DNA of 64,000 nucleotides from Planctomycetota bacterium (GCA_965223845.1 CBDCXR010000004.1:7616001-7680000), one strand, 5' to 3'. Counted from the first letter of the stretch, positions 1-64,000 are shown. A program made the numbers and translations. Notes: a model not told the origin generated them from the letters alone.

Positions 1-1
1 C

Positions 2-958
2 GATGTCGCCGCGCTGCCGCGATCGCGAAACATCCTGCTGGACGTGGGTCGCGAGAATCCGTCGCCCGCGGGTGCGGGCGAGCGAAGTCTCACCGCGCTC
101 GATCTCGCTCAGCGCAACTTCGAGCGGGCGAAGGAGGCGCTCCGAGTCATCGAGGAGTGCGTGCGTTGTCTCCACCCCGGGGGCGAGCGCGCCGTCGAGG
201 CGATTCGGTACGGCGTCTACGAGGAGGAGCGCCGGTGGAGCTTTCCGTTTCGCCGCGGCGGGGCGGCGGAGCTCCTCGACGCTGCGCGAGTCTATCTCGT
301 AGCGATCCCCGAGATCTGCCGCGGCGACGTCGTCGAGACCGTGCGAGCGGCGCTCGACGGCGGCGTCGACATCGTCCAGCTCCGCACCAAGGGGGCGACG
401 GATCATTCCGTCCTCGAGACCGCGCGCCGTCTACGCGAGCTCACCGAGGCGCGCGGAGCCCTCTTCATCGTGAACGATCGCCCTGACCTAGCGCGACTCT
501 CGCGCGCCGACGGCGTGCACGTCGGACAGGACGACCTGGAGCCGCGTGACGCGCGGGAGATCGTCGGCCCGCAGTCGATCGTCGGTCGATCGACCCACGA
601 CGAGACGCAGGCGGTCGACGCGGCCGGGGGCGAAGCCGACTACATCGGAGTCGGTCCGGTCTTTGCGACTTCGACGAAGTACGACCACGAGGACGTCCTC
701 GGGCCCGATCGGGCCGCCGCGATTCTCTCCGCCCTCGAGATCCCCGCGTTCGCGATCGGTGGGCTCGACCTCGAGCGCGTGCGAGAGCTGCGCGACCGAG
801 GTGTTCGGCGCGTCGCCGTCGCGAGCGCGATCCTCGCGAGCGCAGATCCGGCGCGCGCCGCCGCCGAGATCAAGGAAGCTCTCGCGGGCGACGCATCGAC
901 GTCGACGACGGACTCCGCGTCCTCGTCCGAATCGAGCGAGGGCAGAGCGCCGGAGTAG
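2..958 (+). CDS. thiE: Thiamine-phosphate synthase with N-terminal helical extension; 5'-truncated by the window edge
   Basis: Motifs VQLRTK, FIVNDRPDLA, DGVHVGQDD, GRSTH, DYIGVGPVFATSTK and AIGG. The frame stays open back to base 2, and the N-terminal 'NFERAKEALRVIEE...RYGVYEEE' segment matches long-form ThiE. Confidence 0.93.
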   Translation, partial: DVAALPRSRNILLDVGRENPSPAGAGERSLTALDLAQRNFERAKEALRVIEECVRCLHPGGERAVEAIRYGVYEEERRWSFPFRRGGAAELLDAARVYLVAIPEICRGDVVETVRAALDGGVDIVQLRTKGATDHSVLETARRLRELTEARGALFIVNDRPDLARLSRADGVHVGQDDLEPRDAREIVGPQSIVGRSTHDETQAVDAAGGEADYIGVGPVFATSTKYDHEDVLGPDRAAAILSALEIPAFAIGGLDLERVRELRDRGVRRVAVASAILASADPARAAAEIKEALAGDASTSTTDSASSSESSEGRAPE

Positions 959-994
959 AAATCTCGCGAGCAGACCGGGATAATCCCCGCCATC

Positions 995-1735
995 ATGCAA
1001 GCGAGTTCGCCTCCTCTCCTCGACTCAGCGGAACCGGTCCCCTTTCGGCCGCGCTCGCGCGCCGTTGCCCTCCTTCTCGGGCTCGTCCCCGGTTGGGGGC
1101 ACGTCTACTGGGGGCGCGAGCGGCTCGGTCTCGCGATTTTCACCCTGTTCGCGCCGGCGCTGTTCGCGCTCATCCACGGCGTGCTCCTCTACGTCGGTCC
1201 GTACTCCGCGCTTTGGCGCGCCTCGGCGGTCACGGTTCTCGTGCTCGTGTTCGCGGTGTCCTACGTCGATCTCGTGATGAGAACGACGCGGGCGCGCGCC
1301 GAGCGCGAGAAAGACGAGTGGTGGAGCTCGATCCGGCGCGGCATGGTGTCCTTCGTGCGCGGCGATCTCGCCGGGGCGCGGAGCGAGTTTGGGCGCGCTC
1401 ACGACGTCGATCCATTCGATCCGGAGTCGCAGTTCCGCCTCGGCATCGTCTACGCTCGCGAGGGCGACCGCCGGCAGGCCGCGAGGTGGCTCCGCCGCGC
1501 CGAGCGGTATGACGTCGACGAAAAGTGGGCCTGGGAGATCGCGCGGGAGCGTCTCCGACTTTCGCACGCCGGGCGATCATCGTCGGCGTCGTCGGATGGG
1601 GCGCCCGAAGGCGGTGCCGATCACGACGCGGTCGGAGGGGACTCGTCGGTGCGGACCGAGTCCGAGCGCGCCGCGGACGAGAGTTCCGCTGGCCCTCGGG
1701 AACACGAAGTGGCGGAACGAGGCCGGGGAGGCTGA
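995..1735 (+). CDS. Membrane protein with three N-terminal hydrophobic segments and a C-terminal TPR
   Basis: 'LLLGLVPGWGHVYWG' TM2-like motif, hydrophobic helices, and a TPR pattern 'ARSEFGRAHDVDPFDPESQFRLGIVYAREGD'. Confidence 0.75.
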   Translation: MQASSPPLLDSAEPVPFRPRSRAVALLLGLVPGWGHVYWGRERLGLAIFTLFAPALFALIHGVLLYVGPYSALWRASAVTVLVLVFAVSYVDLVMRTTRARAEREKDEWWSSIRRGMVSFVRGDLAGARSEFGRAHDVDPFDPESQFRLGIVYAREGDRRQAARWLRRAERYDVDEKWAWEIARERLRLSHAGRSSSASSDGAPEGGADHDAVGGDSSVRTESERAADESSAGPREHEVAERGRGG

Positions 1736-1742
1736 GCCGAGC

Positions 1743-2903
1743 ATGGTGAGCTACAAGGACGCCGGGGTCGACATCGACGCCGGGGACGCGGCGGTCCGCC
1801 TGATGTCGGATCACGTGCGGAGCACGTACACGCCGCAGGTTCTCACTGGAAGCCACGGCGGCTTCGCCGGACTCTTTCAGCTCGACTACCCGCGCGGGCT
1901 CCTTCGGCGCAACTACCGCGATCCGGTGCTCGTCGCGTGCACGGACGGAGTCGGGACGAAGCTCGAGATCGCATTCCGCACGGGCCGTTCCGACACGGTC
2001 GGCATCGATCTCGTCGCCATGTCGGTGAACGATCTCGTCGTCCAGGGCGCGGAGCCGCTCTTCTTTCTTGACTACGTCGCCGTGGGAAAGCTCGACCCGA
2101 AGGTCGTTGCTCAGATCGTCGCGGGTATCTCGCGCGGGTGTCGCGAAGCCGGCTGCGCGCTTCTCGGCGGCGAGACGGCAGAGATGCCGGGCTTCTATCC
2201 CGCCGGAAGCTACGACCTCGCGGGGTTCGCCGTCGGCGTCGCGGAGAAGCGCCGCCTCGTTCTCGGCGACCGGGTGGCTCCCGGCGACCAGATCATCGGG
2301 CTCGCCTCGAGCGGATTTCATTCGAACGGGTACTCGCTCGTCCGTCGGGTCGTCGACGATGCCGGTCTCGAGCTGACTGGCGTTCCGGCGGGGCTCGACG
2401 TTCCGCTCGCCGACGCGCTCCTCGAACCGACGAAGATCTACGTGAAGCCGATCCTCCACATCCTCAACCGCTACCGGCGGAAGCGCGTCGTGCACGCGAT
2501 GGCGCACATCACGGGAGGGGGGCTACCGGGAAATCTGCCGCGGGTGCTCCCCAAAAACGTCGACGCGGCCGTGTGGACGAGTCGGTGGACGGTGCCGCCG
2601 GTGATCGAGCTGATCCAGGAACACGCCAAGATCTCCGATCAGGAGATGCGCCGAGTCTTCAATATGGGGATCGGCATGGCGATCGTCGTCTCGAGTCACT
2701 TCTGCGAGTCGATCCTGGCGCAGTTCGCGGCGCTGGGCGTCGATGCGGTGCACATCGGTGAGATCCGCGCCGGCAGCGGTCGGCTCCTCGTCGGCAAGGC
2801 GCCGCGAAAGAGGGCGAAGGCGCGATCGACTTCGACGCCGAAAACGAGGAAGAAGAAACCTCGCGCGTCGCTCAACGGCTCCCGTTCGGCCAAACGCCGC
2901 TGA
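1743..2903 (+). CDS. purM: Phosphoribosylformylglycinamidine cyclo-ligase (AIR synthetase)
   Basis: SYKDAGVDIDAG, TDGVGTK, GIDLVAMSVND, GGETAEMPG, HITGGG and FNMGIG motifs. Start placed at ATG 1743 after a GGGGAGG RBS. Confidence 0.97.
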   Translation: MVSYKDAGVDIDAGDAAVRLMSDHVRSTYTPQVLTGSHGGFAGLFQLDYPRGLLRRNYRDPVLVACTDGVGTKLEIAFRTGRSDTVGIDLVAMSVNDLVVQGAEPLFFLDYVAVGKLDPKVVAQIVAGISRGCREAGCALLGGETAEMPGFYPAGSYDLAGFAVGVAEKRRLVLGDRVAPGDQIIGLASSGFHSNGYSLVRRVVDDAGLELTGVPAGLDVPLADALLEPTKIYVKPILHILNRYRRKRVVHAMAHITGGGLPGNLPRVLPKNVDAAVWTSRWTVPPVIELIQEHAKISDQEMRRVFNMGIGMAIVVSSHFCESILAQFAALGVDAVHIGEIRAGSGRLLVGKAPRKRAKARSTSTPKTRKKKPRASLNGSRSAKRR

Positions 2904-3756
2904 AGACTTCGGTCGCGGGTCCGGTCATCGCGACGCGTCCGGTAGTCCCCGCTCGATCTGCTTCCCAGTGGATGTCGAGCGCTCCCCCGCGCAGCTGCAC
3001 GCGCACCGCGCGCTCCGTCCAGCCGTTCAGCACGGCGGCCACGACCGCAGCGCAGGCGCCGCTTCCGCAGGCGAGTGTCTCGCCGCTTCCCCGTTCCCAC
3101 ACGCGGAACTCGAACTCGGTCGGAGAGCGTACGAAGATGAACTCGGCGTTCACCCGATCGGGAAACGCAGGGTGGTGCTCGAAGCGCGGACCCCACTCCT
3201 CGAGCGCGAACTCGTCGACGGGCGTTTCGAGGCGAATGACCACGTGCGGATTCCCCATCGAGAGCGCCGAGACGCGGAACGTGCGGCCATCGACGACGAG
3301 CGGGATATCGACGGCCCGCGCCGTCGGATCATCTCCGACGTGCATCGGCACTTCGCCGCGGGCGAGGCGAGGCGCGCCCATATCGACTTCGATGGAGTTC
3401 GCGCGGCCGCCCGAAGCGGTCGCGACCCGAACGTGCCGCGGACCCGAGTCGGTCTCGATGGCGAAGCTCTCGCCTCGGGTCCGCCCGCGGTCGTAGACGA
3501 ATTTCGCGACGCACCGGAGTCCGTTTCCGCACATCGCTCCGCGCGAGCCGTCGGCGTTGTACATCTCCATGCGGCAGACGGCGGCGGACGGAGCCTTCGG
3601 CGGGGCGATGAGGATGAGACCGTCCGCGCCGACGCCGAAGTGGCGCCGCGACACGGCGCGCGCGAGTGCCGCAGCGTCGTCCACTCGACTCGCGAAAACA
3701 TCGACGTATACGTAGTCGTTTCCGAGCCCCTCCATCTTCGTGAACGGGACGTCCAT
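2872..3756 (-). CDS. dapF: Diaminopimelate epimerase
   Basis: FTKMEGLGNDY, GVGADG, NADGS, MCGNGLRC, GNPH and ERGSGETLACGSGACA motifs. Confidence 0.97.
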   Translation of the reverse strand: MDVPFTKMEGLGNDYVYVDVFASRVDDAAALARAVSRRHFGVGADGLILIAPPKAPSAAVCRMEMYNADGSRGAMCGNGLRCVAKFVYDRGRTRGESFAIETDSGPRHVRVATASGGRANSIEVDMGAPRLARGEVPMHVGDDPTARAVDIPLVVDGRTFRVSALSMGNPHVVIRLETPVDEFALEEWGPRFEHHPAFPDRVNAEFIFVRSPTEFEFRVWERGSGETLACGSGACAAVVAAVLNGWTERAVRVQLRGGALDIHWEADRAGTTGRVAMTGPATEVFSGVWPNGSR

Positions 3757-3763
3757 GCCCGGG

Positions 3764-3792
3764 ATTGTAGGCGTCGTCGACGCGGACGGAAA
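3764..3792 (-). promoter_or_regulatory. Putative sigma70 promoter of dapF (leaderless)
   Basis: Minus strand reads TTTCCG-N17-TACAAT, then 7 nt, then the ATG at 3756. No Shine-Dalgarno sequence. Confidence 0.5.
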
Positions 3793-3985
3793 GAGCTGGG
3801 GTGAGCGCGAAGATCGGGGCGATCCGCGCGGATTCCTCGCCGGGCGCGCGTGTCGGCGTCCGTCTACCTGGTGGGTTCCCGTGCCGTTCGAGCACCGGTG
3901 ATGACCACGTTCGGGGTTAAACTACAAGAAGAGCGCTCGGCAATCGCTCGAGACGGTGTTCGGTCGGCAGTAAGGAGGATTCCCC

Positions 3986-5101
3986 GTGATCCAGCGACTT
4001 TCCCTCGCCTTCTTCGGCGTGGTGTTCTCGCTCGTTTCGACCGAGCTCCACGCACAGGAGACCGAGCCCGCACCCGACGAGCCGAAAAGCGCGCAGGCTT
4101 CCGACGCGGACGACGAACCTTCGAAGCTCGAGATCGAAGGCGTCGAGCGACAGGAGCTGAAGCCCATCGTCGATCGCGGGCCCGACCCGCTGCCGGACGC
4201 GAAGCTGCCGGCGAAAACGCGCCCGGCGCCGGATCCCGCGCGCGATCAGTACGTCCGGGAGCCGGTCTACGTCCGCGTCGCCGAGGTGATCGTCGATTCG
4301 GCCGGCGAGCTGAAGATTCCCGACGTCCAAATCGTCGATCGCTATCTCCAGGAGTACCTTCGCCGGGCGGGATTCCCCATCGCAGCCACGGTTGCCGAAG
4401 CGAAGTACCGCATCGAAGGCGACCTCGAGGCGCAGTTCGACAAGGTGCTGCGGATTCAGGGACGTCCGGTCGCGTTCAAGGTGCGCGCGGAGTGCTCTCT
4501 CTTTCTGCTCGATGCCGACGGCAGTGAGCTCGAGGGGTTCGAGATCCCCGAGATCTTCCAAGAGAACGTCAAGAGCGAGAAGAGCGCCTTCGTTCAGGTG
4601 CGGCGACTCGCCGCGAAGACGTTCTGGGATCACCTCACGAAGGACGGCGACGTCCTCGGTGATCGCGAGGTGGAAGCCGTGATCCAGCGACTGAGTGCGG
4701 TGCCTCGCGAGGGAGACGCGTGGTCGACCGAGGACTGCGTGAAGACGCTCGTCGGGAGAGGGCTCGCCGTGGTGCCGGCGATGCTCGATGCCCTCACCGA
4801 CACGCGTCCCGTTCTCGTTCCCTCCTCGTACCGCGGACTCACGCCCGAGACCCGCCCGAAGCTCCGCATCTATCACGTCGCCGATCAGGTGCTCGAGGAG
4901 ATCTTTCAGAAGGTGAGTCGCATGAATCTCGACACCCCGCATCGCTGGCGCTTTCTGATCATGCGCGGGTGGGAGAACGAGTGGCGGCGGTTCTGCCCCC
5001 CGTTCCGGGACTCACCGAATCAAAAGCGGGATGCGAAGCCGGAGTCCGCCCAGCGGAGCTCGGCGGACTCGGCGGCGGCGAACGGGAACGCCCCGCGCTG
5101 A
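3986..5101 (+). CDS. Secreted hypothetical protein
   Basis: GTG start after AAGGAGG, a signal peptide ending LHA-Q, and protein-like composition over 371 aa. Confidence 0.8.
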   Translation: MIQRLSLAFFGVVFSLVSTELHAQETEPAPDEPKSAQASDADDEPSKLEIEGVERQELKPIVDRGPDPLPDAKLPAKTRPAPDPARDQYVREPVYVRVAEVIVDSAGELKIPDVQIVDRYLQEYLRRAGFPIAATVAEAKYRIEGDLEAQFDKVLRIQGRPVAFKVRAECSLFLLDADGSELEGFEIPEIFQENVKSEKSAFVQVRRLAAKTFWDHLTKDGDVLGDREVEAVIQRLSAVPREGDAWSTEDCVKTLVGRGLAVVPAMLDALTDTRPVLVPSSYRGLTPETRPKLRIYHVADQVLEEIFQKVSRMNLDTPHRWRFLIMRGWENEWRRFCPPFRDSPNQKRDAKPESAQRSSADSAAANGNAPR

Positions 5102-5250
5102 ACTCGAGGCGATCGCGGTCCCGCGCGGCTCGAGTGCGACCGGGCCGACGCCCTAGCCTCGTCGATAAGTCCCAGTCGCGACAACGATTGCGCGATCCGG
5201 CGCCCGCGTGTTTCCGGCGGCGCGAGGGCTCTCGGCGTCTCCGGGGGTCG

Positions 5251-5279
5251 TTGAAGTACCCGCGGACTGAGGTTATACT
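5251..5279 (+). promoter_or_regulatory. Sigma70-type promoter of the sulfur-carrier/moeZ/cysM operon
   Basis: TTGAAG(5251-5256)-N17-TATACT(5274-5279), ~145 bp before ATG 5426. Confidence 0.7.
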
Positions 5280-5425
5280 CATGCGGTTACTGACTTTACC
5301 GCTCTTTCGCGGGCCTCGCCGGCGCCGGTTTACGCCGTCGGTCGGCGCGCCGCGTGGCGGCGAAATTGCGCCGCCGAGAGATTGTGTAAGCCCAACTACC
5401 GAAACCGATTGAGAGCAGGCCGTCC

Positions 5426-5707
5426 ATGGTCGTCGTGCGCATTCCGACTCCGCTCCGCCGTTTCACCGACGGACAGGCCGAGGTCCAGGCCGAAGGCGCC
5501 ACCGTGAAGGAGGTGTTCGATCACCTCGAGTCCGTCGGGCAGGGCATCCGCGAGAAGGTTTTCGACGACTCCGGGCAGATCCGCCGCTTCATCAACGTGT
5601 TCAAGAACGGCGACGACGTCCGCTACCTCGAGGGTCCGGACACGCCGGTCGCCGCCGGCGACGAGCTGAGCATCGTCCCCGCGATCGCGGGCGGTTTGGC
5701 GAGGTAG
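5426..5707 (+). CDS. MoaD/ThiS/CysO-family ubiquitin-like sulfur carrier with a C-terminal cap (…AIAGG-LAR)
   Basis: VRIPTPLRRFTDG, RRFINVFKNGDDVRYLEG and GDELSIVPAIAGG are a CysO/SAMP-like signature. Confidence 0.92.
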   Translation: MVVVRIPTPLRRFTDGQAEVQAEGATVKEVFDHLESVGQGIREKVFDDSGQIRRFINVFKNGDDVRYLEGPDTPVAAGDELSIVPAIAGGLAR

Positions 5708-5712
5708 AAGAC

Positions 5713-6867
5713 GTGTCGAAAAAGGACCAGTGGCTGGGCGAGCTGCGCTCGGCGATTCCTCAGGCATCGCCGGAGGAAGTCCGCGAGTGGATCGACTCGG
5801 GAAACGCGCCCACGGTCGTCGACGTCCGTGAGGGCGACGAGTACCGCCAGGGGCATCTCCGCGGGGCGATTCACCTCCCGCGCGGTTTCCTTGAGCTTCA
5901 GGCCGAGGCGAAGCTGAACGGCGCGAACGGCAAGGTCGTGGCCTACTGCGCCGGCGGCGTTCGATCGCTCTTTGCGGCGGACACGCTGCGAAAGATGGGG
6001 TTCGACGACGTCGTTTCGATGACCGGTGGCTTCACGCGATGGAAGCAGAATGGCCATCCGTACGACGTGCCTGAGATCCTCACCGAGCGCGAGCGCGAGC
6101 GCTACCAGCGTCACCTCACCATCGACGAGGTCGGCGAGGAGGGGCAGATCAAGCTCAAGCAGGCCAAGGTCCTCTGCGTCGGCGCCGGCGGCCTCGGCTC
6201 GCCCGCAGCCTACTACCTGGCGGCGGCCGGGATCGGAACGCTCGGCATCGTCGACTACGATGTCGTCGATCGGTCGAACCTCCAGCGTCAGATCGTTCAC
6301 AGCGACGCGCGGGTCGGAGAGCTGAAGACCGAATCGGCGCGCCAGACGCTCGAGAGCCTGAATCCCGACATTCAGGTCGTCACGTACGAGGAGCGGGTTT
6401 CGAGCGAGAACGTCGACCGACTCTTCGAGGGTTACGACGTGATCCTCGATGGCTGCGACAATTTCCCGACGCGGTACCTCGTCAACGACGCCTGCGTGAA
6501 ACACGGCATTCCGAACGTTCACGGTAGCATCTACCGCTTCGAGGGCCAGGCGACGGTGTTTTGGCCGGGCAAGGGTCCTTGCTACCGGTGCCTTTACCCC
6601 GAGCCGCCCCCGCCGGAGATGGCGCCGTCTTGCGCCGAGGCGGGTGTGCTCGGAGTGCTTCCCGGAGTGATTGGCGTGCTCGAGGCGATCGAGGCGATCA
6701 AGATCATCCTCGGCAAGGGCGACCTTCTCGTCGGGCGACTCCTTATGTACGACGCGCTCGAGGTGAGCTTTCGCGAGCTCAAGGTGCGGCGTGATCCCGA
6801 GTGCCCGTACTGCAGCAAGGACGAGTTTCCGGGCTACGTCGATTACGCGCACTTCTGCGGCGTCTGA
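5713..6867 (+). CDS. moeB: Rhodanese-MoeB/ThiF fusion (MoeZ-like sulfur-carrier adenylyltransferase/sulfurtransferase)
   Basis: N-terminal rhodanese (DVRE, GHLRGA, YCAGGVRS), then GAGGLGSP, SNLQRQ, DGCDNFPTRY and the Zn pairs CYRC and CPYC. Confidence 0.93.
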   Translation: MSKKDQWLGELRSAIPQASPEEVREWIDSGNAPTVVDVREGDEYRQGHLRGAIHLPRGFLELQAEAKLNGANGKVVAYCAGGVRSLFAADTLRKMGFDDVVSMTGGFTRWKQNGHPYDVPEILTERERERYQRHLTIDEVGEEGQIKLKQAKVLCVGAGGLGSPAAYYLAAAGIGTLGIVDYDVVDRSNLQRQIVHSDARVGELKTESARQTLESLNPDIQVVTYEERVSSENVDRLFEGYDVILDGCDNFPTRYLVNDACVKHGIPNVHGSIYRFEGQATVFWPGKGPCYRCLYPEPPPPEMAPSCAEAGVLGVLPGVIGVLEAIEAIKIILGKGDLLVGRLLMYDALEVSFRELKVRRDPECPYCSKDEFPGYVDYAHFCGV

Positions 6868-6882
6868 GGATCCAATTGGCTC

Positions 6883-7839
6883 ATGCGCTCCAGCCTTCCG
6901 ACAACGCTGCCCGAGGAGTTTCTTCCGCATCTCGATAGCTGCCCAGTGCTCGGGGCGATCGGGAACACGCCACTCGTGCGGGTGGATCTTCCCGAGCTCG
7001 CGAAGCCAGGCGTCGAGGTGTACGCGAAGCTCGAGTACTTCAATCCGGGTGGATCGATCAAGGATCGTCCGGTGCTCTGGATGCTCCTCGGCGCCATCGC
7101 CGATGGCCGTCTGCGGCCGGGGATGACGGTGCTGGATTCGTCCTCGGGGAACGCCGGGATCGCCTACGCGATGATCGGTGGTGCGCTCGGGTACGACGTG
7201 CGCCTCGTGATCCCGGGGAACGCTTCGGCCGAACGGAAGAAACGGCTCGTCGCACACCGCGCCGATCTCTTCTTCACCGATCCGGTCGAGGGGTACGATG
7301 AGGCGCTGCGCGAAGTGCGGCGACAGGCCGAGGCCTCGCCGGAGCGATACTTCTTTTCGGATCAGTACGCGAACGATTCGAATTGGCGGTCCCACTACGA
7401 GATGACGGCACAGGAGATTCTCGATCAGACCGGGCGCCGGGTGACGCACTTCGTCGCCGGGGTCGGCACTGGGGGGACGCTCACCGGCGTCGGTCGCCGG
7501 CTCAAGGAAGAGATTCCAGGTGTGGAGATCACGTGTGTCCTTCCGGACGAGTTTCCGGGGATCGAGGGGCTGAAGCCGCTCGGGAATCCCGAGGACATCG
7601 TGCCCGACATTCTCGACGAGTCGGTCATCGACGAGCGCGTGAACGTCACGATCGACGACGCGTACGCGTATTGTCAGCAACTCGCGGGGAAGGGGTTTTT
7701 TGTCGGGCAGTCGTCTGGGGCTTATACCAAAGGAGTGGAATCGGTGGTGTCGCGCATCGACGAGGGCGTGGTCGTGACCGTTTTCAGCGACCTCGGCGAG
7801 CGCTACTTCAGCACGGGGCTGTGGGGACACGACACGTAG
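6883..7839 (+). CDS. cysM: PLP-dependent cysteine synthase (CysM-like)
   Basis: IGNTPLV, KLEYFNPGGSIKDR (PLP Lys), SSSGNAG, GVGTGGT, GQSSGA and DLGERYFST motifs. Confidence 0.88.
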   Translation: MRSSLPTTLPEEFLPHLDSCPVLGAIGNTPLVRVDLPELAKPGVEVYAKLEYFNPGGSIKDRPVLWMLLGAIADGRLRPGMTVLDSSSGNAGIAYAMIGGALGYDVRLVIPGNASAERKKRLVAHRADLFFTDPVEGYDEALREVRRQAEASPERYFFSDQYANDSNWRSHYEMTAQEILDQTGRRVTHFVAGVGTGGTLTGVGRRLKEEIPGVEITCVLPDEFPGIEGLKPLGNPEDIVPDILDESVIDERVNVTIDDAYAYCQQLAGKGFFVGQSSGAYTKGVESVVSRIDEGVVVTVFSDLGERYFSTGLWGHDT

Positions 7840-8064
7840 CAAAGCTCGGCGCGGAGCGAAGAGGGGCGTTCGGCTCTCGCGTGGCGCGCGTCGTCCGGCT
7901 TGCGTCGTCTCGATCCCGGCGGAATCGGCTCCCGAGGAGCATCGGGATTCGGGGCGTCCGATCGGATGAGCGGCGCGCGGATCGTCGCCGCGTCTATCGT
8001 CTACCGGTGGAATCCGGTGCGATCGAGCTTTCTCACCTCGAGTGAAGAGACGGAAGGCGAGCTC

Positions 8065-10332
8065 ATGGTCAACCCGATCGACGCGGTGGGCGGTCGAAAA
8101 GCAAAACGGGCCTCGGGCGCCGACGGCAGCGCGACGTTGTCGAGCGCGCGGGGGGGAGAGGGCGTGGCGCCGGCGAGCGCGATCGACGCGAGTTTTCGGC
8201 CGAGCGAAGCTACGCTCGTCGATCTCTACCGCGTGGTCCTCCTGTCGCGGACGCTCGACGACGCCGAGGTGCGACTCCGGCGGCAGGGAAAAGCGTTCTT
8301 TCAGATCTCGAGCGCCGGGCACGAAGTGATCCAGGCGGTCGCGGCGAGCGTTTTCCGCGCCGGATCGGATTGGTTCTACCTCTACTATCGCGATCGGTGT
8401 TTGAGCCTCGGTCTCGGCATGGAGCCGCTCGACTTGGTGCGGCAGGCACTCGCGAAGAGGACCGACCTCATGAGCGGCGGACGGGAGATGCCGTGTCACT
8501 TCGGCATCCCGTCACTGCGCATCATCAATCAATCGAGCGCGACCGGCAGTCAGTTCCTCCACGCGGTCGGCACCGCAGAGGGGATCTGGCTCGCCCGCCA
8601 GGGAGGGGTCTCGCCCGGACCGCTCCCCGAAAAGTTCCTCCGCGGACGAGCGCGCACGGGAGAGGCTCAGACTCTCGTGGATCCATGTCGCGTCGAGGAG
8701 GACGAAATCGTTCTCACGACAGGCGGCGACGGGGCGACGAGCGAGGGCGAATTCTACGAAGCCATCTCGGCGGCGTGTCTCCGTCGGCTTCCCGTGCTCT
8801 TCCTCATTCAGGACAACGCCTACGCGATCAGTGTTCCCGTCGAGTACCAAACGCCGGGGGGGAGCATCTCGCGCCTGTTCAAGGAGTACCCTGGTCTCCA
8901 CGTCCAGGAGGTCGACGGACTCGACCCGGTGGCGAGCTACACCGTGCTCTCGCACGCGGCGCAGTACGTTCGAGACGGCCGGGGACCTGCGCTCGTCCAC
9001 GCGCACGTCAGCCGGCTCGTGCCGCATTCCGACGCGGACGACGACAAGCTCTACCGTCCCGACGTCGAGCGCGATCTCATCCGCCGTCGCGACCCGTTGC
9101 CGCGCTTTGCATCGCTCCTCGTGGAACGCGGCATCCTTTCGCGCGGCGAGATCGCCGAGCTCGAGAAGAAGACCGAAGCCGAGGTCGCCGCGGCGGTCGA
9201 AATCGCTCTCGGCGAGGACGACCCCGAGCCGACGCCCGAGGAGGTGACTCGATTCCTGTTCGAGTCCAATCCGGTCGTCGAGGAAGAGACTCCTCCCGCG
9301 ACGGTCGGTGACGAGCTCACGCTGCTCGATGCGATCCGGCGGACGCTCCGGACGGAGATGGAGCAGGATCCGCGGATCCTCGTCTTCGGCGAGGACGTCG
9401 CCGACCTCTCGCGCGCTCACCTCCTCGAGCAACTCCCCGGAAAGGGTGGAGTGTTCCGCGTCACGCACGGACTCCAGCGCGAATTCGGGCACGAGCGGGT
9501 GTTCAACACCCCGATCGCGGAAGCGGCCATCATCGGGCGCGCACTCGGGCTCGCCGTGCGCGGCTTCTTGCCCGTGCCGGAGATTCAGTTCTTCGACTAT
9601 ATCTGGCCCGCGATGCACCAGATTCGCAACGAGCTCACCGTGCTCCGGTGGCGGTCGTACGACAACTTCGCCGCTCCGGTCGTCATCCGCGCCCCGATCG
9701 GTGGATATCTGCGCGGCGGGGCGATCTACCACAGCCAGTCCGCCGAGACGATGTTTTGCGCCTGTCCCGGGCTGCGCGTCGTCATGCCGTCGAACGCGCG
9801 CGACGCCGTGGGGCTTCTCCGCACGTCGCTCCGCTCGGGCGATCCCGTTCTTTTCCTCGAGCACAAGCACCTCTACCGCCAGCCGTACGCCAAGTCGATC
9901 GATCCCGGCCCGGATTACGTCATCCCGTTCGGCTGCGCGCGCGTCGCTCGCGAAGGGTCGGATGTGAGCGTCGTGACCTATGGAGCGCTCGTCGAAAAGA
10001 GCCTCAGTGCCGCGCGGCGACTCGCGGATGAAGGCATCGAGGTCGAGGTGATCGATCTCCGCTCGCTCCAGCCTTACGACTTCGCGGCGATTCGCGCTTC
10101 GGTCGAGAAGACCAACCGGGTGGTGGTCGCGGGCGAAGAGCCGAGGACCCACGGCTTCGCCGCCGAAGTGGCTGCGCGCATCGCGGATGAGCTGTTCGAG
10201 CACCTCGACGCCCCGGTGCGCCGAGTCGGCGCGCTCGATGCTCCGGTACCGTACTCGCCCGTGCTCGAGCACTGCATGCTTCCGAGCGAGGAGGATCTCC
10301 TCCGCGAGGTTCGCAGCGTGCGCGCGTTCTGA
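8065..10332 (+). CDS. Fused alpha/beta E1 component of a 2-oxoacid (branched-chain-type) dehydrogenase
   Basis: [10 protein letters not shown], ThDP motif [10 protein letters not shown]...QDN, GEDVA...GGVFRVT, FNTPIAE, EIQFFDY, HSQS and FLEHK. Start moved to ATG 8065 after GGAAGG. Confidence 0.92.
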
Positions 10333-10439
10333 TTCGCTTGGATCCCTCGTTCACCCTCGTTCTGGGATCGGCGTTTCGAGTCCCGTCCGCCGCAGATGAG
10401 TCTTCGGTGGGCGCAGTAGTCGCGGACTGCGAGCGACGG

Positions 10440-10458
10440 ATGTCACGAAAGTGTCACG
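10440..10458 (+). promoter_or_regulatory. Pho-box/OmpR-family-like tandem direct repeat
   Basis: TGTCAC at 10441 and 10452 (11-bp period; ATGTCACGAAAGTGTCACG), resembling the PhoB box CTGTCAT-N4-CTGTCAY. Confidence 0.3.
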
Positions 10459-11353
10459 AGGGAAGTCCGTCGCCGGCGTGATGCGAACACCGTTTCGTGC
10501 GCCGGTGGCGCTTGCCTGCCGCCGCGCGCGTGTTCGCCTCGGATTCGTGTCGCCGAGTTTCCGGTGAATCGCACACGGTGTTGCACGGTCATACATCGTG
10601 TGCCCGCGAAGCCCCGATGCGGAGGAGTTGCCGGTGCGAGTCGGCCTGCGCGCGCCGTTCGATCTCGACTTTGATCGAGGACGTAAGTCTCTCAATGGCA
10701 CGTGCTTGCGCGGGGCTCGAGCGTTCGCGATTCGCGTGACGTTCGAGCGATTTCAGAATTCGACGGAAAAAATACTGCAACGGGTACGGTCTTTGCGCGT
10801 CAAAGGAGATGAGAGAAGGGCTGAGAACGGACATCTCGGAGGAGGAAACGATGCGCGATCGATGTCGATCGACTTTCGCGGTTGCCGAGCGTGGTGAGAC
10901 GCTCGAATCGTTCGGCGCGCGAGACGGAGTTCGTGATCGTTCCGTGACGGGAAGTCTGTTCACTCGAGTGTGCGGAATCGGTGGCCTGATCGAGACAAGG
11001 ACCGGCCGCCGACGACCGCTGCATATGGAAACGATCGCGGAGTGGTTCGTGAACGACCAGCGACAAATCGCGAGCTCGATTCGGACAAATGTACTGTCGG
11101 ATCGGGCGGCACCGGACGTTCGAGCTTGTGCGCAAGCTGCGCGCACGTCGAGGTGTCGCGGCGATGAGCGCAATCTCGTTCGTTCGCACCGCGAATCTTT
11201 CGGAGGCGGTTCACGAATCGGTCGCGGTCGGGGTACTCCCCCGGTGCGGGAACGATTCGATCTCGCGACTCGTTCTGTAGATCAGAACGTCGAACGTGGG
11301 GTGGGCCGTCGAACCACACCGACTCAAGTGCCCTCTCGATAAAGGCGACGACC

Positions 11354-12580
11354 ATGACGACCTCAACGAAAACAAAACCTTCGAATCCGAAAGTGCCTCG
11401 GACCGAATCTGGAAGTCGCGCTCTCTCCCTGACCGATCTCGAAATCCCCGTTCGACCTCTCCTCACGCGCGACCAAGAAATCAACAGCGGGACGAGGGTG
11501 CGCTCGGCGCTTCGTCGTCTCGCGGAGCTTCTTCCTCGGCACCCCGTCGGCTATCGGCGCTTCCTCGGCCGAATGCAGGAAGTCTCCGAGGGCGGAACGC
11601 TCATGTTCACCTGGCTGTCGCTCCGCGAACGGATCCAGGCGGACTACGCAAAGGCTCTACGCGCTCTCTCTCGCGCGGAGTCTCTCGTCGAATCCGATCA
11701 CCGGAAGGCGCTCGCTGCGTACGAACGTGGCGTGAAGGTCTTGCGCACGTATCCTCTCGACCCCGAGACGCTCTATCAGTGGAGCCGCCAGGTGAGCGGA
11801 GGCAAGCAGGACCTCGGGCCTCTCGGTGCCTCGCCGCGGCTCCAGAAGATCGCACGCGTTCTCAAGAGGGTCGTCGACGTGGTCGAGCGCGAGCGCGAGG
11901 AGATGGTCCTCCCGAATTTCCGTCTCGTCCTCAAGGAGGTCTTTCGCTACCACCCGACGGGGATGCGGCGGAGCGATCTCTTTCAAGAGGGCCTCGTCGG
12001 TCTCCAAAAGGCGGTCTTCCGCTACGACGCGAGGCGCGGGATCCGCTTCTCAACCTACGCGACGTATTGGATCCGCCAGGCGATTCGGAAGGCGCTCATC
12101 GACAAGTCTCGCATGATCCGGGTTCCGCAGGCGATCCAGGAAGAGCTTCGCAAAGAAACGCCGTCCCTCAAGCACGGTGAGGCCGACCGCGTGAAGCGGA
12201 TCCTTTCCGATACGGTCCTTTTTTCCGCCGGTGAATCGAGCGAGGCGGACGACCGCTTCTCGTTCGACGTCCGCGACGAAGCGCCGCCGGCAGGGTTCGT
12301 GCGCTCGCTCCACACCGGCCGCATTCCGCGCGCGGTGGGCGAGGCACTCGAGACGCTTCCCAATCGCGAGCGCGACGTGATCCAGCGGCGGTTCGGCCTT
12401 CTCGGAGATCGTCCTCAGACTCTCGAAGAAATCGGCAATCACCTGCAGCTTTCGCGCGAGCGCATTCGCCAAATCGAGCGCGAGGCGCTCGAGCGGATGC
12501 GGCGGGTCAATCAGCTTCTGGAAGTCTACGAAGACCTCGACGTGGTCGAGGGCGCTTCGAACGTTCTCACCCGAAACTGA
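11354..12580 (+). CDS. RpoD/RpoS-like (group 2-type) sigma-70 factor, atypical
   Basis: Region 1.2 PLLTRDQE, region 2 DLFQEGLVGLQKAV...RFSTYATYWIRQAI, and region 4 RRFGL...TLEEIG..LQLSRERIRQIE. No region 1.1. Confidence 0.93.
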   Translation: MTTSTKTKPSNPKVPRTESGSRALSLTDLEIPVRPLLTRDQEINSGTRVRSALRRLAELLPRHPVGYRRFLGRMQEVSEGGTLMFTWLSLRERIQADYAKALRALSRAESLVESDHRKALAAYERGVKVLRTYPLDPETLYQWSRQVSGGKQDLGPLGASPRLQKIARVLKRVVDVVEREREEMVLPNFRLVLKEVFRYHPTGMRRSDLFQEGLVGLQKAVFRYDARRGIRFSTYATYWIRQAIRKALIDKSRMIRVPQAIQEELRKETPSLKHGEADRVKRILSDTVLFSAGESSEADDRFSFDVRDEAPPAGFVRSLHTGRIPRAVGEALETLPNRERDVIQRRFGLLGDRPQTLEEIGNHLQLSRERIRQIEREALERMRRVNQLLEVYEDLDVVEGASNVLTRN

Positions 12581-12658
12581 GGTTTCGTCCTTCGGCGACT
12601 TTCCACGACCAAGGAATCCCCAAACCCGACCCAATCCGAAACCCTCCCCATCTCTCTG

Positions 12659-12713
12659 GAAGCGGCGTCGAGTTCCCCCTGGACCCGGGAACCGGCGCCG
12701 CTTCTTCTTTTTT
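12659..12713 (+). terminator. Rho-independent terminator after the sigma factor gene
   Basis: Stem GAAGCGGCGTCG-AGTTCCC/GGGAAC-CGGCGCCGCTTC followed by TTCTTTTTT. Confidence 0.75.
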
Positions 12714-12950
12714 GCGAAGGCTCGATCGATCGGTAGCGCGGGGTCGACATCTCGCGTGTCTTGATGACGCGTTCCCGCGGCGATGAGTCGGGCTCCCGTT
12801 CCCGCGGAGCGAGAGATACCGGTGGTCCCGTGACTCGTCCGTATCGCTCTCGAGCGAGGTCGTGATAGGGTTCGTTCGGCCTAGGCGATCCAAGGCGCCC
12901 TGGCGGAGCGATCTCGGGCGAGATCCCCGCGCTGAACCGGAGAGAAGGCG

Positions 12951-14318
12951 ATGGTTGTCGTGTATACCGCGAGCTGGGTTCTCCCCGTTTCGTCGCCGCC
13001 CATCGCGGACGGTGCCGTCGTCGTTGACGGCGGGACGATCGTTCGTGTCGGTCGGGCGGCGGACGTTCTCGCTGACGGCGACAACGCAGCGGATTCGCAC
13101 GTCGAACTGCCCGACTGCGCCCTCCTCCCCGGATTCGTCAACGTCCACACCCATGTCGAGCTAACGCTTCTCCGCGGGCTCTGTGAGGAGTCGGACTTCT
13201 TCCCGTGGATCCGGCGTCTCACCCGCATCAAATACGAATGCGCGAGCGAAGCGAGCTTCGCGATCGGAGCCCGTTGGGGCATTGTCGAGGCGCTTCGAGG
13301 AGGGACGACGACCATCGGTGACGCGTCGGACCGCGGTGTCGTCCTAGATGCGATGATCGAGACGGGACTCCGAGGGATCGCCTACGCCGAGCTCTTCGGG
13401 CCCGATCCGCGGGACGCGGCGGACCGAATCGGCGCGTATCGCGGCGAGCTCGAGCATAGCTGCGCGCGCGCCACGGAGCGCGTTCGCCCCGGCGTGTCGC
13501 CGCATGCGCCGTACACGGTCTCCGGCGCGCTGTTCATTCGTGCCGTCGAACTCGCGCGGGAGCTCGGTCTGCCACTCTCGATCCACGCTGCGGAGTCGGT
13601 GGCCGAGACGGACTTCGTCGTCCGGGGAGTCGGCCCGTTTGCCGATCTCCTCGCGGGGCGGGGGATCGCCGTCACGCCGCGAGACGTGTCTCCCGTCCGT
13701 TATCTGCACGATCTCGGAGTCCTTCGCGCGAAGCCGCTCCTCGTCCACGGGATCCGCACGGACTCGGACGACTGGGAGCTCATCGGCGAGAGCGGCGCGC
13801 GGCTCGCTCACTGCCCGCGGTCGAACGCGAAGCTCGGTCACGGGATCGCACCTCTCTCGGAGTGGGCAACGCGCGGGATTCCGCTCGGGCTCGGAACGGA
13901 CAGCGTCGTGAGCAACAACGCGTGCGACATGCTGAGCGAGGCGCGGACGATGTGCCTTCAGCAGCGCGCGCGAACAGACCGGCCTGGTCCGCCGCCGACC
14001 GCGCGGGACGCGCTCCGCATCGCCACTTTGGGCGGGGCGGAGGCGCTCGGCATGTCCAGCGAGATCGGGAGTCTCGAGGTCGGGAAGAAGGCGGACCTCA
14101 TCGCGGTCGATCTGTCCGCGCCCGCGATCCGCCCGGTCCACGATGTCGAGACTGCGATCGTGTTCGGCGCGTCCGGTCGAGATGTTCGCCTCGCGGTGGT
14201 CGACGGTCGCGCTCTCCTTCGCGACGGCCGAGTCGAGACCGTCGACGAAGAGGCCCTCCGGATCGAGGTGGACGAGCACGCACGGGCCCTTCGCGCCGCT
14301 GCGGCTGAGCTCGCTTGA
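12951..14318 (+). CDS. Metal-dependent amidohydrolase (MTA/SAH or aminodeoxyfutalosine deaminase-like)
   Basis: PGFVNVHTHVE (HxH), SPHAPYTVS, IHAAES, HCPRSNAKL, GLGTDS and GSLEVGKKADL motifs. Confidence 0.9.
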   Translation: MVVVYTASWVLPVSSPPIADGAVVVDGGTIVRVGRAADVLADGDNAADSHVELPDCALLPGFVNVHTHVELTLLRGLCEESDFFPWIRRLTRIKYECASEASFAIGARWGIVEALRGGTTTIGDASDRGVVLDAMIETGLRGIAYAELFGPDPRDAADRIGAYRGELEHSCARATERVRPGVSPHAPYTVSGALFIRAVELARELGLPLSIHAAESVAETDFVVRGVGPFADLLAGRGIAVTPRDVSPVRYLHDLGVLRAKPLLVHGIRTDSDDWELIGESGARLAHCPRSNAKLGHGIAPLSEWATRGIPLGLGTDSVVSNNACDMLSEARTMCLQQRARTDRPGPPPTARDALRIATLGGAEALGMSSEIGSLEVGKKADLIAVDLSAPAIRPVHDVETAIVFGASGRDVRLAVVDGRALLRDGRVETVDEEALRIEVDEHARALRAAAAELA

Positions 14319-14350
14319 AGGTCGGCTGCGCGAACGAGCGCGGATCGACC

Positions 14351-14782
14351 TCAGCCGGCGAGTCCCGCCCCTTCCCGAGATCTCGCATCCACTCCGCCGC
14401 TCGGCTCGAACGCGATCGGTGCCTTAGGCGGAAAATCGATCGACGCGGGGTCCCAGGGTGGACCGTCCTTGAGCACGCTCGTCGCGGTCCAGAACATCGG
14501 CGCGTCGCGGAGCTTTCCCCCGCGCTCCTGGATGCGCTCGACCGCGAAGCGGTACATGCACTTCGCCTTCTCTTTTTGCGAAAGCGTCGCCCATCCCCCG
14601 CGCGCGGCGAGATCGCGACTCAGGCGGACCTCGGTCCAAAACGCGTGATCCTGTCCGACCGGGAGCCCCGCGCTCCGATGGCTCTCCGGCGTGAGGCTGA
14701 AGAGAAAAAGCGCGACGACGTCACTGTCCTTATCCGGACGGATGAAGCGGTGCCGATGGTACTCGAGGATCTGATTGGACAC
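14351..14782 (-). CDS. Hypothetical protein (143 aa)
   Basis: GTG start preceded by GGAGG, TAGAAT further upstream, and protein-like composition unlike the Arg-rich shadow frames. Confidence 0.7.
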   Translation of the reverse strand: MSNQILEYHRHRFIRPDKDSDVVALFLFSLTPESHRSAGLPVGQDHAFWTEVRLSRDLAARGGWATLSQKEKAKCMYRFAVERIQERGGKLRDAPMFWTATSVLKDGPPWDPASIDFPPKAPIAFEPSGGVDARSREGAGLAG

Positions 14783-14960
14783 CGGCGGCGACCTCCGTGA
14801 GATGCGGGCGTGGTTCGAAGAAGCGGGATTCTAACCCGGAGCTCTCGCCGGATTCCACTGCCGTTGGGAGACGCGAATCGAGCATCGGATGCGCCGCCGC
14901 TCCCCCCCGTTTCCGTCCGTGACCTGGATCTGAGACCCGAGATCCGCGACGGCTGCCCGG

Positions 14961-16334
14961 CTAGATCCCGAGCGCGCTCGCGCGCTCGCGCTGCCACGTC
15001 TCGACGTCTTCGGCGCTGACGTGTTCCCAATTCCAAAGCGCCCAGTTGATGCAGGCGATGAGATCCTCCGCCGACTCGAGCCCGATGCCCAGTCGAACGA
15101 GTCGATCCCATCCGCACCTCTCGAGCTCGTCCGTCGGGGCGAAGTACTCCGACACGGTGCGGTGGTGGTTGAGCTTCGTCGCGAGCCCGTCGAAGCTGAG
15201 CGCGTACCGCGGGAGGACGGTCGTCGCGAGGACGTCGGCGAAGTGGCGGGTGTCTTCTTCGTTCGCTCCACCGACGCGGAAGGAGAGGAGCGCGCCCGGA
15301 TGCGTGTACTGGGCGTCGATGATCGCGCGATCGGGATGCGAAGGGACACTCGGGTGGAACACCTCCTTTACGAGGGGGTGGCCGCCGAGAAACGCAGCGA
15401 CCGCACTCGCCGTGCGCGAGCGAGAGACGAAGCGAGATTCGGCGTGCTCGAGGCCGCTGAGGAGAGCCTCCGACCGTCGCCAATCGAGCATGCCGCCGCG
15501 GGTCGCCTGAAGGTCCATGGCCTCGTTGAGCAGATCGATGCGGTTCGACGCGATGTAGCCCCACATGTCGCGGTCCTGGCCGCCGAGGGCTTTCGTTCCG
15601 CTCGCGACGACGACATCGATTCCCTCGCGATCGAGGAGCGGTTTCTTGAGCGACCACGGCGTTGCGATCGTGTCGTCGACGACCATCCGGAGTCGCGGCG
15701 CGCGGTCTGCGCGCCACCGAACGACGAGATCGCTCAAGCGATCGAGATCCAGCGCCCGACCGAGGGGATTCGTGAACGTCTCGGCGAAAACGAGCGTCGT
15801 TTCCGGCTGGATCGCAGCCTCGAGCGAATCGAGATCGCCGTCGTCGAAGACGTCGAATCGTGCGCCGATGCGACCCGCGGTCCACTCGAAGTGTTTTTTC
15901 GTCTTGTTGTAGACCTGCCGGGCGATCACTCCGTGGGCGCCCGGCGTGAAGAGCGTGTCGATGACGAGCGCACAGGCCTGCATGCCGCAGTCGGTGAGGA
16001 TCGCGCCCGCGGCGTGCTCGAGCTCGCGCACGGCGCGAATGAGCTCGCGTGTCGCGGCGACGCCGTAGCGCCCGTAGACTTGGGGCAGCTCCGACCAGCA
16101 CTCCTCGCCCATGAACATCGCGGCGGCCTTGCTCTCCTGCCAGTCGATCATGCGTTTCGAGCCGAGGAGGTCGACCTGCACCGTGGGACCCGAGGGGTGG
16201 AGGTACGGGACGCGGTGCTTTCGGATCGAGGCGTCGATCGACTCGTGGAGTTCCCGCGTGAGGGGGGACATGTCGGCGATGGCGGGGCGCTCGGCCGGGC
16301 AGCGGGAAGGGTCGAGATAGTCCTGGATGCCCAT
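14961..16334 (-). CDS. Divergent Cys/Met-metabolism PLP-dependent enzyme (cystathionine lyase/synthase family)
   Basis: YGRYG, CGMQA, ETFTNP, VDDTIATP, SGTKALGG (PLP Lys) and LVRLGIGLE motifs. Confidence 0.85.
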   Translation of the reverse strand: MGIQDYLDPSRCPAERPAIADMSPLTRELHESIDASIRKHRVPYLHPSGPTVQVDLLGSKRMIDWQESKAAAMFMGEECWSELPQVYGRYGVAATRELIRAVRELEHAAGAILTDCGMQACALVIDTLFTPGAHGVIARQVYNKTKKHFEWTAGRIGARFDVFDDGDLDSLEAAIQPETTLVFAETFTNPLGRALDLDRLSDLVVRWRADRAPRLRMVVDDTIATPWSLKKPLLDREGIDVVVASGTKALGGQDRDMWGYIASNRIDLLNEAMDLQATRGGMLDWRRSEALLSGLEHAESRFVSRSRTASAVAAFLGGHPLVKEVFHPSVPSHPDRAIIDAQYTHPGALLSFRVGGANEEDTRHFADVLATTVLPRYALSFDGLATKLNHHRTVSEYFAPTDELERCGWDRLVRLGIGLESAEDLIACINWALWNWEHVSAEDVETWQRERASALGI

Positions 16335-16678
16335 GGTGTTCTCGCGGGAACCGTGCTGAGAGGAACGGGGCGGTTACAAAAGGGGCCACATAATAACCGG
16401 TCGCCGGAGAACTCGGACGGGGGAATCGCGCGGGGCATTCGATCTCTTCCGCGGACGCGTTGGAAGCCACAGATTCTGCGGCATCGCGTCGATTTCATCT
16501 GAATGCAGAGCCTGCGAGAGACGAGATCCGGATCGGGACTTTTGCGCGGCGGGGCTGGCGAGTATGTTCGTCCGGACGACGCCTCGCCCGCGTTCGCCGC
16601 CGACGGCTAGGGACCGCTCAGCCACGTCCGCCGCGCGTCCGTTCGAAGCGCCCTCAAACCGACACCGATACCGAAACG

Positions 16679-19600
16679 ATGACTGAACTAGCGAAGACCT
16701 ACGAACCGACCGCCGTCGAGGCCGAGATCCTCGACCGCTGGGCCGAGACATCGGCGTTCGACGCCGATCCGAACGCCGCCGGCGATCCGTTCTGCATCGT
16801 GATTCCGCCGCCGAATGTGACCGCCGCGCTCCACATGGGCCACGCGCTCAACAATACGCTCCAGGACGTCCTCGTCCGCTGGCGTCGCATGGAAGGACGG
16901 AACACCCTCTGGATGCCGGGCACGGACCATGCGGGAATCGCGACGCAAACCGTTGTCGAGAAGCGGGTTCTTCAGGAGGAGGGGCGACGGCGCACCGATT
17001 TCACTCGAGAAGCGTTCGTCGCGAAGATTCAGACCTGGAAGGACGAGTACGAGGCGACGATCACCGAACAGCTCCGGCGCATGGGCTGTTCGTGCGATTG
17101 GCGACGCCAGCGATTCACGATGGACCCCGTCTGCGTCGCTGCCGTGCGCGAGGCGTTCTACCGCCTCTTTCGCGACGGCCTCATCTATCGGGGGAAGCGG
17201 CTCGTCCACTGGGATCCCGTCACGATGACGGCGCTCGCCGACGACGAGGTCGAGATGGAGGAGATCGACGGCTCGTTTTGGTACCTCCGCTACCCTCTCG
17301 AGACGCCGGTCGAGCACGCCGGCGAGACGATCGACTCGGTTGTCGTCGCGACGACGCGTCCGGAGACGATGCTCGGTGATACCGCCGTCGCGGTGAACCC
17401 GCGCGATCCGCGGGCGGCTGCGCTTCGCGGAGCTCGCGTGCGATTGCCGATCGTCGGGCGACTGATTCCCATCGTCGAGGACGAGTACGTCGTTCTTCCC
17501 GACCCCGAGAGCACGGACGAAAAGGCTCGGTTTTCCTCCGGCTTCCTCAAAGTGACTCCCGCCCACGATCCGAACGACTGGGAGATCGGGCAGCGATTCG
17601 ACCTCCCCGTGATCAACGTGATGGCGGAGGACGCATCGATCAGCCGCGATCACGGCTGGCCGGAGGAGGAGTTCGACTCCGGTCGAGCCGCGGACGCCGA
17701 AGCGCTTCTAGGCCTCAGTCGGGAGGACGCGCGCGCCAAAATCGTCGAGTGGTTCGAGCGTGAGGGCCTCCTCGTCGAGGTGAAACCCTACCGCCATTCG
17801 GTGGGGCACAGCTATCGCTCGCACGTGCCGGTCGAGCCGTACCTGAGCGACCAGTGGTACGTGAAGGTGACCGACGAGCGCCTCGCCGGCGCCGCGCTTC
17901 GGGCGATCGCGGAGGACCAGCGCGCGCCGAGTGACGGATGTACCTGGAAGGACGGCTCGAGCTTCGCGTCCGCAGGCGACGCATGGGAGGGCGGCCTGCG
18001 TTTCCACCCGGCCCGCTACGGCAAGGTGTTTCAGGCTTGGCACGAGAATCTCCGCGACTGGTGCATCAGCCGCCAGCTCTGGTGGGGACATCGCATCCCG
18101 GTCTGGAGCGCTCCGGCGGAAACCGAGTTCGACGGCTCACCGTTCGGCGATCGACTCGCTGAGCAGTTGATCGGCGACTCGCGCTACATCTGCGTGCGGA
18201 GTGCGGACGACGCGGCTGCGATCGAGGCCGTCGAGTCGGCCGGTTATTGTCGAGACGAGGATGTCCTCGACACCTGGTTCAGCTCCGGTCTCTGGCCGAC
18301 GAGCACGATGGGCTGGCCGAACCCAGAAGCGTTCCCGAGCGAATTCCCCGAGGGCGCGCGTTTGCTCGAACGCTGGAATCCGGGGAGCGTCCTCTGCACC
18401 GCGCGCGAGATCATCACGCTCTGGGTGTCGCGCATGGTGATGTTCAACATCTACTTTCGCGACTGCCTTCCGTTCTCGGACGTGTTCATCCACGCCATGA
18501 TCCAGGACGGGGAAGGGCAGAAGATGTCGAAGAGCCTCGGCAACGGCGTCGATCCGCTCGACATCATCCACAGCCACGGAGCGGACGCGATGCGGTTCAC
18601 GCTCGCGTCGATGAGCACCGACACGCAAGACGTGCGCATGCCCGTCGACACGGTGTGTCCCCACAGCGGCGAGACGTTCAAACCGAAGATGATGACGAAC
18701 AAGGCGGGGTACCGCGTCGCCGCGCCCGTGCAGGATTCCCCGGGGAAGAAGGGGAAGAAGATGGTCACGTCCTACGGCATCGCCTCCGGCGAAGCGCAGG
18801 CGAGCGACGATCTTCCTCTCGCGCGCAACACGAGTTCGAAATTCGATTTTGGTCGCAACTTCGCGAACAAGATTTGGAACGCGGTTCGCTTCGCGCTCGG
18901 AAACCTCGAGTCGAGCGGCGCGTCGTCCGCCAACGCTGCGACGGACGAGCTCGGACTCGCGGATCGGTGGATTCTGTCGCGACTCGCCGCGGTGATCGAT
19001 GACGCGAGCGGCGCGCTCGGTCGCTACGAGTTCAGTTCGTACGCGCAGCATCTCTACGACTTCGCGTGGCGCGATTTTTGTGACTGGTACATCGAAGCGG
19101 TGAAGCCGACCGTCCGAGAGAACGCGACGCAGCGGAACGTGCTCGCCGTTTCGATCGACGCTCTGCTTCGACTGCTCCATCCGGTGATGCCCTTCATCAC
19201 GGAGCGCCTCTTTGAGCGCTTGAATGGAGTCGTGCCGGAGCGCGGGGTCGCGGGATTGGAGCTCCATTCGAGCGAAGATCTCGTGCGCGCGCGCTGGCCC
19301 GTCGCTGCGGCGGCGCTGCGAAGGGAATCCGACGAGACCGAATTCTCCGCGGTTCGCGACTACGTGACCGCGCTCCGAGAAGTGCGGACGACGCACAAAG
19401 TGCCGCCACGCGAGGCCGTACGGTTTTCCGCGCGCGCTCCCGCCGCCGCCCGCGATCTCCTCGAGAATCATCGCGCTCTCGTTCAGACCCTCGCTGGCGC
19501 GACGGTCTCCGCCATCGGTCCGGACGTCGAGCGACCGGCGAACTCCGCGGCGACGACCGTCGGCGAAGTCGAGCTCTACGTCCACGATCTCGTGGACGCC

Positions 19601-19801
19601 GAAGCCGAGAAGGAGCGACTCGAGCGACGCCTCGCCGACTTGCGGAAGAGCGTTTCGACGCTCGGCGGACGTCTCGCCAATCGGAGCTACGTCGAGAAGG
19701 CGCCTCCTCACCTCGTCGAGCAATCGAAAGAGCAACTCGAGGACGCGAAGAAGGAAGCCGCGCTCGTCGAGCAGCAGCTTGCCGCGATCGGCTCGGAATG
19801 A
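16679..19801 (+). CDS. valS: Valine--tRNA ligase
   Basis: IPPPNVT, HMGH (HIGH), GTDHAGIATQ, ATTRPETMLGD, DWCISRQLWWGH, DTWFSS, KMSKS and a C-terminal coiled coil. Start placed at ATG 16679 (MTELAKTY). Confidence 0.97.
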   Translation: MTELAKTYEPTAVEAEILDRWAETSAFDADPNAAGDPFCIVIPPPNVTAALHMGHALNNTLQDVLVRWRRMEGRNTLWMPGTDHAGIATQTVVEKRVLQEEGRRRTDFTREAFVAKIQTWKDEYEATITEQLRRMGCSCDWRRQRFTMDPVCVAAVREAFYRLFRDGLIYRGKRLVHWDPVTMTALADDEVEMEEIDGSFWYLRYPLETPVEHAGETIDSVVVATTRPETMLGDTAVAVNPRDPRAAALRGARVRLPIVGRLIPIVEDEYVVLPDPESTDEKARFSSGFLKVTPAHDPNDWEIGQRFDLPVINVMAEDASISRDHGWPEEEFDSGRAADAEALLGLSREDARAKIVEWFEREGLLVEVKPYRHSVGHSYRSHVPVEPYLSDQWYVKVTDERLAGAALRAIAEDQRAPSDGCTWKDGSSFASAGDAWEGGLRFHPARYGKVFQAWHENLRDWCISRQLWWGHRIPVWSAPAETEFDGSPFGDRLAEQLIGDSRYICVRSADDAAAIEAVESAGYCRDEDVLDTWFSSGLWPTSTMGWPNPEAFPSEFPEGARLLERWNPGSVLCTAREIITLWVSRMVMFNIYFRDCLPFSDVFIHAMIQDGEGQKMSKSLGNGVDPLDIIHSHGADAMRFTLASMSTDTQDVRMPVDTVCPHSGETFKPKMMTNKAGYRVAAPVQDSPGKKGKKMVTSYGIASGEAQASDDLPLARNTSSKFDFGRNFANKIWNAVRFALGNLESSGASSANAATDELGLADRWILSRLAAVIDDASGALGRYEFSSYAQHLYDFAWRDFCDWYIEAVKPTVRENATQRNVLAVSIDALLRLLHPVMPFITERLFERLNGVVPERGVAGLELHSSEDLVRARWPVAAAALRRESDETEFSAVRDYVTALREVRTTHKVPPREAVRFSARAPAAARDLLENHRALVQTLAGATVSAIGPDVERPANSAATTVGEVELYVHDLVDAEAEKERLERRLADLRKSVSTLGGRLANRSYVEKAPPHLVEQSKEQLEDAKKEAALVEQQLAAIGSE

Positions 19802-19902
19802 CGAGAGAAGGACTCGTCTCGATCGTGCTCGGGCAGGGCCGGCGTTCCCCGCGCCGCGGGGAGCGGTAGCTCCCGCCTCGCGTTTGTGTGAGAATCGCGA
19901 AC

Positions 19903-21570
19903 ATGAGTTCTCGTTCCCGAAGATTCCCTCTCGCGCTCGGAGGAGCTGCGGCCGCGCTTCTTTCCGCCGTCGCGTTTGCTGACCCGACGCCGCAGCGCCC
20001 GGACATCTCCGTGCGGAAAATTGCGGAGTCCGGAGTCGACCGGTCGCCGGTGCGACTCATTCGCGATCCGCTCAGTGGCGATGTCTTCGCGGTCTACCAG
20101 GCGAGCGGCGTCGTCGCTCGCGTCGAGACCGATCGCGATCCCGTCGTGGTCACGAACGTCTACACGCGGGATGACACCGGCGCGGCCGATCCGCAAGGCG
20201 CTGCATTCGGTCCGGACGGGACGCTCTACATCGTGACGAACGCGCGGGTGTCGCGCACCGTCGTCTCGACGATTCGCCGCGGCGTAGCTCTGAGTCCGGA
20301 TTCCGACGAGCGCGAGTGGTCGACACTCGCCGAAACGGTGAGCTATCCGCGAAGCCGGTACTTCGGCCATCTCTTCAATGGAATCGTCGTGAGCCCGGGC
20401 GGCGAATTTGTCTTCGTGAACAGTGGCTCGCGCACCGATCACGGCGAGGTTCAAGACGCGTTCGGCGACGCACCGGGCCTGAGGGAGATTCCACTCACGT
20501 CGGCGATCTTTCGCCTGCCGGCAGACGGGGAGAACATCGTCCTCGAGAACGATGCGGAGGCGCTCGAGCCGTACCACTACGCCGACGGGCTGCGAAACAG
20601 CTTCGATCTCGCTTTCGACGCGGCGGGACGACTCTTCGCGACGGAGAACTCGTCCGATCGCGACGATCCCGAGGAGCTCAACTGGATTCGACCGGGCCGG
20701 CACTACGGCTTTCCCTGGCGCCTCGGCGGGAACGACAATCCGGCGACGAGCCCCGATTACGATCAGGACGCCGACCCGTTCCTACAGGACGGCTCCTTCG
20801 CAAAGAGCGTCGGTCTCTACGCGCCCGACGCGAGCTTTCCGCCTCCTCCGCCGGGGATTGAGTTCACCGAAGCGATCGCGAACGACGGACCTGATGCCGA
20901 TGTTCTACGCGACGTCGACACCGGTGTCGTTCGGGACGGAACCGATCGGGATGCGGGCGTCGGAACGTTCACTGCGCACCGATCGCCGCTCGGACTCGTG
21001 TTCGATCGCGATAGAGCGCTCGGCGGAGACCTCACCGGCGACGGGCTTTGCCTCTCGTGGACGGGCGGAAGCGACAGCCTCCTCACGGTCATGGGCGACC
21101 CCGGAGAGGATCTTCTTCACCTGGAGATCCGCGAAGAAGGCGGCGCATTGCGCCTTCACGCGACCGCGATCGTCACCGGCTTCGACAACCCGGTCGATGC
21201 GGTACTGGTCGGGAATCGACTCCTCGTCCTCGAGACGTCGGGAGCCGGCGCGATCTGGGAGGTCGAGCTCCCGGCGAGCACGCGAGCCCGCTTTCGCCGC
21301 GGCTACGTCAACGCCGACGAGGCGCTCGACATCTCGGATGGAGTCAAGGTCCTCTTCTATCTCTTCTCGGACGGCGAGGTCACGTGCCTCGATGCCGCGG
21401 ACGTGAACGACGACGGATCGGTCAACATCGCGGATGCCGTGTTCCTCTTCGCGCATCTTTTCGAGCTCGGTCCGGCGCCGGCCTCTCCACACGCGGCGTG
21501 TGGCGTCGATCCCAGCGGCGACGCCGGTGAAGACCTCGGCTGCGAGAGCTTCGATCGCTGTGAGGGCTAG
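19903..21570 (+). CDS. Secreted PQQ/glucose-sorbosone-dehydrogenase-like beta-propeller with a C-terminal dockerin-like domain
   Basis: Signal peptide (AFA-D), GLRNSFDLAFD, EELNWIRPGRHYGFP, HRSPLGLVF, and a C-terminal FRRGYVN..ISD / AADVNDDGSVNIAD duplicated EF-hand. Confidence 0.85.
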   Translation: MSSRSRRFPLALGGAAAALLSAVAFADPTPQRPDISVRKIAESGVDRSPVRLIRDPLSGDVFAVYQASGVVARVETDRDPVVVTNVYTRDDTGAADPQGAAFGPDGTLYIVTNARVSRTVVSTIRRGVALSPDSDEREWSTLAETVSYPRSRYFGHLFNGIVVSPGGEFVFVNSGSRTDHGEVQDAFGDAPGLREIPLTSAIFRLPADGENIVLENDAEALEPYHYADGLRNSFDLAFDAAGRLFATENSSDRDDPEELNWIRPGRHYGFPWRLGGNDNPATSPDYDQDADPFLQDGSFAKSVGLYAPDASFPPPPPGIEFTEAIANDGPDADVLRDVDTGVVRDGTDRDAGVGTFTAHRSPLGLVFDRDRALGGDLTGDGLCLSWTGGSDSLLTVMGDPGEDLLHLEIREEGGALRLHATAIVTGFDNPVDAVLVGNRLLVLETSGAGAIWEVELPASTRARFRRGYVNADEALDISDGVKVLFYLFSDGEVTCLDAADVNDDGSVNIADAVFLFAHLFELGPAPASPHAACGVDPSGDAGEDLGCESFDRCEG

Positions 21571-21619
21571 GCCGGCGGAGCGAGCCCGGATCCGCTCGCT
21601 CTCGCGTTCGCGCGCGCTC

Positions 21620-22072
21620 TTGGCTTCGTTCTCGACCGCGGTCGTCCTTCAGCTCGCGGCGTGCTCGACTCCCCCGACGATCGCGCGGGAAGCGGGGCCG
21701 GGCGGTGCGATCATTCGCGCAGGCCCGTTTTCCCTCGCCTGGCTGCGCGAGCTCACCTTTGAAGCGACGGTCGTCGAGAATCCGGACGGAAGCGATATCC
21801 CGCCGGACGTCGTCTATGCCCACATCACCGGACGCGAGTTCGACGAGCTCCGTCTCGATCTCGACGGCGATCTCGTCACGTTTCATCGGCCGCTCTTTCA
21901 GGCGAACGTCGTACGGCTGCGCGGAGAGGAGTTCGCTCGCATCGCGGGAGCGGCGATGATCCGGGGAAGCTTCGATCGCGGCTGGGGTGAGTTCACAATC
22001 GGGGTGCGCGATCATGATCTCCTTCGGGAGTACGCTCGGCGCATCGGTCTCGCCGAGCCGCGGACGCCCTAG
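21620..22072 (+). CDS. Putative lipoprotein (start uncertain)
   Basis: Hydrophobic stretch with the lipobox LAAC followed by a protein-like sequence. TTG 21620 chosen as the start. Confidence 0.55.
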   Translation: MASFSTAVVLQLAACSTPPTIAREAGPGGAIIRAGPFSLAWLRELTFEATVVENPDGSDIPPDVVYAHITGREFDELRLDLDGDLVTFHRPLFQANVVRLRGEEFARIAGAAMIRGSFDRGWGEFTIGVRDHDLLREYARRIGLAEPRTP

Positions 22073-22092
22073 CTCGCCGTTCGGGTCGCGCG

Positions 22093-23286
22093 TCAGGCGA
22101 CGCCGGGGAACGCCTCCGCATATTTGAGCCCGGTCCCCGTATTGAAGAGGACGACCGCCTCGTCGCGCCGGATGGTTTCGTCGCCGAGGAGGCGCCGGAG
22201 CGCCGCGACGAGTGCGCCGCCCTCGGGCGCGGCGAACAGGCCTTCGGCGCCGGCGAGCTCGAGGGTCGCGGCGATGAGATCGTCGTCGCCGACGGAAACC
22301 GCCGCACCGCCGGACGCGCGGATCGTCCGGAGCATCCATCGGTCACCGATCGGAGTCGGGACGCGCAGACCCGACGCGACCGTACGCGGCGCCGTGGGAG
22401 GGACGAGATCGTCGCTCCCCGCAGCGAACGCATCGGCGATCGGGGCACAGTCCTCCGCCTGCACGGCGTAGTAGCGTGGATCGGGCGTCTCCGGCGGGAT
22501 CCACCCGAGCGCGCGCAGCTCGGCGAAGGCTTTCGCCATGCCGACGAGTCCGGTTCCGCCGCCGGTCGGATAGAGAACCGCGCCGGGGAGCCGCCAGCCG
22601 AGCGATTCGGCGAGCTCGTAGCCCATCGTCTTTTTTCCTTCGACGCGGTAGGGCTCCTTGAGGGTCGAGACGTCGAACCAACCCTCGTCCTCGCTGCGCT
22701 CGGCCAGCCACTTGCCGCAATCGGCGATCGTCCCTTCGACGAGTTCGACGCGCGCGCCACAGGCGGCGGCTTCGAGCCGGTTCGCGCTCGGGACGTCGGT
22801 CGGCATCGCGATGACAACCGGAAGTCCGGCCCGCGCGCCGTACGCGGCGAGCGCACCGCCCGCGTTGCCGGCGCTCGGAGCGCAGAGCGCCCGCGCGCCG
22901 AGTGAGCGCGCCATCGAGACGGCGACGGTCATTCCGCGCGCCTTGAACGACCCCGTCGGGTTTTGCCCCTCGTCCTTGATCAAGAGTCGGTCGAGGCCGA
23001 CCGCCGCCGCGATGCGCGGCGCGTCGAGGAGCGGCGTGTCGCCCTCGCCGAGGGTCACCGGTGATTCGTGAGCCGCGAGCGGAAGAAGCTCGCGCCAGCG
23101 CCAGAGCCCGGGCGACGACATGTGACCTCGTCGCGCGGAGATCTCCTCGCGTGAAACGGACGATCCGGCCCGCTTGAGGTCGTAACGGACGACGAGTGGA
23201 CGCCCGCAATCGAGACAAGTCCGGCGGAGTCGATCCGCCGCGACGCGGGTCGAGCACTCGGTGCAGGAAAGATTGCTCACGAACAT
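22093..23286 (-). CDS. thrC: Threonine synthase (Zn-ribbon type, fold-type II PLP)
   Basis: N-terminal CxxC..CxxC, LWRWRELLP, TLGEGDTPL, NPTGSFKARG, SAGNAG, EGKKTMGYE and NTGTGLKY motifs. Confidence 0.88.
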   Translation of the reverse strand: MFVSNLSCTECSTRVAADRLRRTCLDCGRPLVVRYDLKRAGSSVSREEISARRGHMSSPGLWRWRELLPLAAHESPVTLGEGDTPLLDAPRIAAAVGLDRLLIKDEGQNPTGSFKARGMTVAVSMARSLGARALCAPSAGNAGGALAAYGARAGLPVVIAMPTDVPSANRLEAAACGARVELVEGTIADCGKWLAERSEDEGWFDVSTLKEPYRVEGKKTMGYELAESLGWRLPGAVLYPTGGGTGLVGMAKAFAELRALGWIPPETPDPRYYAVQAEDCAPIADAFAAGSDDLVPPTAPRTVASGLRVPTPIGDRWMLRTIRASGGAAVSVGDDDLIAATLELAGAEGLFAAPEGGALVAALRRLLGDETIRRDEAVVLFNTGTGLKYAEAFPGVA

Positions 23287-23433
23287 CGAACGTGGATTCC
23301 AGGGGGTGATCGAAAGGCCGTGAGCTTACTCGATTCCGGTGCATCGGACGAGTGGGCGAATCCGACCTCCCGCGTGCTTCCCGATCACACCGTCGCTATG
23401 ATGCAGAGCGTCCCACGATCGAGAGAGAGCCAG

Positions 23434-25257
23434 ATGAACTCAAGCACTCGCGCAGGTTTCGTTTCCGTCGTGTTCTCCTCGTGGCTCGCGGCTCTGTTGC
23501 CCGCGCCACCGACGATCGTCGCCGAAGACGGCCCGACCGCGCTCGGCGCCACCGTGCCCAGCTTCGCGATCAAGGACATTCGATTCGTCGCGAAGTCGCA
23601 GCGCGACTTCGGCGAGGCGCCGGTAGTGGTCTACGTTTTCATCGATACTCGCTGCCCCGTCGCTCTCAAGTATCTCCCGAAGATCGAAGCGCTGTGGCGA
23701 GAGTATCTCGATCGCGGAGTCGTGTTCGCGGGCGTGAACGCGAGCGAGCGCGACGGGATGGTCGAGGTCGCAGCACAGGCTCTCGAGTACGGGCTCACGT
23801 TTCCCGTCCACAAAGACTTCGATCAATCCGCACGACGGGCCCTCGGAGTCCAGCGGACACCGGAGGTGGCCGTCGTCGATCGAAACGGGAAGCTTCGCTA
23901 CCGCGGCGCCGTCGATGAGCAGTTCAACACGGCCGGTAGTCGTCCTCGCGCCGGCCGCGAGTATCTCCGCGAAGCGATCGACGCGCTGCTCGCGACGAAG
24001 GCGCCGGCGGTCGAGGAGACGCGCGCCGACGGCTGTCTCATCACTCGCGCGCGTTCGGCGGCTCGACCCGGAATCACGTACGCAAGGCACGTCGCTCCGA
24101 TTCTCCAGAAGAACTGCCAGAGCTGTCACCGGCCGGGCCGGGCCGCTCCGTTTTCGCTTCTCGATTACGACGACGCGGCGGCGGTCGCGGACATGATCGC
24201 CGAGGTCGTCGCCGAGGGGAGAATGCCGCCTCGCTTCGCGGATCGGCGCTACGGCGAGTTCGTCGGTCACGAGCGGCTCTCGCGGCGGGACGTCAGCGTG
24301 ATTCGAGCGTGGGCGATCGCCGGCGCTCCGCTCGGTGACGAGAAGGACCTTCCCCCGCCGATCGATTGGCCGAAGAGCGAGTGGGGAATCGATGCGCCGG
24401 ATCTCGTCCTCGAGATCACCGAGGAGTTCGGCGTCCCGGCGACCGGCTACGTCGACTACCACTACGGAAAGCTGCGGAAGGTCGGCGAGACGGTTGAGTA
24501 CCGCGTGCCTCACGATACCTGGGTGAACCAGATCGAAGTCCTGCCGGGGAATCGCCGCGTCGTCCATCACGCGAATCTTCTCCTCGCGCATCCGAAGCTC
24601 GCGGGGGGACGCGAGATCCTCGTCACGGGCTACGTTCCCGGAGGAGACGTGACGCGTTACGGAGAACGCCAGGGGATCCGTCTCCCCGCGGGTGCCACAC
24701 TTCGTCTCCAGCTTCACTACACGACGACGGGCAAGAAAGAGCGCGATCGCACTCGGGTCGGCATCGTCTTCAGCAAGGAACCGGTCGATCGTCAGGTGCG
24801 AACTCTCCATCTCATCAACTCCGAGTTCGAGATCCCTCCCCGCGTGACCGCGCACGAGGTCCGCTGCCGCGGGACGATCGATCGTCCGATCATCGGCAAG
24901 GCTCTCTTCGTCCACATGCATCTCCGCGGCCGCGACATGACGTTCGTCGCGACGTATCCGGACGGCCGGACGGAGACGCTCCTCAGCGTTCCGAACTACA
25001 ATTTCGACTGGCAGATGGCGTACCGCTGGGCGGACGACGCAAAGCGCTTTCCCGCCGGCACGCGATTCGAGACGATCTCGCACTACGACAACTCGAGGTT
25101 CAACCCGTTCAATCCCGACCCGACGCAGACGGTTCGCGAAGGACGGCAGAGTTACCACGAGATGAACTACGGGTTCCTCTTCTACGTCGACGCGGCGGAA
25201 AAACTGGACATCCGCGTCGACCCGAAGTCTGGGCGTCCGCTCGCAGCGGGGGATTGA
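23434..25257 (+). CDS. Secreted redoxin + cytochrome c + copper type-II monooxygenase-like fusion protein
   Basis: Signal peptide, AhpC/TSA-like domain (RCPVA, TPEVAVVD, LRYRGAVD), heme motif CQSCH, and VVHHA, QLHY, HMHLRG and HEM copper-ligand patterns. TATGAT -10 at 23397. Confidence 0.85.
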   Translation: MNSSTRAGFVSVVFSSWLAALLPAPPTIVAEDGPTALGATVPSFAIKDIRFVAKSQRDFGEAPVVVYVFIDTRCPVALKYLPKIEALWREYLDRGVVFAGVNASERDGMVEVAAQALEYGLTFPVHKDFDQSARRALGVQRTPEVAVVDRNGKLRYRGAVDEQFNTAGSRPRAGREYLREAIDALLATKAPAVEETRADGCLITRARSAARPGITYARHVAPILQKNCQSCHRPGRAAPFSLLDYDDAAAVADMIAEVVAEGRMPPRFADRRYGEFVGHERLSRRDVSVIRAWAIAGAPLGDEKDLPPPIDWPKSEWGIDAPDLVLEITEEFGVPATGYVDYHYGKLRKVGETVEYRVPHDTWVNQIEVLPGNRRVVHHANLLLAHPKLAGGREILVTGYVPGGDVTRYGERQGIRLPAGATLRLQLHYTTTGKKERDRTRVGIVFSKEPVDRQVRTLHLINSEFEIPPRVTAHEVRCRGTIDRPIIGKALFVHMHLRGRDMTFVATYPDGRTETLLSVPNYNFDWQMAYRWADDAKRFPAGTRFETISHYDNSRFNPFNPDPTQTVREGRQSYHEMNYGFLFYVDAAEKLDIRVDPKSGRPLAAGD

Positions 25258-25399
25258 CCCCCGCCGCTGACTCGGCTCCCGCTTCGCCGTTGCCCGCCGG
25301 CGGCAACAATCCTCGCCCTCAGCGCGATTCCACTCTCGATCTTCGCGCGGGATTCCGTACCATCTCCCCCTTCATTCCTCTCTGAGACGTTTTCGATTC

Positions 25400-27112
25400 A
25401 TGCAGCCCACGACTCGAGCCGAGCTCGACCGCGCCCTCGGCGTGCTCGCGAAGAACAAAGAACACTGGACGCGATTGAGCGTCTCCGACCGCGTGGGCAT
25501 TCTGCAGCGCATTCGGGAGCGGACGACCGAGTTCGCCGAGGACTGGGTGCGCACGGCCTGCGAGCTGAAGGGGATCGCGCCCGGCGGCTCGACGAGCGGA
25601 GAGGAGTGGATCGGCGGTCCGGCGATGGTGATCCGAAACGCTCGGCTCCTCGAGAAGTCGCTCCGGGAGATCGGCGAACGAGGTCGACCGCATCTCGCGC
25701 GCGGAGCCGTGCGGTCGCGGCCGAGCGGCCAGGTGGTGGCGCGAGTCTTTCCGCACGAGCCGCTCGATCGCGTCGTCTACGCCGGCTTCAGCGCGGATGT
25801 GTGGATGGAGTCTTCACTCGAGGAAAGCGCCCTCGGCGACCGAGTCGCGGCGACCTACCGCGAGACTTCCGGCGGCGGACGCATCTCCCTCGTCCTCGGC
25901 GCCGGGAACGTCTCCTGCATCGGCCCGATGGACGTCCTCTACAAGCTCTTCGTCGAGAACGAAGTCTGCATCCTCAAGATGCATCCCGTGAACGAGTCGA
26001 TCGGACCGTGGATTGAAGAGAGTCTCTCGCCCCTCGTCAATGAGGGGTACCTCCGGGTCGTCTACGGTGGGAAAGAAGTGGGCGAGTACCTCGTCGACCA
26101 CTCCGCCGTCGACGCGATCCACATCACCGGTTCGGCGGAGGTTCACGATTCGATCGTTTGGGGGGCACCGGGAGGCGAGCAGGAGGCGGCAAAGATCGTC
26201 GGGAAACCGCTCCGGCGGAAGGAAGTGACGAGCGAGCTCGGGTGTGTGACGCCGGTCATCGTGACGCCGGGTCGCTGGACCGAGAAGCAGATCTCGTTCC
26301 AGGCCGAGAACGTCGCGTCGATGCTCGCGAACAATGTGTCCTTCAATTGCAACGCGGCGAAAGTGCTGATTACGAGCTCGAAGTGGCCGCTGCGGCGCCG
26401 ATTTCTTCAGCGGCTCGAGAACGTGCTCGCGACGCGACCGACTCGACTCGCGTACTATCCCGGGGCCGAGGCGAAGTACGAGCGCTTCATCGATCGCTAC
26501 CCGCGCGCGCATCAGCTCGGGAGTCGGGAGGACGGACGTCTTCCCTGGGCACTGATCGCCGATCTCTCGCCGCGCGATGGAGATGATCTCGCGTACCGCG
26601 TCGAGGCGTGGTCGCCGATCCTCGTCGAGACTCCGCTCCCCGAGGCGGATGTCGACGATTTCCTCACCGCTGCGGTCGAGCTCGCGAACGATCGACTCTA
26701 CGGAACTCTCAGCGCCTCGCTCATCGTCGACCCCTCCACGCGAAAGCGTCGCGCGGTGTCGATCGACCGCGCGATCGAGAGGCTCCGTTACGGGAGCGTC
26801 GTCGTCAATCACTGGGGCGGACTCGCCTTCGGCCTCACCGTTACGCCTTGGGGCGCGTTCCCGGGACACTCGCTCGACGAGATCGGAAGCGGACGCGGCA
26901 TCGTTCATAATACGGCGCTCTTCGATTGCCCGGAGAAGGCGGTGATCGAAGGGCCGTTCGTCGTCAAGCCGAAGCCCGCGTGGTTCGTGACGCATCAGAA
27001 CGCGGCGGCCGTCGGTCGGCGTCTCGTCGATTTCGAGGCGCGGCCATCGGCGCGAACGCTCTCGCGTCTCACGCGAGCGAGTCTCGGATCTCGACCTCAA
27101 GTCGTCCGTTAG
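25400..27112 (+). CDS. NAD-dependent aldehyde dehydrogenase family protein
   Basis: LVLGAGN, LKMHPVN, HITGS, SELGCVTP, SFNCNA (catalytic Cys) and LYGTL motifs. Confidence 0.88.
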   Translation: MQPTTRAELDRALGVLAKNKEHWTRLSVSDRVGILQRIRERTTEFAEDWVRTACELKGIAPGGSTSGEEWIGGPAMVIRNARLLEKSLREIGERGRPHLARGAVRSRPSGQVVARVFPHEPLDRVVYAGFSADVWMESSLEESALGDRVAATYRETSGGGRISLVLGAGNVSCIGPMDVLYKLFVENEVCILKMHPVNESIGPWIEESLSPLVNEGYLRVVYGGKEVGEYLVDHSAVDAIHITGSAEVHDSIVWGAPGGEQEAAKIVGKPLRRKEVTSELGCVTPVIVTPGRWTEKQISFQAENVASMLANNVSFNCNAAKVLITSSKWPLRRRFLQRLENVLATRPTRLAYYPGAEAKYERFIDRYPRAHQLGSREDGRLPWALIADLSPRDGDDLAYRVEAWSPILVETPLPEADVDDFLTAAVELANDRLYGTLSASLIVDPSTRKRRAVSIDRAIERLRYGSVVVNHWGGLAFGLTVTPWGAFPGHSLDEIGSGRGIVHNTALFDCPEKAVIEGPFVVKPKPAWFVTHQNAAAVGRRLVDFEARPSARTLSRLTRASLGSRPQVVR

Positions 27113-27216
27113 CACGCGAGTTTTCCCCGTCGAGAGATCGCTCCGAGGAAGCGACGGAAGACGAAGACTTGAGCGTCGCGTGCCCTCGGGGTGAGTGAAC
27201 GCTTCGACGGAGGCCG

Positions 27217-28584
27217 TCACGAGGGCGCGGAGGTCTCCGAATGCGTCTCGGGGTCGCTTTCGAGCGCGTTTGCCGCGCGTACGATGAGCTCGCGTACGGA
27301 TATTCCGTTCAGTGCTTCGATCGCGGACGGATGGGCGAATACTCGCACGCGCTTTACGTAGTCGTCGAACTGTTCGCGTGCGAGCGCTCGAACGACCGGC
27401 GACACGTCCTCGAAGCGCCGGTAAACGCCCGTCTTCTCGAAGAAAATGTCGATGTTGAACTCGACCTCCTTCGCAACGGGAGGCGCGTCGAAGAGGATCG
27501 CGTCGGCCGCGATGTCCTCGCCCGCTGCGGCCGACGCCAGCGCCGCAAACTCCTCGGAGAGGCGAACGAGCCAGGGATACGGGCGCCGGGCGACCCGTTC
27601 GTAGAGATCGCGCTCCTCGAAGTAGCTGTATTGGGCGAGACGTTTGTAGAGGATTCGCCGCGGACCGAAGAGGCCCCCGACGAGGCCGACGCACGGGCTC
27701 CCTTCGGCGGCGTGCTCGAGCGCGCGCGCCATGCCGTCGTCGCTGAGCTGAAAGAGCGACGGCAAGTCGAGCGACGGGAGAAGTCGGTAGAACGCGCGCT
27801 GAAGCATCGCCGTGCCCGCGCGGACGCAGTGGTGCCAGTAGACTTCGCTGAACATCACGTAGCGGGCGAAGACGAGCAGCTCGGCCGCGGTTTTTCCCTT
27901 CTCGCTGAGCGCGAGGCCGTCGCCGTCGCGATTGAGGCGGAGGCTCTTGATCAGTCGCTCGACATCGAAATTCCGGCCGTACGGAACTCCCGCGTGGAGA
28001 CTGTCGCGCATCAAATAGTCGAGCTTGTCGACGTCGACCGGACCGGAAAGGAGACTCGAAAGCAACCGCTCGGAAGGCGTGGTGCCGGTCTCGCCGAGTA
28101 GGCGAAGAATCTCATCCGAGGAGAAGCCCCAGTCGTTTTCGAGGAGCGTTGCCACTTCGGGCGACTGCAGGTGCGTCCGGCAGAACTCTTCGTGTCGCGG
28201 AATGTCCGGAAGCGCGAGGTCCTCGATCGGATGGCAGTACGGCCAATGCCCGAGGTCGTGGAGCAAGGTGGTCACGAGGAACTGCTCGACCTCCGGTGGC
28301 GATACGATCGCGCGGAAACGCTCGTCCTCGCTCAGTTGATCGACGACGAGGAGTCCCATGCGGTAGACGCCGAGAGAGTGCTCGAAGCGGGAGTGAGTCG
28401 CGCCGGGGTAGACGAGTGGAACCAGCCCGAGCTGCTTCACCGAGCTGAGACGGCGAAAGGCCGTGGTGTCGATGAGGCGACGCACGCGCGACGTCAGAGG
28501 GACATCGACCTCCGGAGGGATGCGCACCGTACCGCCGGGCGCTCGCAGAGCTTCGAGCTCTGGGAGCGCGCGAATCTCGTTCAC
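27217..28584 (-). CDS. HD-domain phosphohydrolase (SAMHD1/dNTPase-like)
   Basis: FRRL..VKQLG..LVYPGATHSRFEHSLG, LLHDLGH, DVDKLDYLMRDS and RYVMFSEVYWHH motifs. GTG 28584 follows GAAGGAGG. Confidence 0.9.
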   Translation of the reverse strand: MNEIRALPELEALRAPGGTVRIPPEVDVPLTSRVRRLIDTTAFRRLSSVKQLGLVPLVYPGATHSRFEHSLGVYRMGLLVVDQLSEDERFRAIVSPPEVEQFLVTTLLHDLGHWPYCHPIEDLALPDIPRHEEFCRTHLQSPEVATLLENDWGFSSDEILRLLGETGTTPSERLLSSLLSGPVDVDKLDYLMRDSLHAGVPYGRNFDVERLIKSLRLNRDGDGLALSEKGKTAAELLVFARYVMFSEVYWHHCVRAGTAMLQRAFYRLLPSLDLPSLFQLSDDGMARALEHAAEGSPCVGLVGGLFGPRRILYKRLAQYSYFEERDLYERVARRPYPWLVRLSEEFAALASAAAGEDIAADAILFDAPPVAKEVEFNIDIFFEKTGVYRRFEDVSPVVRALAREQFDDYVKRVRVFAHPSAIEALNGISVRELIVRAANALESDPETHSETSAPS

Positions 28585-28613
28585 CGATCCTCCTTCGCTC
28601 GCCGAGCGATCAC

Positions 28614-32768
<4,155 letters not shown>

Positions 32769-33040
32769 GCGTTCTTCTTCCGCCCTCGACGAGCCTCCCG
32801 GCGCGGCGCGCGCGGGATTGCTCGGTCGACTACCCGGATCGTAGGGAATGCCATCGCGTTGCCCCGAGGCGACCGGCGTGCGGCCAGTCGGAATCTCCTC
32901 GCTGTCGTCGCGTTGGGGCCACTATTCGGATTGTAGCGGACCCATCCGGTCGAGGACACTCGGGACCGTCCCTCGGAGCGACCGGGAGAACGGAGAACCC
33001 GCGCCGTCCGCGCGTCGGGTGAGCCGTCGGTACGAGGTTT

Positions 33041-34699
33041 TCAGCTCTTTCCCGGCTCGCAGAGGCAGGAGCTCGTCGGGCGCTCGATCACCCGCGCCCA
33101 CGCCTTCTCGAGTCGCTCGGCGAACTCGGCCGCTTCCGCGACCCGGTTTTGTGCTTCGAGAGCCTGCTTGAGCCCGAGGAGAGACCATGTGTTTCCGGGG
33201 TGCCGCTCCTGGTCCTCGCGGTAAAGACGCTCGGCTCCCGCGTACTGTTTTGCGGACATGAGGAGCGCTCCCATCGCGTGACGGACGGGAAGCATCCAGC
33301 CGGGAGGCTCGTCGTAGATCAGCTTGTCTTCCGCCTCGATTCCCTCGCGAAGGGCGCGCCAAGCGTCGTCGAGTCGTCCTTCGCGGAACGCGAGCTCGCC
33401 CGCCAGCATCGCGCGGGCGATCGGGAGGACATCGCTCACCTTGTTGTTGAAGATGAACCACTCACCGGGAACCTTCGCCGCGGCTTCTTCGAACTTCGCG
33501 ATCTCCGCGCGGACTTCCTCCGTGCGCCCGAGCGCCGAGAGTGCGATCCCTCGTGCGTAGTAGTGCACCGCACGCGAGACGAGGCGGTGCTCCGCGGGGA
33601 GCGGCTCGGCGAGGACTTCGTTCCACTTCCCGAAGCGGATGAACACGTGGTAGTTCGTCGGCATGATGCCTTCGATCAGTCCGGCGAAGGCCTTCAGCAC
33701 GTCTTCGGGCATGTCGCGTTCGAGATCGCGAGCGGCCTTGATCGCGGGCTCGAAGCGACCTTCCATCATCGAGGCGTACGCGAGGAAGTGTTGATTGTGT
33801 GCGTAGTAGACGAGATAGAGCTGCGCTGGCGGCGCGACCTCGAAGTAGGCCCGATCCGCGGCGACCGCGCGCACGTTGGCGTCGGCGGCATCGCCGTAGC
33901 GACCGACGCGGGAATAGATGTGCGACGGCATGTGAACGAGATGACCCGCTCCCGGCACTCGCGCTTCGAGGCGTTCGGCGTACGGGACGGCTTTTTCCGG
34001 ACTCGGGCCGGCCTCCTGCGCATGGATATAGAGATGCGCCGCACCGGGATGGTCGGGATGCGCGGCGAGGACGTGCTCGATCGCGGCGACGAATTCGAGC
34101 GTGCGGCCCTTGGGATCCCGGTGCTCCGACCAGTAGTCCCAAGGCTGGAGATTCATCAGCGACTCGGCGAAGAGCACGCCGACTTCGGGATCGTCGGGGA
34201 ACTGAGTGTGCACCGATTTCATCGCGTCGGCGTACGCCTCGTCGTAGGGACGCTGCTCCGCCGGTGCGGGCCACGTGTAGCGCTTCGCGACCGCTTCGAC
34301 GAGTGCGTGCTCGAGCTCCGTCTCGTCATCGAGCAGAGCCAGCGCTTGTCGCGCTGCTCGGTGTGCGTTCTCCCAGCGCTCCTCGGTCATGATCGGGTCG
34401 TTGATGTTCATCCCGTACGAGAGGGCGATTCCCCACCAAGGCATCGCGGCCTCGGGATCGCGCGCTGCGGCCTCCCGGAAGGATCGGATCGCTTCGTCGT
34501 GGTTGAACCCGAAAACGAGCTGGAGTCCCTGGTCGAACCAGCGCTGCGCGTCCGCGGAGTCGGTCGTGATCGCCCGGTGGTAGCGGTCGAGGCCGTCGTA
34601 GAGCCGCGCCCCGGTCGAGCCGGGTTCGACGATTTCGATCGGGGTGCAGGAGGTGAGACCGAGGAGTGCGGCAAACGTCAAACCGAAACGCGCGTTCAT
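33041..34699 (-). CDS. TPR-containing lipoprotein of unknown function
   Basis: Lipobox LTSC after MNARF, then AQRWFDQGL..VFGFNHDEAIRSF, HPGAAHLYIH, GHLVHMPSHIY and helical repeats. Confidence 0.82.
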   Translation of the reverse strand: MNARFGLTFAALLGLTSCTPIEIVEPGSTGARLYDGLDRYHRAITTDSADAQRWFDQGLQLVFGFNHDEAIRSFREAAARDPEAAMPWWGIALSYGMNINDPIMTEERWENAHRAARQALALLDDETELEHALVEAVAKRYTWPAPAEQRPYDEAYADAMKSVHTQFPDDPEVGVLFAESLMNLQPWDYWSEHRDPKGRTLEFVAAIEHVLAAHPDHPGAAHLYIHAQEAGPSPEKAVPYAERLEARVPGAGHLVHMPSHIYSRVGRYGDAADANVRAVAADRAYFEVAPPAQLYLVYYAHNQHFLAYASMMEGRFEPAIKAARDLERDMPEDVLKAFAGLIEGIMPTNYHVFIRFGKWNEVLAEPLPAEHRLVSRAVHYYARGIALSALGRTEEVRAEIAKFEEAAAKVPGEWFIFNNKVSDVLPIARAMLAGELAFREGRLDDAWRALREGIEAEDKLIYDEPPGWMLPVRHAMGALLMSAKQYAGAERLYREDQERHPGNTWSLLGLKQALEAQNRVAEAAEFAERLEKAWARVIERPTSSCLCEPGKS

Positions 34700-34908
34700 G
34701 TCGAGTACCCCCAATTTGGAATGCGACGGCAAACTCCGACCGCGGCCGACTCGTATCGCCGCGGTGCCTTCCGGTCGCCGAACTCGGTCGGAGACCTAGC
34801 GAAGGTACTGCGATCGGGTCGAGCGCCGGGACAGGAATTCTCGAGATCGGTGTGCCGAGTACCGGTCCAGCGGCGGAGCGGACGTTCCGCAGCGAGCCGA
34901 CGCCCGGA

Positions 34909-35547
34909 TCAATCTCCCCGACGAGGTGGGGTGGTTCGATCGGGAAGCTCAGGGATCGCCTCTCGCAACCGCGTCAGCGCGCGTGAGGCGAGCTTCCGCG
35001 CGTTCGTGGGGCTGATCTTGAGCTGGGCGGCGATCTCATCGTAGGAGAGTCCGATGAGCTGGTACTGCACGAATACCTCGCGGTAGTGATCGGGCATCTC
35101 GAGGAGCGCCGCTTCGATTCGATCCCCGAGCTCGGCCGCAGTCGCTTCGCTGCTCGGGGTGTCCGCGGGAGAGTGGAGGATCGACGTCGAGAGCACGCTG
35201 GTCGGATAATCGGACCAGCGACGCACTCGATTCCCGCCGCGCTTCTCGGCGCCGAGCGACCGGAAATAGTCTCGAACGGAGTTCTCGACGCAGCGCGTGA
35301 CCCACGCGAGAAACGCACGTTCCGAGTCCTCGCTCGCGAACTGATGGAGACTCTCGAGGACGTTGAGAAGCGCTTCTTGGACGACGTCGTCGTGCTCGGA
35401 AACGCTGGCCGCGGTGCGCCGAATGCGAAGCGCGACGATCTGGCGCACGCGCGGATAGCAGGAATCGGCGAGCGCCTCGCGGGCGGCGGCGTCGGATCGT
35501 TTCGCTCGCCGGACGAGCTCGATGAGGGACGGAGTTTCGGCGGACAT
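34909..35547 (-). CDS. ECF sigma-70 factor, planctomycete type
   Basis: LVRRAKRSDAAAREAL, DDVVQEALL, FLAWV..CVENSVRD..R...AEKRG, DTPS and region 4 GLSYDEIA..L...ARKL.SRAL. Confidence 0.88.
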   Translation of the reverse strand: MSAETPSLIELVRRAKRSDAAAREALADSCYPRVRQIVALRIRRTAASVSEHDDVVQEALLNVLESLHQFASEDSERAFLAWVTRCVENSVRDYFRSLGAEKRGGNRVRRWSDYPTSVLSTSILHSPADTPSSEATAAELGDRIEAALLEMPDHYREVFVQYQLIGLSYDEIAAQLKISPTNARKLASRALTRLREAIPELPDRTTPPRRGD

Positions 35548-35729
35548 CGCGTGTCGATCGGCGCCAAGGGATCGGTGGACGAGAACGGTCAGGAGACTCG
35601 TGAATTCTGCCACATCCCGGTCGAATTGGGTGAGCGGAGCCATCTCCACCGCGCCGTGTCTCCGTTTCCGGCGATCGCGTACAATTCATTTGTAACTCGC
35701 GGATCCGGTGGACGGAGGGGCTAGACGAC

Positions 35730-38700
35730 GTGACCGAGCACGAGCGCGACCCCGTCGACGTGAGGGCCGAAGATCTTTACGAGGAGTTTCGGCGCCGCAC
35801 GCGAGACGGGGAAAATCTTGATTTCGATGCGTTCTGCGCCGAGCACCCGAAGTTCGAAATGGGGCTGCGGGCCGTCCGCGATCTCGTCGAATCCGGGGAC
35901 GCGGATGCTCCGTCGGCCTCGAGACTCTCTTGGAGCTGCCTCGAGCCGTCCGAGCCCACGCTCCCTCCGGGCACGGTCGTCGGTCGGTATTCGCTGCGCG
36001 AAGTCCTCGGAACCGGCGGATTCGGTGTCGTCTACCTCGCCGATCAAAGCGCGCCGATCGAGCGGCCGGTGGCGCTCAAGATCCTTCACGCGGACCACGC
36101 TTCGGCGGGCGTTCTCGCGCGGTTCGACACCGAGCGCCAGGCGCTCGCGGCGATGCGCCATCCGAACATCGCTGCGATCTTCGACGCCGGAGCGACCGAG
36201 TCCGGCCATCCGTACTTCGCGATGGAGCTCGTCGCCGGTCCCGCGATCACGCGGTATGCGATCGACGGCGGCCTCAGAGTCGACGATCGTTTGCGTCTCT
36301 TTCTCGACGTTTGCGCCGCGGTTCGCCACGCGCACGGGCGATGGATCCTCCACCGCGACCTGAAGCCGTCGAACGTGCTCGTCGAAAGCGACGCCGACAA
36401 GGGGCCGATCGTAAAGGTCATCGACTTCGGCCTGGCGAAGGCAATGGGCGCGGAGTCGATCGACGAGGCGGGTCGAACTCGCGTCGGCACGGTGGTGGGG
36501 ACGCCGGCGTACATGAGTCCCGAGCAGCTCCGCGGCGGACCGCTCGACGCCCGCTCGGACGTTTACTCGCTCGGGATCCTCCTCTACGAGTTGCTCGCTG
36601 ATTCGCTTCCTTACGATGCAGCGAAGCTCCGCGGCTCGTTCGTCGACGTCGAGCGATACCTGTCGGGATTCGAGCTTCCTCGACCGAGTCGACACGTTTC
36701 GTCGACGGTGCGGGAGCGGATCGCCGCGCCGACGGGTGAGGCATCGAGTCCTCCGGCCACGGCGAAGAAACTTGCGGGCGAGCTCGACTGGATCGTCCTC
36801 AAGGCCATCGAGAAAGAGGCCGGACGCCGGTATGACTCCGTCGACGCGCTCGCCCAGGATATCGAACGCTTCCTCCGGCACGAGCCGATCCGCGCGCGGA
36901 GCGCGAGCTGGGTCTACCGAGCGCGGAAGTTCGCGCGCCGGCGTCCGACGCTGTGCGCCGCTTCGGGAGTGGCTCTGATCCTCGCTTCCGTATTCGCGAC
37001 GTTCCACTGGACGGGTCGCAGCGCGCGGTACAACGAACTTTCGACGAAATTCGACGAAGCCGTACAAGTGCGAGCGATCGAGGACGCGCGGGCCTACGCG
37101 AAGTCGCTCGAGAGCGAGTTCCCGGGGAATTCTCGAGCCGCCGCGATCTCGCTCCGGCTTCGTGATCTCGAGCGTGAACTTCGACTCGACGAGAGTACGC
37201 GACTCCGCGGCGAGGCCGAGGCCCTCGCCCTGCGCGACCGATCGCGCACCGAACGACTCGACGAGCTCACGGCCCGATGGACGGAGCTGCGCCAAACGAC
37301 GCCGAAGTTCGCGCCCGCTTGGGAGCGCAGCGAGGAGATCTCCGTGTGGACGGAACGCCGCGAGCTCGAGGGCGCGCCTGAGCTCGAGCTCTTCAGCGAG
37401 TCGGTGCGCTTGCTCCACCGAGCGCTCAACGTTGCTCCGAAAGAGAGCCGCGAGCGTGCTCGCGTGCAATCCCTGCTCGAAGAGCTCTACTGGGGACGAT
37501 ACGAGGAGGCAGAGCGCGAGGGCGGTGTTCGCATGCCGGCGAGCTTCTTTCGCGGCATGATCGACGCCTACGGAACGGGCAAGTACTCGCGCGCCGAAGG
37601 GGCAGACGTGTCGATCACCCTCGGCAGCGACCCCCCCGGCGCCGAGGTCTACCTCTTTCGTCTCGAAGAGCTCGAGACGCGTCTCGTGCCCCTCGCCTAC
37701 GATCTCTCCGCGCGTAAGAGCGGGAAGCCGTATCTCGAGATCGAGCGTCTGCTCGACACCGAGCGCTCGCCGTTTCGGCCGGGCGACCGATGGCGGCGCG
37801 TTCGGGGCGTCGACGTGCGGACGCGCTCGGAGCTCGCCGTGGTCCTCGAGGCCGTCGCGGATACGGAGTCCGTTTCGGTGGAGATCTCTCGCGCCGGCGG
37901 GACGACGACGGTCGAGTGGACACCGTTTCTCGGCGAGCTGCGTCTCGGTCCGCACAGCATACCCGCTGGGCGCTACGTGAGCGCGGCGCGCCAATTCGGA
38001 TTCACCTTCAAGGCGTTTCCTCTCGAACTCGGGCTCGCGAACCGGATCGGACGGACGAGTGACAGCCCACTCGAGATCTCCGTTCCGCCAGGACGATACC
38101 TCGCGCTGCTTCGTCGGAGCGGCTATCTAGACGCACGCATTCCGATCATCGTCCCCGGGGCGAGGCCGGACGCTCGGGTTCGACTAGTCTCCGAGCGCGC
38201 TGCGCCGGTGGGATTCGTTCACGTTTCCGGCGGCGAGTTCGTCGCCGGACGCGACCGCGAGGCGGAACAGCCGCTCGAGTACGGCGTGCGATCGGTCAGC
38301 GATTTCCTTTTGGCGCGACACGAAGTTTCGCTCGACGAGTGGCTCGAGTTCTTGAACCACCCGAGCGTCTTCGATCGTACGGACGAGCGCGGAGCTGCGG
38401 CGCCGAAGGACCCGAGAGTCATCGAGCGACTCGAGAGGCTGGCGAACGTCGATCGAGTTCAGCTCGTCTACGTTGCGAGCCGCGGTCCCGTTCTCACGCG
38501 ACAGGCGGAGGCGCGGCGATGGACGCTCAAGGGGCGAGCGCGCGGCGACTGGCCCGCGTTCGGGATTTCGCAGCTCGCGGCGCTCGAGTACATCCACTGG
38601 CGAAACGGGATCGAGTCGCGAGAGGGACGATACCGACTTCCGACGGACAGCGAGTGGGAGAAGGCGGCCGGTGTCGACGGCCGCGCATTCGTCGCCGGCG

Positions 38701-39008
38701 ATTACCGCCTGTGGAGTCACAGCGTCGCGAAAGATGGAGCGCTCGGCGGCGGCCCGAGCTCGGTTGGACTCTGTCCGTACGACGAGAGCGTCTACGGGGT
38801 ACGCGATCTCGGTGGCTCGGTCGTCGAATGGACGTCGGACACCACGGTGCCCGGCGAGCTCTACGTGTCGTACCGAGGCGGCGGCTGGACTCGCGGCGAC
38901 GAGCAGTACTTTCGCGTCGGGAGTCGAAACGGACTCTATCCGCAGAACGCCTACATCGACTCGGGGTTTCGTCTCGTCTTCGACCTGTCTCCGCCTGAGG
39001 GCGAGTGA
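35730..39008 (+). CDS. Ser/Thr protein kinase with TM, PEGA/PDZ-like region and C-terminal FGE-sulfatase (SUMF1) domain
   Basis: GTGGFG, VALK, HRDLKPSN, DFG and GTPAYMSPE kinase motifs, plus SUMF1 motifs HEVS, YRLPTDSEWEKAA, YGVRDLGGSVVEW, RGGGW and GFRLV. Confidence 0.9.
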   Translation: MTEHERDPVDVRAEDLYEEFRRRTRDGENLDFDAFCAEHPKFEMGLRAVRDLVESGDADAPSASRLSWSCLEPSEPTLPPGTVVGRYSLREVLGTGGFGVVYLADQSAPIERPVALKILHADHASAGVLARFDTERQALAAMRHPNIAAIFDAGATESGHPYFAMELVAGPAITRYAIDGGLRVDDRLRLFLDVCAAVRHAHGRWILHRDLKPSNVLVESDADKGPIVKVIDFGLAKAMGAESIDEAGRTRVGTVVGTPAYMSPEQLRGGPLDARSDVYSLGILLYELLADSLPYDAAKLRGSFVDVERYLSGFELPRPSRHVSSTVRERIAAPTGEASSPPATAKKLAGELDWIVLKAIEKEAGRRYDSVDALAQDIERFLRHEPIRARSASWVYRARKFARRRPTLCAASGVALILASVFATFHWTGRSARYNELSTKFDEAVQVRAIEDARAYAKSLESEFPGNSRAAAISLRLRDLERELRLDESTRLRGEAEALALRDRSRTERLDELTARWTELRQTTPKFAPAWERSEEISVWTERRELEGAPELELFSESVRLLHRALNVAPKESRERARVQSLLEELYWGRYEEAEREGGVRMPASFFRGMIDAYGTGKYSRAEGADVSITLGSDPPGAEVYLFRLEELETRLVPLAYDLSARKSGKPYLEIERLLDTERSPFRPGDRWRRVRGVDVRTRSELAVVLEAVADTESVSVEISRAGGTTTVEWTPFLGELRLGPHSIPAGRYVSAARQFGFTFKAFPLELGLANRIGRTSDSPLEISVPPGRYLALLRRSGYLDARIPIIVPGARPDARVRLVSERAAPVGFVHVSGGEFVAGRDREAEQPLEYGVRSVSDFLLARHEVSLDEWLEFLNHPSVFDRTDERGAAAPKDPRVIERLERLANVDRVQLVYVASRGPVLTRQAEARRWTLKGRARGDWPAFGISQLAALEYIHWRNGIESREGRYRLPTDSEWEKAAGVDGRAFVAGDYRLWSHSVAKDGALGGGPSSVGLCPYDESVYGVRDLGGSVVEWTSDTTVPGELYVSYRGGGWTRGDEQYFRVGSRNGLYPQNAYIDSGFRLVFDLSPPEGE

Positions 39009-39038
39009 GCGCGGCTCTCTTCGAGTCGTCGACCGAGC

Positions 39039-42000
39039 TTAGCGACAGGGCGAGACTTCACAGCCGAGCCCCGCTGGAGCCGAGCCGCACGCGGGAAAGG
39101 GAGGCGGGGGCGGTGCCCCGCTTCCGAAGAGACGATTGAGAAGGTAGATGGGATCGGCGATGTTCACTTCGGCATCGGCGTTCGCGTCCTCGGCTTCGCG
39201 GCAGCGGGATGGGCCGCCATCACCGAAGAGTCCGTTCAGCGTAAAGATCGGATCGGCGATGTTGACGTCGGCATCCGAGTTCGCATCTCCGCGAAGAAAC
39301 ACCGCAGTTGCCGCGACGACGAACTCCGCAACCGCGCTTCGTGTCCCGCCGTCGATCGTTTCGCATTCACTGCGCAGCGCGACGACTTGCCAGCGGTACG
39401 CTCCGGGAGCGAGCGGCTCGGAGAGACGATGCACCGTCGCGTCGAGTCCTGTCGCGATCGAAACGTCGATCGGGCCGTCGAGCGACGAGCTGAGGAGCAC
39501 CGTGTACGCATCACTCGCTGGAGACGCGTTCCAGCGGAGCGTCGGCTGATCGCCGGTCAGCGCACGGCCCGCGGGCGACAATCCGCCCGGAGGTTCCGGA
39601 CAGGCGGGTGGCGGCGCCGCGGTCCGGAAGGTCCACTCCGGTCCGGCAACGGTGAACGCAGAGTTCCTCGCGACGACTCTCCAGTGATAGATCTCGTCTG
39701 GGAGCAGCTCGGTGGCACGATATCCCGGGCGCTCGAGCGCCGCGGCGAACGGCGGATCCTGGTCGAGATCCGGTGGGCGCTCGCCATTACGCCACAAGTA
39801 TAGGTCGTAATCGTTCACCTTCCGGCTTCCCTGCCAAGAGAGAACCGCGTCGAGCGGTACGGAACGTTCCACGCCGCTTGCGGGAATCGGATTCGACGGC
39901 GGGGGAGGCTCGAGAGTCGTCGTGACGACGTTTGCCCACGCGTTGGTGGTGATCGCGTTTTCTTCATCGCCGTCGAAGATCACCGTTGCTCGGTTCTCGA
40001 ACGGAACATCGTCGTCTTCCGTCGCGAGCGCGGCCGTCCACACACTGAAGGTAACGAGACCCTGACCGAGCCGCGACTCGTCGTTCGGCGGCAGCAATCC
40101 CGCGATCGGGTCGTCGTCGAGTGTGGTCAGATTCCACGTGAGCGTCCGCGCTTCGAAGTCGATGTCGGCCTTTGCGCTCACCAGTGGTGTCCAGAGTCGA
40201 TCGCGCCAGTCGAAGGACACTCGCCGAGTTTCTTCGACGCTGTATGCGTCGGTTCCGAGCGCGATCGTCCGCCCGGTGAACTGGATTGCCTCGAAGCGCA
40301 CGCTTTCGATGTCGAGGGCCTCGGGGAGAACATCGACGATCGTCACCGTGCGGGCGGGGCCGCAGTCCGTGCACTCGTTCTCAAACTCGATGGTGTAGAA
40401 GATCTCGCTCGATTCGAGCAAGAAGCCATCGTCGCCGTCGCCCTTCGGTCCCTGCTTCTCGTTCGGGTCGATCGGGCCGATGATGTCCACCGGCCGCACG
40501 TGAGCACGAGTGAAGAGCTCGTTCGGCGGAGCCGGTGCATCTTCGGGGAGTCCGTCCGGAGCTGCGTTCAGAGACTTCGGGAACGACTTCGCTGCGGCCC
40601 CCGTGACGAGCAACCGGGCTCCGATGACGTCCGTCTCGAGTGGCACGGTCACGGAAGATGCGGCGCCTCCGCGCTCGAGAACCTGAACATCGTAGGTCGA
40701 GTCGTGGTCGAGCCAGTCGAGCACGAACTCACCGTCCGGGCCGGTCACGCTCTCCGAGCGGATGGTTCCGTCCTCCAGCGCGACGACCGTGACGCCCGCG
40801 GCGGGAGTCCAGTCGCTAGACTCGCGCACGACTCCTTGAATCGCGGCCGACGGTCGACCGAGTGCGGTGCGAACCGCGAGACGAAAGGCATCGGCGAACG
40901 AACTCGTCTGCCCGCGAGAGTGGAGCCGCGTCGAGATCTCCGCGAGCCGTTCGTGAGCCGAGGCCCAGGTCGGCCCGAGAATCTCCGGCAGGCGACCGAG
41001 CGCAGCGTTCCACCCCTCGGGGGTCATACCCGCCGGAACCGACTCCTCGAGTTCGTTCCACTCGACGATGTCGTTTGCGGTCGGCGTAAAGAGGAACACC
41101 TGAAACTCCGCCGGGCAAATCCCCGGGCACGACGCGCTCTCGACGACTAGGGCGCGCTCGCCGCTCCGCGTGGCATCGAGCGTCCCGATGGTGGCGTCGT
41201 CGTCGACGGCGAGGAGGTGGAGCTCCCCGCTTTGCGCCTCTGCGTCGCTCTCCGTCCGCAGTGACACATCAGCGGGTACGACGATCTTGAGGAGAGGTGC
41301 GGGCACGCTCGCGCCGCTCAGGTTTTCGAAGCGCGCTTGAAGCACGTTCGGAAAGAGCGCGCGGTAGAGATCGGGGCCCGCGAGCGAGACATCGAGTCCG
41401 TGGTCGTCTCTTGCCGAGATCACGCGGAGGGCATCGGAGACGACCATCGTCGGTTCGGTCGCGACGAGCCGATGGGCGGCCCCTACGGGGGCGCGCGAGA
41501 GGTCGACGTCGAAGCGCGCGAGCTCTGAGCTCAAAAACTCGCGCCCGAGCAGCGGCGGGCGCTCGCCCGTCGCGGAGTCTTCGAGATAAAAGCGAGTTCG
41601 TTCGCTGAACCCCGCGCCAGCCACCGCGATCGAAACTCGTCCCCGCGGACTCGCGACCCGTGGGGTGATCTCGTCGATCAGAACGTCGCGTTGCTCCACG
41701 GTGAGGCGAAACGGCGACGCCGCGCCGCCGAGGCGGACCGCCTCGACGAGAACGTACCCGGTATCGCCCCGCGCGCTGGGGATGAAGATCCTCTGGTTCG
41801 CGGTGCGCGCTGTCGATGCGCGATCGTGATCGAAGCGTGTCGGTGGCCTTCCCCAGCGAAAGTAGACGGAGCTCAGGTTCGACGAATCGGGAGTGAGGTC
41901 CTCTAGGAGGACGAGCGCCGGTCGCCCCGCTTCGAACGCGAACGGTACGAGCGCGGACGGGCGGTCGGGGGTGAGGACGATCTCGACGATGCGCGGAGAC

Positions 42001-42623
42001 GAATCGACCGGTAGCGCAGCACCGGCGCAAGACGAATCCTCGGCCGCACAAACTTCGACGGAGTGCGCGAACCGGGTCGGAGAGACATTGCGAGTGTCGT
42101 ACGTGACGACGTTTTCCACTCGCTGGCCACGGCCCCGAAGGCCGTCGACGAAACGAAGCTCGCTCGTGAAGCAATCCGCGGGCGGAACGGAAACGTCCAC
42201 CGAGACGATCGCGACGGTGTGCGGACTCTCTGCCGCATCGAGAGACGCCGGCGGATTCCCTGTCGTATCGAGAATGACGGCGAGCACGGCTCCACCGGGG
42301 ACGATTTCCGAGTACGCGAATGAAGGCTGGTCGCTCGGTGTGCCGTCGTTCGAGAGTCGTTCGCTCGCCGTGCCCGAGGTCGCGATCGCGACGATCTCCC
42401 CGGCGTCGACGGCGATCCCCATCGACCAGGCCTCCGCACCGGGCTCGCCCGCCGCGACGCCGCGGGTCGCGATCTGTACGCCGGCTTCGAATCGGACCGC
42501 CTCTCCCGCGAGGCACGCGATCGAGTCCGGTGCGACGAACGTGAAGTCAAACTCTTGCGCCGACGATATTGACGTACCGAGAGCGAGAAGGAGTCCGGCG
42601 ACAACGCCGTTTCTTGTAGCCAT
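39039..42623 (-). CDS. Large secreted multidomain surface protein (cohesin-like N-terminus, Ig/CnaB-like, DUF7619-like, FN3-like, C-terminal dockerin-like)
   Basis: Signal peptide (SSA-Q), PIDPNEKQGP..YTIEFEN..IVDVLP..LPPND..GQGLVTF module, YHWRVVARN and YRWQVVA FN3-like motifs, and C-terminal FLRGDANSDADVNIAD x2. Confidence 0.85.
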   Translation of the reverse strand: MATRNGVVAGLLLALGTSISSAQEFDFTFVAPDSIACLAGEAVRFEAGVQIATRGVAAGEPGAEAWSMGIAVDAGEIVAIATSGTASERLSNDGTPSDQPSFAYSEIVPGGAVLAVILDTTGNPPASLDAAESPHTVAIVSVDVSVPPADCFTSELRFVDGLRGRGQRVENVVTYDTRNVSPTRFAHSVEVCAAEDSSCAGAALPVDSSPRIVEIVLTPDRPSALVPFAFEAGRPALVLLEDLTPDSSNLSSVYFRWGRPPTRFDHDRASTARTANQRIFIPSARGDTGYVLVEAVRLGGAASPFRLTVEQRDVLIDEITPRVASPRGRVSIAVAGAGFSERTRFYLEDSATGERPPLLGREFLSSELARFDVDLSRAPVGAAHRLVATEPTMVVSDALRVISARDDHGLDVSLAGPDLYRALFPNVLQARFENLSGASVPAPLLKIVVPADVSLRTESDAEAQSGELHLLAVDDDATIGTLDATRSGERALVVESASCPGICPAEFQVFLFTPTANDIVEWNELEESVPAGMTPEGWNAALGRLPEILGPTWASAHERLAEISTRLHSRGQTSSFADAFRLAVRTALGRPSAAIQGVVRESSDWTPAAGVTVVALEDGTIRSESVTGPDGEFVLDWLDHDSTYDVQVLERGGAASSVTVPLETDVIGARLLVTGAAAKSFPKSLNAAPDGLPEDAPAPPNELFTRAHVRPVDIIGPIDPNEKQGPKGDGDDGFLLESSEIFYTIEFENECTDCGPARTVTIVDVLPEALDIESVRFEAIQFTGRTIALGTDAYSVEETRRVSFDWRDRLWTPLVSAKADIDFEARTLTWNLTTLDDDPIAGLLPPNDESRLGQGLVTFSVWTAALATEDDDVPFENRATVIFDGDEENAITTNAWANVVTTTLEPPPPSNPIPASGVERSVPLDAVLSWQGSRKVNDYDLYLWRNGERPPDLDQDPPFAAALERPGYRATELLPDEIYHWRVVARNSAFTVAGPEWTFRTAAPPPACPEPPGGLSPAGRALTGDQPTLRWNASPASDAYTVLLSSSLDGPIDVSIATGLDATVHRLSEPLAPGAYRWQVVALRSECETIDGGTRSAVAEFVVAATAVFLRGDANSDADVNIADPIFTLNGLFGDGGPSRCREAEDANADAEVNIADPIYLLNRLFGSGAPPPPPFPACGSAPAGLGCEVSPCR

Positions 42624-43025
42624 TCGTCGATGGGGTCCTCTGTGGCGCTTCGTTTCCATCCTCACCTGCACCGAGAAGTCGATCAAGACTCGGAACGATC
42701 TCCTCGCGCCGGTGGTTCGGGTGAACTTCGTCGATCGGGAGAGAGTCGCGGTACGAAACGCATGCGATCCGCTAAGATGTGGTGGTTTTTCGAGAGGTGA
42801 TCCGCGTGGGAGTCGCCGCTCATCGATGGAGACGCGAATTGGCCGACCTCTGTGACACAGTTTTCGCTGAGCTCGCGAGAAGCCACCTCGTCGAGGCTTC
42901 CGCCGCCGAAGGCCGCGAATTCGGTGTCACGCGAGAACTCTCGATTTCGTCGCTACCGATAGGCGCGAAGGAAATCGGGGCGAGGCCTCGGAGCGTCGCA
43001 TCGGAATCGAGCGAAGGTGACTGAT

Positions 43026-45854
43026 ATGGATTTGCGGCAGGACTCGACAAGTAAGGTTCGTTCGCGCCTCGTCGGAGGGATCGTGCTGGTGTTCGGTATC
43101 GCCTCCGGAATCGCGGCGGGCGACCTTACAGTGGAGTGGAAGGAAGATTTCGAGGACGAGGGCTGGAGCGATCGCTGGGCGGTCGATCTCGGAACCTGGC
43201 AAGTCGGCGCGCCCGCGGAGTGTGAGCCGCCCTTCGGTCCGGAGACTGGGTACGAGAGCGCGCGTTGCGCCGCGACCGTTGTCTGCGGCAACTACGACGA
43301 TTGGGTCGAAACCCGCTTCGCGCAGACGGCCTCGATCCTCGTCCCGGAGGCCGACGAGTCGCCGCGTCTCCGCTTTTGGCATTGGTACCGGTTCAGCGGC
43401 GCCGACTACGGCGAGGTGCACATTCGTCCCGACGGCGGAGAGTGGACACCTCTACCGGGAAGGTACGTGAACTGGTCGACCGTGTGGGCGCGGCGCGTGC
43501 TCGATTTGTCCGAGTTTGGTGGTCAGCGAGTGAGGATCGGATTCTTCTTCCATTCGGAGGATCAACACCGCAACGGAGTCGACGTCAATGCTGGTTGGTA
43601 CGTCGATGACGTCGAGCTCGTTACGGGCGAGGAGTCGATCGCGTTTCCCGAGGGCTTCGAGAGCGGGCTTGGAGATTGGTGGGTGACGCGGGGAGCTTGG
43701 GAAGTCGGTGCGCCGGTGTCGGGACCTGGGGCCGCGTTTTCCGGTGACTTCGTGGCGGCGACAGTGCTCGCGGGAAACTACGAAGACTGGGAAGACTCGA
43801 CTCTCCTTAGCCCCCCGCTCACCGTTCCCGCAGCCGCGGAGCATCCGCGGCTGCGCTTCGATCACTGGTATCGCCTGAGCGGAGGAGACTACGGCGAAGT
43901 CTACGTCCTGGACGAAGACGAGGAGTGGCATCTCGTCTCGGAGCGTTACATCAACTGGTCGACGGTGTGGGTTCGTCCGAGTCTCGACCTCACGGCGTTC
44001 GCCGGCCAGCGAGTTCGCGTCGGATTCTTCTTTCACTCGGAGGATCAGCACCGAAACGGCTGGGACGTCAACGCGGGCTGGTATGTCGACAACGTCGATA
44101 TCGTGACCGGCGAAGAATCGCTCGCCCAACCGGAGGGTTTTGAGGAGGGGCTGGGTGATTGGTCGGTGACGCGCGGGACATGGCAGGTCGGCGATCCCGA
44201 AGTGGGTCCCGGGCGGGCCCACACGGGTGAGTTCGCCGCCGCGACCGTGCTCGCGGGGAACTACGAGGACTGGGAAGATTCGACACTTTTGAGTCCATCG
44301 CTCACCGTTCCCGCCGCGAGCGAGCAGCCGCGACTCCGCTTCGATCACTGGTATCGCCTGAGCGGTGGTGACTACGGCGAAGTCTATGTGGTCGATACGA
44401 ACTCAGAGTGGCATCTCATCTCTGATCGCTACATCAATTGGTCGACGGTGTGGGTTCGTCCGAGTCTCGATCTGTCGGCCTTCGCGGGAGAGACCGTGCG
44501 GATCGGGTTCTTTTTTCATTCAGAGGATCAACATCGAAACGGGTGGGACGTCAACGCGGGCTGGTATGTCGACAACGTGGAAGTCGTCACCGGTGAAGAG
44601 TTGTTCGACGTTCCGGAGAGCTTCGAGAGCGGCCTCGGAGATTGGTCGGTCACGCGGGGGACCTGGGAAGTGGGAGCACCGTCTTCCGGACCGGGACAAG
44701 CGATGAGCGGAGATCTCGCCGCCGCTACGGTTCTCGCGGGAACCTACGAGGACTGGGAAGACTCGACGCTCGTCAGTCCACGGATCTCCGTCCCGGCGGC
44801 CTCGGAGAATCCCCGTCTTCGCTTCTGGCAATGGTACCGATTCTCCGGCGGTGACTACGGCGAGGTCTACGTGATCGACGAAGGCGGCGAATGGCACCTC
44901 GTCTCCGGACGCTTTCTCAACTGGTCCACCGTTTGGGTGCGACCGAATCTCGATCTCGCGTCGTTTGCCGGGCAACGCGTTCGAATCGGGTTCTTCCTTC
45001 ATACCGAGGATCAGCATCGAAACGGATGGGACGTGAACGCGGGCTGGTACATCGACGACGTCGAGGTCGAGACCGGTGACATCGCGTTCGAGAATCCAGA
45101 AGGATTCGAAGGCGGTCTCGGCGGCTGGTCGATGACGCGAGGCGCGTGGGAGGTCGGGGCGCCCACCGGCGGTCCGGGAGCCGCATTCGGAGGAGATTTC
45201 GTCGCCGCGACCGTTCTCGCCGGAAACTATGAGGATTGGGAGGATTCAACCCTTCTGAGTCCTCGCTTCGTCGTTCCTCCGTCGGCCGACAGCCCGCGCC
45301 TACGGTTTCGCCACTGGTACCGATGGAGTGGCGGCGACTACGGCGAGGTATACGTCATCGACGCGGGCGACGAGTGGCACGTCGTATCACCGACCTACTC
45401 GGGTTCTTCGGGCGACTGGACGCATCCGAGCATCGATCTCTCGGACTTCGCCGGCGAGACGGTGCGACTCGGTTTCTTTTTCCACTCCGAGGACCAGCAC
45501 CGAAACGGTTGGGATGTGAACGCCGGCTGGTACATCGACGACGTGACCATCGAGCCGATCCCGGAGCTGCCCCCGTTCCGCCGCGGCGACAGCAACGGTG
45601 ACCTGAGCACGAACGTGGCGGACCCGGTTCACATGCTCAACTGGCTCTTCGGCGGCGGAGTCACCATGCTCTGCCAGAAAGCAGCGGACGTCGATGACTC
45701 GGGCGGGGTCAATATCACCGATGCGGTTTTCCTTCTCCGCTACCTCTTCGCCGACGGACGCATGCCGGCGTTCCCGTATTCCGAGTGCGGGGACGATCCG
45801 ACTCCGGACGCGCTCAGCTGTGCGCTCTCTCCGCATTGCAGTCCGGTGAACTGA
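43026..45854 (+). CDS. Secreted protein with five tandem MAM/immune-inhibitor-A-like beta-sandwich repeats and a C-terminal dockerin-like domain
   Basis: Signal peptide, repeated E.FE.GLG.W...WEVG.P...LLSP...LRF.HWY...DYGEV...W....DLS.FAG..VRIGF.F....GWY.DDV, then FRRGDSNGD. Confidence 0.88.
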   Translation: MDLRQDSTSKVRSRLVGGIVLVFGIASGIAAGDLTVEWKEDFEDEGWSDRWAVDLGTWQVGAPAECEPPFGPETGYESARCAATVVCGNYDDWVETRFAQTASILVPEADESPRLRFWHWYRFSGADYGEVHIRPDGGEWTPLPGRYVNWSTVWARRVLDLSEFGGQRVRIGFFFHSEDQHRNGVDVNAGWYVDDVELVTGEESIAFPEGFESGLGDWWVTRGAWEVGAPVSGPGAAFSGDFVAATVLAGNYEDWEDSTLLSPPLTVPAAAEHPRLRFDHWYRLSGGDYGEVYVLDEDEEWHLVSERYINWSTVWVRPSLDLTAFAGQRVRVGFFFHSEDQHRNGWDVNAGWYVDNVDIVTGEESLAQPEGFEEGLGDWSVTRGTWQVGDPEVGPGRAHTGEFAAATVLAGNYEDWEDSTLLSPSLTVPAASEQPRLRFDHWYRLSGGDYGEVYVVDTNSEWHLISDRYINWSTVWVRPSLDLSAFAGETVRIGFFFHSEDQHRNGWDVNAGWYVDNVEVVTGEELFDVPESFESGLGDWSVTRGTWEVGAPSSGPGQAMSGDLAAATVLAGTYEDWEDSTLVSPRISVPAASENPRLRFWQWYRFSGGDYGEVYVIDEGGEWHLVSGRFLNWSTVWVRPNLDLASFAGQRVRIGFFLHTEDQHRNGWDVNAGWYIDDVEVETGDIAFENPEGFEGGLGGWSMTRGAWEVGAPTGGPGAAFGGDFVAATVLAGNYEDWEDSTLLSPRFVVPPSADSPRLRFRHWYRWSGGDYGEVYVIDAGDEWHVVSPTYSGSSGDWTHPSIDLSDFAGETVRLGFFFHSEDQHRNGWDVNAGWYIDDVTIEPIPELPPFRRGDSNGDLSTNVADPVHMLNWLFGGGVTMLCQKAADVDDSGGVNITDAVFLLRYLFADGRMPAFPYSECGDDPTPDALSCALSPHCSPVN
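43143..45560 (+). repeat. Intragenic tandem repeat, 5 copies, 483-bp (161-aa) period
   Basis: Unit starts at 43143, 43650, 44133, 44616 and 45099. The last three intervals are exactly 483 bp. Confidence 0.9.
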
Positions 45855-46035
45855 GACGTCCTTTGCGTCCAGGGATTCTCGAGCGAAGAGATTCACACGA
45901 AGAGTTCGGGAAGGGCGCGAAGGAAGACGAAGAAGAGAGGTGTGGAGGCGCGGGAGCTCGAGGTGCGAGATCGCTCGAAGCCCGCGTCGATCGCGCTGAC
46001 TGTTCGACGCAGTGTTCGATTCGCCGGCTAGTTCG

Positions 46036-46230
46036 ATGATCGGTCTTTCCCACATCTTCAGCCTCGTGAGCTTCGTCGCCTTCACCAGCGCCGGATGGAT
46101 TCTCGGCGGTGGGTGGGGCGCCGCGCTCGGAGTCGTCTGCTCCGCGGTCTTGGTCGGCATTCCGGTCACCCTCTACGAGGAGCGCTGCGAGCGGAAGCGG
46201 CGCGAGGATGCGGAGTCGCGTTCGCCTTAG
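46036..46230 (+). CDS. Small membrane protein (~64 aa)
   Basis: Two hydrophobic Gly-rich segments and a charged tail. No recognisable family. Confidence 0.45.
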   Translation: MIGLSHIFSLVSFVAFTSAGWILGGGWGAALGVVCSAVLVGIPVTLYEERCERKRREDAESRSP

Positions 46231-46288
46231 ACCGCGGGGGTCGACCGACTCTCACTCCGCGAGCAGCACTTCCGACGAAAGATCGCGG

Positions 46289-47956
46289 CTACAGCGTGGG
46301 GCGCTTCGCGAATTCCCGAACGAGAATCCGTGCGCGCTTGCCGAGGAGGCTTCCGACCTCTTGCTCCTCGTCGATCACCGCGCTAGCCCCGGCGGGCTCG
46401 AGGAGCCCGGCGTGTCGGTGGTAGCGCGAGCGGACGACGATCGGAACGTCCGGAGCCTGGCTCCGGATTGCTCGGACGGTCTTCTCCGCGGTCCGCGGGT
46501 CCGGGAGCGCCACGACGACGACTGCGGCCGACGCCACGTGGAGGTGCTCGAGGACTTCCGGATGAGATGCATCGCCGACGTGTGGCTCGAAACCGTCCGA
46601 TCCCGCCTTCCTCGCGAGCGATGGATTGAGATCGAGAACGGAGATCGGGAGTGACGCACGACCGATGACCTCGGTGCATTTCTGACCGGCTGGTCCGTAA
46701 CCGATGAGGACGACGTGACCAGACGTGAGCTCCCGTTCATTCTCGTCGATCCCGACAGGCGAGCGTACGATTCCCAGCTTGGCGCACGGCCGAAGAATCT
46801 GCACGGCGAGCGGGGTAGCTCCCGCGATGAGATACGGAGTCACGCAGAGCGTCACCATCATCGTCGAGACGATGACCATGAAGAGGTCGTCGTCGATGAG
46901 AGTTCCGCGAGACGTCTCCGCGATGACGAACGCGAACTCCCCGACCTGAGCGAGACAGAGCCCAGCCGCGAGCGAGGATCTCGCGCCTCGGCGCACGGCG
47001 CGAAGCGCGACGAAGCAGACGAGCGTTTTCACGGCGATCACGCCCAGCGCGACGGTGAGCGTGACGCCGATGTTGTCGACGATCCACGCCGGGTTGGCGA
47101 GCATTCCGATGGAACTGAAGAACACCGTCACGAGGAGGGTTCGCAAGACCGAGAGGTCGGCTCGAACCTGAGTCGCGAACGGAGACTCGCCGAGGAGCAT
47201 TCCGGCGATGAACGCCCCGACGGCCGGCGACAAGCCGAGCTCGTGCGCCGCGTAGATGGAGCTGAGAGCGCCGACGACCGCGAAGAGCACCGGGAGCTCG
47301 CGGTTTTGGAGGGACGATGTCGCGAGGAGCACCTTCGGTACGACGAAGTTGAAGACCAGGTAGAAACTGACGACGAGGACGACGAGCATCAGTCCCGTGC
47401 GACCGAGACTCGCGAGTGAAGATGCGTCTTCCGAGCTGGGGGTGCCGAGAAACCCAGTGAGAAGAACGAGAGGGATCACTGCGAGGTCTTGGAAGAGGAG
47501 GATTCCGAGAGCGAAACGACCGTGCACGCTGTCGATCTCCGAGCGCGCCATGAGAACGCGGAGAACTCCCGCCGTGCTGCTCAGAGCGAACGCGGATCCG
47601 AGGACGATCGCCGTGCGCCAGGAGAGCCCCACGAAGAATCCGATCGCCGCCACCGCCGCGAGGGTCAGCCCGACCTGAAGCGCACCTCCCCCGAGTGCGG
47701 TCCACCCGAGAGAGCGCAGGCGGCGCCAGGAGAACTCGAGGCCGAGCGAGAAGAGAAGGAGGCACACGCCGACCTCGGCGAGTCCGTCGACTTCGTTACC
47801 GGTCGATACGACGTCGAGCGCGTTCGGACCGAGAAGCATCCCGGCGAGCAAGTAGCCGAGAAGCGAACTCTGTCGGAGTCGCTCGCACAGCGCGCCGAGA
47901 ACGAACGCGACTCCGAGGAGTGTGCCGACGTCGAAGAGGATTGCCCAGAAGTCCAT
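46289..47956 (-). CDS. CPA2-family cation:proton antiporter with TrkA-N (KTN) domain (KefB/KefC-like)
   Basis: GYLLAGMLLGP, LLLFSLGLEFS, ALSSTA, GILLFQDL, LAQVGEFAFV, and C-terminal GYGPAG and GDAS motifs. Confidence 0.93.
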   Translation of the reverse strand: MDFWAILFDVGTLLGVAFVLGALCERLRQSSLLGYLLAGMLLGPNALDVVSTGNEVDGLAEVGVCLLLFSLGLEFSWRRLRSLGWTALGGGALQVGLTLAAVAAIGFFVGLSWRTAIVLGSAFALSSTAGVLRVLMARSEIDSVHGRFALGILLFQDLAVIPLVLLTGFLGTPSSEDASSLASLGRTGLMLVVLVVSFYLVFNFVVPKVLLATSSLQNRELPVLFAVVGALSSIYAAHELGLSPAVGAFIAGMLLGESPFATQVRADLSVLRTLLVTVFFSSIGMLANPAWIVDNIGVTLTVALGVIAVKTLVCFVALRAVRRGARSSLAAGLCLAQVGEFAFVIAETSRGTLIDDDLFMVIVSTMMVTLCVTPYLIAGATPLAVQILRPCAKLGIVRSPVGIDENERELTSGHVVLIGYGPAGQKCTEVIGRASLPISVLDLNPSLARKAGSDGFEPHVGDASHPEVLEHLHVASAAVVVVALPDPRTAEKTVRAIRSQAPDVPIVVRSRYHRHAGLLEPAGASAVIDEEQEVGSLLGKRARILVREFAKRPTL

Positions 47957-48310
47957 CGATGAAGCTGCCTCGCATTCGCGGTGGGCTCTCTGCGCTCGTA
48001 GCGTCGTCTCGACGGCGACTCGGTGTCAAGAGTCTCTCGCGCGAACCGTCCCGAGAGAACGAATCCGGCGATCAGTGGAGCCAGGCCTCATCAAGATTCG
48101 GATCGATCGGGCGGAATCTGATCGCAGGGGCCGATAGGATGTCTTTCGGCTTCTCTCTGAACGTACACGCGGTTTGCGGGGCAGCCTTCGATCCGTGACC
48201 GAGCCCCACCCGACCACGACGCGGGAACCCTTCGACGACCGAGTCGATCCTCGGCTCACGCGGCCGATCGAAGACGCGGCCGGACCCCTGAGCCGGATCT
48301 TCTGGGGTGG

Positions 48311-48850
48311 GTGGTCTGCTTTCTCGCGATCGGCCTGAGCGGGATCGACGCCGTCGGAGTAGCGGTGCTCACGTCGGGCGTCGTGCGGCTTATCGGATTC
48401 GCCGATACGCCGCGCTATAAGACTCCGATGCGCGCGGTCGCACTCGTTTGCGGCCTATCGTTCCTCGAAGCCGTCCGGGTCCAGTGGGGTTTCCCGGGGA
48501 GCGCGTTTCATCCGATCTCTTTGGCGGTCGCTGCCGCCGAGATCGCAGCCGTCTTCGTGTTCATCCGCTGCATGAGGCTCCTCTCGACATGGCACGGCCT
48601 CGGCGAAGTCGCGCGAAGCTGGAGATGGACCGAGAGGCTGTGGCTCTGGATCTATCTGGTCCCGGGCGGAGTCTTCGGCCTCTTCTCGTTGAGGGAAATC
48701 GTCGCGAGCGACCAGGTTGAAGTTCCCGCGTTTTCGTTCGAGATCAGAATGCTGGTCATGGTCGCGCTGGTTCCGCTCGCGCTCACCCCGGCCATTTATC
48801 TCTTCGTATCCCGGTCGCTGATGGAGGAAGCGGCGCGAGATCGACGCTGA
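48311..48850 (+). CDS. Multi-pass membrane protein; N-terminus possibly frameshifted (from GTG 48195)
   Basis: About five hydrophobic segments. The upstream frame 48195-48310 ends '...LSRIFWGG' and joins it by a one-base shift. Confidence 0.6.
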   Translation: MVCFLAIGLSGIDAVGVAVLTSGVVRLIGFADTPRYKTPMRAVALVCGLSFLEAVRVQWGFPGSAFHPISLAVAAAEIAAVFVFIRCMRLLSTWHGLGEVARSWRWTERLWLWIYLVPGGVFGLFSLREIVASDQVEVPAFSFEIRMLVMVALVPLALTPAIYLFVSRSLMEEAARDRR

Positions 48851-48892
48851 ACCGGCGAGCCTCGAGAATCCGTCGCTAGAGACGCGCTCGCG

Positions 48893-51301
48893 CTATTCCC
48901 CTCGCAGCCGCCCGTTCCCTGGCTGCGCCGGGATCCTCACGCGGACCACTCCATCGCCCTCGGGTCGAATCGTGATCCGCTCGTGGCCCTTCGGGATCAG
49001 TACGTCGAGCAGGATCTCTTCTTCGCGCACTCCACTGAGCTCGAACGCTCCGTTCGCGTCCGACCGGTAGGTCGCACTCTTCGCGTTCGATCGAGACCCG
49101 TCGGAGACTCTGACGAGCGCGTTCGAGAGCGGCTCTCCGTGATCAGTGACAAGTTCGACCCGAACCGCGCGGAGGCCCTTCGTGGGAAAGGCGCGGATCA
49201 CGAGATCATCCGCCGGCAACGAAATCTCGAGGAGTCCACCTTCGAGCCGCGTCGACTCGAACGTCATACGAGCGGGGGTCGAGACTCTCTTTCGCCCCGA
49301 GACACGGAGGGTGACAACGTCCGCTCCGGTTCGAGCGGAGAATCGCCCGAACCGATCGGTCCAAATGTGAGACGTCTCGTCGTCGCTGATGAGTAAGAGC
49401 TCGATCTGCGGAATCGGTTCGTCACTTCCGTCGAGAACAATTCCCGCGGCGATCCTGGCCGGTGAGAGCTCGACGGTCGTTTCCGTAGCACCGTCGTGAG
49501 CCACAGTATCGAACGGGAGAAACTCGGGAGGTGCGCGCACGCGAAGGCCGCGTCTCCCGGGCGGAAGGAATCGAAAGTGTGCGCTCCCACTCGGGTCGGT
49601 GCGACTTCGGATCCTATCGCCCGGCTCGGTCGTCAGCTCGACGCTGGCCCCGAGGATCGGATCACCGTTCGACTTCGTGACGAGAACACGGAACGAACGT
49701 TCAAATTCGGGCTCGAGTACGAGGCCGTGAACATCTGAATCCATGACGACGATCGAGCGTCGGAGCGTCGGAGCGCCGTCTAACTGAAGGAAAGCCTCGT
49801 AGCGTCCGGGCGATACGAACGGGAAGCGAAACTGGCCTCGAGAATCGATGCGACAAGTCTCGATACCGCTGTGCGCGTTCGCTGAGCGCGACGGCCGTGC
49901 ACCGCTGTTCGATCGAGAGTCTCCGCCATTCGCACGACCCCTGAGAGTGAGCATTCGCCCTTCGAGAGGCCGTCCATCTCGATCGTGGGCCGATCCGCTC
50001 ACGACGAAGCCTCGAGGCAAAACAACGGTGGGTAGAGAGACGCGGTCGACGCCTTCCGGGGGAGGGTCGAACGTCACGACGGCTAGTCCCGAATCCTTCG
50101 CCGCGATCGAGATCGTGTAGGACGCATCGCGACGAAGATCGCGAATCTGGAACCTGCCGTCTTCGTCCGTGAGGGTGCTTCCGTAGGCGATCTTATCGAT
50201 TTCCGGTGTCCATCGTCTGCCGATCGCGGAGACGTTGGCTCCGCGTGCCGGCTCGCCGCCCGAGAGTTCGACATCGCCGACGACGACGAACGCGGGCGCG
50301 AGCTCGAAGTCGATTTCGTCGCGGTCTCCGACCAGAGCCTCGGATCGACCGAACCCAGAAGCGACGACGTGCAGCTCCCGCACGCCGTCGCCCGTCCAAC
50401 CGAGGTAGTGAAAACGACCGGACGCGTCGGTGCGAACGGCGCGAGCCAGCGTCCACCCGGCACCGACGCTCGCGCCCGCGATCGGAACTCCCGTTTCGGC
50501 GCACGTAACTCTACCGCGGATCGACTCGCCGGACGCGAGTACGACTGTGAGCCGGGTCTCGCCCGGTTTCTCGAGGGCGTTTTCTATATAGGGAGGGCCG
50601 GCCAGCGTCTCGTGCTCCGCGGCGAGGATGAACGGCCCGGTGGCGAGTGCGCCGAATACGAACGCGCCCTGCTCGTTCGTCGTCCCAACCCGAAAGTCAA
50701 AGGGTGTCGCGAGCTCGTTCGTCCGCCAGAAGCGAAGCGCCACACCCGGAACGGCGCGCCCGCCTTCGTCCTTCGCGACCACTCGGAGCGAGGCAGTGCG
50801 CTCGAGGATCAAGGTGGTTTCGGATTCGGCCGTGCAGCCGGAGGCGGTCGCCGAGACGTATCCGGCATGATTCGCCCGGAGATCGTAGGACTCGCGAGCA
50901 TCGACCTCAAACGCGAACTCGCCGCGGGCGCCGGAGCGTGTCGTGGCGATGTCGCTGCGTCGGCGGAGATCGGTGCCGAGGGTAGGAACTCGCGGAGCGT
51001 CGTTGCGACTCAGCACGACGGTAGCGTCGACGGCAGGCGCTCCGGATTCCTCGAGAACGAGACCGGAGAGCTCGGATCGATAGGGTGGAGTGGACTCGGA
51101 TTCTTCGCGGAGCGCGATCCGTCGCGCCGCCGCGAGGCGAGTCACGTTAGAGTCGGACGGAACCGCGCGATCGCGTAAGCTCCGTCGATCCGTCGCCGCC
51201 GACGACGGACTCGAACCCGTCGATCGCAATGCGAGGGCGAGGAAAACGGCCAGCAGAGTCAGGGCGACGATCGCACTCTGCACGCTAGATCGAATTCTCA
51301 T
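48893..51301 (-). CDS. Membrane-anchored protein with multiple carboxypeptidase-regulatory/CnaB-like (Ig-like) repeats
   Basis: N-terminal TM and repeated 'G.V.D..G.P..GA.V...T(D/N)..G.F.F..L..G.Y' units. The start overlaps the upstream stop (ATGA at 51298-51301). Confidence 0.85.
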   Translation of the reverse strand: MRIRSSVQSAIVALTLLAVFLALALRSTGSSPSSAATDRRSLRDRAVPSDSNVTRLAAARRIALREESESTPPYRSELSGLVLEESGAPAVDATVVLSRNDAPRVPTLGTDLRRRSDIATTRSGARGEFAFEVDARESYDLRANHAGYVSATASGCTAESETTLILERTASLRVVAKDEGGRAVPGVALRFWRTNELATPFDFRVGTTNEQGAFVFGALATGPFILAAEHETLAGPPYIENALEKPGETRLTVVLASGESIRGRVTCAETGVPIAGASVGAGWTLARAVRTDASGRFHYLGWTGDGVRELHVVASGFGRSEALVGDRDEIDFELAPAFVVVGDVELSGGEPARGANVSAIGRRWTPEIDKIAYGSTLTDEDGRFQIRDLRRDASYTISIAAKDSGLAVVTFDPPPEGVDRVSLPTVVLPRGFVVSGSAHDRDGRPLEGRMLTLRGRANGGDSRSNSGARPSRSANAHSGIETCRIDSRGQFRFPFVSPGRYEAFLQLDGAPTLRRSIVVMDSDVHGLVLEPEFERSFRVLVTKSNGDPILGASVELTTEPGDRIRSRTDPSGSAHFRFLPPGRRGLRVRAPPEFLPFDTVAHDGATETTVELSPARIAAGIVLDGSDEPIPQIELLLISDDETSHIWTDRFGRFSARTGADVVTLRVSGRKRVSTPARMTFESTRLEGGLLEISLPADDLVIRAFPTKGLRAVRVELVTDHGEPLSNALVRVSDGSRSNAKSATYRSDANGAFELSGVREEEILLDVLIPKGHERITIRPEGDGVVRVRIPAQPGNGRLRGE

Positions 51302-51684
51302 GCATCACGACCAAGCGCTTCGACGATCGAGTCGATGCTGCAGTACGCGGTTTCACCAACGAGGATCACTGGAGCCATCGCGTGGGATTGAAACCCGATG
51401 CTCTCTTCCAACTGGAAGAGTCTCCGGACGACGGAGGGCTCAGTGACATCGAGCCATACCACTTCCTCCGGCGAGTACCCGTGCCGCGCGAGGAGGAGAT
51501 CGAGGAACTCGGTCTTGATCAATTCGCAATCGGGGCAATGCGGATCAAAAAAGAAGAGAATTTCGACGTCTCGTCCATCTTCTTCGGTGGCTCCGGTGGG
51601 TCGCGACTGATCTTGGCAACCCGACAAGCAGCTGGCCACGAGCAGCGCGCCGACGACGGAGTAGCGTTCGCGAGTCGCCATCAT
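51298..51684 (-). CDS. Thioredoxin/glutaredoxin-like lipoprotein (CPDC)
   Basis: Lipobox LSGC, ILFFFDPHCPDC and cis-Pro-type 'MAPVILVG'. The start is coupled to the upstream stop (TAATG). Confidence 0.8.
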   Translation of the reverse strand: MMATRERYSVVGALLVASCLSGCQDQSRPTGATEEDGRDVEILFFFDPHCPDCELIKTEFLDLLLARHGYSPEEVVWLDVTEPSVVRRLFQLEESIGFQSHAMAPVILVGETAYCSIDSIVEALGRDA

Positions 51685-52454
51685 TACAAGGTCCGAACGA
51701 AGAGGAGCGCCGTGGCTTTTTCTGACTGTGCGGACTGAGGACCGCGCGAATGTCGAAACTCGAGCCGCAATTGTTCGTCGGACCACGATTCCTCAGGAAG
51801 CTCGAAGCTAAGGGTGACCCGCGCTTGTCGAGCGAATCCGTTCGGACGCCAGCCACGCGGAGTCCATTCGCCGATGGCATCGACGCGAAGCCGACTCGAC
51901 CGCGGCACGATCGAGGTCGACCAGAGCTCCGATCGATCGACGTCTTGCGCGGAGACGAACTCGGTCACGGTGAACGTCTTCCGAATCGTGTTCTCTCCGT
52001 CCGCTTCGTGCTCGGCGATCGACCAGATCGCAGGCGCGAGGCGAACTGAATATTCCGAGACGAAGAATGCGCGAGTTTTCAAGACCAACGGGGGCTCGAG
52101 ATCGTCGGCGAACCGCACCGCGACGGTGGCTTCTCTCGAGCCCGTAACCAATCGCGCATCCAAGGACACGCGAATTCGGCTCGTCCCGCCGGGGCGGAGT
52201 ATGCGAGGTTCGACTTCCGCCGAAAGACAGGTGCACGACTGTCGAACTTCATCGATCTCCAGAACTCTGGAGCCACGATTCTCAATCTCGAAGACGTGGT
52301 CCAGTCCTTCGCCGTTCCGCTCTACGGCCCCAAAATCGTGGAGCGTTCCGCCCACGACGAAGAGGTCGTCTTCACTCGTGCCGGCATTCGGGTCGCACCC
52401 CGCAGCGACGGCTGCGGCCACCGCGACGCAGCAGATTCGTGTCAACGCTTCCAT
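51684..52454 (-). CDS. DUF1573-domain (Ig-like) lipoprotein
   Basis: Lipobox AAGC and the DUF1573 signature HDFGAV...HVFEIENRG...LEI.EV..SCTCL......L.PG. Confidence 0.85.
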   Translation of the reverse strand: MEALTRICCVAVAAAVAAGCDPNAGTSEDDLFVVGGTLHDFGAVERNGEGLDHVFEIENRGSRVLEIDEVRQSCTCLSAEVEPRILRPGGTSRIRVSLDARLVTGSREATVAVRFADDLEPPLVLKTRAFFVSEYSVRLAPAIWSIAEHEADGENTIRKTFTVTEFVSAQDVDRSELWSTSIVPRSSRLRVDAIGEWTPRGWRPNGFARQARVTLSFELPEESWSDEQLRLEFRHSRGPQSAQSEKATALLFVRTL

Positions 52455-54010
52455 CGCGAACGAACTCCCAGAATGACGGCCAGTACCGCGCTGAGGCCAG
52501 CGATCGCCAACGAGACCGCTCTCACCCGCCGCCGTGAGCGATCGCTGGTGAGGATTCGATCGATCAGCACTTCATCCAAAACGATGGCGTGACCGGTCCA
52601 CACCTTTTCGATGTTCTCAGCGGTCGTCCGATACGGAAACTTCGGTGCGTCGAAGACGCGGAAGCTGTCGTCGTTCGCGTCGTAGTCGTCGATGACGACG
52701 AAGTGACCGTTCTCGAACTGTTCACCGCCCGGCATGCGGACGGTTCGAATCGCGTGAACGATCGCTGGTTTGCTGCCTGGCCGCTTCAGTGATTCCAGGT
52801 CACCGCCGTAGGCGAGCGCCCGCGCGTTCGTCGCCTCGATGGTGGATTGGATCTGGGCGAGAGTGCTCTCAGGTTCGCCCCGCTCGATTCCCAGTGAGCT
52901 CGTCAGGGGGGCGAGTGGCTGCGGACGACCGAGCAGAGCTAGCGCCAGGTAGACGCTGTTCGCCGAGCAACCCGTTGGGATCGCAGTGGTTTTGTTCGAG
53001 TGGGAGGCCGGGCCAACCACGTGAACGGCAGCGAGAAGCGCGTCGAGATCACGCTCGGCGATGAACTCACTCTTTCCGAGCTCACCGGCCGAGTCGACCA
53101 CATAACCCGATCCCTCGGCCGAGTCGTAGACTTTCGTTCCCGGAGCGAGCTCGGCGAGGTAATCCTCCCGGAGCGCTGCGGCGTCGAACCGGATGGACTC
53201 GGGATCGATCTTTAGGAACACCTCTTCGCCGGGCCGCAGCAGGCAGTGGTATACGGTCCACTCGACTGGAGTCGAGCGGTTCCCGATCGCTTCGGATGCC
53301 GTGACTTCGATTTTGCAGAATAGCGCGAGATCCTCTAGCCCGGAGGGCAGTGGGATGGGGGGGCCAAGATCGGGATTTCGGATTTCGACCGGGAGCTTGG
53401 ATACATCCGTGTAGAGGCGGTATTCGACGAATGGCTGTCGCCGGGATCGGTCCATGACGAACGCCACCGCCGAGCGCGCCTTGTCGTCTCGGACGCAGAC
53501 GACGATCTGGTTACCGTCCTCGGAGATCGCCTGCGCCCAGGGGGCGACCAGTTTGACGTGACGAGCGAGCGCCCGGTCGTTGATACAAAAAAACTGCGCG
53601 GTACTGGGATGGAGAACGGCTCCGAACTCCGCTGGCGACGTCATCGTTTCGATGGCTTGCCCTTTCAGCGAGTTCGCTTCGCGGTTGTAGACTCGACCCC
53701 GGCCGGCCAAGGCATCCCAGCCGTACTCCGCGAACTGAGTCTTCCGCCCCGCGACGAACATCTCGAAGCTGAGATACTGCGCGAACCCCGGCTGATAGCG
53801 AGCAGCCCAGGATCCTCGATAGACTTCGGCCGGATGCTCCGTCAGCTTCTGTCGACTCTCGTACGTTGCGGCGATCGCAGACGGGGTGTTCTGCTCGGCC
53901 CACTCGACAAACCAGCGTTCGAGCTCCGGATCTCCCGTCGTTCCTCCCACCGTCGTCTTCGTCGCGAAGCTCGCGAAGACGACGCAGAGACAAAGGCACC
54001 GTAGAGACAT
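52442..54010 (-). CDS. Exported, C-terminally membrane-anchored peptidase C39-like protein (no ABC domains)
   Basis: Signal peptide, ~330-aa unknown N-domain, then GCSANSVYLAL (Cys), GHFVVID (His), VFDAP (Asp), KVWTGHAIVL and a C-terminal TM with a basic tail. Confidence 0.82.
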   Translation of the reverse strand: MSLRCLCLCVVFASFATKTTVGGTTGDPELERWFVEWAEQNTPSAIAATYESRQKLTEHPAEVYRGSWAARYQPGFAQYLSFEMFVAGRKTQFAEYGWDALAGRGRVYNREANSLKGQAIETMTSPAEFGAVLHPSTAQFFCINDRALARHVKLVAPWAQAISEDGNQIVVCVRDDKARSAVAFVMDRSRRQPFVEYRLYTDVSKLPVEIRNPDLGPPIPLPSGLEDLALFCKIEVTASEAIGNRSTPVEWTVYHCLLRPGEEVFLKIDPESIRFDAAALREDYLAELAPGTKVYDSAEGSGYVVDSAGELGKSEFIAERDLDALLAAVHVVGPASHSNKTTAIPTGCSANSVYLALALLGRPQPLAPLTSSLGIERGEPESTLAQIQSTIEATNARALAYGGDLESLKRPGSKPAIVHAIRTVRMPGGEQFENGHFVVIDDYDANDDSFRVFDAPKFPYRTTAENIEKVWTGHAIVLDEVLIDRILTSDRSRRRVRAVSLAIAGLSAVLAVILGVRSRWKR

Positions 54011-54122
54011 CGCTAACCCTTTCGTTGTGGGGCGAACTTTGCAAACGAGCGCTCGCGGTCGCGTCCAGTCGGACTCCGGCGCGGACTCCCAAGAGCAATG
54101 CGCGATTTCGGCGCGCCGGAGC

Positions 54123-54178
54123 GAAGAGAGTCGGGCGAACGCCGGTCGGCCGGCGACAGGCAGCTCGCTCGACTCTTC
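54123..54178 (-). other. Stem-loop between the precursor gene and the C39 gene
   Basis: AGAGTCGGGCGA(54127-38)/TCGCTCGACTCT(54165-76) with inner CGCCGG/CCGGCG. No U-tract. Confidence 0.5.
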
Positions 54179-54201
54179 CGGGCGATTCGGCCGACTCGTC
54201 G

Positions 54202-54597
54202 TCAGCGGCAGCTCGGTACCGACGTGCTGCACGACGGTCCGTACCAGACGCCGTTCTGGCAAGTCGTCGCTCCGCTCGGGCAATTGCCGATGCGAAGTTT
54301 TCCGCAGCCGTTCTGGTATCCGTCGTCGCAGGTAGTCCCCTGGTTCACGACACACGTATCCCAAGTGTTGTTGGGATCGCAGTACGAGCAGAAGCCGTTC
54401 GCCGGAGGACAGTTCGGAAAGGTCCCGTTCGCAAAGTTGCAATCTGCCGATCCAACATTGCAAATGCGATCGTTCAAGACGTCCTGGCCGACGATCAGAT
54501 CCGCACGCTCCGACCCGAGTAGCGGTGACCCCGAGAACTCTATGAACGTCAGTCCGAACGCCAAAGCGACGGAGAGACAGAGAATCGAAGATTTCAT
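54202..54597 (-). CDS. Secreted cysteine-rich precursor peptide (signal peptide + double-glycine-like propeptide + 12-Cys core)
   Basis: AAGGAG RBS, hydrophobic N-terminus, 'LGSERADLIVGQ', and 12 Cys in the last 94 aa, which are rich in Asn/Gly/Thr. Confidence 0.85.
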   Translation of the reverse strand: MKSSILCLSVALAFGLTFIEFSGSPLLGSERADLIVGQDVLNDRICNVGSADCNFANGTFPNCPPANGFCSYCDPNNTWDTCVVNQGTTCDDGYQNGCGKLRIGNCPSGATTCQNGVWYGPSCSTSVPSCR

Positions 54598-55124
54598 CGT
54601 TTAAGGCTCCTTAATCGAATCGTAGGCATCGCTAAATGAATTGCGCAGTTCAGGTCATAGGCAGCACCCCGCAGCATCGCTTCTGAACGTCTTCCAATTG
54701 TGTAGGCGCTTCGATCCTTCGCCGGGCCCACTGTATGTAGAGCGCGAAACGCATCGAACATTCGCAGCCTTTTCGCTCGAACTCGACGGCAGCGATTCGG
54801 TTCGATTGATAAGTGGTCGAAACGACGTAAATGAAGCTCGGGAGTAAAAATTAGTCGGTTCGAAGTATGTAGGCGCTTCTATGTTGACTCGTTCGTGAGT
54901 GAGCCATACGCTTCGTGTCGCGGGACTAACGCGCGGGCGCGCTTGCATTCGCGTACTTCGGTCTGCCTCGAAATCATTTCGTCGTCGTCACGAGGTGATT
55001 TCCCTTCGCTGCGATCGACTTCGATTCCCGAGCATCGTGAATTGCGCGATGCTGAGTTGTGGCCAGGTTCGGTCGCTGTCGATGCTGGACCGTGCGCTTC
55101 GGTCTCATTCGAAAGGGGGGATTC

Positions 55125-55673
55125 ATGCGAGCGAATTCTACGGAGCTTCGTTTGTCGTTTGCGAAACTCGTCGAGCGGCTGGAGTGGCGGCTCAGAAAAC
55201 GAACTCGGTACCTCGCGCGCGGGCGACTGTTGAGACGATTCGAGGTCGACGATTTGGTTCAGGAAGCTCTGTTGAGTGCTTGGCGACGATTCTCCGCGGT
55301 GAAGGAGCACCGCCGGGTTTCGTGGATGTGGCTCCAGGCGGTTGCGACGCAATCGATCGTCTCGGTCGCGCGGCGGGATCAAGCGAAGAAGCGGCGCGGC
55401 GATGGAAGTCGGGAGCAGACGCTCGAATTCGAGTTCGTCGGGAAGGCGGAGGATCCGGTGCTCGTCGCCCAGCAGGAGGAGGCACGGGAGAGAGTGCGCT
55501 CGGCCGTGACGAAGCTGCCACCGAGCGAGGCGATCGTCGTTTGCGCCGTGTACCTCGAGCAACAACCCGTGTGTCAGGTGGCGCGACGCTTGGGCATTCC
55601 GGTCGGGACGGTGTACCGTCGACTGTTTCGAGCGCGGCAGAGACTGAAGGGCTACCTGCAGGAATCGGAATGA
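55125..55673 (+). CDS. ECF sigma-70 factor, divergent from the Cys-rich peptide operon
   Basis: EVDDLVQEALLSAW, WLQAVA...SVARR..AKKRR and region 4 VARRLGIPVGTVYRRLFRARQRL. RBS GAAAGGGGG. Confidence 0.88.
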   Translation: MRANSTELRLSFAKLVERLEWRLRKRTRYLARGRLLRRFEVDDLVQEALLSAWRRFSAVKEHRRVSWMWLQAVATQSIVSVARRDQAKKRRGDGSREQTLEFEFVGKAEDPVLVAQQEEARERVRSAVTKLPPSEAIVVCAVYLEQQPVCQVARRLGIPVGTVYRRLFRARQRLKGYLQESE

Positions 55674-55789
55674 CCGGCGGGCCGTGTCGAGTAGCATCGA
55701 GAGCCGACCGCGGACGACGAGATCGAACGTCTCCCTGAGCGGCTGGTGAGCCGAACACGGCTCGGGGCACGCGTCGTCTGCCGCATCGC

Positions 55790-57712
55790 GTGGAGAAGGC
55801 CGTGCTCTGTGACCGACCGATACGATCCTCCAGACTCTCGGCGTTCCGCTGGCTCGCCGTCTTCATCGCGTCGTCGGCGCTCGACGCTCACGAGCGCGAA
55901 ACGCTGCCTCAGCTCGCGGACGAAGTGCCGCCGCGCGACTTCGACGAGTTGTGGGCCGGATTTGATCCTCGCGCGGAGCCGCTCGAGGTCGAGACGCTGA
56001 ACGAATGGCAGGAGGACGGTGTCCAGCTGCGCGTCGTGCTATTCCGCATCGGGATCTTCAAGGATCGGGCTGCGCGACTCGCCGCGGTCTACGGATTCCC
56101 GCGGAGCACTGCCGGTCGCGGCGAGAAGGTCCCCGGTCTCGTCCAGATTCACGGTGGCGGTCAGTACGCCGATTACCGCGCCTGTCTTCTGAACGCCAAG
56201 CGCGGCTACGCGACCGTCTCCATCGCGTGGGCCGGCCGTATTTACGCGCCGGACTACCGCGTGACGCCGTCGGAGGTGAAGCTCTTTTGGGACGGCGCAA
56301 CTGACGATCCGGCCTACCGGCCGACTACGGACTGGGGCGCTCTCGACGGCTACCACGCTCCGAGCCGAAATCCGGGAAACGCGTTTCCGAGCGTCAGATC
56401 CGCAGCCTGGACCTTTGACGCGGTCGAGTCGCCGCGGAACAGCGGTTGGTTCCTTTGCGCGCTCGCCGCTCGTCGCGCGCTCACGTTCCTCGAGCGGCAG
56501 CCCGAGGTCGACGCCGAGCGGCTCGGAGTGTACGGCCATTCGATGGGCGGGAAGCTCACGGTCATGGTCGCGTCGGATGCGCGCGTCCGGGCGGCCGCGC
56601 CGTCGTGCGGAGGCATCAGCGATCGCTTCAACTCGAGTGCACTCTATCGCACGACGCTAGGAGATGACGTTCAGCTCAAGCGGGTGTCGTGTCCCATCCT
56701 TTTTCTCTCGCCGTCGAACGACTTCCACGGACGGATCGGCGACCTGCCCCGCGCGCTGCGAGAGATTTCGAGCTCCGACTGGCGAATCACTTCGTCGCCG
56801 CACCACAACCATCAAGACACGCCGCAGTACGAAGTCGCCACGCTGCTTTGGTTCGACGAGCACTTGAAAGGCTCGTTCTCGTTTCCCGAGACGCCGCGGG
56901 TGACCGTTACGCTCGGCGCAGCGACCGACGTACCGACGGTCGCCGTGCGGCCGGATCGATCGAGACGGATCCTCGCGGTTGATGTCTTCTATACACAGCA
57001 CGGGAAGGATCGCGAAGGGCCCGAGGACCGCGAGGCGACGATGCACCGCTTCTGGCGTTATGCCCATCCCGTCGAAGGGGATGGCGTTTGGACCGCCGGG
57101 CTCCGCCTCGCGAGTATCGATCGCCCCGTTTGGGTCTACGCGAACGTGCTCTACGCTCTCGATGCGCCCGTGACGGGAGCGGGATACTATTACGCCGAGT
57201 TTACGTCGGCGCGGCTCAATCTGTCGTCGCCTCTCGAGACCGTGAGCGTCGCCGAGCTTCGCGCCGCCGCAGTTCGCGCGACGCTCGAACCGTCGACGCG
57301 GATCGAGGATTTCGCGGGCAACTGGGCGAAGGAGTGGTTCACGTATCGACCGGATGAGTGGGCCATCACGACGCACAAGCTTCACGACGACGTGTGGAAG
57401 GCGCCCGCGGGTGCGGCGCTCGCACTGAGAGTTCGTGCCGCGGAGGCCAATCGATTTGTCATCGTCATCGACGGACACGCGGCGGAGGTCGAGCTCGCGG
57501 GCGGAGGCGAGTGGGAGGACGTCGTCGTTTCTCCGAGCGAGTTCCGCGATCACGCCGGCGAATCCCTGCGGGGATGGAGTGGAATCCGGCGCCTGACGCT
57601 CGCTCCGCGAGAGAGACTGAGGCCAAAGCGCGGCGGCGCGGGCGAGCCCCGCATCGTCGGCGGGAACTGGCGTGGTCCCGCACCCGAGTTTCGCGCACTC
57701 CGCTGGCGGTGA
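55790..57712 (+). CDS. Secreted alpha/beta hydrolase (acetylxylan-esterase/dienelactone-hydrolase-like) with C-terminal CBM-like domain
   Basis: PGLVQIHGGG, nucleophile elbow GHSMGG, SNDFHG and PHHNH motifs. Confidence 0.85.
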   Translation: MEKAVLCDRPIRSSRLSAFRWLAVFIASSALDAHERETLPQLADEVPPRDFDELWAGFDPRAEPLEVETLNEWQEDGVQLRVVLFRIGIFKDRAARLAAVYGFPRSTAGRGEKVPGLVQIHGGGQYADYRACLLNAKRGYATVSIAWAGRIYAPDYRVTPSEVKLFWDGATDDPAYRPTTDWGALDGYHAPSRNPGNAFPSVRSAAWTFDAVESPRNSGWFLCALAARRALTFLERQPEVDAERLGVYGHSMGGKLTVMVASDARVRAAAPSCGGISDRFNSSALYRTTLGDDVQLKRVSCPILFLSPSNDFHGRIGDLPRALREISSSDWRITSSPHHNHQDTPQYEVATLLWFDEHLKGSFSFPETPRVTVTLGAATDVPTVAVRPDRSRRILAVDVFYTQHGKDREGPEDREATMHRFWRYAHPVEGDGVWTAGLRLASIDRPVWVYANVLYALDAPVTGAGYYYAEFTSARLNLSSPLETVSVAELRAAAVRATLEPSTRIEDFAGNWAKEWFTYRPDEWAITTHKLHDDVWKAPAGAALALRVRAAEANRFVIVIDGHAAEVELAGGGEWEDVVVSPSEFRDHAGESLRGWSGIRRLTLAPRERLRPKRGGAGEPRIVGGNWRGPAPEFRALRWR

Positions 57713-58149
57713 CCCGAACCACGAATCGGGAGCAAAAGGTCCCGCCGGTAGGGGAGTGCGGAGGGAAACTGAGCGGCGGTCCTCCTAGACGTCCCGCTAC
57801 GCATGCGCTCTCGCGAGCAAGTCGCCGACGACGAGTTCAGCCGGATGGCCTGCTCGACGCGCCGGCGCACGAAGGTCGTGAGGCGACCGGCGCTCTCGAG
57901 TCTCTGCTCTGGAGTCTACGATCGCCAGATCTCGAACTGGAACTGGATGCGGGACGAGTCTCGCGTGCGCGCGATTCCGTTCAGGCGGCGTACTCGATCC
58001 CGCGGGACGGACTCTGTCGAATGCGGGCCGCGCAGCGTCGCGCAACGAAGCCGCGAGCGTGGATCTTGCCGATCGCCTGGCTCGTCCTTGAAAATCGCGA
58101 GTCGAGTTGAGGATTTTCAAGGATCCGGAACGGATCGGATCGAGAAATG

Positions 58150-58180
58150 AAAAAAGGGACTCGGCGTTCCAAGTCCCTTC
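58150..58180 (-). terminator. Rho-independent terminator after tRNA-Thr
   Basis: Minus strand reads AAGGGACTTGG-AACG-CCGAGTCCCTT followed by TTTT. Confidence 0.8.
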
Positions 58181-58194
58181 GTCGCTATGTGAAT

Positions 58195-58270
58195 TGGAGC
58201 CACCTTCCGGACTCGAACCGGAGACCTGTTCATTACGAATGAACTGCTCTACCAACTGAGCTAAGGTGGC
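58195..58270 (-). tRNA. tRNA-Thr(CGT)
   Basis: 76-nt cloverleaf GCCACCTTAGCTCAGTTGGTAGAGCA-GTTCA-TTCGTAA-TGAAC-AGGTCTCCGGTTCGAGTCCGGAAGGTGGCTCCA with an encoded CCA. Confidence 0.97.
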
Positions 58271-58297
58271 ACTGCTGCCCGGATTCGAGAATTCCGG

Positions 58298-58325
58298 ATT
58301 TTAGCTCCGGCGCGAGGGGTGTCAA
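58298..58325 (-). promoter_or_regulatory. Sigma70 promoter of tRNA-Thr
   Basis: TTGACA-N16-TAAAAT, 27 bp before the tRNA 5' end. Confidence 0.75.
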
Positions 58326-58399
58326 CGTCCCGCGCCCGGGAGCTTCTTTCCGCTCGTTTCACTCGAGCGCGGCCGGAGAGAACCGGCGATTGCGCGGGC

Positions 58400-58435
58400 A
58401 ACAAGAAGAGGGCCGGACGCGCGCGCCCGGCCCTC
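58400..58435 (-). terminator. Probable terminator after xerC
   Basis: GAGGGCCGGGCG/CGTCCGGCCCTC stem followed by TTCTTGTT. Confidence 0.6.
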
Positions 58436-58485
58436 GGTGTTTCTCGTGTCGGCGCCCGCCGACCGGTCGATCTTCGATCGCGTGC

Positions 58486-59526
58486 CTACTGCCGCGGCTG
58501 CGCTTCCTCGTACGCCTCTTTCACGTTGTCCGTCGAGACGTGCGTGTAGATCTGCGTCGTCGAGAGGTGCTTGTGGCCGAGGAGCTCCTGCACCGTGCGG
58601 AGGTTCGCCCCGCGGTTGAGGAGGTGCGTCGCGAAGCTGTGGCGGAGCGTGTGCGGCGACGTCTTCTCGCTGAGGCCCGTCACCTTGATGTACTTGTCGA
58701 TGATCTTTCGGATGCTTCGCGACGAGAGACGGTCGCCGAAGCGATTGAGGAAGAGAGCGTCGCCGTCCTTCTCATTGATATTCGGCACCTGCGCGCGGAG
58801 CTCGATGTAGCGCTTGAGCGCCTGGAGCGCGAAGGAGCCGAGAGGAACGATCCTCTCGCGATCTCCCTTTCCTCGCGCGCGGATCAGCTCCTGCGTGAGA
58901 TCGATATCGCTGACGTTGAGTCCCGTGAGCTCGCTCACGCGGAGGCCCGTCGAGTAGAGCGTCTCGAGGATCGCGCGATCGCGCGAAGCCTGAAAGCCGT
59001 TTCCGACCGGCGCGTTGAGGAGCTTCTCCACCTCGTCGGTGCTGAGGAAGTGGGGGACCTTTTTCTCGACCTTCGGCGTCGGGATGTCCGCGAGAGGATT
59101 CGTCGCGACGTAGCCCTTTCGGAGGAGACACTTGTAGAAGCTTCGCACCGTCGCCAGCTTTCGGACGACCGTCGTCTTTTGGTAGTTCTTGTCTTTCAGG
59201 TAGGCGAGGTACTCGCGAATTCGCAGCGAATCGAGCTGCGTCGGATCGCACTTCGCTCCGCCCTGCTCGAAGAAGCGAAGGAACTGGTGGAGATCCTTCT
59301 CGTACGCGCGGATCGTTTCAGGAGACATGTTCCGCTCGTAGCGCAGGTAGTGGATGAACGTCTGCTCGAAGTCGACGTCCCCGGTATTCGCCGGTGGTGC
59401 CTCTACCTGATCCGCGGGCTCCGCGATGACCTGCTCGTCCGGCGAGCCTTGGTCCTCGCCGGGCGCGGCGGACTCGCTCTTCAGCTCGACTGACTCGGGG
59501 ATTGCCGTTTCGAGTTTCTCTTCCAT
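58486..59526 (-). CDS. xerC: Tyrosine recombinase XerC/XerD type
   Basis: ERNMSPETIRAY..DL, RDRAILETLYSTGLRVSEL, GKGDRERIVP and SPHTLRHSFATHLL..GANLRTVQELLGH..LSTTQIYTHV motifs. Confidence 0.9.
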   Translation of the reverse strand: MEEKLETAIPESVELKSESAAPGEDQGSPDEQVIAEPADQVEAPPANTGDVDFEQTFIHYLRYERNMSPETIRAYEKDLHQFLRFFEQGGAKCDPTQLDSLRIREYLAYLKDKNYQKTTVVRKLATVRSFYKCLLRKGYVATNPLADIPTPKVEKKVPHFLSTDEVEKLLNAPVGNGFQASRDRAILETLYSTGLRVSELTGLNVSDIDLTQELIRARGKGDRERIVPLGSFALQALKRYIELRAQVPNINEKDGDALFLNRFGDRLSSRSIRKIIDKYIKVTGLSEKTSPHTLRHSFATHLLNRGANLRTVQELLGHKHLSTTQIYTHVSTDNVKEAYEEAQPRQ

Positions 59527-59559
59527 CTCTTCTCTATCTCGCCCAGTCGGGCGGATCTC

Positions 59560-59766
59560 CTAGATCGACCGCAGCCGTTCCGGCACGATTCCTTCGATGA
59601 CCTCAAAGACTTCCTCTTGACTGAGCCCCGAGTCCTCTCCGTCGGCGCACCGAAAGAGCGCGCGATAGAGATCGATCGGATCATCTCGGTCGTACAGGAA
59701 GCAGAACTCCTGGTCCTCCTTGACCACGAACAGCGTGTCTGTCGTAGTGGCTTCGACCGTTTGCAT
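59560..59766 (-). CDS. Small acidic hypothetical protein (68 aa), likely co-transcribed with xerC
   Basis: ATG after GGAGA, protein-like 'LFVVKEDQEFCFLYD', and a 33-bp gap to xerC. Confidence 0.65.
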   Translation of the reverse strand: MQTVEATTTDTLFVVKEDQEFCFLYDRDDPIDLYRALFRCADGEDSGLSQEEVFEVIEGIVPERLRSI

Positions 59767-60196
59767 AGACCTGTCTCCCGAAGATTCGGTCCCGGGGGGC
59801 ACGAAATGGGCGCAGGGGCGCGGCGCCGATTGGCTTTCGCGGTCCGCGTTCTCCGCGTCGGATTCCCGCCGGAGCGAGATCTACTGTTCTTCCTGAAGGA
59901 CGACCGACCCCGCCGTGTGGCGTGGCCCCGCGCTTGGACAGCACGGGTCGGGTGGTCGGCGGCACTCCCGCGCCGGCTTGCGGCGGGGGGCGTGCTCCGG
60001 CTGCGTTCGAGCCGCCGGATTCACGGTTCGGGGCGGGTTTTGCGTCACCCAGATTCCCGGACCGTTCACACCAAAACTATCGGCCGGCGTCGTCGGGGAA
60101 CTTTACGGCGAATTCCGTAAATCCTGGGGTCCCGCCGGGCGCGCGCGGCGGGACGAGGGAATTCCGCGCGCGGAGGAAGCGAGTCGCGCGCTCGCT

Positions 60197-62191
60197 TCAG
60201 GTGGTGAGCCACCGCCACATCGCTTCGATCTCGGTGCGTCCCTGTATGTACGCGAGAACCGCGAAGAACGCGCCGAGTGCGGCGATGAAAAGGCAGGAGA
60301 ACGCGGGGACGACGCGGAGCGCCTTGAGGCCGAAGCGGTCGAGTCCCTCGAGGAATGACGGCGCGAACACCCGCTTCATGAACGACAGCTCCTGGAAGAA
60401 CGCACCGGGCTTCGCGTGCGCGGCGCTGATGGCTTTTCCGGTGATGAGAAGCACGCCGAGACCGACTAGCACGGCGCCTAGACCGAGGCTGAAGACCACG
60501 ATGAGAAAGAGCCCCCAAGCGAGTTGATCGGGTTCTTGAAGCGCGAGGAGCAGGATCGTCGCGGCGCCGGGACACGGGACCAGTCCGCTCGTGATTCCGA
60601 GTACGAGGAGCTGGGGAAGCGTCGGCCGCGGTCCGGCGGAGGCGTGCGTGTGGGAGTGTTCTTGTTCCTGTTCGTTCCCGTTCCCGTGATCGTGATCGTG
60701 ACCGCGTGAATGAGTGTGACCGTGGCCGTGACCATGCGAATGACCGTGAGCATGGTCATGCTCCGGCTCGGATGGCGCGGAATCTTCGTGCGAATGCGAA
60801 TGCCCGTGACCATGGCCATGCTCCGGCTCGGATGGCGCGGAATCCTCGTGCGAATGCGAATGCCCGTGCCCGTGCGAATGCGAATGCCCGTGCCCGTGAT
60901 CGTGACTGTGCCCTGGTGGGACTCCACGGATACGCCGCCAAAAGAGGGTGAGTCCCAAGCCAATCATCATGAGTGCCGCGATGATCTGAACGGAGACGAT
61001 GATCCGATTCTGGACGCTCACTGGCGACGACGACGCCGCGACTCGGATCACGACGAAGACGACGACACCCGTGACGAATACACTTCCCGTGTGAGCGATC
61101 GTCGTCGCCGTCCCCGTGACGAACGCGTCCCGGATGCGCCCGTGCGTTCCGATTAGATACGCCGCGACCATCGTTTTTCCGTGTCCGGGGGTGAGAGCGT
61201 GCGCGGCGCCGTAGAGAAACGCGAGCACCGTCGCGAAGATCAGGAACAGCGTTCCGACTCCCTCCTCCCTGCCGCGACGAAATAGATCGAGAAGAAAATC
61301 ACCCTCGTCTTTTTCGGACGATTCGACCGCGGCTGGTCGCGCCGCCTCCTCCGAGCTTCCCGTCGCCTTCGCGTCTCGGGGAGGCTCGGGCGGCGGTGGG
61401 GTCACCGCCTCCTGATCGCCCTGACGAATCGCCGGATCATTCGGCTCCCCGGCTTGCGCGGCCACCTTCCCGTCGCCTTTCGGATCCGCCGGTAAATCGT
61501 CCCCCTCGACTACCGCCTCTTCCTTCGGCGGCGCGAAAGGATTCCGATTGAAGTCTTCGAGGAGGAGCGAGGCCCGGCAGATTTCGCTCTGGATCACGTA
61601 CGCGGTCGCGTCGAGATACGCGGCCTCGTCGAAGCTCGGCCGGAGCCGCGTCGTCTCGTCGCCCTGCCCTTCGTAGGGAAACCAGAATTGTGGTTTCGTT
61701 TTGACGTCGTCTTTCGTCACCGTGTCCCGCATCTCAAACTCGTACGCGCGTCCGAGCTCGAACTGGCCCCCGGGGGCATCGATCTCGAGGTCGTAGTAGA
61801 GCGTCATCGGCTTCTCGAACACGTCGCCTCCGAGCCCGGCGTGCCGCGACTGGACGCGGCGGAACGGGACGGGCTTGCCGTCGATCTTCGCTTCGATGCG
61901 CGGGGCGATCTTGTTCGTCCACTGCGCTTCGACGTACGCCGCGGCCTCCTCCGGCTCCACCGTGCTCGACTTGTCCTCGTCGATGCGAAGGAGCTCGGCC
62001 TGCGCCCAAATGCCGATGTAGCTGAGGTCCAAGGTCACGACGATCTTGTCGCGCTTGACGATGATCTGGCTGAGTGTGCCGACTCCGGCCTTCGGAACGT
62101 GCGCGTGCGCGGAACTCACGGCGAGTGTGCCGAGAACGGCCGCCGCGAAGGCGAGCCGAAGAGCGCCGAGAGGATTGCAAGATCGCATCAT
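60197..62191 (-). CDS. RcnA/NiCoT-family Ni/Co/Zn transporter fused to an N-terminal exported domain, with a long His-rich loop
   Basis: Signal peptide (AHA-HVP), GAAHALTPGHGKTMVAAYL, a His/Gly/Ser loop, GLVPCPGA and FSLGLG motifs. Confidence 0.9.
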   Translation of the reverse strand: MMRSCNPLGALRLAFAAAVLGTLAVSSAHAHVPKAGVGTLSQIIVKRDKIVVTLDLSYIGIWAQAELLRIDEDKSSTVEPEEAAAYVEAQWTNKIAPRIEAKIDGKPVPFRRVQSRHAGLGGDVFEKPMTLYYDLEIDAPGGQFELGRAYEFEMRDTVTKDDVKTKPQFWFPYEGQGDETTRLRPSFDEAAYLDATAYVIQSEICRASLLLEDFNRNPFAPPKEEAVVEGDDLPADPKGDGKVAAQAGEPNDPAIRQGDQEAVTPPPPEPPRDAKATGSSEEAARPAAVESSEKDEGDFLLDLFRRGREEGVGTLFLIFATVLAFLYGAAHALTPGHGKTMVAAYLIGTHGRIRDAFVTGTATTIAHTGSVFVTGVVVFVVIRVAASSSPVSVQNRIIVSVQIIAALMMIGLGLTLFWRRIRGVPPGHSHDHGHGHSHSHGHGHSHSHEDSAPSEPEHGHGHGHSHSHEDSAPSEPEHDHAHGHSHGHGHGHTHSRGHDHDHGNGNEQEQEHSHTHASAGPRPTLPQLLVLGITSGLVPCPGAATILLLALQEPDQLAWGLFLIVVFSLGLGAVLVGLGVLLITGKAISAAHAKPGAFFQELSFMKRVFAPSFLEGLDRFGLKALRVVPAFSCLFIAALGAFFAVLAYIQGRTEIEAMWRWLTT
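60751..60868. repeat. 60-bp tandem duplication inside the His-rich loop
   Basis: CATG(G)(T/C)CATGCTCCGGCTCGGATGGCGCGGAATC(T/C)TCGTGCGAATGCGAATGCCCGTG at 60751 and 60811, encoding HGHSHSHEDSAPSEPEH twice. Confidence 0.85.
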
Positions 62192-62307
62192 GGGTCGGAT
62201 GGTGCCGCGCGCCGGATGGTCTCGCCCGCGACTCTGTCGAACGGGCGACGGCGACCAGTGTACCCGAGCGCACCGATCAGAAGTGACGAATCGTCCGGGC
62301 CTCCGCG

Positions 62308-63999
62308 TCAAAGCACGCGCCGAAGTGTGACGAACGCCGGAAAGATCTGCTTCTCGCCCGCGGCGTCGAAGTCGATCGTGACGGAGCGTCGCCGCCCGAC
62401 CACGGCCACGCGCAGGATCGTGCCCTCGCCGTAGTCGTCGTGATAGACGCGGTCGCCGACGCGAAACGGCTCCTCGAGCGACTCGGCGGCGAACTCGAGC
62501 TCGTCCCATGGATCAGTCTCCGCCGCGTCGCCTTCGTCCGATCCGGAATCGGCGTACTCGAAGTCGACGTCGTCGCCGGAAATGCTTTCGAGTCTCGCCT
62601 TACGCTCGATCGCGCGCGTCGTTTCGGGGTCGACGGCGAGGAACGCGGTGTCCGCGGTTGCGAGCGCTCCCTCGCGCAGCTCGCCTAGGAACCGCGATGG
62701 CACCGCCGGCCGAGGCTGGCCGAACCGAGTCCGCTTCGCGGCGTGCGTGAGGTAGAGGCGATCTTCGGCGCGCGTGATACCGACGTAGCACAGTCGCCGC
62801 TCCTCTTCGATGTCCGGCGCGACGTCGTCCGAACGGACGAGCGGAAGGATGCCGTCCTCCGCACCGATGATGATCACGTTCGGAAACTCGAGCCCCTTCG
62901 CCGCGTGGAGCGTCATCAACGTGACGGAATCCGTTCCCGCACTCCACCGATCGGTCTCGCCGAGGAGACGCGCCTGCTCGAGAAAGCCGACGAGCGCGGT
63001 GGGCGCCTCGTCTCTCGCGGCTCCGTCTTCGTCCCGCAAACTTTGGAACTCGTCCGCCGCCTTGATGAGCTCGTCGACGTTCTCCCAGCGATCGAGATAG
63101 TCCCCGGGATGCTGCGTCTCGAGGAACTCGCGATAGTCGGTCGCCTTCACCACGCGATCGAAAAGCATGGCGACGGACGCGTCCGCGTCATCGCGCAGCT
63201 CCGCCAGCAAGCCCGCGAGCTGCTCGCAGCCAGCTCGTGCGCGTCCGCGGAGGAAGTCGAGTTCGTCTGGCGATGCGATCAGCTCGCCGAGTGCCAAGCC
63301 GCGCTCCCGAGCTCGCGCTTCGAGCTTCGCGATCGAACCTTTTCCGATCCCGCGCAGGGGGACGTTGATGATGCGCTTCAGACTTTCGTCATCCCGCGGA
63401 TTCGCGAGTGCACTCAAGTACGCGAGGAGATCCTTCACCTCACGCCGGAGATAGAACTCGACTCCGCCGACCATCGAGTACGGCGTTCCGCGGGTGACGA
63501 GCTCCTGCTCGATCGGTCGCGAGAGCGAGTTCACCCGATAGAAGACCGCGATGTCTCCCAATCGCGCGCCGTCTCCGCGGAGGCGATCGATCACGTTGGC
63601 AACGGCGCAGGCCTCTTCCCGTTCGTCGGCGAAGCGGCAGACTTCCACCGGATCACCGGTTTCGCGCTCCGACCAGAGGTGCTTCTCTTTGCGCTCGACG
63701 TTATTCGCGATGATCGCGTTTGCTGCCGCGAGTACGCATCGAGTCGAGCGATAGTTTTGCTCGAGCTTGATCACCCGCGCGTCGGGATAATCCGATTCGA
63801 AGCGAAGGATGTTGCCGATGTCCGCACCGCGCCAGCGGTAGATCGATTGATCGGGATCGCCCGTCACACAGAGATTGCGATGCCGTTCGACCAGCAGTTG
63901 CGCGAGACGGTACTGAAGCGCGTTCGTGTCCTGATACTCATCGATGAGGACTTGCTGAAACCGTTCACGGTATCGCTCGAGAATCTCGCGGTCGGTCTC
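62308..63999 (-). CDS. pcrA: UvrD/PcrA-family ATP-dependent DNA helicase; 5'-truncated by the window edge
   Basis: LIDEYQDTN, GDPDQSIYRWRGA, LEQNYRST, MTLHAAKGLEF, EEERRLCYVGITRA and a C-terminal Tudor-like domain. Confidence 0.95.
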   Translation of the reverse strand, partial: ETDREILERYRERFQQVLIDEYQDTNALQYRLAQLLVERHRNLCVTGDPDQSIYRWRGADIGNILRFESDYPDARVIKLEQNYRSTRCVLAAANAIIANNVERKEKHLWSERETGDPVEVCRFADEREEACAVANVIDRLRGDGARLGDIAVFYRVNSLSRPIEQELVTRGTPYSMVGGVEFYLRREVKDLLAYLSALANPRDDESLKRIINVPLRGIGKGSIAKLEARARERGLALGELIASPDELDFLRGRARAGCEQLAGLLAELRDDADASVAMLFDRVVKATDYREFLETQHPGDYLDRWENVDELIKAADEFQSLRDEDGAARDEAPTALVGFLEQARLLGETDRWSAGTDSVTLMTLHAAKGLEFPNVIIIGAEDGILPLVRSDDVAPDIEEERRLCYVGITRAEDRLYLTHAAKRTRFGQPRPAVPSRFLGELREGALATADTAFLAVDPETTRAIERKARLESISGDDVDFEYADSGSDEGDAAETDPWDELEFAAESLEEPFRVGDRVYHDDYGEGTILRVAVVGRRRSVTIDFDAAGEKQIFPAFVTLRRVL

Positions 64000-64000
64000 G

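Follow-up and report, generated by a model that had tools for sequence, protein, structure and literature searches.

Within the window (the whole 64,000-nucleotide stretch of planctomycete DNA that was analysed), the region 48893..55673 holds a minus-strand operon of five genes, each of which was recovered by ORF reading at the place previously noted for it, and a divergently transcribed ECF sigma factor gene. Read along the minus strand, the operon encodes a 131-aa Cys-rich precursor (54202..54597), an exported protein of 522 aa with a LolA-like and a C39 peptidase domain (52442..54010), a DUF1573 protein of 256 aa (51684..52454), a 128-aa CxxC protein with a CPDC motif (51298..51684) and an 802-aa protein with CarboxypepD_reg repeats (48893..51301). 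The last four genes overlap, by 13 bp (ATG...TGA) between the C39-protein and DUF1573 genes, by TAATG between the DUF1573 and CPDC genes and by ATGA between the CPDC and 802-aa genes; direct reading bore out both the common orientation and these overlaps as given in the first-pass annotation. A stem-loop had also been placed between the precursor and peptidase genes, and this did not hold: the 191-nt spacer (54011..54201) folds no better than shuffled sequence (z -0.72, with 47 of 200 shuffles folding as well as the native sequence), and the terminator-like match in it is within chance (3 found, 6.2 expected). On the other side of the precursor gene, a 461-nt spacer (54598..55058) is AT-richer than its surroundings (GC 0.51-0.54, against 0.62-0.67 on either side), and no sigma-70-like promoter was found in it. 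The sigma factor gene follows on the plus strand (55059..55673, 204 aa); its identity and the composition of the spacer, both noted earlier, were confirmed by a TIGR02937 match and a GC profile. A tRNA-Thr gene and a recombinase gene lie near the operon region.

The putative precursor and the C39 protein

The precursor gene is preceded by AGGAG 9 nt upstream of its start codon, and its GC3 (0.72) is similar to that of the neighbouring genes. The encoded protein begins with a signal-like stretch (to about residue 23), which is followed by a partial double-glycine-type motif at 54484-54519 (L27...I35-V36-G37-Q38); its 12 cysteines all lie after residue 38, in a core of 93 residues. The motif fits three of six key positions (L-12, I-4 and G-2) and carries Gln at -1, a position that is Gly, Ala or Ser in known C39 sites. 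A small-ORF filter (50-260 aa, a signal-like N-terminus, six or more Cys and a Cys content of 5% or higher) was passed by a single ORF in the 64-kb window and by 45 in the 7.93-Mb genome (0.57 per 100 kb). Sequence searches detected no relative of the precursor, no usable Atlas match was obtained, and the best BLAST E-value against 19 other precursors was 0.01, in what is a tiny database. Close relatives of the precursor, the C39 protein and the CxxC protein were likewise not found in 60 related genomes or by word-based searches. By these searches, the precursor is an orphan, lineage-specific Cys-rich protein.

The 522-aa protein comprises a signal-like N-terminus, a LolA-like domain, a C39 domain and a C-terminal membrane helix. 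Its earlier description as a peptidase with a C-terminal anchor left out the N-terminal domain of about 300 residues, which emerged from the AF2 model (pLDDT 92.2) as a LolA/LolB/DUF1329-like half-barrel (residues about 24-300, 53111..53941, minus strand). In the model, residues 24-299 matched 4z48 at Z 14.9 (218 aligned residues, rmsd 3.7 A), 3bk5 at Z 14.5, 9tp6 at Z 14.3 and classical LolA/LolB at Z 10-12; no sequence-family match was returned for this domain by Pfam or other family models. Going by the titles of the chains matched, proteins with LolA-like folds are carriers of lipoprotein acyl chains. The C39 domain (residues about 322-481, 52568..53047, minus strand) scored marginally against PF03412 (23.8 bits, cut-off 22, covering profile positions 44-129 only), and its modelled fold matched ComA (5xe8; Z 15.0, rmsd 2.5 A, 128 residues), PCAT1 (Z 14.9) and LahT150 (Z 13.8). 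When the family profile of the C39 protein was matched to PCAT1 (E 6e-10), the Cys, His and Asp fell into register (TDCGAAC, AHFVVI and VADP). Across an alignment of 19 sequences, C348 and H436 were invariant and D454 at least 90% conserved, and a Cys348/His436/Asp454 triad of the PCAT1 type is predicted. C39 peptidases also have an oxyanion-hole Gln shortly upstream of the Cys; the family alignment has no conserved Gln before C348, and the Pfam and PDB-sequence matches begin at or after the Cys. The hydrophobic helix at residues 498-516 (52463..52519, minus strand; Arg-rich flanks), seen in the AF2 model as part of a long helix at 480-521, is a candidate membrane anchor; in the alignment it corresponds to the first membrane helix of fused homologues, which have two. 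By its sequence features, the C39 protein is probably tethered to the membrane and faces the periplasm.

The absence of an ABC transporter from the operon was confirmed, and extends further. No ABC_membrane or ABC_tran domain was found by Pfam in the C39 protein of the window, and no C39-ABC transporter in the whole genome, which is 92% complete; PF03412 matched at two places in it, neither of them an ABC protein, the other match being a 293-aa membrane protein. Among 26 other planctomycete C39 proteins scanned, 20 had ABC domains.

The DUF1573, CxxC and repeat proteins and the ECF sigma factor

The DUF1573 protein scored 54.6 bits against PF07610 (cut-off 26.1) and 40.7 bits against NF041425 (OS_HP2), below the cut-off of 100 for that model; it has a lipobox-like AAGC sequence and a C74-T75-C76 motif. 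A C-x-C was present at all 23 related DUF1573 loci, as U-x-C in one. In two proteins read through an in-frame TGA, a fused homologue and another DUF1573 protein, this codon stands in place of the first Cys of the motif (U-G-C at L087 and L006); the TGA probably encodes selenocysteine, and the genome with the U-x-C form encodes SelA.

For the CPDC protein, previously called a thioredoxin-like lipoprotein, the ORF, a lipobox (LSGC, C23) and the C50-P-D-C53 motif were all present, but the thioredoxin-like call was weakly backed: Thioredoxin_2 matched at 16.1 bits (cut-off 27) over 22 residues only, and the AF2 single-sequence model had a pLDDT of 45. The model nevertheless has a thioredoxin-like order of elements with the CPDC motif before a helix, and all top Foldseek rows were thioredoxins or glutaredoxins, but with E-values of 0.06 or worse; the Atlas gave leads only. 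A glutaredoxin- or thioredoxin-like protein is probable on this weak evidence. The 802-aa protein has an N-terminal hydrophobic anchor and seven repeats, which belong to CarboxypepD_reg (PF13620, E 2e-52) and not to the Ig-like class first assigned to them. The sigma factor matched TIGR02937 (79.9 bits, cut-off 42.9) and Sigma70_r4_2 (5.2e-11), and Sigma70_r2 at 20.6 bits, below the cut-off of 24; no anti-sigma gene adjoins it.

Related loci in other planctomycete genomes

An exhaustive phmmer search gave 31 representatives of the C39 family, of which 11 matched over full length at E<1e-30. Peptidase_C39 was matched in 20 of the 31 (best 8.6e-16), and in 11 of them DUF1573 was fused to the C39 protein. 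The DUF1573 gene of the window corresponds end to end to the C-terminal part of one such fusion, P0007 (residues 599-831; BLASTP E 3e-31). A single-frame match to C39 and DUF1573 together was found in at least 20 genomes of a sample of 401, within one planctomycete class. The fused forms have two membrane helices and an Arg-rich loop between C39 and DUF1573, and one has no helix between them; with either two helices or none, the two domains should lie on the same side of the membrane.

Twenty-three C39-DUF1573 loci, all distant relatives from other planctomycete genomes, were read. A small upstream ORF with a signal-like N-terminus, a double-glycine motif and 9-16 Cys was present at 16 of the 23, on the same strand and about 1.1-2.3 kb from the C39 match (12 loci measured), so that the co-occurrence of a small exported Cys-rich ORF with C39 and DUF1573, which had been suggested as a check, was found. 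Such a precursor was missing at four of the 20 assessable loci (L088, L089, L090 and L099). Aligned leaders (n=18) had G-2 in 17, G-1 in 16, L-12 in 14, and S-11 and E-8 in 11 each; in 17 of the 18, G at -2 was followed by G, A or S at -1. The cores of these precursors are 70-128 residues long with 6-16 Cys. Between precursor and protease lies a LolA-like homologue of 316-430 aa (hhalign 92.9%, E 3.8e-7), and the LolA-like domain is a constant part of the system. Of the 23 proteases, 21 retain the catalytic Cys, 22 the His and 21 the Asp; Leu replaces His at L087, and Ser replaces Asp in two others.

Since the LolA-like, C39 and DUF1573 parts recur together with the precursor in related loci, these four constitute, as judged from sequence, the core of a recurrent cassette in Planctomycetota that lacks an ABC transporter. 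No description of it was found in print. By gene content and motif, the operon of the window is a divergent member, in which the LolA-like and C39 domains are fused, DUF1573 is separate and the leader motif ends in G-Q; it has the extra CxxC lipoprotein and repeat protein and no DUF1559 gene. Neither of these two extra proteins had a tblastn match in 26 related loci, and the ECF sigma factor was found in one of the 26, about 7 kb from the cassette. All three look like lineage-specific additions and not defining parts.

Comparison with known systems

The C39 domain shares its predicted fold and catalytic residues with PCAT/AMS systems (ComA, PCAT1 and LahT; Z 13.8-15.0), and the precursors of related loci share the leader motif of these systems (L-12, E-8, hydrophobic -4, G-2 and G-1). 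Unlike in these systems, ABC membrane and ATPase domains are missing from the protein itself, from its operon and from the other C39 match of the genome. The precursor motif is preceded by a Sec-type signal peptide, and the C39 domain is joined to a signal-like N-terminus, a LolA-like domain and DUF1573. Given the C39 protein's own signal-like N-terminus and its joining to LolA-like and DUF1573 parts, cleavage should follow export and not accompany it.

LapG is a cysteine protease of the periplasm and, like the C39 protein as predicted here, trims a protein that has been exported; it is from a different peptidase family, and its substrate (LapA) is a giant adhesin. MauE has been linked to the making of the many-disulfide small subunit of methylamine dehydrogenase (MauE/MauD); MauE was seen beside C39-rhodanese and in some C39-DUF1573 loci, whereas the window operon has no MauE gene. 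Another parallel in enzyme type is FapD of the Pseudomonas Fap amyloid system, a stand-alone C39 protease that has been described as periplasmic and as necessary for secretion, whose class was described by the authors as uncharacterised and its target as unclear (PMC5557850). No LolA-like or DUF1573 partner of FapD is mentioned in the passages cited (PMC5557850). No amyloid subunit (FapB/FapC) or FapF barrel was found by Pfam among the nine proteins of the region analysed here, and in related loci the candidate substrate bears a clear recognition motif.

Proposed maturation pathway and alternatives

A reasonably likely explanation of these observations is a Sec-dependent, ABC-independent maturation of a secreted disulfide-rich protein by C39, in which the membrane-tethered peptidase probably trims an exported Cys-rich protein in an extracytoplasmic step. 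The 131-aa precursor would cross the cytoplasmic membrane by means of its N-terminal signal peptide, after which the periplasm-facing C39 domain (Cys348/His436/Asp454) would remove a short double-glycine-type propeptide, as synteny, motif and active site suggest. The cut is predicted at or next to G37-Q38 in the window and after G-G in relatives; the site proposed earlier gains from the canonical double-glycine motif at the equivalent position in relatives, but the window's own motif ends in G-Q. LolA-like and DUF1573 parts always accompany the protease, as separate genes or fused in three ways, a genetic link that is observed directly; the LolA-like domain and the Ig-like domains of DUF1573 would probably hold or fold the substrate, and the C-x-C of DUF1573 may be the redox site at which the 5-8 disulfides are formed or shuffled. 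With weaker backing, the CxxC lipoprotein and the repeat protein may be translationally coupled add-ons in the window lineage. An ABC-free Sec pathway of this general kind had been proposed in the first-pass annotation; its core was found again at the 16 loci with a precursor, but the CxxC and repeat proteins did not recur in the related loci, and the stem-loop is at chance level.

It is fairly unlikely that the C39 domain acts instead on another substrate (its DUF1573 partner, a lipoprotein held by the LolA-like domain and released in a LapG-like manner, or the DUF1559 pilin-like protein in the other class), with the Cys-rich protein an inhibitor, regulator or unrelated product. The G-Q ending of the window motif would fit this, as would the acyl-chain binding named in the titles of the LolA-like matches, the lipobox-like sequences of two operon products, an apolipoprotein N-acyltransferase domain gene adjoining the cassette at L103 and the four related loci without a precursor. 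However, the C39 recognition motif follows the signal peptide at a constant spacing in 17 of the 18 upstream ORFs, which is hard to explain unless these are substrates, and the precursors share no lipobox (by eye, first 80 residues). The operon could also serve the divergent ECF sigma factor as an envelope-signalling module, with an RseB/LolA-like sensor and a protease as in RseB/RseA/DegS and the Cys-rich protein as signal or anti-sigma-like partner. That the sigma gene is divergent and has no adjoining anti-sigma gene is compatible with such a module, and RseB chains were among the Foldseek matches (E 1.7e-5), but these aligned poorly in comparison with DUF1329/LolA (TM 0.16-0.27, rmsd 17-19 A), Pfam finds no cytoplasmic anti-sigma domain among the operon products, and the near absence of the sigma gene from related loci makes this quite improbable.

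A chance grouping of unrelated neighbours, in which the small ORF is not a gene or is an ordinary secreted protein and C39 is degenerate and non-catalytic, has been largely refuted by the gene fusions, translational coupling, conserved triad and recurrent order, and by the ribosome-binding site and neighbour-like GC3 of the small ORF. The lack of close relatives of the precursor, C39 and CxxC proteins in the 60 genomes, and a possible acquired island (the GC dip with the nearby tRNA-Thr and recombinase genes), would fit such a grouping, but its probability is very low.

A more elaborate form of the favoured C39 maturation pathway can be put forward tentatively, at clearly less than even likelihood: a planctomycete periplasmic machine for hypervariable disulfide-rich exoproteins, with a double-glycine 'address', capture by the LolA-like part, a cut by C39, a disulfide catalyst in the C-x-C/U-x-C of DUF1573, DUF1559-aided release and a bacteriocin-like or signalling product. 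The DUF1559 pilin-like protein of this scheme would be adjacent in most lineages and help in release. That the product is a bacteriocin-like or signalling exoprotein is a guess.

Significance

Double-glycine leaders and C39 proteases are parts of ABC exporters, in which cutting accompanies pumping. In the present case, motif and protease seem to come into play after ordinary Sec export has taken place, with LolA-like and DUF1573 domains as partners. If this is true, it would represent a new way of making disulfide-rich exoproteins, in a phylum about whose secreted products little is known, and a second, transporter-free use of double-glycine leaders; the periplasmic C39 enzymes, an uncharacterised class, would gain candidate substrates. 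DUF1573 would gain a testable redox role, which under the tentative machine scheme would be its first function, and diverse Cys-rich proteins would be marked as antimicrobial or signalling candidates. The operon of the window represents a divergent branch, in which the domains are fused in a different pattern and the site is an unusual G-Q; this would make it useful for mapping the specificity of the enzyme.

Organisation of the operon

Five co-directional open reading frames (ORFs) were present on the minus strand where the first-pass annotation had placed them: a precursor of 131 aa (54202-54597), a protein of 522 aa matching Pfam Peptidase_C39 (52442-54010), a DUF1573 protein of 256 aa (51684-52454; Pfam DUF1573, 54.6 bits), a CPDC protein of 128 aa (51298-51684) and a protein of 802 aa (48893-51301) with seven CarboxypepD_reg repeats (Pfam, E 2e-52). 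The overlaps that had been read from the last four genes (13 bp, TAATG and ATGA) were all seen in the sequence itself. An ECF sigma gene (55059-55673, plus strand; TIGR02937, 79.9 bits) is transcribed divergently, as had been described, and is separated from the precursor by a spacer of 461 nt which is indeed AT-richer (GC 0.51-0.54, versus 0.62-0.67 nearby). The sequence TCGAACCGA is present twice in this spacer (54797-54805 and 54855-54863, minus strand, 58 nt apart); its count in the window was at chance (3 found, 3.09 expected), and it was rejected as a spacer signal. At the other end of the operon, a 179-aa multi-helix membrane ORF of no family (48311-48850, plus strand) converges on the last gene with a gap of 42 nt.

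The precursor ATG is preceded by AGGAG at a distance of 9 nt. Its third-position GC content (GC3) of 0.72 is similar to that of neighbouring genes; an antisense ORF (54098-54604) uses the same third positions, so that GC3 alone cannot separate the two. The stem-loop reported 3' of the precursor did not hold up, being at chance level (z -0.72 against shuffles), and a terminator-like match after the precursor was likewise within shuffled expectation. The precursor gave nothing above threshold in Pfam, nothing in NCBIfam, no significant PDB sequence match and no usable Atlas match.

A tRNA-Thr(CGT) gene (58195-58270, minus strand) adjoins a tyrosine recombinase gene (58486-59526, minus strand; Phage_integrase, E 2.7e-50). 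Taken together with the orphan genes and an operon GC slightly below that of the surroundings, their proximity raises the possibility that the region may be an acquired island.

A LolA-like protein fused to a C39 peptidase

The Peptidase_C39 match of the 522-aa protein is marginal (23.8 versus 22 bits, residues 381-479; Pfam), and there was no NCBIfam match. Word-based searching with the full-length protein found no relative, and none was found in 60 related genomes, while exhaustive phmmer searching yielded 31 representatives, of which 11 aligned over the full length with E below 1e-30. Against 400 genomes of the phylum, matches were confined to the C39 domain and were mostly to ABC transporters. 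Searches for the genomic context of the closest homologues (P0003-P0013) returned little: queries A2 and A6 found no relative among genome contigs, A2 found none among metagenome contigs either, and A3 retrieved one distant locus, L048.

An AlphaFold2 model built from the 31 sequences was confident (pLDDT 92.2, pTM 0.84). Residues 322-481 of the model superimposed on the peptidase domains of ComA (Z 15.0) and PCAT1 (Z 14.9) with an rmsd of 2.5-2.9 A, and residues 24-299 gave Z 14.3-14.9 to DUF1329 and LolA-like chains and 10-12 to classical LolA/LolB. PCAT1 was also found from the family profile by sequence (E 6e-10), the family C, H and D aligning with TDCGAAC, AHFVVI and VADP. In a 19-sequence alignment C348, H419, H436, L366 and G473 were invariant, and D454, P456 and W471 nearly so. 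By fold, profile and catalytic residues the protease belongs to C39. It begins with a short hydrophobic signal-like stretch, and at its C-terminus is a hydrophobic helix (498-516) with Arg-rich segments on either side. A complex prediction of precursor residues 22-131 with peptidase residues 25-480 scored 0.00, the partner's own fold being uncertain.

A scan with PF03412 found no C39-ABC transporter in the genome; the matches were this gene and a second non-ABC C39 protein of 293 aa with several N-terminal membrane helices (G000:C4:5342725-5343606; L104:7725-8606, minus strand), which no Cys-rich ORF was seen to adjoin in its locus, L104. A Peptidase_C39_2 protein lies within a 685-aa frame elsewhere in the genome (G000:C4:7440982-7441377).

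The cassette in other planctomycetes

In the 400 phylum genomes, searching with a profile recovered mostly ABC-type proteins (ABC domains in 20 of the 26 proteins scanned), together with three stand-alone C39-DUF1573 fusions that carry no LolA-like part (genomes G150, G329 and G273) and two stand-alone C39-rhodanese fusions followed by MauE (genome G126 and metagenome locus L048). When a profile of the three DUF1573 fusions was searched against 401 genomes from the class to which G150 belongs, the matches listed included at least 20 genomes with a single frame spanning both C39 and DUF1573; 20 of those loci and the first three made up a comparison set of 23. Gene order was very constant, with a small ORF, a separate 'middle' protein and the C39-DUF1573 protein in succession. 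The 'middle' protein has no Pfam family and a length of 316-430 aa, except in L103 (548 aa) and L096 (266 aa). In 16 loci (L049, L085-L092, L094, L095, L097 and L099-L102) a DUF1559 (SBP_bac_10) protein is encoded immediately downstream, in most cases with a prepilin-type N-terminal methylation motif; the window operon is without a DUF1559 gene.

The C39-rhodanese loci form a sister arrangement (L051:8502-10006, minus strand; L048:910-2611, plus strand), in which rhodanese is fused to C39 across a membrane segment, MauE comes next and a 'middle'-like protein lies upstream; L051 also has an upstream Cys-rich ORF of 96 aa in which ...SVSGG precedes ATKDC. Three loci that are otherwise distant have an exported alpha/beta-hydrolase gene near the cassette (55790-57712, plus strand, in the window; L050:11667-12680; L084:10761-11897), which may be coincidence.

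DUF1573 is also carried by 11 of the 31 phmmer representatives, in the order C39, membrane helix, Arg-rich loop, second helix ending in G-C, and DUF1573. Residues 6-234 of the window DUF1573 protein align with residues 599-831 of one such fused representative, P0007 (32% identity, E 3e-31), the alignment taking in the lipobox-like region and a long C-terminal extension, so two overlapping genes of the window correspond to one protein elsewhere. With two helices between them, C39 and DUF1573 would lie on the same side of the membrane, probably the outer one to judge from the positive loop and the signal-like N-termini; L052 has zero helices between the two domains. A profile of the window N-terminal domain matched an alignment of 25 'middle' proteins at 92.9% probability (hhalign, E 3.8e-7, 134 columns); BLAST gave no link between them, and a plain HMM gave E 0.0068 only. 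On the hhalign link, the same parts are arranged in three ways: as a LolA-like protein beside a C39-DUF1573 fusion, as a LolA-like-C39 fusion beside DUF1573 (in the window), and all within a single polypeptide.

Precursors and their leaders

To count as a candidate precursor, an ORF of 50-260 aa had to have a signal-like N-terminus and 6 or more Cys, making up at least 5% of its residues. One ORF of the 64-kb window, the precursor, passed this filter; the genome of 7.93 Mb contained 45 (0.57 per 100 kb). An 83-aa ORF outside the window (G000:C4:6415934-6416185, plus strand) has 52 Cys and consists of nearly all Cys codons, which probably reflects a trinucleotide repeat and not a gene. Among the 20 new loci, 12 had a same-strand ORF passing the filter upstream of the cassette, 1.1-2.3 kb 5' of the C39 match, and a thirteenth, in L087, was cut by the contig end; such ORFs were also found in L049, L050 (two copies), L051 and L052. 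The recurrence of the gene set across Planctomycetota that had been anticipated was thus borne out in part: a small Cys-rich ORF accompanies C39 and DUF1573 in 16 of the 23 loci, and the window CxxC and 802-aa proteins, like the 179-aa ORF, had zero tblastn matches in 26 related loci. The precursor-type ORF is absent from four loci with sufficient upstream sequence (L088, L089, L090 and L099), and three end too early to be scored (L092, L093 and L095). Upstream of the 'middle' gene of L090 lies a gene for a 477-aa protein with a CAP (cysteine-rich secretory protein family) domain (L090:10826-12259, minus strand). Off-target passes numbered four in 343 kb of loci: a MauE protein (L048), two implausible ORFs (L093 and L096) and, in L050, a third Cys-rich ORF next to that locus's second pair of DUF1573 and 'middle'-like genes.

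Eighteen leaders were aligned on their glycines, the anchor being chosen by eye for several rows. Glycine was found at position -2 in 17 and at -1 in 16 (one S, one A), preceded by L, V or I at -4 (13 of 18), E at -8 (11), S at -11 (11), L at -12 (14) and R at -14 (9). As read from these sequences, the leader motif of the related precursors is a classical double-glycine leader; it lies 26-57 residues from the start, after a hydrophobic signal-like segment. The cores that follow have 70-128 residues and 6-16 Cys and are only loosely related (pairwise BLAST E mostly weaker than 1e-4, a few up to 1e-52). The window precursor has no significant similarity to them (BLAST, best E 0.01 in a tiny database). 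At the equivalent place it reads L27-G-S-E-R-A-D-L-I35-V-G37-Q38, agreeing with the motif at L -12, I -4 and G -2 and disagreeing at S -11, E -8 and G -1. Given this partial motif, the cut near G37/Q38 suggested by the first-pass annotation is at the right position as a putative cleavage site.

Conserved catalytic and candidate redox residues

Across the 23 C39-DUF1573 proteins, the catalytic Cys is kept in 21 (of the other two, one is truncated at the end of its contig and one is without Cys), His in 22 (L087 has Leu) and Asp in 21. The DUF1573 part has C-x-C in all 23, the window protein having C74-T-C76. In L087 the first position is an in-frame TGA (L087:4819-4821, minus strand; ...NYE-U-G-C...), and the genome encodes SelA; a hairpin 3' of this TGA did no better than shuffled sequences (z -0.91). 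In a relative, a DUF1573 protein that stands alone (L006, about 1600, plus strand) reads ...GT-U-G-C..., one in-frame TGA was found in many DUF1573 matches from other planctomycetes, and a DUF1573-like NCBIfam family bears the name 'OS_HP2 (seleno)protein'. The TGA-bearing proteins are probably OS_HP2-type selenoproteins. Replacement of Cys by selenocysteine is a typical feature of redox-active sites, and its occurrence at C-x-C leads us to propose that DUF1573 may catalyse or isomerise disulfides in the cargo.

Thiol-redox partners are found in some of the related loci. Redoxin/thioredoxin-like proteins come immediately after the cassette in L084, and MauE is present in L098, L103, L051 and L048. 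Around C50-P-D-C53 of the 128-aa window protein, the Thioredoxin_2 match is sub-threshold (16.1 versus 27 bits). A homologue search with this protein found none, and the Atlas gave leads only. Its single-sequence AF2 model is poor (pLDDT 45) and has the order beta-CPDC-alpha-beta-alpha-beta-beta-alpha; the top Foldseek rows were all thioredoxins or glutaredoxins, with E 0.06 at best. Together these results do no more than suggest that the protein has a thioredoxin or glutaredoxin fold.

Proposed pathway and alternatives

In what we consider the best and a rather probable reading, the precursor would be exported by Sec and its propeptide removed by the tethered periplasmic C39 protease. The LolA-like and DUF1573 modules would assist and may hold the hydrophobic leader and take part in oxidative folding, and lineage-specific add-ons would come last. 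Its genetic elements (fusion, gene order, motif and conserved active site) are observed in the loci compared; we infer every biochemical step.

That the protease acts on another substrate, a question on which the precursor-less loci and the shared leader motif both bear, appears unlikely. It is less likely again that the operon is an ECF-linked sensing module: the divergent sigma gene is there in the window, but it is not a conserved neighbour (tblastn matched the ECF sigma in one of the 26 related loci; the alpha/beta hydrolase was also matched in one), and the RseB matches are poor. That the genes are unrelated neighbours we regard as very improbable.

The protease is not a PCAT, because ABC domains were looked for and are absent. 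Compared with the PCAT peptidase domain, it probably has the same kind of recognition target but would act at another place and with other partners. The nearest described case is FapD, which the available portion of one paper presents as a periplasmic C39 protease with an unclear target, in a class 'yet to be characterised' (PMC5557850); the C39 domains discussed in the available portion of another are toxin-type only (PMC3482391). Full-text literature searching turned up no publication that pairs C39 with DUF1573, MauE, LolA or planctomycete double-glycine precursors, and none joining DUF1573, thioredoxin and Planctomycetes. The window operon is a divergent member of the C39/double-glycine precursor kind that is found in other planctomycetes.
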